Positions 1-64,000 of a stretch of 64,000 nucleotides of DNA are shown here, piece by piece. Position 1 is the first letter of the stretch. Every line of letters starts with the position of its first letter. Under the pieces are notes generated by a model. That model had not been told where the DNA came from. It was given only the letters and a program-made list of their open reading frames with translations, and did not search any database. Location: the NCBI GenBank assembly GCA_020891255.1, contig BQFW01000008.1, positions 2,666,001 through 2,730,000 on the forward strand, given 5' to 3'. A program made the position numbers and the translations under genes. Source of the DNA: Entomortierella parvispora E1425 (Eukaryota; Fungi; Mortierellomycota).

Positions 1-183
1 GTTAAGGGGCCAACTTGTGTTCGTGCCACCAGACACCTTGCCAGTGGGCGACGATGGACAACATTTCTGTTCGCACTGGCTCTCTTGACTCGAGGCAATT
101 CACTCATGCTTAGTCAGGACCAGACAGACGTCGAAGGATCGTACATCCTCATCCCAGGAGACGACACACACAGCTCTCATACC

Positions 184-2023
184 ATGGCTTCCTCTACGGT
201 CACATTGGCGTCGTCGTCAGAAGCACATGTTGACGTTGCTAGTTTGAAATCAAATCTGCAACAGGAACTTGGAGCATTAGTTTCACCCAACAGGTCATTT
301 GAAAACTGGGCCCGCACCTTCCGCTGTGTGCCCGAACAGTATTACTCCCCATCGACAGAGGAGGAAATTATCAAGGTATGCGATGGATAACTGAAGCGTC
401 AAGATGTCGGGATTTCAGCGGATCTGCCATTTTCTGCAGGATAGAGGTGGATGAAAATTTTGTTACTGATGCGCCAACTGTTTGTTCTGTCTCTCCGTAG
501 ATCCTCCACTTGGCCAGACTCTCTGGAAAACGAGTGAAGGCTATCGGAACTGGACATTCACCTTCAGATCTTGCTTGTACGGATGGATTCATGATCAACA
601 CGGACAAACTCAACCGGTTCATCCGTGCGGACGAGAAAGAACTGACCATCACCGTGGAGGCAGGCATGAAGCTGCATCAGTTGCACGAGTACCTCGAGTT
701 TCATGAGATGGCTATGAGCAACTTGGGATCGATCTCAGATCAGAGTGTTGCAGGATTGATGTCGACGGCAACGCATGGTACAGGAGCAGAATACCCGTCG
801 TGTTGCGCAGCTGTAAGGATCGCCAGTTTTTATTTCGTTCCTTCAAATGGCGTGATTGAGGATTGCACAAGGACACTGAGGGAAAAGTGCTTACTGAACG
901 AACAAAAAAATCCTCATAATTAGGTCTTGGATTTGACCCTGATCACTGCCCAAGGAGAAAAGATCTACTGCTCAAAGACTGAGAAACCCGACATCTTTAA
1001 TGCTGCAGTCTGCTCTCTTGGATCATTGGGCATCATCACCTCCATGACCCTTCAATGCGAGCCCGCCTTCAGACTGGAGAACAAGCAGGAACCTGCTAAA
1101 CTGGACCAAGTTCTGGACAATCTGGACGCTATCATTCATTCTGCAGAACACGTTCGACTCTGGTGGTACCCTCATACCGACAATGTCGTAGTTTGGCGCG
1201 CCAACCGTACAACCAAACCTGTGTCTAAACCTCCCGCTTCTAGCTGGAGGACCTCATCCTGGTTTACATTCAATGTTTACCAGGGCCTGCTTTATATTTG
1301 CCGATTTGTTCCAAGTTTGATCCCAAGCCTATCCAGGTTCATGTTCTGGGCCACGCAATCCAGACCCTTGGAGAGAGTGGACAAGAGTGTAAAGGTTTTC
1401 AACTTTGATTGCTTGTTCCCTCAATACGTTAACGAATGGTCAATTCCTTGGTCGAGAACTGCGGAGGCTTTGAGGGCTTTGAACCAATTTATTGAGAACG
1501 GAGTCGTACAGGTCGAAAACGTGAACCCGGAAGAAAAGGCTGTGGTCTCGACTGTGAAGAAGGAGAAGGGCCTCAAGGTCCATTTCCCGATCGAGATTCG
1601 ATTTGTCAAGAAAGACGATGTCTGGCTGAGCCCAGCCTATGGAGTTGATTCTTGCTACATTGGTATCATCATGTACAGGTACGAGAAGAGAAGACATCAA
1701 CTGATCTTTGAAGAGTAAATGGACCGGAATGAATATGCCGTTGAAAACTGACTGGATTTCTTGTTTCTCATACATGTAGACCCTACGGCAAGCCCGTCCC
1801 CTACAAGCGTTTCTGGGCAGGGTATGAAAAGATTATGACTTCTTTTGGTGGTAGACCCCATTGGGCAAAGGCTCACTCAGTCACCTACGAGGATCTGGAG
1901 AAATCATACCCCAAAATGAAGCAGTTCTCCGAGATTCGCCAGCAGTTGGATCCTAAGGGCATGTTCTTGAACGACTACCTTCGTCGCCACCTTGTTCCTT
2001 CTTCCGAGACCCCATCCAACTAG
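184..2023 (+). CDS. ALO1: D-arabinono-1,4-lactone / L-gulonolactone oxidase (FAD-linked), 4 exons (~184-375, 501-812, 924-1678, 1780-2023)
   Basis: Motifs FENWARTF, AIGTGHSPSDL (covalent FAD His), SNLGSISDQSVAGLMSTATHGTG, HFPIEIRF and C-terminal GGRPHWAK. GT-AG introns at 376-500, 813-923 and 1679-1779 join the ORF pieces in frame. Confidence 0.92.
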
Positions 2024-2114
2024 ATCAAACAGAGTCCATCTCATTGCACATTTTTATGGAGATATTACCCCTCTTCCCTTAGAATGACTATTAGAAAAAC
2101 AATACAATTTTAAT

Positions 2115-4415
2115 TTATTCCGGGAGTTTCTCACATCCTCCAAAGGATCGGCGTGATCGGCCAGAATGAACATTAGGTGGCACTGCACCATAGTCAGGAA
2201 CTGGGTGCAAGAATGTAGCTTGGGGTCTGTATGCATACTTTTCATCGCTCATACGATCTTGCATACACTTAGGCGTATAGTTCAACGCCACTGATCGACA
2301 TAGTCTCCGCAATGGACCCTAGAGGGAAAAGAGGGAAAGATATCAAGGTCGTAAGCTGTTGGTGCTCGAGGTAGAAAACGAAACATCTGGTCTGGAATGG
2401 CCAGGGGCCCATGATACTTACCCCTGCACGTAGAAGCTGGTCCATAGATCGAGACTCGTCAATGGCAAGGTCTCTCCGCTGACTCCTTGCGGAGTGATGA
2501 GAATCGATGGCTGCTTGAACAGTCTTGGTTTCTTTGGAACGTAATGAAACGAGCGACTCTGCGATGGACAACGCGTCCAAAATTGTTTCATCCCCCGGCT
2601 CTCCAAACAATGGGATCGTCTATGACCAAAGAAAACGGAGGGAGTTGGACAATTACAAAGAGAGGTTAGATGCTGGGTTCATCAGGGAGAACCTCATACA
2701 TGATTGTCATTAGCCTGCGTTACCTTTCGACCAGCTGTTAGATGGATGAAACAAACAAAAAAGACCAAATCTTATTAGTTTTCCCTCACTTTTAAACACT
2801 GAGGGCCGCGACAGAGGCAAAAATTACCTTCACCAAGGAATAAAACTCGCGGTGGTGCCTGCGCTGGGACAATTGGTTCGAATCCTCGCTCCCATCGCTT
2901 GCACGCCATATTACTTGTTCTCGTCCACTCCACTAACTGGGACATAGTACCGCCGAGTGGACAAATCATCCTCGGTGATATGTGGTTGCACATGGATCGG
3001 ATGGCTGATGGATCCTGAGGAGATCCGAACCTCGGGGGTACGGCTGACTTTTCAGAGAGTCGAACGCGTTTAGTTACTTGCCAGGCAATCCTGTGATCCA
3101 CCAAAGTTGCTGCCCACCACTAAGATTACGTAAAAAGAAGGAAAGAAAAAAAAAAAAAAAAAAAAAAGAAAGTTGTGAGCACAAAGTACCGGGGGACGGT
3201 GAAGAGAAACACAATGCAGGGAAATAAAGCTGGAAACGCGGAAGTCGTGGAAATGTTTGGAGACTTACGGTCAGCCCACTCCTGTCATCGAGAACCAGGT
3301 TCAGCTGTGTTGTATCCTCCTTCATGAGAGGATACCGTTGCGAGTCCATCGTATCCGTCACTCCGCTCAGGAAGTACTGTATCTCCTTGGACTGTGACCC
3401 CTCAGTGAAGGATGCTCCTGGCGAGGAGTTGTGTGAGTCTGAACCCAAGTCCAGATCCAATGCGGCCAATTTATCCTGCAGACTGTCACCGACATTGCAA
3501 ATCAGAATGTGGCCTGAGTACATCGATCCATCCGAACACTCCACTGTCACCCCTCGTGCAGGGGGCGGTGGTGCTGCAGCTGTCGCTGGCGGTGTTGTTG
3601 AGGCAGGCATTTGTTTCTCTTCCACGATCTCATCCAGGATGCTGTCCCTTCGCCCTTCGAATGTGAGGGGTATGTGGTCGACTCCAGGTTCATTCGAGGT
3701 GTGGTTTGGGTCGTTGTCCTGTTCGTCGTCGCTGCCATACTCTTGTCCATTATGGAGGACAGACACTTGAGTGATGGCTTTCTGAAAGAGGACCTTGGCC
3801 TCGGGTAGCTTTTCGAGCACCATGTTACAGTACTCGATCCGGGTCATGAAGCGACTCCATGCGCCGTATCTAGGTTGGTGGCAACAAAAGAAGAGACAGA
3901 TGTGAGCAAACTGTGTTTTGTTGCTGGAGGTGGAAAACTCAAAATTGATAATGACACGAAGAGAGACAGGAACAACAAACATCACCGGGCATTTGTTGCT
4001 TCCATTCCCTATTCAAGAGTTCCCTGCCCTCTCTCTTCTCTTGGCCGAACTTTCCGCTGCTCTTTCCGCCGCCCCTTTGTTTGCCTTCCTCTTGTTGTTG
4101 TTGGGGGTCACTATCATCACTGTTGTCACTGTACCTGAGTCGCCATTCGCTCCAGTCCAGCCCACCAATCGAGCCCATCTTTGAGTCCAAGAGCGCAACC
4201 TGTTCCAGGGGTTGCGAGGTGAACAAGAGATCATCTCGAAGGGAGAGTTGTTCTAGTAGGGGTAGGATAGTGGGGTGTAAAACAAGACCCCCTGCACAGG
4301 CAGGCACGGACTCTTGAGATTCCAGCAAGGTGAAGTCTATCCCTGCCTGCTCCAAAATTAGGGCTAGCGTGAGCGTGCCAACGTCCGCGCCTACGATCAA
4401 GACCTTGAGAGGCAT
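2115..4415 (-). CDS. FAD-dependent monooxygenase-like protein (FAD_binding_3 type) with degenerate FAD motifs, multi-exon including an 11-nt micro-exon (2724-2734)
   Basis: MPLKVLIVGADVGTLTLALILEQAGIDF N-terminus, CSDGSMYSGHILI, RVLFLGE|AGRK|TIPLFGEPGDETILDALSIAESL and C-terminal YRPQATFLHP follow the order of fungal flavin monooxygenases. Internal exon boundaries are approximate. Confidence 0.72.
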
Positions 4416-5418
4416 TAAGGTATTAGGAGAGAGTGGGGTAAGGTATAAAGGAAGAAGGGACGCGCGTGGCGTGTAGACAGAACGTAAAAGAATGAATGAG
4501 ATGAATGCAAATGTGAATGAATGAGGAACAGCGGAACAAAGAAATGGCAAAAGGACGGAAAGAGCGTGGCAAAAAAAAAAAAAAAAAAAAAAAAGACCTG
4601 ACAACGTGGTTTCCCGTTGCCTCTTTGTGCTTCGCTTTCTTTTTTTTTTTTTTTTTTTTTTTTTTTGGCGGGGTTCTTTTTGGGGTAGCGGGTCAGGTTT
4701 CTCTTCTTCTCTTGCTCTCGCTCGTGTCTGTGCTCAGTGCTTCCATCTTCCAGAATCACAGAGGAGGGCAAACCCAAACCACGAGAACCACCACTGTCAC
4801 AGACATCGTCATTTGCATTTGTGGTGTCAGGAAGAACAGAGAGGCGCAATTGAAAGCTAGGGACGCCTCTAATTGAATTCCCATCCTCAACGAACCAGCT
4901 CCTCGCGAACGAGCAAAAAAAAGGACTAAAGAGGGGGTTCCTTTTTCCTCCTCCGTGATTTTCTCCTTTGTCAGGCCCTTGCAGACACAAGTGAATCATT
5001 TCCCGATTGAACGGGAGCGGCTTTCCTGTGCATCTGCGACCTGGGTCCTCTGCCTGTATGCCCATAATGCTGTCGATGAAGTCTGCTGTATTTGGTTGCT
5101 GTCGACCCTGAGGACCCCGCCCGTCGATTGTTTGTTCTCCCTTCCACAGGGCGATGTGACCCTGCTCCAAAACCACTCCCTCTTTGCCCCCAAAACCAGC
5201 TCTATTCATGCTTCTTTTGTTTTCTTTTCCCTTCATGATCTCTCTTTTTGTCCAATAAATCACTCACGACTGTTGCACAAAAAGGCAGAGCTTTGATATT
5301 CGGGGAATATCTGACCTAAAAGGAGGGGGGTGAGGACGACTCTGGGCTCTTGTGGCCAGCTTGTCTCATTGGAAAGCCCTCTGGAAATCATGCAACAGCC
5401 TTCTCCCTCTCTCTGCTC

Positions 5419-5450
5419 ACGCGCCATGTGCTGGTGAGTCATTGGCGCGT
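5419..5450. promoter_or_regulatory. Dyad ACGCGCCA-N16-TGGCGCGT, copy 1 (3' flank of F-box/LRR A1)
   Basis: Perfect 8-bp inverted arms with a 16-nt spacer. The same geometry recurs at 7802-7833 and 9943-9974. Confidence 0.55.
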
Positions 5451-5685
5451 GTGCGACGCGCCTGTGTGTAATGCCATTGTTGGGGGCATCCTCGGCAAGC
5501 TCAGATCGACGGGAAGAAAATTGAGAGCTAAGGAATGCCCATCCAAGGTATCGTACATGCGTAAAGTTGCAGGAATGTTGATTGCGGCAGAAAAAAAAAA
5601 AGACATCTTGCAGATGTTGGTAGATTCAGTAAATGACGCGTCAAATCGAACACTATGCTGTAGAGAAAAAGTTGGTATACATTAA

Positions 5686-7210
5686 CTACGGGATGATGGA
5701 GAACACCATCATCTTGGGCCAAACATCAAGGACCCAATCCAATGACTTTTTCTGCTGGAGATCGTTTCTCATGAAGTGGCCTTGTTCCAAAGTCACTTTG
5801 AGGTCCTTTCTAGCACTGCGGACAGACCCAGGCAGGACCACCCTCAGTTCCTCCTCCTCACGATCCACATCTTGTATCTGGAAGACTTCCAAGTCCTTCA
5901 AAGACCCAATCTGCTTCATGAACCACTTCGAGTGACTTGGTTTCGAAGACCAGGTGACCCTTTCAAGAACCAAAGTCCTCAATCCTGTACACGGCCACGG
6001 AGCAGCACTGCGCGGCATCCCAACAGATCTTGTCTCAGAATAGACCGTGGGGTCAGACATGTACTCTACGTCAAACTCTGGAAAGTGCAGATGAAGCAAA
6101 CGAGGACAGGAGTCCAATATCATCCTGACCATCCAAACTCGAATGCGATCACATCCTGTAAGGTTCAGGTCAGTGAGATAGGGGAAAAGCTCGGCCATGG
6201 CTTCAACTCCATCATCATATAGAGTCTCGCCATAAAGAGCGAGGTTGGTGACCTTGGGGCAGTTCTTCAACATCTTTCCCAGCTGTTTTCCCCGGAGCAA
6301 TGGACCATAAACTTGCAGCGTTTTAAGTCCTGCCACCTTGCGGAGGGCTGACATGTTGATCTTGGGAGCTTTTTCGGGGTAAAGGATCGAGGTGAAGTCA
6401 TCGCTGTCGGGATCAGAAGGATGGTCTAATTCAAGAGTGTCGAGATGATGGAACTGGCCGATCCAATTGATCAGATCCTGGAATCCAATGCCATCGTTCA
6501 TTCGCAGCACCAATGTCTTGATGCGGAGATCTAGTTTGGCCTTCTTGAATGCCTTGATTCCCGTGAAATCGCACTTGACAAACCCAACGGTTTCCACATG
6601 CTGGACCCGTTGAAGAATGTACATGGCCCCTGAATGCACCGTACATGTACATTCATGGTTAGCAAAAGTTTTTGTCCCCCACCTCTCACCTTTCTACAGA
6701 AAAATAAAAGACATTACCTGCCAGCTTGAACCCTTTCATTTCAATATTCTTGAGCCTAGGGCTGGTCAAGAGTTGATCTAAAACCGCCAGTGCTTCTGGA
6801 GTTTCTTCGGCGGTTTGCGAGGCGTCCACGCGCAGCCTCTTGAGTCCTGGCGTCGCCAAGGCGCAGGTGCTGTCCAGGAACGGACTTGGGAAATCCAGCT
6901 TCAAATCCTGAATGAAGATCCCATGTTCATAAACAGCTTCCTTGGGAGGCATCAGCACCTTTAAGGCACGTCGGCGATTTTTCTCGTCCTCATCCTCGTC
7001 GTCATCTTCACGGTCGCCTTCGTCATCGCCTCTGTCTAACCTGCTGTCCTCGTCCCGATTATTATCCACGCGTCTCAGACTGAGAGAGCGATACATTTGA
7101 GGGCGAAAATTCTCGTTCCAGGCCTTGTTGACGCGGGATGCAGCAGCTTTGTCGGTCAAAGGAAGATACCGACTAATCTCCATCCAGATTTCTTTTGAGA
7201 CAGCCATCAT
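5686..7210 (-). CDS. F-box/LRR (RNI-like) protein A1, one intron 6630-6717
   Basis: F-box-like MMAVSKEIWMEISRYLPLTDKAAASRVNKAWN, acidic insert, LRRs (LKNCPKVTNLAL, ILDSCPRLLHL), WPCTGLRTL and C-terminal WVLDVWPKM. GT-AG intron restores the frame. Confidence 0.85.
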
Positions 7211-7248
7211 ATTGTTGTTTGTTTTGGAGAGGGAGGGGGAGAGAGAGA

Positions 7249-7274
7249 GTGTGTGTGTGTGTGTGTGTGTGTGT
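7249..7274. repeat. (GT)13 microsatellite in the A1 5' flank
   Basis: Directly visible GT run following a GA run. Confidence 0.9.
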
Positions 7275-7300
7275 GCGTATGTGTATGTGTGGGAAAACAA

Positions 7301-7344
7301 ACGCGCGAGTCAAGAAAATGAAGTCGATAAAAAAATGTCACGTG
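7301..7344. promoter_or_regulatory. ACGCG + (GT)CACGTG motif pair upstream of A1; equivalents at 9663-9710 (A2) and 11745-11794 (A3)
   Basis: Both motifs occur in the same order, 38-44 bp apart, upstream of all three paralog start codons. The sequence between them is diverged and A/T-rich. Confidence 0.5.
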
Positions 7345-7801
7345 GAGCGTGCGTGGCTTTTGACAACGTTGTGGGCGCACGGATCTCCAGAAATCGTATC
7401 CATGCAGCTCCATGATAAAAATGGATGAACGTGAGTTGTTAGTAGGGTTGTCAACAATAAGCTGATGCCTCGCTGCAGCTTCTGCTTCAGCACCAGCGTT
7501 CCCCTACATCGGCATTTTTTTTTTTTAAAAAAAAAGTATGAAGTCCGCTCCTGTTGGATCAACAGGCAGACCATGGACGACTCGCTACACAAAATAAGAA
7601 CCAGATACGAAAGACTGACTTGTTCAATAAATCAGTCGAGACAATAACCTCACAAAGGTAGAACATTGATACTCGAGGTCTGGAAATATCTGACCGAAAA
7701 AGAAACGGGCAGAGGAGAATCAGGACGACTTTGGACTTCTTGTCAGGCTATCTTACTGGATGGCCGTCGATCATATAGCAGCTCTCTCCATCTCTCTACT
7801 C

Positions 7802-7833
7802 ACGCGCAATGTACCCGTGGATCATTGGCGCGA
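7802..7833. promoter_or_regulatory. Dyad ACGCGCAA-N16-TGGCGCGA, copy 2 (3' flank of A2)
   Basis: Same arms (one substitution each) and the same 16-nt spacing as copy 1. Confidence 0.5.
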
Positions 7834-8069
7834 GTGCGACGCGCTTTCTTTGTAATATCATTGCTGGGTGGTATCTCGGCTAGTTCAATCTACAGGAAGA
7901 AAATGAAATCGAAGGATAAGAAAGGCATGTCTTGGATATTGTACATGTGCAAAGTCAAGGAATGTCGCTTGCGGCCTAAACACATCCTGCACAAGTTGGT
8001 AGTTTCAGCAAAGGACGTGTCGAATCAAGTGGTACGTATATTAAAGAAAGAAGTTGTTATGGACACTAA

Positions 8070-9608
8070 CTACGGCATGATGGTGAACATCTTCATGTTG
8101 GGCCAAACATCCAGTACCCACTTCAATGCCTTTGTCTTCTCGAGGTCGTTTCTCAAGAAGTGGCCCTCCTTCAAAGTCACCTTGAGGTCCTTTCCAGTAC
8201 TGCGAACAGATCCAGGCAGGACTGCCTTCAGTTCCTCCTCCTCGCGATCCACATATTGCATCTGGAAGACTTCCAAGTTCTTCAACGACCCAATTTGCTT
8301 CATGAACCACTTCAAGTGACTTGGTTTCGAAGACCAGGTGACATCTTGCAAAACCAGTGTCTTCAATCCTGTGCACGGCCACGCGCTAGCAGAATTGCGC
8401 GACATCCCGGCAGGTCCTACGTAAGAGTACGCTTTGGGGTTGGGCAAGTACTCCAAGTCAAACTGTGGACAGACCAAATGAAGCATGCGGGGACAGGAGT
8501 CGAGTATCATCTTGATCATCCAAACTCGAACACGATCACATCCAACCATATTCAGGGTGGTGAGATGCGGGAAGAGCTCAGCCATGGCCAAAAATCCATC
8601 GTCGTACAAGGTCTGGTTAAAAAGAGAGAGGTTCGTGACCTTGGGACAGTTTTTTAACATCTTCGCCAGCTGGTCTCCCCAAAGCATAGGACCGCTGACC
8701 GCCAGAATGTTAAGTCCCGTCAACTTGCTGAGGGCCGACATATTGATCTTGGGAGCCTTTTCGGGGAAAATTATGGCGTCGTCACTGATGTTGTCTGGGG
8801 GATGATCTAACCCAAGAGTATCGAGATGGCGGAAATGACCGATCCAATTGATCAGGTCCTGGAATCCCATGCCTTGGTTCAATCTCAAGTCCAGCTTCTT
8901 GATGCGGAGATCTAGTTTGGCCTTCTTGAATGCAGCCTCGATGCCTGTGAAATCGCACATGTTGAAACTCACGCTTTCGACATGCTGGACCCGCTCAAGA
9001 ATGTACATGACCCCTATACAGAGAACATGCATGGTTGTTATTTTTTTTTGATTTCCATGTTTCCATGTTCCTCCATGGATTAAAAAAAAAAAAAAAAAAA
9101 AAAGGTAGGTACCTTTCAGCTTGAAACCATGCACTTCAATATTCTTGAGGCCTGGGCTGGTCAACAATGGGTCCAAAATCGCCAATGCTTCAGGAGTTTC
9201 TGCAGCATTTTTTGAAGAGTTCACGAGCAGTCTCTTGAGACCCGGCGTTGCGAAGATGGTGGCGTTGTTCAGGAAAGGACTAGGGAAATCCAGCTTCAAA
9301 TCCTGGATGGAGGCTCTGTACTTGTACACTGTTTCCTTGGGAGGCATCAATACCTTCAGTGAGCGCCTGCGCTCGGCCTCTTCGTCTTCTTCATCATCAT
9401 AATCGTCGTCGTCTTCGCCCCTTCCTAAGCTCCAGTCGTCGTCCCTATTGTTATCTCTGCGCCTCAGACTGAGGGAGCGATACATCTGTGTGCGAAAGAC
9501 TTCACTCCAGGCCTTGCTTACGCGAGATGCGGCAGCTTTGTCGGTCAGAGGGAGATACTGGCCAATCCGCATCCAGATTTCTTTCGAGATATCAACCGTA
9601 CTGACCAT
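8070..9608 (-). CDS. F-box/LRR protein A2, one intron 9014-9112
   Basis: Paralog of A1 (ISKEIWMRIGQYLPLTDKAAASRVSKAW ... WPCTGLKTL ... WVLDVWPNM). Intron at the same codon (FKLKG|). The ORF track reads through the 99-nt intron. Confidence 0.85.
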   Translation of the reverse strand: MVSTVDISKEIWMRIGQYLPLTDKAAASRVSKAWSEVFRTQMYRSLSLRRRDNNRDDDWSLGRGEDDDDYDDEEDEEAERRRSLKVLMPPKETVYKYRASIQDLKLDFPSPFLNNATIFATPGLKRLLVNSSKNAAETPEALAILDPLLTSPGLKNIEVHGFKLKGTYLFFFFFFLIHGGTWKHGNQKKITTMHVLCIGVMYILERVQHVESVSFNMCDFTGIEAAFKKAKLDLRIKKLDLRLNQGMGFQDLINWIGHFRHLDTLGLDHPPDNISDDAIIFPEKAPKINMSALSKLTGLNILAVSGPMLWGDQLAKMLKNCPKVTNLSLFNQTLYDDGFLAMAELFPHLTTLNMVGCDRVRVWMIKMILDSCPRMLHLVCPQFDLEYLPNPKAYSYVGPAGMSRNSASAWPCTGLKTLVLQDVTWSSKPSHLKWFMKQIGSLKNLEVFQMQYVDREEEELKAVLPGSVRSTGKDLKVTLKEGHFLRNDLEKTKALKWVLDVWPNMKMFTIMP

Positions 9609-9942
9609 GCTGAAGGGTGTTTTGTTTGGGTTGGGAGGTGTTCGTGTGGGAAAACAAAAAAAACGCGTCCAGGCAAAACCGGTCAAAAAAGTTTTGTTTT
9701 ATGTCACGTGGAGGTAAATGGCGCAACACACGGCCGCTTCTGTTGCAGCCTTGCAGGTACTCGTCCCTCTCTCTCTTTCTCATATAGGACGCTTTTTGAT
9801 ATCGGATCTACCTCAGTGCGACCGAGCAATAGGCAGTCAAACCCAAAGTTGTAGGTTGGAAGACACGACCTTTGCTTGTGGCTGACTTTTTTCAATGGGA
9901 AGATGCTTGGAAATTATGCAACAGCTCCTTCTCCATCTGTTC

Positions 9943-9974
9943 ACGCGCCAGATTCTAGCGAGTGACTGGCGCGT
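9943..9974. promoter_or_regulatory. Dyad ACGCGCCA-N16-TGGCGCGT, copy 3 (3' flank of A3)
   Basis: Perfect arms and a 16-nt spacer whose sequence differs from copies 1 and 2. Confidence 0.55.
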
Positions 9975-10194
9975 CTGCCATGCGCTTGTTGTGTAATGTA
10001 GCGGTCGGATATCCTGGGCAATTTTAGATCGTCGAGAAGAAAAAAAAATCAAGGGACAAGGAATGCCCGTTTAGGGTATCGTACATACGCAACGTCGCAG
10101 GAATCTCAATTGCTTGATAACTTCTTACAAAAGTAGGTCGGGGTCAAATCAAGAAATATATTAAGGGAAAGAAAAAAATTGGTATGTAGACTGA

Positions 10195-11705
10195 CTATGG
10201 CATGATGGAAAACACATCCATCTTGGGCCAAACATCTATTACCCACTCTAATGACTTTGTCGTCCGGAGATCATTTCTCATGAAATGTCCTTCCTCCAAA
10301 TTCACCTTAAGGTCCCTTCCGGCACTGCGGACAGACCCAGGCAGGACCACCTCCATTTTTTCCTCATCACGATCCACGAATTGCATCTGGAAGACTTCCA
10401 GGTCCTTCAGGGAACCTATTTGTTCCATGAACGACTTCAGTCGCTTGGGGTCCAAAGTCCAGGTGACTTCCACCAAAATTAGTGATTTTAGGCCCGTGCA
10501 TGGCCAAAGCTGACCAGCATATCCGAGCGACATCCCAGCAGGTCCGGCGCGAGAGTAGGCCTTGGGGTCGAACATGTAATCCACGTCAAATTGTGGACAG
10601 ACAAAACGGGCTAGGCGTGGACAGGAATCAAGCAACATCTTCACCATCCAAGCTCGAAGACGGTCGCATCCAAGAAGATTCACGTGGGTGAGATCCGGAA
10701 AGAGAGTGGCCATGGACCAAAATCCATCCTCACAGAAGGTCTGATTAAAAAGAGAGAGGCTGGTGACCATAGGGCAATTGTTCAACATCTGTTCCAACTG
10801 GTTCCCAAAAAGCATAGGACCATTAACGACCAGCTTTTGAAGTCCTGCCACCTTACGGAAGGCTGACATGTTGATCTTGGGAGCCTTCCCGGGGAAAATG
10901 ATGGCTTCGTCATCGATGTCATCTGTGGCATGATTTAGTCCCAGAGAATCGAGATGACGGAAATGGCCTAGCAAATTGACCAGGTCCTGGAATCCAATGC
11001 CTTGGTTCAATCGCAAGTCCAGCTTCTTGATGCGGAGATCTAGCTTGGCCTTCTTGAATGCAGCCTCTATTCCAGTGAAATCGCACATGATAAAACCCAC
11101 GCTTTCGACATGCTGGACCCGTTGAAGAATGTACATGATCCCTGTAGAGAAGATGCATGGTGTTAAATTTTGGTTCTCCGCCATTCATTGCATTGAGGAA
11201 AAAGACATTCACCTTTCAGCTTGAAACCCTCTAGTTCAATATTCTTGAGACCAGGACTGGCCAACAATTGATCCAAAACTGCCAATGCTTTAGGAGTTTC
11301 GGCAGTATCTCTCAAAGAGTCCACACGCAACTTCTTGAGTCCTGGTGTCGCCAAGGTGTTGGTGCTGTCCAGGAACGGACTAGGGAAATCCACTTTCAAA
11401 TCCTGGATAGAGGCGCTGTATTCGTAAACTGCTTCCTTGGGAGGCATTAATGCCTTTAGTGAGCGCCTGCGTTCGAACTCGTCAGTGTCTTCGTCATCCT
11501 CGTCATCCTCGTCGTCATCGTCGCCTCTATCCAAAATCCAGTCATCATCCCGATTGTCGTCAATGCCCCTCAGACTAAGGGAACGATACATCTGTGGGCG
11601 AAAAATTTCGCTCCAACTCTTGCTGACACGGGATGCGGCAGCTTTGTCGGTTAGTGGGAGATACCGGCCAATCTCTATCCAGATTTCTTTCGAGATATCA
11701 ATCAT
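10195..11705 (-). CDS. F-box/LRR protein A3, one intron 11142-11212
   Basis: Paralog of A1/A2 with conserved intron position and C-terminal WVIDVWPKMDVFSIMP. Confidence 0.85.
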
Positions 11706-12808
11706 GCTGCACGGTGTTTGTTTGGGTTGAAGAGAAAGAACAAAACGCGTCCCAAAATGAGAAACCCAAAAAATAAAAAATAAAAAATCACGTGTTTTTC
11801 AGTTGGTGGCGCCGCCACGGCAGAGCACAAAATGATCTCGACGCGTCAGACACTCTTGGTCTGGGTGGGCATGGTTCTCTTACTCGGGGTTGATGTCGCG
11901 ACTCGAAAGGCAAAATGAAGATTTTTGGGCTGAATTCACCAAACGTTGTTGTGGTGTGAATACCATTCCATTGATCGTTGTGAGTCCTGAGCACTGCTTT
12001 TGACAGGACAACAATCAACTGACCGAGACTGGCAATCTGTTTTTTTTTGTTAGAGCTTGGGCAGAAATAAGTGTCCGTTGTACTGGTTCAGAGTGGAGCA
12101 TGGTATTGCGCACGAGATGCTTCTGAATTTCAGCATGAGCTACAGGGAACTACACAATGTCCATATACAGAGCGTGGACGCGATCCGGACTCCCTTTCTT
12201 CCATTGTACATTATTCTCCTCAAGCACACACAGTTCATCTGGAATAGCTCATCGAGGATCCAAAGTAGAGCAGGGAAAATAAAAGTTGATCGCCGCACTG
12301 TAATGATGGAAGCAGCCAATGCCAAACGAGCTGTTTTCACAGGAGGGCACAAGGTTCCCTTAAACCTTACATTGTTTAAAGCTCTTTTTTTTTTGGACAA
12401 ATGGTGCGCGCTGCAGTACAGTTTTTTTCCCCATCGCCCCCGCCCTCGCCCTCGCTGAATCCCACGCTCCAGTCGCCCAACGACCAATACCTCGTTAAGG
12501 TTTTCCCCTTCCAGTGAGCACGAAACGATGTGTCTTTTGTTGTCTAGATCCACGAGGACAGAAAATTCTCTTCTTGTGCATGCGTTTTCTGTGCCACTTT
12601 GAGACAGACAAACCGATTGTGCCACGATGGCACAGTTATCTAACCCCACGCCCACGGCTCTCTCCATTTTTTTTCTCTTCACCCTGTTATTATTACCGCG
12701 CTTTTTTTTCTTTTTTCTTTCTTTTTTTTTTTTTTTTCTTCTTTTTCGGGACATCTGCATCAGTTCAAACATCGACATCACCTGTATCTTGTCCTTGAGA
12801 TGTTGGAC

Positions 12809-12909
12809 CGGAACCTTCATCCGGACGAATAAACAATACGCGTTCTAGAACCAGTCGGTTGTCAATGTGATCGCGCGGAACCTTCATCCGGGCGAACAAA
12901 TAATACGCG
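12809..12909. repeat. Imperfect 34-bp direct repeat (12809-12842 and 12876-12909)
   Basis: CGGAACCTTCATCCGGACGAATAAACAATACGCG vs CGGAACCTTCATCCGGGCGAACAAATAATACGCG. Confidence 0.75.
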
Positions 12910-13204
12910 ATATCGAATGAACTTCCGTACTCACTCACGGTAAGCGATCCAGCACTGGTATGGCGCCTGGACGCGCTGAAAAAAAAATCAGTCATCATGG
13001 TTGTCTTTTGTGAGGTTATAGCAGTCAAATATAAGGAACAGGAAGCACTGCTGTGTATTTGAAATTGGCTAAGCGAGGTCTAAGAATTCTTGTTCATTGC
13101 TTTACAAACAGGTTCGAGATTCCTAGAGCCGCTCTTGACAAGATCGCGATGAGTTACAGGGAAGACTTGCGCCATTCTGTAAATCCCTTGCTTGTAGTTC
13201 CTAT

Positions 13205-13452
13205 TTACAATTGGCAGCCACCTGGCCTGATAGAGATGGAATAATGATACAATGAGACGACATATTGGTTTTGAGGTACCACTTTGACTAATCTTCACTA
13301 GTCTGTATCAAGGCAGCATCAACTTACTGGCAGTTCTGGGGTCCGCAGCTCTGGTCACGGCTTGGAATGCAGGCCTCTTCTTCAGCAACGAAAGGGGCGG
13401 CAGCTGCAAGTCCCAAGAGAACAACAAGGACAATCAAAGTCTTGAATTGCAT
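13205..13452 (-). CDS. 48-aa small secreted Cys-rich peptide, two exons (13452-13328, 13226-13205)
   Basis: MQFKTLIVLVVLLGLAAA signal-like N-terminus. Donor CA|GTAAGT at 13327 and acceptor ctctatcag| at 13227 give APFVAEEEACIPSRDQSCGPQNCQPGGCQL* (4 Cys). TATAAA at 13545-13550 on the minus strand. Confidence 0.7.
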
Positions 13453-14260
13453 TTTTGGAGTGGTGAGAGGTGAGAGGTCGGGTGAGAAGATGAGTGGGAA
13501 GATTGGATGAAGAAAAAGAAAGGAAGTGGAAGCTTCCATCTGCCTTTATATGCATTTTAGGCCCACAGACTGGAAGCAAAACGTGGGACCTGGCCTGGTG
13601 AACAAGGTTTGGGAGGGCTTAGGGAAGAGGTACGGAGATGATCTTCTTCCGAACAGTTGCGCGTTCGAAGGGACCAATAAAAAGCTTCCTAGGACAAACC
13701 ATCCGATGGCAGAGAGCAGCCCCAAAGCATAGGTTGTCGAGAAAGCCTCTCTCATTCTAATATCCAATTTAAATTGGGATGGTGAATATCGCTCTGGACT
13801 AGCTGTTCGAAGGTGTTCTGGGCAAAGTTGTGAGTGCGAGCACGATGGACGATGGAAGTGGCAGAGAAGAGGCAGAGTCAGTAGTTCTCGAGAAAAGAGA
13901 AGGGAGAGGTCTACACTTGAAAAAAAAACTGCCTGATGCATTCAACTGTATCGCGATGATGAGAAGGCCGAATAAGATGGGGTAGAGGAAGTCCTCGACA
14001 ATGCAGACATCCATTGGTGAGATGTCCGCCATCTTCTCCCCATGGTCTTCAACTAAGATTTTCTGTGGCCTATAATATATTAAGGTTTGTGCCGACACAC
14101 GTTCTGCTCCAAGTGTATGGGTCTGTACTCGTCAGATGAGCTAGTTTGAGCTTCAGCATCTTGTACCGTACATGTACTCTCTAGGGCCGCGGAAAAACCT
14201 CAAAGACTGTTGTTCACCATGGAAGGGGACAAAAGCTCTTATTTGTCGTCTAGTTTTCTG

Positions 14261-14338
14261 CACCGCGCCCTGGTCATACACCGCTCTGGTCATTCACCGC
14301 GCCCTGGTTCATTCACCGCGCCCTGGTCATTCACCGCG
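14261..14338. repeat. Minisatellite, ~18-bp unit CACCGCGCCCTGGTCATT x ~4.4
   Basis: Directly visible tandem units with small indels. Confidence 0.85.
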
Positions 14339-14585
14339 TTTGATCAACTTTATGTTTTCTGCCAAGAAAAAAAAAAAAAAAAAAAAAAAAGAAAGGTATC
14401 CAATTTCATTCGTTCGTGCTGGAATGCTTGTTTTGATGTTCTTTCGAAGTACATATTCAAGTACATTCTTTACGAGGCATATCATTTTTTATTCAATCAA
14501 GAGAATCTGTGGTTGGTATGCGAGACTCACAGTGTGCAGCTCTCCTTACTTGCTCTGAAATTCCGTGAGTACTTGAAAGATCGCC

Positions 14586-16151
14586 TCAGAGACCGTTGCC
14601 ATTCACGAAGGACGTCAGCTTTGGCCACCACTGCAGCATCCATCGCAGTCTCTCGTCCCGACTCATTCGAGATCGATTATACTCACCGCCTGAACCAAAT
14701 CTGCTGTCCAATTTCGTGCGACACTCAGAATAGTCCAAGACAGTGATTTGTGAAAGTACAAGTGTTTCCAAGTGTTTCATTGTGGGAAATGGTTCTAACA
14801 TTTGATCATTTTCCGCGGCGACCCAGTTGCCGCGAGCCATTGACCCTACTTTGAGAGTCTTGAGCCCTATCGACTGCTCGGGGGAGGACTCAACCTCCCG
14901 GCCAGCGTCCAGTTCATAATTCCAGCTGGAGCACTCACTCTCTCTTGGCAACAGGGCAGTGGACTCTAGTCGTGGACATTCAAGATAGGCGAGATTGGGA
15001 CACGATCGAATGACAATGTCCGTTAATTTTCTTTCGGCGATCATTCGGCTCCTCATCGCCGGCCATTCTTGAAGGCGAATCGTTGTGACCTTGTCGATCC
15101 CTTTGAGACGAAAGGTTTTCAAAGCCTCAAAGTGTCTGCGCGCAGACTCCATCGTGCGATCACCAAACTCGCAATCCTCAATAGAAAGCTCCTCCAGGGC
15201 CTTTTGGCAGCTGTCCAAGATTTCTGAAACCTCCTTATCCTCTTTGACATTCTTGATTGTGAGTTTGAGCAAGTTTTTACACTGGTTCAATCGAACTTTG
15301 GCAGAGCGATCCGGGTCTCCGCCCAAGTCGAGCTCAAGTGATTTCAACTCTGAACGTGAGGTCAGGTCGTAAATTTGTTGCGAAGCATCCCCCCACTCGC
15401 TTGACAAATTTAATTCTTTCAACGCAGGGGCCAAAGTCGCATCCTGAAGCGGGTGGTTCTCGTCCGAGTTCATATAGGTCCTTCGTATAGAAAGAGACAA
15501 AAGAGAGCGACAAGTCTTCAAACCTTTAGCAAAGTCAAGCAGATCAAGAAAGCAACCCTCCAGTTGCAGCTTGGTCAGGTGTGGGCATGATTCTGCAATC
15601 TGGGAGAACTCTGCGGCTTGACTCAAATTAGCGCGATAAAGATCTAGGACTTGAAGTCCTGGGTTCTTGGTGAATAGGATCATGAAAGAGAATCTTCCTT
15701 TGTCTTTGTCTCTCTCAAAGAAAAGGCTGTTGCATTCCAGTCTCAGGTCTATCAGGGACGTGAATCGAGATTGAATATTGTTCCAGGAAGAGATCTCAAG
15801 TTTCTCATCCACGACCAGATGCTTGATATGAAACTGGTACTGAAGAAAGGCGCCCATGCAGGGTGCTGCCATCATCTTTCGATAGCGTTCCCAGTCTTTG
15901 GCTCTTGGACCGAAAACATCTGAAAGTATATTCACCGGAGGATCCTGCTTGCATTCAAGAGGTCTTCTCAGATCAAGGACGTTGTAGAGAAAAGGGCAGA
16001 ATAGAGTGTGCCACTCTCTTGAGACTTGGACACATGCAGCGAGATCGGCAGAGGTGAGATTGTTGCCGACCCAGCACAGGATTTCGGGAGGAAGGTCGAG
16101 GGATGTGCGAGCAAATAGAGTCGAAGCAGTGTAAGGAGGATTGAGCGACAT
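14586..16151 (-). CDS. F-box/LRR protein D1 (521 aa, intronless)
   Basis: LDLPPEILCWVGNNLTSADLAACVQVSREWHTLF F-box, LRRs (ESCPHLTKLQL, RSCPNLAYLEC) and C-terminal LRWMLQWWPKL. Confidence 0.85.
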   Translation of the reverse strand: MSLNPPYTASTLFARTSLDLPPEILCWVGNNLTSADLAACVQVSREWHTLFCPFLYNVLDLRRPLECKQDPPVNILSDVFGPRAKDWERYRKMMAAPCMGAFLQYQFHIKHLVVDEKLEISSWNNIQSRFTSLIDLRLECNSLFFERDKDKGRFSFMILFTKNPGLQVLDLYRANLSQAAEFSQIAESCPHLTKLQLEGCFLDLLDFAKGLKTCRSLLSLSIRRTYMNSDENHPLQDATLAPALKELNLSSEWGDASQQIYDLTSRSELKSLELDLGGDPDRSAKVRLNQCKNLLKLTIKNVKEDKEVSEILDSCQKALEELSIEDCEFGDRTMESARRHFEALKTFRLKGIDKVTTIRLQEWPAMRSRMIAERKLTDIVIRSCPNLAYLECPRLESTALLPRESECSSWNYELDAGREVESSPEQSIGLKTLKVGSMARGNWVAAENDQMLEPFPTMKHLETLVLSQITVLDYSECRTKLDSRFGSGGEYNRSRMSRDERLRWMLQWWPKLTSFVNGNGL

Positions 16152-16942
16152 GATTTTTTGGAGAGATGAGGGAAGCAGAAGCAGAGGAGAGAAGACAAGG
16201 AGGGAAAGCAGTAGGAATCAGAGGCGCAAGAGACATAAACCTCCGATCTGGTGGCAACACGTAAATTTGTGGCTGGTTTGACCCTTGGGAGGTCAAAGCG
16301 TCCCAAGTGCGACAAATATGGTCATTGTCACGAGCACTTGATGAGACACTGTTGGGAGAGAGGGGAAGGATAGGGGATGATGAAGAAGTAGGACAAAGGT
16401 GCAGCATGTGGCCACCGTGCTGGTGAGCGGCGTCCAAGGAGCGGGTCTTGAGATAAAAAGTCACTCAAGCGACTTGTCGGCCATCCGGTCTCCTCTACCA
16501 GGGGACCAGAGCGCGACCTGGTTGTTGGCGATCCTTCAGATCATGTGCACGACAACGACGATGATAGACTAGCAGGGGAAGGAAGCCCAGTGAAAACAAA
16601 CGAGCCAACAACAAGGAGCGACCGAGACAGGGGTTTAGTTTGCATGACAACAACGACAGTGGTGGGATGAAGGGGGAGACATAATGACGGCCATAATGAC
16701 GGCAACAATGACGGCGAGCAAGGGGATGAGCAAAAGAACGACACATGCAGCCGTACAGTACAACGAAATAAGAAAGAAAACGAAAAAAGGGGTATCCAGA
16801 GGGGAAAAGAGGGGGGAACGTGTGCGTGTGCTCGGTAACACACAGGCATCCAGGAACACAAATGACACGCCGGGGTGCTCAGCTGGCCACACGTTCTTTT
16901 CTGGCTCACTGTTTGGCTTTGTTTGATTTTATATATGTGTGT

Positions 16943-16990
16943 GTGTGCAGTGGAGGTGTGCAGTGGAGGTGTGCAGTGGAGGTGTGCAGT
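16943..16990. repeat. 13-bp tandem repeat GTGTGCAGTGGAG x ~3.7 upstream of the CLC gene
   Basis: Directly visible. Confidence 0.85.
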
Positions 16991-17219
16991 CTGTCACTCT
17001 CTCTCACCCACAACACGCACACATGCACACCTCCCTTTTTGGCTCATTCGTCCTCATTCCATCGTCTGTTCTCTTTTCTCTTTTCTCTCCTCTCATTTCT
17101 TCTCTTTCCTCATTCTCATTCACTCCATCCAGTTCATCGCTCCATTCTTCTCTTCTCTCTTCCCTCTCCTCCCCTTCTTTCATTCTCCCTCTCTGCCTTG
17201 TTCTTCTCTTCCCCCTTGA

Positions 17220-20200
17220 ATGAGCTCCTCCAAGGACGACGCCTCGGGTAGCCCCTCCTCGCAGTCCCAATCCTTGCCCCAATCTCACCCTTCCCTCGAC
17301 CGTGTCCAGTCACCCCCGAACCAGCCTCGACGCTCTCTTTCCACCCAACTCGCTCCAGACTACCACGACTGGGTGAACGACGTCTCTTCTTCTCGCCCCA
17401 CCTCTTCTGAATCTGCCTCCAACGGCCCACCCCCTACATCCTCCACCACCACAAACCGCTTTTTGGACGCGGTCTCTGGTCGCTCCAAGGCCCAGCAAGG
17501 TCGCGCTCGCAGAGAGAATCAACCTAGTTTCTCTGGGTCAGCCTTCACCAACTCTGATCGCGAGGACAACGCGGATGATGACGATAGAGTAAATAACAAC
17601 GCTAACAACCACTCAGACCCGAGTCCAGACCAGTCCACAATGCACTCTTCAAAAGACTCCACCCAGAACTCATCACCAGCATTATCTGCCGATAAGACTT
17701 GCCCTGCACCTGCAAGCAAACTACCTGCCTTGGATCAGAGTCGCGTCGCTGTGTCTGATCCAAGTAGACCGGCCTACAAGCTGGGAGCACCCATCGTGCC
17801 CAAACCTCGTCCTCTTCAGATCCCACGCTCACCCCAGGATCTCATGGGCTCTGATCAGCCCACAGAGACCTCTGCGCTCTTGGGCAGTCAAAACAGCTTG
17901 CGGAAGCCTCAAGGGGAGGAACGAGTGCGTTGGACAAATGAAGGGTCAAGGAGAGGAACAGCCCGTTACAATGGGATTGATGATGAAACGGACGGAGCAG
18001 ACGATCTTTCCGAGGGGGATTCTTTGCGTCGGCCATCCAGGTAAGATAAAAAAAAAAAAAAATCAGGGCAGCATGGAAAGCAGGTTCAGGATCATGTTTT
18101 GACTGCATGCCTGTCAGCCAGATCGGGAGTCCAAACACACAAACTCTCTTTGTGATCACACGCGCCATCGACACAGCGAGTGGTGTTATCCTGTGTGATG
18201 GGTGGCAGGAGATGGGTTGGGATTGGGGGTCCGATTGCACGCATCTCTATGTCGCACGAGCTGCTGCTGACGCTATTGACAATTGCATGCTGTTAAAAAA
18301 AACAAAAAACACAGGGCTAGATCAATGTCACCGACTCTCGAGTCACGGCGGGGAGGCCATCAAAACAGAGGACGGGTTGCCTTTAGGAATTATGAAAACG
18401 GTGACCACGCAAACTCGAGCCGCCGTAGGAACAAGACTCTGCAAAGTTTGCGTCGATCTAGTCTTGCCAATATCAACATGGTCAAGGAAAAGTTCTTGTC
18501 TCGCAGGAGTGGGTTTTATGATGATGCCAAGGAGGCTCTTGTGAAGGAGAACAACGGAATCCGCATTTGGTACCACAACTACACAACCATTGGTAAGTCT
18601 TGGTCATCTCTTCCGTCCCTATTCCTCTCTTTTTCCAGTAGGATCTGATAGCTGGCTGCAGGGTCTGTTGGACGGGTTACTTACAATCACGTTTTTTTAA
18701 ACTCAATTTGTTCTTGTTCGGCGTCGCTGCAGACTGGATCCACGACTTTGTCAAAGAGCGAGTGCGACTAAGACATTTAAGATCGCTGGGAGGTATCCGC
18801 GGGATGCTCAGAAACAAGGCTGACGGTCTGAAGGGTTGGGTCCTCGTGCTCCTGACAGGTAAGTTTTGCTATGTTGCAAAAATGTCGAAATCTGCCAGTG
18901 ATCGGCTGCCCAAAAAGTCCAGCGGACGGTCAAATCGGGAGGGTGAAATCTTAATTGCAACCCCGGTATTCGGAAAGAACAAACAATCGCTACCATCCAT
19001 CGCATCTAACTTTTCTACGCTTGCTTTCTTTGATGGGAACCAACCATAGGAGTCATCACGGCATGCTTGGCCGCATTCATCGATGTATCGAGTTGGTGGC
19101 TGGGTGATCTGCGAATGGGTTACTGCACAACCAGCTTTTGGTGGAGTCAGTACTTTTGCTGTTGGGAATCCAGTTCTGGTAAGAAGAGTGCGACGAAACC
19201 CAGATGCTGTGCGCTGGTTAAGAAGATCCAGCAATGTGATACAAGGAGAACAGGCTGATTGACGCTGGCATTACCATCTCGCTATCTCCCTCATCATAGC
19301 TGAGCCCACCTGTCCAGAGTGGGTGTCATGGTCCCAAGCTCTGTCTTCTTCTGACGAGATATTGGGAGTTTCACGTTATACCTTTGACTGGATCGTCTAC
19401 TGTTGTTTTGGAGTAAGAAAAGTGGTTTCAGCGAACAGCTCTTTCCAACCGGGGTTATGAAGAAAACATTACTCACGGAGCAAATTGTTTACTCTCCGCC
19501 ACAATAGACAATATTCGCCTTTATTTGCGTGGTCATGGTCACATCTGACGGCACGGTGTCTCAACAAAAATCACATGGAGCAACAAAGCGCCGGAGTGGA
19601 CCCAACTACGGCGATATGCCAAACTCCAGCTCCAGGAACTCAATGGAGTCTATCTTGGTAGCATCCCAGCCCAAAAAGATTGCCTACTTTGGGGCCGGAT
19701 CCGGAATTCCAGAAGTCAAAACTATTCTTGGCGGGTTCGTTATCCGAGGATTCCTGGGATTCAGGACTTTGATGATCAAGTTGATTGGCCTGGTAAGACA
19801 TTTCGTGGTGCAAGTGAACAAAAAAAAGGTCTCCAATTAGAAGCACCTTATTAATCGTACTGGTTCTCCATTAGCCACTGATGGTCGCATCAGGATTGAA
19901 CATGGGCAAGCAAGGGCCGTTGGTGCATATTGCCTGTTGCGTGGGCAACATTGTTTGCCGTATCTTTGACAAATATAACCGCAACGATGGTAAGAGTTGG
20001 AAGATTCTCAGAGGATACTGATTATTCTCAGAGACCAAGTATGCTAACACATATCGGAACTTAGGTAAACGCAGGGAAATTCTTTCAGCAGCAGCAGCTT
20101 CCGGAGTGGCGGTGGCTTTTGGTGCGCCTATTGGCGGCGTATTGTTTTCTCTGGAGGAAGTTTCTTACTACTTCCCAAGCAAGACCATGTGGCGGACGTA

Positions 20201-22520
20201 TTTTTGTGCTTTGATTTCGGCTGTCGTTCTTAAGGTGCGCTTTCAATGGTCATGGAGTCAGGACAAGATTGACATCATATACTGACATCGTATACTGACA
20301 TGACCCAATTGTTTATCTAGATGATCAACCCTTATCGAGTGGGCAAGACTGTGCTCTTTCAAGTGACATACGACCGAGATTGGCATCTCTTCGAGTCCTT
20401 GCCATTCTTTTTTATCAGTGTCTTTGGGGTAACAATCTCGAAATGATATATTAATTTGAATCCACCCTTATTGGCCACATATAACTAATTCCTTCTCCCC
20501 ACTTGGTTTCCAGGGTGTGTATGGAGCCATTTTTTCACAGTTCCACATGTCCTACTCTCGGTTTCGATCAAGGACATGGATTGGACGACATCCGGTGCAG
20601 GAGGTACTGGCCGTCACAGTGTTAACCTGCGCCATTCAATGGATTAATCCTTGGACCCGAGTCAATTTGTTGCAGCTCCTGACAAACTTGTACAGCGAAT
20701 GTACGCCCGAAAACAATCTGCAGGGCATGTGCGCGTAGGTTTTTCAATTGGGAATGTGATCAACATTGTGCACGTTAGCATGTTGTGTGTCTCTAACGAT
20801 CGCCCATTCTCTTGTTCTTTTTTTTAATCATTTTCACAGGGTGGAGGTTGACCACATATACCCAATTTTTTTGTTATTGGCACAAGTGTTCTTGATCAAG
20901 GTCTTTTTGAACTTTTTGACTTTTGGAGTCAAGGTTCCAGGAGGCATCTTCATTCCCACCATGGTTGCCGGAGCCGTGTTTGGTCGCATGGTCGGTCTCG
21001 GCATGCAGTGGATCATTGTGTAAGTTTCTAGAATCTGTATTGTGGAATAGCTTTTGTCGAGTCAATGGGAAAGCTGATCTGATCTATAACCTGTTCTCTA
21101 CAGAAAATATCCTGATAATCAACTTTTCGAAGTCTGCGAAGGCGAGAGTATGGACTGCATCATTCCTGGACTCTACGCCCTAATTGGAGCAGCTGCATGT
21201 CTCGCAGGAGTCACTCGGATGACGGTTTCTCTTGTGGTCATTATGTTCGAACTGACTGGCGCCATGACCTACTCGCTTCCTATTATGATGGCTGTCATGA
21301 TGGGTAAATTTGTCGGCGATGCGTTTTCGCCGGATGCCTTCTTCAACAAGCTGATCGATCTGAACGAGCATCCATACTTGGACAACAAAAAGGACTACAA
21401 CACCTTTGGCACTGCGGCTGATATTGCGGACCGGTATCTGGAAACCATTGATGTCAATGCCGTTAACAACGTTGAATCCCTCAGACGAAAGGTTGAAATT
21501 TTGGCCGCCTCTGGGTATTCTGATGGCGGTTTACCAATTGTGGATCACGGCATCCTGGTGGGTTATATTGCTTCGAACGAGTTGGGACACGCACTGAATT
21601 TGGCGGAGCAGAAACATCCGGACTGTATTTGCATTTTCAGAAATCGCGCCAGCTCCAACACTCCAGCGACAGAAATCATTACTTCCCTGGATGGGTTTGG
21701 CACGAATGAGAACGGCCACAGCATTGACAGCGTTCATGGCACAGGGAATGGTGGCTACGGAATCAATGACCTTACAACATCGCCTATAGAGCAAGAGGGA
21801 CCCTACCGTCGTCGGGGAGGCGCCCCTCAACAACAGCCTTTCCGTATACCCGATTTCAGTGAAGATGTTGCACAGAGTCGGGTTAATGGGGTTGACTATG
21901 ACAATGACATGCTAGGATATGGTCGACCGATTAGGGACTCTGCTGATGTTGAATCTCGGTATGCTGGAAGTCGAGATAGCTTGAATCGCATTTTGCGATC
22001 CGATAGCAAGAAGAGTTTCAAGAGCGACAATGGAACGCTGCACCGAGGATACTCTGGGTCCATGACTGGAGACGATGGTGCCAGTGAACTTTCATACACG
22101 GATGGAACGAGGCGGTTTACTCATATTGATGCACGGGTGAGTAGCTCTGGTACGACGGATCTGCTCCGTGATCCCGCTCATACCATGGATTTCACGCCGT
22201 TTACGGATCAGGTAAAACATGACGTGTCTAGCTGGAGAAACTTGAATGTTGAAATGATGCTATTATTTCTTGAACCTAACTTTTTATCTGTGTTACTTTT
22301 TTGTTGGGATCCAAAAAAAAAGGCACCACTCTCCGTCAGCCTATTCTCGTCCATGGATCTGGTGATGGAGCTCTTTATCAAACTCGGCATCAAGTATGTC
22401 TGTGTGGTCAAAGCTGGAGAGCACTATGGCATGATCCACAAGAAGCGACTTTTGACGTTCTTGAAGGAAAATGATCAGAAACAAAAGCTCAAAGCTCGCC
22501 GACCATGGTTTTGGAAATAG
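17220..22520 (+). CDS. CLC-family chloride channel/transporter (ClC-3/Gef1-like), multi-exon, long disordered N-terminus, C-terminal CBS pair with a large insertion
   Basis: YHNYTTI|[69 protein letters not shown] and the CBS region [13 protein letters not shown] ... [12 protein letters not shown]. Confidence 0.92.
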
Positions 22521-22654
22521 AAAAAAATGTAGCAAAGACGCGAAGACGGAAGCTACCTCCAACCCACTGCCTTTGTATATATTAAACACGATAACGAAAC
22601 TGTACAGAAAAAATGATATTTATTGTCAATGCTCGGGGGGAGGGGGGATTTTTT

Positions 22655-23590
22655 TTACAGCTTTCCTTGTGGGGGGTTGCGAAGGACATCGATCATTGTG
22701 CTCCAGTCATGGTCTCCAGCTCCACGCTCCTTCATGATCTCCAAATGCTTGTACGCCAATTCTGCGGTGGGCAAAGTCGTGCCATTCTCCTTGGCCAAAG
22801 TGTTCATATGGCCCACATCCTTCAAACCCAAGGTGACAGGGAAGCCTCCAGCCTTGGTGGCCGAGCGATCGGCCATCTTTTGACTGTAGGTGATCCAAGA
22901 AGGGGTGGGGAAGAAGGTCTCGATGAATTTCAAGACGGCGCCCTGGTCCATGTTGGATTTCTCTGCAAAGGTCAAACCCTCGGCCAGCAACTCGATGGTG
23001 CCGACGACAAAGAAGTTGCCCATCAACTTGAACTGACTGGCCTGACCCACATCCTCGGTCTTGAGATCAATGATGCTCTTGGACATGGCGGCGAAATAAG
23101 GGCGCAATTTCTCGATCGCCTCGGCATTGCCGCTGGTCAACCAGATCAGCTGGGCAGCATGGGCGGCTGGGGGGCGACCAAAGACGGGGCACTGCAAGAA
23201 AGCATGGCGACCTCCCTGGATCTCGGACAAGGCCTGGGAGAGTTTGCGAGGGATGGTAGGGTAGACGGTGCTGGTGTCGATAAAGATCATGGGATGAGTG
23301 GCATTTTGGGCAAGAGCAAAGAGTTGACCATAGACATTCTCGACGGCGGCATCGTTGGCGAGCGAAGTGAAGATGACTTGGTTCTTGAGGAAGAGAGCCT
23401 CGAGGGAGGGTGCGACTTGGGCGCCGAGGGCCTCGATCTCGGAGGACTTGCCGGGAGAACGGTTCCAGACGGTGAGGTGACGCGATTGAGAGGCGAGGTG
23501 CTTCTGGAGGTTGTGGGCCATGCCGGAACCCATTTCGCCCAGACCGACCCAACCGATCTGGATATCACTGTGAGAAGAGGTAGAAGCCAT
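22655..23590 (-). CDS. NAD(P)-binding beta-hydroxyacid dehydrogenase family protein (3-hydroxyisobutyrate/6PGD-like), 311 aa, intronless
   Basis: Rossmann IGWVGLGEMG, VWNRSPGK, DTSTVYP, CPVFGRP, catalytic-Lys motif FKLMGN and LGLKDV. Confidence 0.88.
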   Translation of the reverse strand: MASTSSHSDIQIGWVGLGEMGSGMAHNLQKHLASQSRHLTVWNRSPGKSSEIEALGAQVAPSLEALFLKNQVIFTSLANDAAVENVYGQLFALAQNATHPMIFIDTSTVYPTIPRKLSQALSEIQGGRHAFLQCPVFGRPPAAHAAQLIWLTSGNAEAIEKLRPYFAAMSKSIIDLKTEDVGQASQFKLMGNFFVVGTIELLAEGLTFAEKSNMDQGAVLKFIETFFPTPSWITYSQKMADRSATKAGGFPVTLGLKDVGHMNTLAKENGTTLPTAELAYKHLEIMKERGAGDHDWSTMIDVLRNPPQGKL

Positions 23591-24307
23591 TGTGTCCCTG
23601 TTTTGAGTGGATGAATATGGATAGGTGAGGTGAAGGATAAGAGGAGAGAGAGAAAGAGAAGAAATGAGAGCAAGTGTTGATGATTGAAAAAAAAGAAGGG
23701 AAGAAAAGAAAGAAGGGTGCGCTCTTTAAAGGATTTCCCCACACGCATCAATTGGTCCTCTCCCACGAGCATGGCTTTTGGTGGCTTGTCCACCTGATTT
23801 CTCAGCCCACGAACGAACGAACCGTGTCATCTTGGGAAAAATCATCAAGGGTCCTTGTCCTCCCGTGTCTTTGACTGCACTGACACAAGATTTTTCTTCC
23901 TTGTTCAATGACAAAGGGTCCTTTGCTCGTTTGCTGAGGCAGACAAGGAAAAGTCCGGGTGGACCGCCCTCTTCTGCAGAATACGGTTCCGACTCTTCCG
24001 CGTCCCGCTCGCCTTCCTTTGTCCCAAAGGGGAAATCCACCAGTCCCACTGACCTTTCTTTTCTCCCTTGACCTTTGAGCTTCTTTTACGCTCTTTCATT
24101 CTCCTTCTCTCCCTTCCGAAAATTCTTTTTCCAGTTTATCCCTCGCCTTTCGAAAAGTGTCAATTCTCCTTTCATTTTTCCTTCGTGGCTTGCGAGGGGT
24201 CATAGCACCGACCGTCCCCAATGAGTCAGGACACGACACAACCCTGCGGAGAATGACGCGTGTGGCAACATGATGCCTCAGTACTCACTCTTCCGAACAC
24301 CATCACC

Positions 24308-25450
24308 ATGTCGGCTGCTGCCCTTTACCTCACCTATCTGGAAGAACACATACTCCGTGGAGATATTGGCTTCGACTCAGACTCAGACTCTGAAACTGAC
24401 TCTGTCATCGATGCCCGAGACGACAACGACGAGAAAGACGAGGAATGGGATGACCATGACCATCACCAAGACCGAGACGATAATGAGGCCCAGGCACAAG
24501 ATGGAGAGGACATCTACTTTGGCATTAATTGTTACTCGGACGAACAATGCAAAAAACTGTTTCGTTTCAAGAGCTACCAACTCTGGCGCATAGTCCGCGC
24601 TCTCAAGATCCCACCCCAGGTTCAAACCAAACATGGGGATAGTGCCACGGCCATGGAGGCCCTCTGCATGTCACTTTATCGACTCGCCTCTACAAATGAA
24701 GCTTACCGGATGACTGCGATCTTTGACTATACCGAGGACGCCATGACGCGTATCACTGACGCGTTTCTCCAATGGGTGGTGGCTGCCTGGGATAATGTCC
24801 TGGAGTGGGACCATTGTCGACTGACACCGGCAAAGCTGGAAGAGTTTGTTCAGGCTTGCTCGCAGAAAGGACAAGCGCCCAACATTTTCGGCTTTTTGGA
24901 TCGTGCAAGTCTTCAACTCGGCCACCCATTCGTTGACCAGGGACCGCGGTCCAAGAGACGCCGCAGAGAGCCCATAACGATACACTTTCAAGGGATTGTC
25001 GCTCCAGATGGAATCATTGTGCATTTAGGTCTCTCCGTTTGGGGATATCGCCCGAAATTTGAGAAGATACAGCAGCGCGAGATTGAAGGAACGCTAGCAC
25101 GTTTCGTTGGACCTCCCCAGGGCAAGGGACTGTCGATCCATAACGACGGAAAATCTCAGAAAGGCCCTCAAATTGCGCGCTGCATCCACAAAAACCAGTG
25201 CACTTGTGCAGTCATTGTCGAACAGGCTTTCAACAATGTCACGTATCAGTTCCCTTCATTGGATCTAATGGGGGTACCACGACTCTTGGTTTCTCCACTC
25301 GAGACTCAATATCGGGCTGCTGTTCTCTTTGCCAATATTCATGCCTGTCTGTTCAAGGGCGGTATCAGCGACCATTTTGGCATGCGCCCACCCACAGTTG
25401 AAGAGTACTTGAATCCCAAGGTTTTCAATCCAGCTGTGCTTTTTGAATAA
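24308..25450 (+). CDS. Harbinger/PIF (DDE_Tnp_4, HARBI1-like) transposase-derived protein, motifs eroded, no TIRs seen
   Basis: CKKLFRFKS..L, ATAMEALCMSLYRLA, IFGFLDRA, HFQGIVAPDGIIVHLG, IVEQAF and YRAAVLFANIHACLF...HFGMRPPTVEEYL match the layout of fungal Harbinger-type DDE_Tnp_4 proteins. Confidence 0.72.
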   Translation: MSAAALYLTYLEEHILRGDIGFDSDSDSETDSVIDARDDNDEKDEEWDDHDHHQDRDDNEAQAQDGEDIYFGINCYSDEQCKKLFRFKSYQLWRIVRALKIPPQVQTKHGDSATAMEALCMSLYRLASTNEAYRMTAIFDYTEDAMTRITDAFLQWVVAAWDNVLEWDHCRLTPAKLEEFVQACSQKGQAPNIFGFLDRASLQLGHPFVDQGPRSKRRRREPITIHFQGIVAPDGIIVHLGLSVWGYRPKFEKIQQREIEGTLARFVGPPQGKGLSIHNDGKSQKGPQIARCIHKNQCTCAVIVEQAFNNVTYQFPSLDLMGVPRLLVSPLETQYRAAVLFANIHACLFKGGISDHFGMRPPTVEEYLNPKVFNPAVLFE

Positions 25451-25673
25451 AAGCATTGTTTGCATCGTCTTGTGACTGCAAAACGGTTTCCTGAATGATG
25501 AATTCCCATCCAGATCCTTTCCCTGTCAGAGTCTTTCCGGTTTAAGAGGCCATAATAGCTGGCTCTATGATATATTTATTCCTCTCCTGTTGGCTGGGGT
25601 CTAATCAAGGGTTGATGGTGATATCCTGCAACGATCTTCCAAGTTTTCCTTTTGATCCAATGCTAAGATTAAT

Positions 25674-26581
25674 TTAGGCAGTGACTGGAAAAAAGGGAAG
25701 AAAGACGTGAAAACCAGGGTTAGTGATTGCTATGCCCGTGTTTTTCGCTCAGCATCAGTTCAACGACCTCTAGCGAAAACAAAACGGAGCAAAAAAGTAC
25801 CTCTGTTGATAAAGTCTCTGAACTTGGAATAAGCAGCCTCGAGATCGTCGTTGACAATGGTCTCGTCATAAGCACCCTCCTCCTTGGCGTAGTCGAGCTC
25901 GCCCTGGGCAGCGGCCAAACGAGCCTGGAGGGCACTCTCAGTCTCGGTACCGCGACCACGGAGACGCTGCTCAAGAACCTCGAGCGAAGGAGGCTGAACA
26001 GAGAGGTAGTAAGGGTTCAAGTTGGTGTTCTTGACCAATTTGACTCCCTAATGAACGGTCCATTGAAATAGAAACAATAGTGGTGAGAGTGAGACTTTGC
26101 TCTCAATGATCCACGAAAGATGTCCTATAGCCGCTAATGTCATTTTACCTGCATATCAATGTCCAAGATGCAGATCTGTCCACGCTCGCCAACGTTGCGG
26201 ACACCCTGGACGGTGGTGCCATAGAGGTTGCCAGAAAACTCGGCGTGCTCAATAAAGTCACCGTTAGCAACGCCCTCCAAGAACTTTTCCCTGGTAATAA
26301 AGTAGTATTCAACGCCGTCAGTCTCGCCAGCGCGGGGAGCGCGGGTGGTGTCTATAAATCAAAGAAAAGATGGAAGGCTATTCAGCATGGTGCAACCTAC
26401 ATAGTCGTGGTGGACAAGGGAGATCGATCAACTTACTGGAGATACTGAAACCAAACTTGTTGGGGTACTCGGCAAAGAGACGCTTCAAGAAGGTCGACTT
26501 TCCGGCACCGGAAGGACCAGAGACGACAATGGGTCTTGAGGGAGGAGCTGATGTTAATGCAAAAGAGGAGCCAAGAGCCAT
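25674..26581 (-). CDS. GUK1: Guanylate kinase, multi-exon (3' end approximate)
   Basis: [16 protein letters not shown]-loop, FGFSIS|[30 protein letters not shown]|[22 protein letters not shown] and [10 protein letters not shown]. Confidence 0.93.
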
Positions 26582-26965
26582 AGTCAGTTCGTTTGCTATG
26601 AATGGACAGCGACGATATAATCAGTCATCCGTTGGTCCATGGAAGCCAGATGGTCGTCTAATGGGTCCTGAAGGTGTTGGTTTGGTGCTGTCCTTCGTCG
26701 TCATAGGCTCCTTGGTCCTTGTCCTGCTGTCTGTCATACCTGGGGACATGGCTATGTTGATGAGAGGTGATGTGAAAGAAGGGAAGGATCCCCTCATGCT
26801 GGCAGTGTAGGACGTTAAAAAGAGAAACGCAAAAAAAAAAAAAAGTGTGACTGCGAACGACAACAAATTCGCACAGCTTCGACCCCCCCCCCCCCTGGCT
26901 CAGTTCTGGTCTGCATGCACAAAACCCCATGCTGCTTTGCCTTTTCTTTGTTGCGCCCTCCATCC

Positions 26966-29900
26966 ATGAATCCATCCTCACATCGACCCTTCGCGCAGCT
27001 CGGAAGGTCCTTGGCTGACCATCGAGCGCTGCGCCAGCGTGTTGCGTCTCGGACCTGCTGCCTTGCCGCAGTCTTGAGCGACCTCTCTCGGCCTGCAGGG
27101 ACAAAGTCGCCCAATTTTGCCACCAATCTGTTCCAGCGGCGATTCAGCCTCCGTCCCTCGTCACCCTTGCTGGAGAGGAAGGTCACCTCGCCTGGTACTG
27201 CGGATGGGATGATTTCAACCGCAAGAAAGGGCCCGAGGGTTTCGGTCTTGCCTGTCTCCAGTCTCGAGAGTGTGAACCCCAACCCAACCGTCTTTACATC
27301 AGAAGAGTCTGTTAAGAGTACACATGAACAAACATCACCAAGAAAGGGTAAAGCACGAAAGAAGAAAGGCGATCTGGATGACAAAACCGTGACCGTGAAA
27401 CTTGCTACACGCACGAAAGCAAAGACGCCGCGTCTGTCGCCTCTGCGAAAGCAAATCTTGGACTTGGAGGCAGCTTACCCAGATTGCGTTCTTTTGGTCC
27501 GAGTGGGCGAGTTTTACGAGGTACTATTCTTTTGATTTGTTTTCACCTGTCATACGCAGAATCGTGTTATCATGTCAAGGTCGCATGTCTAACATACAAA
27601 CAACATCTGCTACTACCACAGCTCTATGATCATAATGCGGAGGAGTACGGTCACCTGTTGGGGCTCAGGATGGGTTCCAAGACCTTTTCAGGGGAGACAG
27701 TCGCATTCACCGGGTTCCCCTACAAGCAGCTCGATCAGAAACTTGAGATCCTTGTCTCAAAACATTCCTTAAAGGTTGCCTTGTGTGAGCAGTTTCAGGA
27801 CGAGGAACCCGGCAGTCGAGCTTTTCGTCGATCAGTCCATCGAATCATTACCTCTGGCACCCTGATCGATGAACAGTTTCTAAACCAAAACGAAAACAAC
27901 TGGCTACTGGCTGTGGCGACAGACAAGTCCTCTCGCATGTTGGGCTTGTCGTGGTTGGATATCTCTACAGGCGACTTCTTCACTCAGGAAACCAACTACG
28001 ACTCCTTCGCGAACGATCTGGCGAGGATTCGACCTCGGGAGATTATTTTGAATGCGAATCTGAGAAATGATCCTGATCATGAAGTCCGACAGACCATCGA
28101 GAGGATGGGTCACTTCGTGGTTAGCTTTGAGTACATGCGTACGGCGGCCCAGATGGCGATTCAAAACGAAAACGAGATCTTGGAGGATGCTATGGCCCTG
28201 TTCGACTTTGATCCTAGTCACTTGGAGCCATTCTCAAATCGGACTCAGTCGGCCTGTTTGGCTATTCTAAGATATGTCAACCATACACAAATGGGGCGAA
28301 AACCAGTGGTGCAGCGTCCAATCGAGTGGAAGGATGGCTCTATAGTGAAGATTGACCGGAATACGATCGAGGCACTGGAGCTGGTCAGGACACTTCGAGA
28401 CTCGTCAAGAGCAGGGAGTCTTTTACACCATATCGACAGGACTAAAACCAAGGCAGGGTCGAGACTACTCGCAGATTGGCTAAGTAGGAACATGAATCAT
28501 GTCATCTTAAGGCACTTACTGACATCAATGGAACTTGTCTAACAGTCTCTATCTCATCTTTATCGTCGTTTAGCATCGCCTCTCACAAGTATTGAGCAAA
28601 TTAATGGCCGTCTGGACATGGTCGAGTTTTTGAAAAATGACAGCCATCTTATGCACGACATGAACGCATATCTGACAGAGTGTCGCGATGCTCAGAGGGC
28701 ATTGCAAAAGCTTTCTCTTGGACAAATCGACCCCCAGGATCTCGTCGCTATCCGGGTCACAATGGAAGCACTTCAGAAGATCAAATCCCGAATCACAGAC
28801 AAGATCACGCGCATGAAGAACAGTTCAGGAGGGGGTATCAGTTCTTATGTACCAGACCTTGTACAGGAGACTGCAGACAACATCAAGGGCCTGGAACCTA
28901 TATGTGAGCTCATTCGAAAAGTGGTGGACGAAAGTATGGAACAGAACCAGGACTATGGGTTCATTAACGAAGATGTTAGCCCCGAGCTGACAGCTTTGCA
29001 TCAACAACTGAAGAAGCTGAAGAGTCGCAAGAGAGCCATGCTGGAGCGATGGACGACCTACCTTGGTGGTGCCAAACCTTTTGAGGTCAAGTCTTCTTTC
29101 GGATATCGACACATTGTGGAGCTGCGAAGCTCTGCATCGGCGGAAAGACTGAAGGCAATACTGGATGGCAAGGTCGTGGATGTTTCGCATACAGATCAGC
29201 GACACACCAAAATCCGATACCAAGTCCCAGTAAGCATGCTGAGGGTACTCCGAAGCTCTTTGTCAACTCGCCCACAACGTATAATTTTAATTTTTTTTTT
29301 GGCCTCCTCCTAGGTTCTCACAGAAATGATGGACTGCATCGAGCAGCTGGAGGGTCAAATTGTTCAGCAAGAAAAGAGTATTCTTAATGCAACACGAGCA
29401 GAGATTTTGGAAGAAAGCACAGCGATTGTGATGAACTGTCGTTACATTGCGAAACTGGATGTCCTGTTGGCCTTTGCCAAAATGGCCATTGAGCAACACT
29501 ATATCCGACCAGTATTGAATGACAGGTATTTCCACATTCATAATTGTACTACATACTACCAAGAATAATTATTGAGCAACAATGATGCTCTTTTTGTCAT
29601 GCATAGTCAAAGAACACTGATAGCAGGAGGTCGGCATCCCGTGGTGGAGTTGGCACTACAACATGAAGGCCGCCACTTTGTCAAGAATGATTGCTCTGTT
29701 GGGCAAGATGAGTTGATTTGGCTCTTGACAGGGTAAGGAGAGAAGTGTCATAGCATGTACTCTCCACTACATGCGCTGTTTTACTAATCTCAAGCCATGA
29801 TACCACGTTTGGTTTTCAATTGGTAGTCCTAATATGGGAGGCAAAAGCACATTTCTCCGACAAAATGCCATCTTGACCATTATGGCCCAAATGGGAAGTT

Positions 29901-30590
29901 TTGTGCCTGCAGCCCGTGCTGAACTCGGGATAGTTGACAAGGTCTTTAGCAGGGTAGGGATTGCCAACCGAACAGAGTAGCGTGGTTCTTGAACAGGATT
30001 GCAGCAGCTAACTTTTTTTTTGACCTTTTTAACGACAATAAAAATAGCTTGGAGGTGCTGACAACCTAGCGAATTCCCAGTCGACATTCATGGTGGAGAT
30101 GACAGAGACGGCGTCCATCCTGCAGCATGCCACTGAACGGTCTCTCGTGATTATGGATGAGGTGGGGCGAGGTACTTCAACTCTAGACGGTTGTGCCATT
30201 GCATACTCCACTCTTCATCATCTGTACCATGTCAACAAGTGCAGGACGCTCTTTGCGACTCATTATCATGAGCTTGCGGATATGTCAGGCGCAGCTCCTG
30301 CATCTGCACATACTGCTGTTGGGGCACTGGATGATGGGTCTACATCGGCGAATGACATTGTTAGTGAGATGGTTCGATCCTGGAGAGGACTGCCTCCATT
30401 GGAGAAGGTCCGGTGCTATCAGACCACACTAGAGCCTCAATCGGACGGAACCTTTACATACATTCATATGGTGCAACCAGGAGTCTGTCGACGATCCCAC
30501 GGTATCTATGTGGCCAGACTCGCAGGGATGCCTCAGAGCGCCATCGATGTGTCAAAGCAGATCCTGCACGTTCTTCAGCAAGATGCCTAG
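26966..30590 (+). CDS. MSH1: MutS homolog, mitochondrial MSH1 type, multi-exon
   Basis: [11 protein letters not shown]|LY mismatch-binding motif, [15 protein letters not shown] Walker [30 protein letters not shown] and [13 protein letters not shown]. The Arg/Ser-rich N-terminus is compatible with a transit peptide. Start codon uncertain. Confidence 0.85.
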
Positions 30591-31592
30591 TTTTGAATTA
30601 ATAAAGACAATGATGCTCCCAACGGATGGTATACGCATTTCATGGACAAATCCCATTATGAACCCCTTGTATTTCTTGCTTTCCTTCTCTCCGACTACAA
30701 AAACGTTGCACTCTTTCGCACATGCCCAGGTCATTTATCAATCTACCTTGGCATCGAGCCAGAACATTATGGTGAGAGTACGATCACTGCTCCATCCCCT
30801 TTTTTTCCAGCGTCCTTCCTCTTTTTCTCACCCTGCAGGTGTCCGTTCCCATCTTTGTTTGGCATCCACAGTCCTTTTTTCTGCACTCCCATGAGTTTTT
30901 TTCCGGTGCCCCTCCCCTTTTTTCACCATTTCTATTTTTTTCGGTCTTCCATTTTTTCGGCTTCACCCCTCAACCTCTTTTTCTCTGTCCTTCCCCTTCG
31001 AGACTTTTTTCTTTCCTCCCTGCTACTGCTGCTGATATCTTTTTTCTGTCTTCCTCTTTCCACCTTTTTCTTTTTGCTCCACAAAAGTTCCTCTCTCAAC
31101 ATCTTTTTATGTCCCCTTGCTTAGCATCTTTTTTCTCAATCCCTCCCTGGCATCTATTTCTTCTGTCCATCCAAGATCTTTTTCTTGTCCCTTCCTTGAT
31201 CTCCGTTTTTTCACTGTCACCCCATTTTTTCTCTCTCTGTGTTCCCCCTAATCTTTTGAAGTCCCTCCTCGCTCTCATTCGGGCATGGAATTGCTAGAAG
31301 TTTCGAGCCTCTTCATGCACATATATTTAAAGAAGACTTACCGCCCAGAATCCCCCAAGACTCTCTTTAATACTCCAAACACGCAACAGCACTCAGACCG
31401 CACTCTCCACTACAACTACAGGACTCATTTCAAGCACCAACGCGAGATCTATCACAGCAACGGACCCCCTCTCGGAGCCCTTATAAAAGCATTATAGACG
31501 CCGATCAAGAACATTCACAAGAACTTGCATAGCACAGCCCACACACATACCTGTATATTTCGACAAGTCTCCTGGGACACTGTTTCATTCAG

Positions 31593-31985
31593 ATGAAATC
31601 CACCCATTTTTCACTCTTGGTATTGAGTGCTGCTTGCGTTATGTCTGACGCTGCAAAGTACACGTGTGCTGGCCTGAAAACCTGTGAAGTCACCACTTAC
31701 AGTTACACTACCCGCGAGGATTATGAAGGTCGTAGCGGTTTTAAAGGGGCTGATTGTAGTACCGGAAAGGGGGAAACATATGAGGCTGGCACTCATTGCG
31801 TTGACAGCGAAGGAAAGGAATACTGCTATTTTGAAACTCCCAACGCACGAGAACAACATTCATTCTGGTGTGACCAGTGTTACCACTGGAGTTCCCCCTT
31901 TCACTATGTCAAAGATAACTTTTATGCAAGTCATGCCGAATGGACCCATAACTCTATCTATGTCAGTTGTGTGGCCAAAAATTAA
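31593..31985 (+). CDS. 130-aa small secreted Cys-rich protein, unknown family
   Basis: Signal-like MKSTHFSLLVLSAACVMSDA, 8 Cys in the predicted mature part, TATAAAA at 31482-31488. Confidence 0.75.
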   Translation: MKSTHFSLLVLSAACVMSDAAKYTCAGLKTCEVTTYSYTTREDYEGRSGFKGADCSTGKGETYEAGTHCVDSEGKEYCYFETPNAREQHSFWCDQCYHWSSPFHYVKDNFYASHAEWTHNSIYVSCVAKN

Positions 31986-32230
31986 ATAAAGGGTTTGATC
32001 TCAGGCGAATCTTGGTGGCAACAATCCTTTCATTCGTGACATTTACACGAGTCGCTTTGATTGAGCCACATCGCCCAGCTTTTGCCACTGAAGACGGACT
32101 TATTTTCTTCTCTCTTGTTTTCCTGTTGCCTTGCGTTCCTTGTCTTTGCCACTGCCTTCCTTGCACTGCGTTACCCGTCTTTCTCATTGCTCTTGAAGTC
32201 GTACCACTACCTTCACCGTTCCTCCAAACC

Positions 32231-33772
32231 ATGCCGAGTTCCCGTGCCCGCTTGTCTCAACCTCGACCTGGTCGCGTCCCAGTCTGTCTCCCACCTGAAG
32301 TCTGTCTCTTGATCGGGAGCTATCTCACCGGTGCTGACCTGATAGCTTCTGCCAGGGTTTCGAAAGAATGGAACAAGGTATTTACCCCCTTCTTGTTCAA
32401 GTCCCTGAATATAAACGCCTCCAGAGGTCCCATCAAGTGGGAAATTTTCGATCCTTTGGGTACGTACATTCGGGCCACTTTGGAAACCACCTTCAAAGGA
32501 TATAACTGTTCGTTGTCCTCTACAGCCCTTGATCGAAACGGGCATTACATCAGGTATTTGGCCATATTGCAAAATCGAGAGTACACGATGGACACCTTTG
32601 CTGCGGTCCGTTCCTTGAGGAACCTGTGCATTGTGGCACACAGGAAAAGGGAATGGGACTCCATCATGAATGATCTCTATGACAGTTCAAAAGTCTTTCT
32701 TACCATCAACCATGGCCTTCAGAATCTCGACCTCTACTACATTGACCTACATGGTACCCTCTCCTGGATTGCTCGGGAGTGTCCCACTCTCAAACGGCTG
32801 AGTCTACCAGGGTCAGATTTCAACCTGTCCGACATGGTTCAGGTGATTAGATCCTGTCGATCCCTAGCCTTTCTCTCGACGCACACGAGCTACGTCAGCA
32901 GCTCAGAAAACGACGCGGAGCTACTGTTGGATGCGTCCTCCATCTCTAATCTGCAAGAGCTGGAAATGGGCAATCTTTTTTACGGGCATGCAGTCCTTCT
33001 CTTTCAATTACTGCCTTGTTGTCCACGATTGAGGTCAATTTACTTTGGCGCCGCCTTCTACACAGATCTGGGAGATGGTTTACAGCTGGATTGTTGTCCT
33101 GAACTGGCCAAGATTACAATTGAGAAAGTCCGCTATAAGAATGCCGTTTTGGAAATCTTGGACAAGTGCCCACCGACGGTGACGGATGTCTCTTTTATAG
33201 ACTGCGACCTTGACCACATCACCTTGAAGTCTCTAAGGCCACTGTTTGCGTCCCTGACTTCTGTGTGCTTCAACGGTATCGACTATCTTGACTTGAGCGT
33301 AAAAAAATGGAAAATAGGCGAAGATCCGACGGCCTCTTGGATCGCCTCTGAGATATTTCGGTCGTGCCCTAATCTACTTCATTTCGAATGCCCACTTCTC
33401 TATGGCTTCCTCAGTCCTTTGAGAGAGGTCAATGAAGGTTCAGTGGTGCACCGGACAGTGAGTACATCTTTGTGGGGTCGTTCCTTTAAACTCAAGACAC
33501 TCAAGGTCGGCAGGCTGGAACTGTGCCCCCATATCGAGGAAGGAATGGATCGATCTGTCGTACCGCTCGCTATAATGAGCGCTTTGGAGACAGTCTCATT
33601 TGCACAAATAACAGCAGTCAGTAAGCGTGTTTTGGTGGACTGCACCGGCTGGTACGAGTTTGATGATAAGAAGCAGTGCTCCCGATCACAGCTGGAGAAG
33701 ATCGATGATCTGAAATGGGTGTTGAGGACGTGGCCAAATTTGGCTAGTTACTCCACCGAAGGCAGGTGGTAG
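32231..33772 (+). CDS. F-box/LRR protein D2 (intronless, same subfamily as D1)
   Basis: CLPPEVCLLIGSYLTGADLIASARVSKEWNKVF, LRRs and LKTLKVG...LKWVLRTWPNL. Start taken at MPSSRAR (32231). Confidence 0.85.
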   Translation: MPSSRARLSQPRPGRVPVCLPPEVCLLIGSYLTGADLIASARVSKEWNKVFTPFLFKSLNINASRGPIKWEIFDPLGTYIRATLETTFKGYNCSLSSTALDRNGHYIRYLAILQNREYTMDTFAAVRSLRNLCIVAHRKREWDSIMNDLYDSSKVFLTINHGLQNLDLYYIDLHGTLSWIARECPTLKRLSLPGSDFNLSDMVQVIRSCRSLAFLSTHTSYVSSSENDAELLLDASSISNLQELEMGNLFYGHAVLLFQLLPCCPRLRSIYFGAAFYTDLGDGLQLDCCPELAKITIEKVRYKNAVLEILDKCPPTVTDVSFIDCDLDHITLKSLRPLFASLTSVCFNGIDYLDLSVKKWKIGEDPTASWIASEIFRSCPNLLHFECPLLYGFLSPLREVNEGSVVHRTVSTSLWGRSFKLKTLKVGRLELCPHIEEGMDRSVVPLAIMSALETVSFAQITAVSKRVLVDCTGWYEFDDKKQCSRSQLEKIDDLKWVLRTWPNLASYSTEGRW

Positions 33773-34062
33773 CGACCAAAAATTGGTCAAATGCTCCCTA
33801 CCCGCGCTCAACTATTGTCTTTTTAGGACAGCAAGTTCCATGCCTGCTCAGGGCAATTCAAGGCCTTTACTTTTCCTTCCTTTTACCCTTTCTGTGCTGA
33901 TCGTCAATCAATAAAAACCTGCGCATTCAATATGGACTCGGAGCAAAAATGAACATTTAATATCTTCTTGAAAACCAACATCGGCAGTGGCTTGCCGTCC
34001 TTGCGTTCCTTGAGGTCTCCTCCCCTCTTTTTTTTTTCTCCCAACCTGCTTCCTTACTCTTT

Positions 34063-64000: not shown

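What the first reader, a model, noticed from the sequence alone, without database searches (positions are those of the whole stretch)
19905..19919. CLC transporter with the gating glutamate replaced by glutamine (GKQGP)
Seen: GGC AAG CAA GGG CCG = GKQGP, with CAA at 19911-19913, where CLC proteins have GKEGP. GSGIPE and the inner proton-glutamate motif LFSLEE are intact. Established: this Glu (E148 of E. coli ClC-ec1) couples H+ to Cl-, and E-to-Q mimics the protonated state and abolishes H+ exchange. Inference: a natural uncoupled anion conductor in a ClC-3/Gef1-like scaffold.
Basis: partly seen in the sequence, partly recalled or inferred. Interest (0 to 1): 0.72.

Follow-up and report, generated by a model that had tools for sequence, protein, structure and literature searches.

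The report
Fungal chloride transporter lacking gating glutamate
A soil fungus carries a chloride/proton-exchanger-type gene whose key proton-coupling glutamate is naturally a glutamine; the same change causes kidney disease in human ClC-5, and related fungi have kept it for a very long time, so it probably acts as a plain chloride conductance.

Summary
Window 19905-19919 reads GGC AAG CAA GGG CCG (GKQGP) in exon 7 of a 13-exon, + strand CLC gene (17220-22520). Its exons reproduce exactly the database protein P0136, 'chloride channel 3/4/5' of Entomortierella parvispora (1283 aa, Gln597).

Gln597 aligns with the gating glutamate of ClC-3, the best sequence and fold match. Ser_cen, Tyr_cen and the inner proton glutamate are intact.

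It is not an assembly error.
- All 35 Mortierellaceae orthologs (12 genera) have GKQGP.
- The codon is CAA in five independent assemblies, while neighbouring codons differ synonymously.
- pN is 0.03-0.09 against pS of about 0.75.

Gln at this position also occurs in the same CLC subfamily in chytrids, Neocallimastigomycota and Syncephalis (68 proteins in all). Dikarya, Mucoromycotina, Glomeromycotina and others keep Glu. One or several origins cannot be decided.

The same species has a canonical GKEGP paralog (P0239).

Human ClC-5 E211Q loses H+ transport and becomes a Cl- conductance. The predicted function is therefore an uncoupled anion conductance; this is inferred, not tested.

No description of this fungal group turned up in the paper library. 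I rate it a new variant of a known kind, of moderate to high interest.

The parts
17220..22520 (+). Whole CLC gene. It has 13 exons and encodes 1283 aa identical to P0136 (Entomortierella parvispora 'chloride channel 3/4/5').
   Evidence: tblastn of P0136 gives 100% identity in the exons. A junction-by-junction check shows all introns are GT-AG and the CDS is 3852 nt. Pfam Voltage_CLC scores 259.6 bits.
17220..18040 (+). Exon 1. It encodes a long low-complexity N-terminal extension (continued into exon 2, about 330 aa in all) with short motifs conserved in Mortierellaceae.
   Evidence: It has no Pfam match. JGI gene models of orthologs leave it out.
18315..18592 (+). Exon 2, covering the end of the N-terminal extension and the start of the conserved cytoplasmic N-terminal segment.
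18733..18858 (+). Exon 3, covering the conserved pre-helix segment and the start of the first long TM helix.
   Evidence: aligned to ClC-3 residues 85 onward.
19050..19178 (+). Exon 4, covering the first long TM helix and the luminal Cys-rich loop.
19300..19412 (+). Exon 5
19508..19792 (+). Exon 6. It holds the Mortierellaceae-specific insert and the GSGIPE motif.
19541..19675 (+). Insert of about 42-45 aa (about aa 501-545) just upstream of GSGIPE. ClC-3 lacks it and it is predicted to be disordered.
   Evidence: This stretch is unaligned against ClC-3. It is conserved in frame across Mortierellaceae. pLDDT is below 50 for model residues 180-214.
19697..19714 (+). GSGIPE motif, with Ser554 as Ser_cen.
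19875..19989 (+). Exon 7, which carries GKQGP.
   Evidence: The flanking introns are 82 and 75 nt, too short to hide an alternative exon.
19905..19919 (+). GKQGP motif. Gln597 (CAA, 19911-19913) sits at the gating-glutamate position, and Lys596 is at 19908-19910.
20065..20234 (+). Exon 8. It contains FSLEE at 20145-20159; Glu654, the inner proton glutamate, is at 20157-20159.
   Evidence: The 57-residue spacing from the gate matches ClC-5 E211/E268; that numbering is from established knowledge.
20321..20428 (+). Exon 9
20514..20734 (+). Exon 10
20840..21019 (+). Exon 11, with the GIFIPT anion-site motif.
21104..22211 (+). Exon 12. It covers the last TM helices, with Tyr905 (Tyr_cen) at 21270-21272, then a CBS1-like region and a poorly conserved linker of about 170 aa.
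22323..22520 (+). Exon 13, covering a CBS2-like region and the C-terminal tail, ending in stop codon TAG.
   Evidence: Pfam CBS matches weakly (E 0.002, 18.8 bits, below the cut-off of 24).

Best explanation
This is the functional Entomortierella parvispora ortholog of an old fungal group of ClC-3/4/5-type CLC proteins. In this group the gating glutamate (E148 of ClC-ec1, E211 of ClC-5) is naturally glutamine. Shown here: the substitution is real, it is fixed across Mortierellaceae, and it is maintained under strong purifying selection. It lies in an otherwise complete anion pathway, with Ser_cen, Tyr_cen, GxFxP and the inner glutamate all present. The same change characterises the same subfamily in chytrids, Neocallimastigomycota and Syncephalis. 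Inferred: Gln cannot be deprotonated or carry protons, and it resembles the protonated, swung-out Glu. The protein should therefore pass Cl- without coupled H+ counter-transport, as a weakly rectifying, largely pH-independent anion conductance. Its likely role is as a shunt for the V-ATPase in an endomembrane compartment. The canonical GKEGP paralog of the same fungus (P0239) would provide 2Cl-/H+ exchange.
For: Sequence and gene model. Gln597 aligns with the Glu of GKEGP in ClC-3. The AF2 model (pTM 0.84) puts Gln597 at the N-terminal end of a helix, and ClC-3 is the top fold match at TM 0.81-0.82. Q is invariant in 35 Mortierellaceae proteins from 12 genera and in 68 fungal proteins in all. 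The codon is CAA in five Mortierellaceae assemblies and in Batrachochytrium, and CAG in Syncephalis, with synonymous differences in the flanking codons. Over about 600 codons pN is 0.03-0.09 against pS of about 0.75. Position 597 is the only column that cleanly separates Q-type from E-type proteins. The Lys before the gate is invariant in all 38 E-type sequences. In chytrid Q-types it varies freely (Q, V, T, A, I, M, S, K), as expected if the constraint tied to a working Glu gate is gone. One chytrid subgroup has also lost Ser_cen and Tyr_cen. A canonical GKEGP/FSLEE paralog exists in the same species. Human ClC-5 E211Q abolishes H+ transport and leaves a Cl- conductance (PMC5215204). ClC-3 E224A is described as converting the exchanger into a Cl- channel (PMC7196918 abstract).
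Against: There is no functional, localisation or expression data for any member. The inner proton glutamate is kept in 44 of 45 Q-type sequences (the other has Asp). Animal CLC channels have lost it, and gateless mutants do not need it for conductance, so protons may still matter. Mortierellaceae keep the Lys before the gate. The family-specific disordered insert next to Ser_cen, the long N-terminus and the CBS regions that score below the Pfam cut-off could mean a different regulation or role.
Confidence: 0.6

Rival explanations
1. The protein is still a proton-coupled or proton-gated transporter. Another group or bound water takes over proton transfer, or Gln597 acts together with the retained inner glutamate to give pH- or voltage-dependent gating rather than a free conductance.
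For: Glu654 and the preceding Glu653 are invariant or nearly so in all Q-type lineages. The rest of the pathway is unchanged, since only column 597 discriminates the two types.
Against: E-to-Q at this position abolishes H+ transport in ClC-5 (PMC5215204) and, from established knowledge, in ClC-ec1. No new acidic residue appears near the gate in the Q-types.
Confidence: 0.15
2. The protein has little or no transport of its own. It would act as a regulatory or scaffolding subunit, for example as a heterodimer partner of the canonical paralog, much as ClC-3 and ClC-4 heterodimerise, or as a sensor using its long disordered N-terminus and linker.
For: An E-type paralog is present in the same genome. 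There are very long low-complexity extensions and an insert beside Ser_cen. The CBS regions score below the Pfam cut-off.
Against: All pore-lining motifs are invariant under strong purifying selection, which a non-conducting scaffold would not need. The two paralogs belong to different subfamilies at about 45-50% identity.
Confidence: 0.15
3. The Gln is an artefact: a sequencing or assembly error, a pseudogene or a strain-specific mutation.
For: Only one assembly of this species is in the collections, and its reads could not be inspected.
Against: The same residue occurs in 35 orthologs from independent assemblies. The same codon CAA occurs in four other genera. The 13-exon reading frame is intact. 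dN is far below dS.
Confidence: 0.01

Closest known systems
Mammalian endosomal 2Cl-/H+ exchangers ClC-3/4/5 (solved ClC-3 structures 8jgs, 8jgv, 9dnw-9do0)
   Same: ClC-3 is the best sequence match (E 1e-149) and the best fold match (TM 0.81-0.82, 41-42% identity). Both have the GSGIPE, GxFxP, ELTG..Y and FSLEE motifs and the same helix layout with a cytoplasmic CBS region.
   Different: The gating Glu is Gln. The window protein has a disordered insert of about 42 aa before GSGIPE, an N-terminal extension of about 330 aa and a CBS1-CBS2 linker of about 170 aa. Its CBS domains fall below the Pfam cut-off.
Human ClC-5 E211Q (Dent's disease) and the engineered E211A / ClC-3 E224A 'unc' mutants
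   Same: The substitution is identical (E to Q) at the identical position in the same CLC branch. The mutants are reported to lose H+ transport and behave as Cl- conductances (PMC5215204; PMC7196918).
   Different: Those are pathogenic or artificial single mutations. Here the Gln is the wild-type state, fixed and selected in whole fungal lineages alongside a canonical paralog.
ClC-K kidney channels (gating Glu naturally Val) and other CLC channels (ClC-0/1/2)
   Same: ClC-K is another natural CLC without a gating glutamate, and CLC channels are generally viewed as 'broken' exchangers (established knowledge; PMC3514729 turned up).
   Different: They belong to a different CLC branch (about 20-25% identity). 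They also lack the inner proton glutamate, which the fungal Q-types keep.
Canonical fungal ClC-3/4/5-like paralog (subfamily I; P0239 in the same species; retrieved together with Pezizomycotina and Lipomyces sequences, so probably the Gef1 branch)
   Same: It is from the same family and organism, with about 45-50% identity in the TM core and the GSGIPE and FSLEE motifs.
   Different: It has GKEGP and a CBS domain above the Pfam cut-off. It forms a separate, well-supported clade (SH-aLRT 98-99).

Membership tests
CLC family (Pfam PF00654 Voltage_CLC) | Significant match to the Voltage_CLC profile over the TM domain. | tested here: met
   P0136 scores 259.6 bits, E 5.8e-77, over residues 550-920. 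Individual exons also match.
CLC family | CLC fold, with anion-site residues at helix N-termini. | tested here: met
   The AF2 model has pTM 0.84. Foldseek top hits are ClC-3 at TM 0.81-0.82, followed by ClC-7, -2, -6, -1, -K and ClC-ec1.
Eukaryotic CLC | Two C-terminal CBS domains. | tested here: inconclusive
   Only a weak CBS2 match was found (E 0.002, 18.8 bits against a cut-off of 24). None appears for the whole protein at E 0.01. The CBS1- and CBS2-like segments do align with those of relatives that pass the cut-off.
ClC-3/4/5 branch | Closest to ClC-3/4/5 rather than to ClC-6/7 or ClC-1/2/K. | tested here: met
   E is 1e-149 for ClC-3 against 1e-51 or weaker for all other solved CLCs. 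The fold search gives the same order.
CLC 2Cl-/H+ exchangers | Gating (external) glutamate in GK/REGP. | tested here: not met
   Gln597, codon CAA at 19911-19913, is conserved in all orthologs.
CLC 2Cl-/H+ exchangers | Inner proton glutamate. | tested here: met
   Glu654 in FSLEE lies 57 residues after the gate, as in ClC-5 E211/E268.
CLC 2Cl-/H+ exchangers | Ser_cen and Tyr_cen coordinating the central anion. | tested here: met
   Ser554 (GSGIPE) and Tyr905 (ELTGAMTY) are invariant in Mortierellaceae.
CLC 2Cl-/H+ exchangers | Measured coupled Cl-/H+ exchange. | not testable with these tools
   This needs electrophysiology or flux assays.
CLC channels (ClC-0/1/2/K type) | Membership of the channel branch, and loss of the inner proton glutamate (Val in animals). 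| tested here: not met
   Identity to ClC-1/2/K is about 20-25%, and Glu654 is retained. The protein may work like a channel, but it is not a member of that branch.

The most novel reading that the evidence does not exclude
The Q-type fungal CLCs would be true anion channels that arose from ClC-3/4/5-type exchangers independently of the animal CLC channels. They may have arisen three or more times through the same single-base change (GAA/GAG to CAA/CAG). Retention of the inner glutamate would then allow switching back. That would make E/Q at the gate an evolutionary toggle between exchanger and shunt in fungal endomembranes.
Probability: 0.3. Interest if true: 0.8.

Novelty: new variant of a known kind. 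Interest (0 to 1): 0.62.

Why it matters
The gating glutamate is the defining residue of CLC Cl-/H+ coupling. Its neutralisation is the classic laboratory way to uncouple these transporters, and in human ClC-5 it causes Dent's disease. Here nature has fixed exactly this change for a very long time. It occurs in Mortierellomycota, in most chytrids sampled (including Batrachochytrium), in rumen fungi and in Syncephalis, always beside a canonical paralog where one was looked for. This offers three things. It is a natural system for the long debate over whether endosomes need Cl-/H+ exchange or only a Cl- shunt. It may be an independent origin of channel-like CLCs. And it provides a set of wild-type proteins for studying the protonated-gate conformation without mutagenesis. 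The unexplained retention of the inner proton glutamate is a specific, testable puzzle.

Tried and rejected
Base-call confidence rests on orthologs instead.
- Alternative GKEGP exon: rejected. The flanking introns are 82 and 75 nt, and no other CLC motif occurs in the window.
- Single origin of Q: not settled. ML trees need at least 4 changes, but holding all Q sequences together is not rejected (AU p 0.283). The first two mixture-model runs on 83 sequences did not finish. I used LG+G4 on 83 sequences and LG+C20 on 39.
- Co-varying positions that might compensate for the lost Glu: none found beyond column 597.
- Expression evidence: two uninterrupted Q-type ORFs lie on short Logan and JGI contigs (L007, L008). 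They have no poly(A) tail, so they do not show transcription.
- Literature: seven full-text searches found no description of a natural Gln at the CLC gate in fungi. An absence in this library is not proof.
- Earlier notes of this scan held nothing on CLC genes.
- The large representative search was not used, as the word search answered the question.
Searches used exon references or the stored database protein P0136. Its identity to the exon set was checked junction by junction, without saving a joined sequence.

Full report
**Observation.** The window reads GGC AAG CAA GGG CCG at 19905-19919, which translates to GKQGP, with CAA at 19911-19913. GSGIPE (19697-19714) and FSLEE (20145-20159) lie in neighbouring exons. 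They are the only such motifs in the 64 kb window.

**The gene.** The surrounding region is an intron-rich eukaryotic gene on the + strand.
- A word search with the longest exon ORF (21150-22517) returned Mortierellaceae CLC proteins as the best hits.
- A second search with a profile of relatives returned P0136, 'chloride channel 3/4/5' of Entomortierella parvispora (1283 aa).
- tblastn of P0136 against the window gives 100% identity in every exon.
- A junction-by-junction check yields 13 exons with 12 GT-AG introns of 75-274 nt. The total of 3852 nt matches the protein length plus the stop. The window is therefore from this species, and P0136 is its own product.
- The exons are 17220-18040, 18315-18592, 18733-18858, 19050-19178, 19300-19412, 19508-19792, 19875-19989, 20065-20234, 20321-20428, 20514-20734, 20840-21019, 21104-22211 and 22323-22520.
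- GKQGP lies in exon 7, and the Gln is residue 597.
Searches used exon references or the stored protein P0136.

**Family and structure.**
- Pfam Voltage_CLC matches P0136 at 259.6 bits.
- Among solved structures the best matches are mouse and human ClC-3 (E 1e-149), far ahead of ClC-2, -7, -6, -1, -K, AtCLCa and CmCLC. In that alignment Gln597 pairs with the Glu of GKEGP.
- An AlphaFold2 model of residues 330-960 has pTM 0.84 and mean pLDDT 82. It places Gln597 at the N-terminal end of a helix. Its best fold matches are the ClC-3 structures, at TM 0.81-0.82.
- Ser554 (Ser_cen), Tyr905 (Tyr_cen), GIFIPT and Glu654 are all present. Glu654 is the inner proton glutamate; it lies 57 residues after the gate, as in ClC-5.
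- Three features are family-specific: an N-terminal extension of about 330 aa, a disordered insert of about 42 aa just before GSGIPE, and a poorly conserved CBS1-CBS2 linker of about 170 aa. The insert is unaligned to ClC-3, has pLDDT below 50 and is conserved in frame across Mortierellaceae.
- The CBS regions fall below the Pfam cut-off.

**Not an error.**
- All 35 Mortierellaceae proteins of this ortholog group carry GKQGP. They come from 12 genera: Gamsiella, Lobosporangium, Actinomortierella, Mortierella, Linnemannia, Podila, Dissophora, Benniella, Entomortierella, Lunasporangiospora, Haplosporangium and Gryganskiella.
- In DNA fetched from four other genera the codon is CAA. The Gly, Lys, Pro, Leu, Val and His codons around it differ synonymously, and the upstream intron position is shared.
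- Over about 600 aligned codons against the four genera, pN is 0.03-0.09 and pS about 0.75, which is saturated. The gene is under strong purifying selection.

**Wider distribution.** The same residue is Gln in Syncephalis (GRQGP) and in Neocallimastigomycota (GT/S/IQGP). It is also Gln in nearly all chytrids sampled, including Batrachochytrium dendrobatidis, where the preceding residue is V, Q, A, I, M, L or K. In all, 68 of the 147 proteins with a recognisable motif in the first two searches have Gln.

**Trees.**
- I built trees of 83 sequences under LG+G4 and of 39 sequences under LG+C20.
- Both show two well-supported fungal subfamilies.
- Subfamily I is all Glu. It includes a second Mortierellaceae gene.
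- Subfamily II holds every Q-type. Within it, a chytrid plus Neocallimastigomycota clade is all Gln except Synchytrium.
- The non-chytrid clade of subfamily II holds Paraphysoderma (E), Syncephalis (Q), Mortierellaceae (Q) and one clade of E-types. That E-type clade comprises Entomophthoromycotina, Kickxellomycotina, Dikarya, Glomeromycotina and Mucoromycotina.
- No sampled species has both an E-type and a Q-type within subfamily II.
- The trees need at least four changes of state. Forcing all Q sequences into one clade is not rejected (AU p 0.283). The number and direction of the changes remain open.

**Signs of functional shift.**
- Column 597 is the only position that cleanly separates Q-types from E-types.
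- The Lys before the gate is invariant in all 38 E-type sequences. It varies freely in chytrid Q-types, stays Lys in Mortierellaceae and is Arg in the Syncephalis pair.
- Seven chytrid sequences (Rhizoclosmatium, Obelidium, Chytriomyces and relatives) have also changed Tyr_cen to Leu, and five of them Ser_cen to Gly. Two further chytrids (Spizellomyces 'palustris', Phlyctochytrium) have Tyr_cen as Ser.
- The inner glutamate is kept in 44 of 45 Q-types; the other has Asp.

**Paralog.** E. parvispora also encodes a canonical subfamily I protein, P0239 (1029 aa). It has GSGIPE, GKEGP, FSLEE and a CBS domain above the Pfam cut-off. Chytrids with a Q-type likewise have an E-type subfamily I gene, for example Batrachochytrium, Entophlyctis and Zopfochytrium.

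**Mechanism.**
- From established knowledge, the gating glutamate shuttles protons and occludes the anion path. Neutralising it uncouples CLC exchangers.
- In the same branch, the human ClC-5 patient mutation E211Q is reported to abolish H+ transport and leave a simple Cl- conductance, like E211A (PMC5215204). ClC-3 E224A is described as converting the exchanger into a Cl- channel (PMC7196918).
- The best-supported reading is therefore a natural H+-uncoupled anion conductance, probably an endomembrane shunt, working beside a canonical exchanger paralog.
- This step is inference. No function, localisation or expression was tested.
- The retained inner glutamate is unexplained. It leaves room for proton-dependent gating or residual coupling (rival 1) or a mainly regulatory role (rival 2).

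**Novelty.**
- Seven full-text searches found no description of a natural Gln at the CLC gate in fungi.
- Natural departures from the consensus are known elsewhere. ClC-K has Val at the gate, and a trypanosome CLC lacks all consensus residues (PMC5731698). The kind of thing is therefore known.
- What is new is a large, old, selected group in the ClC-3/4/5 branch carrying the exact isosteric E-to-Q change with the rest of the exchanger machinery intact.
- I rate it a new variant of a known kind, interest about 0.6.

Noticed in passing
P0171, P0180, P0181, P0190 (Dispira, Dimargaris); P0295, P0270 (Pseudogymnoascus, Tuber): These show the opposite natural variant: the gate is intact (GKEGP) but the inner proton glutamate is Gln (FSLEQ). 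It occurs in Kickxellomycotina subfamily II and in Pezizomycotina subfamily I sequences.
   Followed up: partly
P0061, P0096, P0153, P0177, P0185, P0198, P0199; also P0178, P0192: Seven chytrid Q-types have GQQGP together with Tyr_cen changed to Leu, and five of them also have Ser_cen changed to Gly. In two further chytrids (Spizellomyces 'palustris', Phlyctochytrium) Tyr_cen is Ser. This amounts to a stepwise loss of all three anion-gate residues.
   Followed up: partly
window 19541-19675 (aa about 501-545): A Mortierellaceae-specific insert lies directly before GSGIPE. It is predicted to be disordered but has invariant stretches such as [11 protein letters not shown] and QPKK. Several NCBI gene models of orthologs (P0002, P0006) wrongly start at a Met in or just after this insert.
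   Followed up: partly
window 22470-22520 (C-terminal tail): Thirty-one of the 35 Mortierellaceae orthologs have a Cys next to the last residue (…SCF, …CC). A further one, P0006, ends in Cys itself (…RQC). The window protein ends …RRPWFWK and Gryganskiella ends …RRSWF, so the Cys is replaced by Trp in this pair. The tail might be a lipidation or sorting signal.
   Followed up: no
window 22658-23590, - strand: This is a convergent neighbour gene: a 311-aa NAD_binding_2 / NAD_binding_11 dehydrogenase of the 3-hydroxyisobutyrate dehydrogenase type. The same neighbour follows the CLC ortholog in Gryganskiella (L001), so the gene order is conserved.
   Followed up: partly
P0130, P0131, P0134, P0139 against P0136: JGI-style models of orthologs (about 800-820 aa) omit the N-terminal extension of about 330 aa and splice out the CBS1-CBS2 linker of about 170 aa. 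The window's annotation keeps that linker as coding. Which is right needs RNA data.
   Followed up: no
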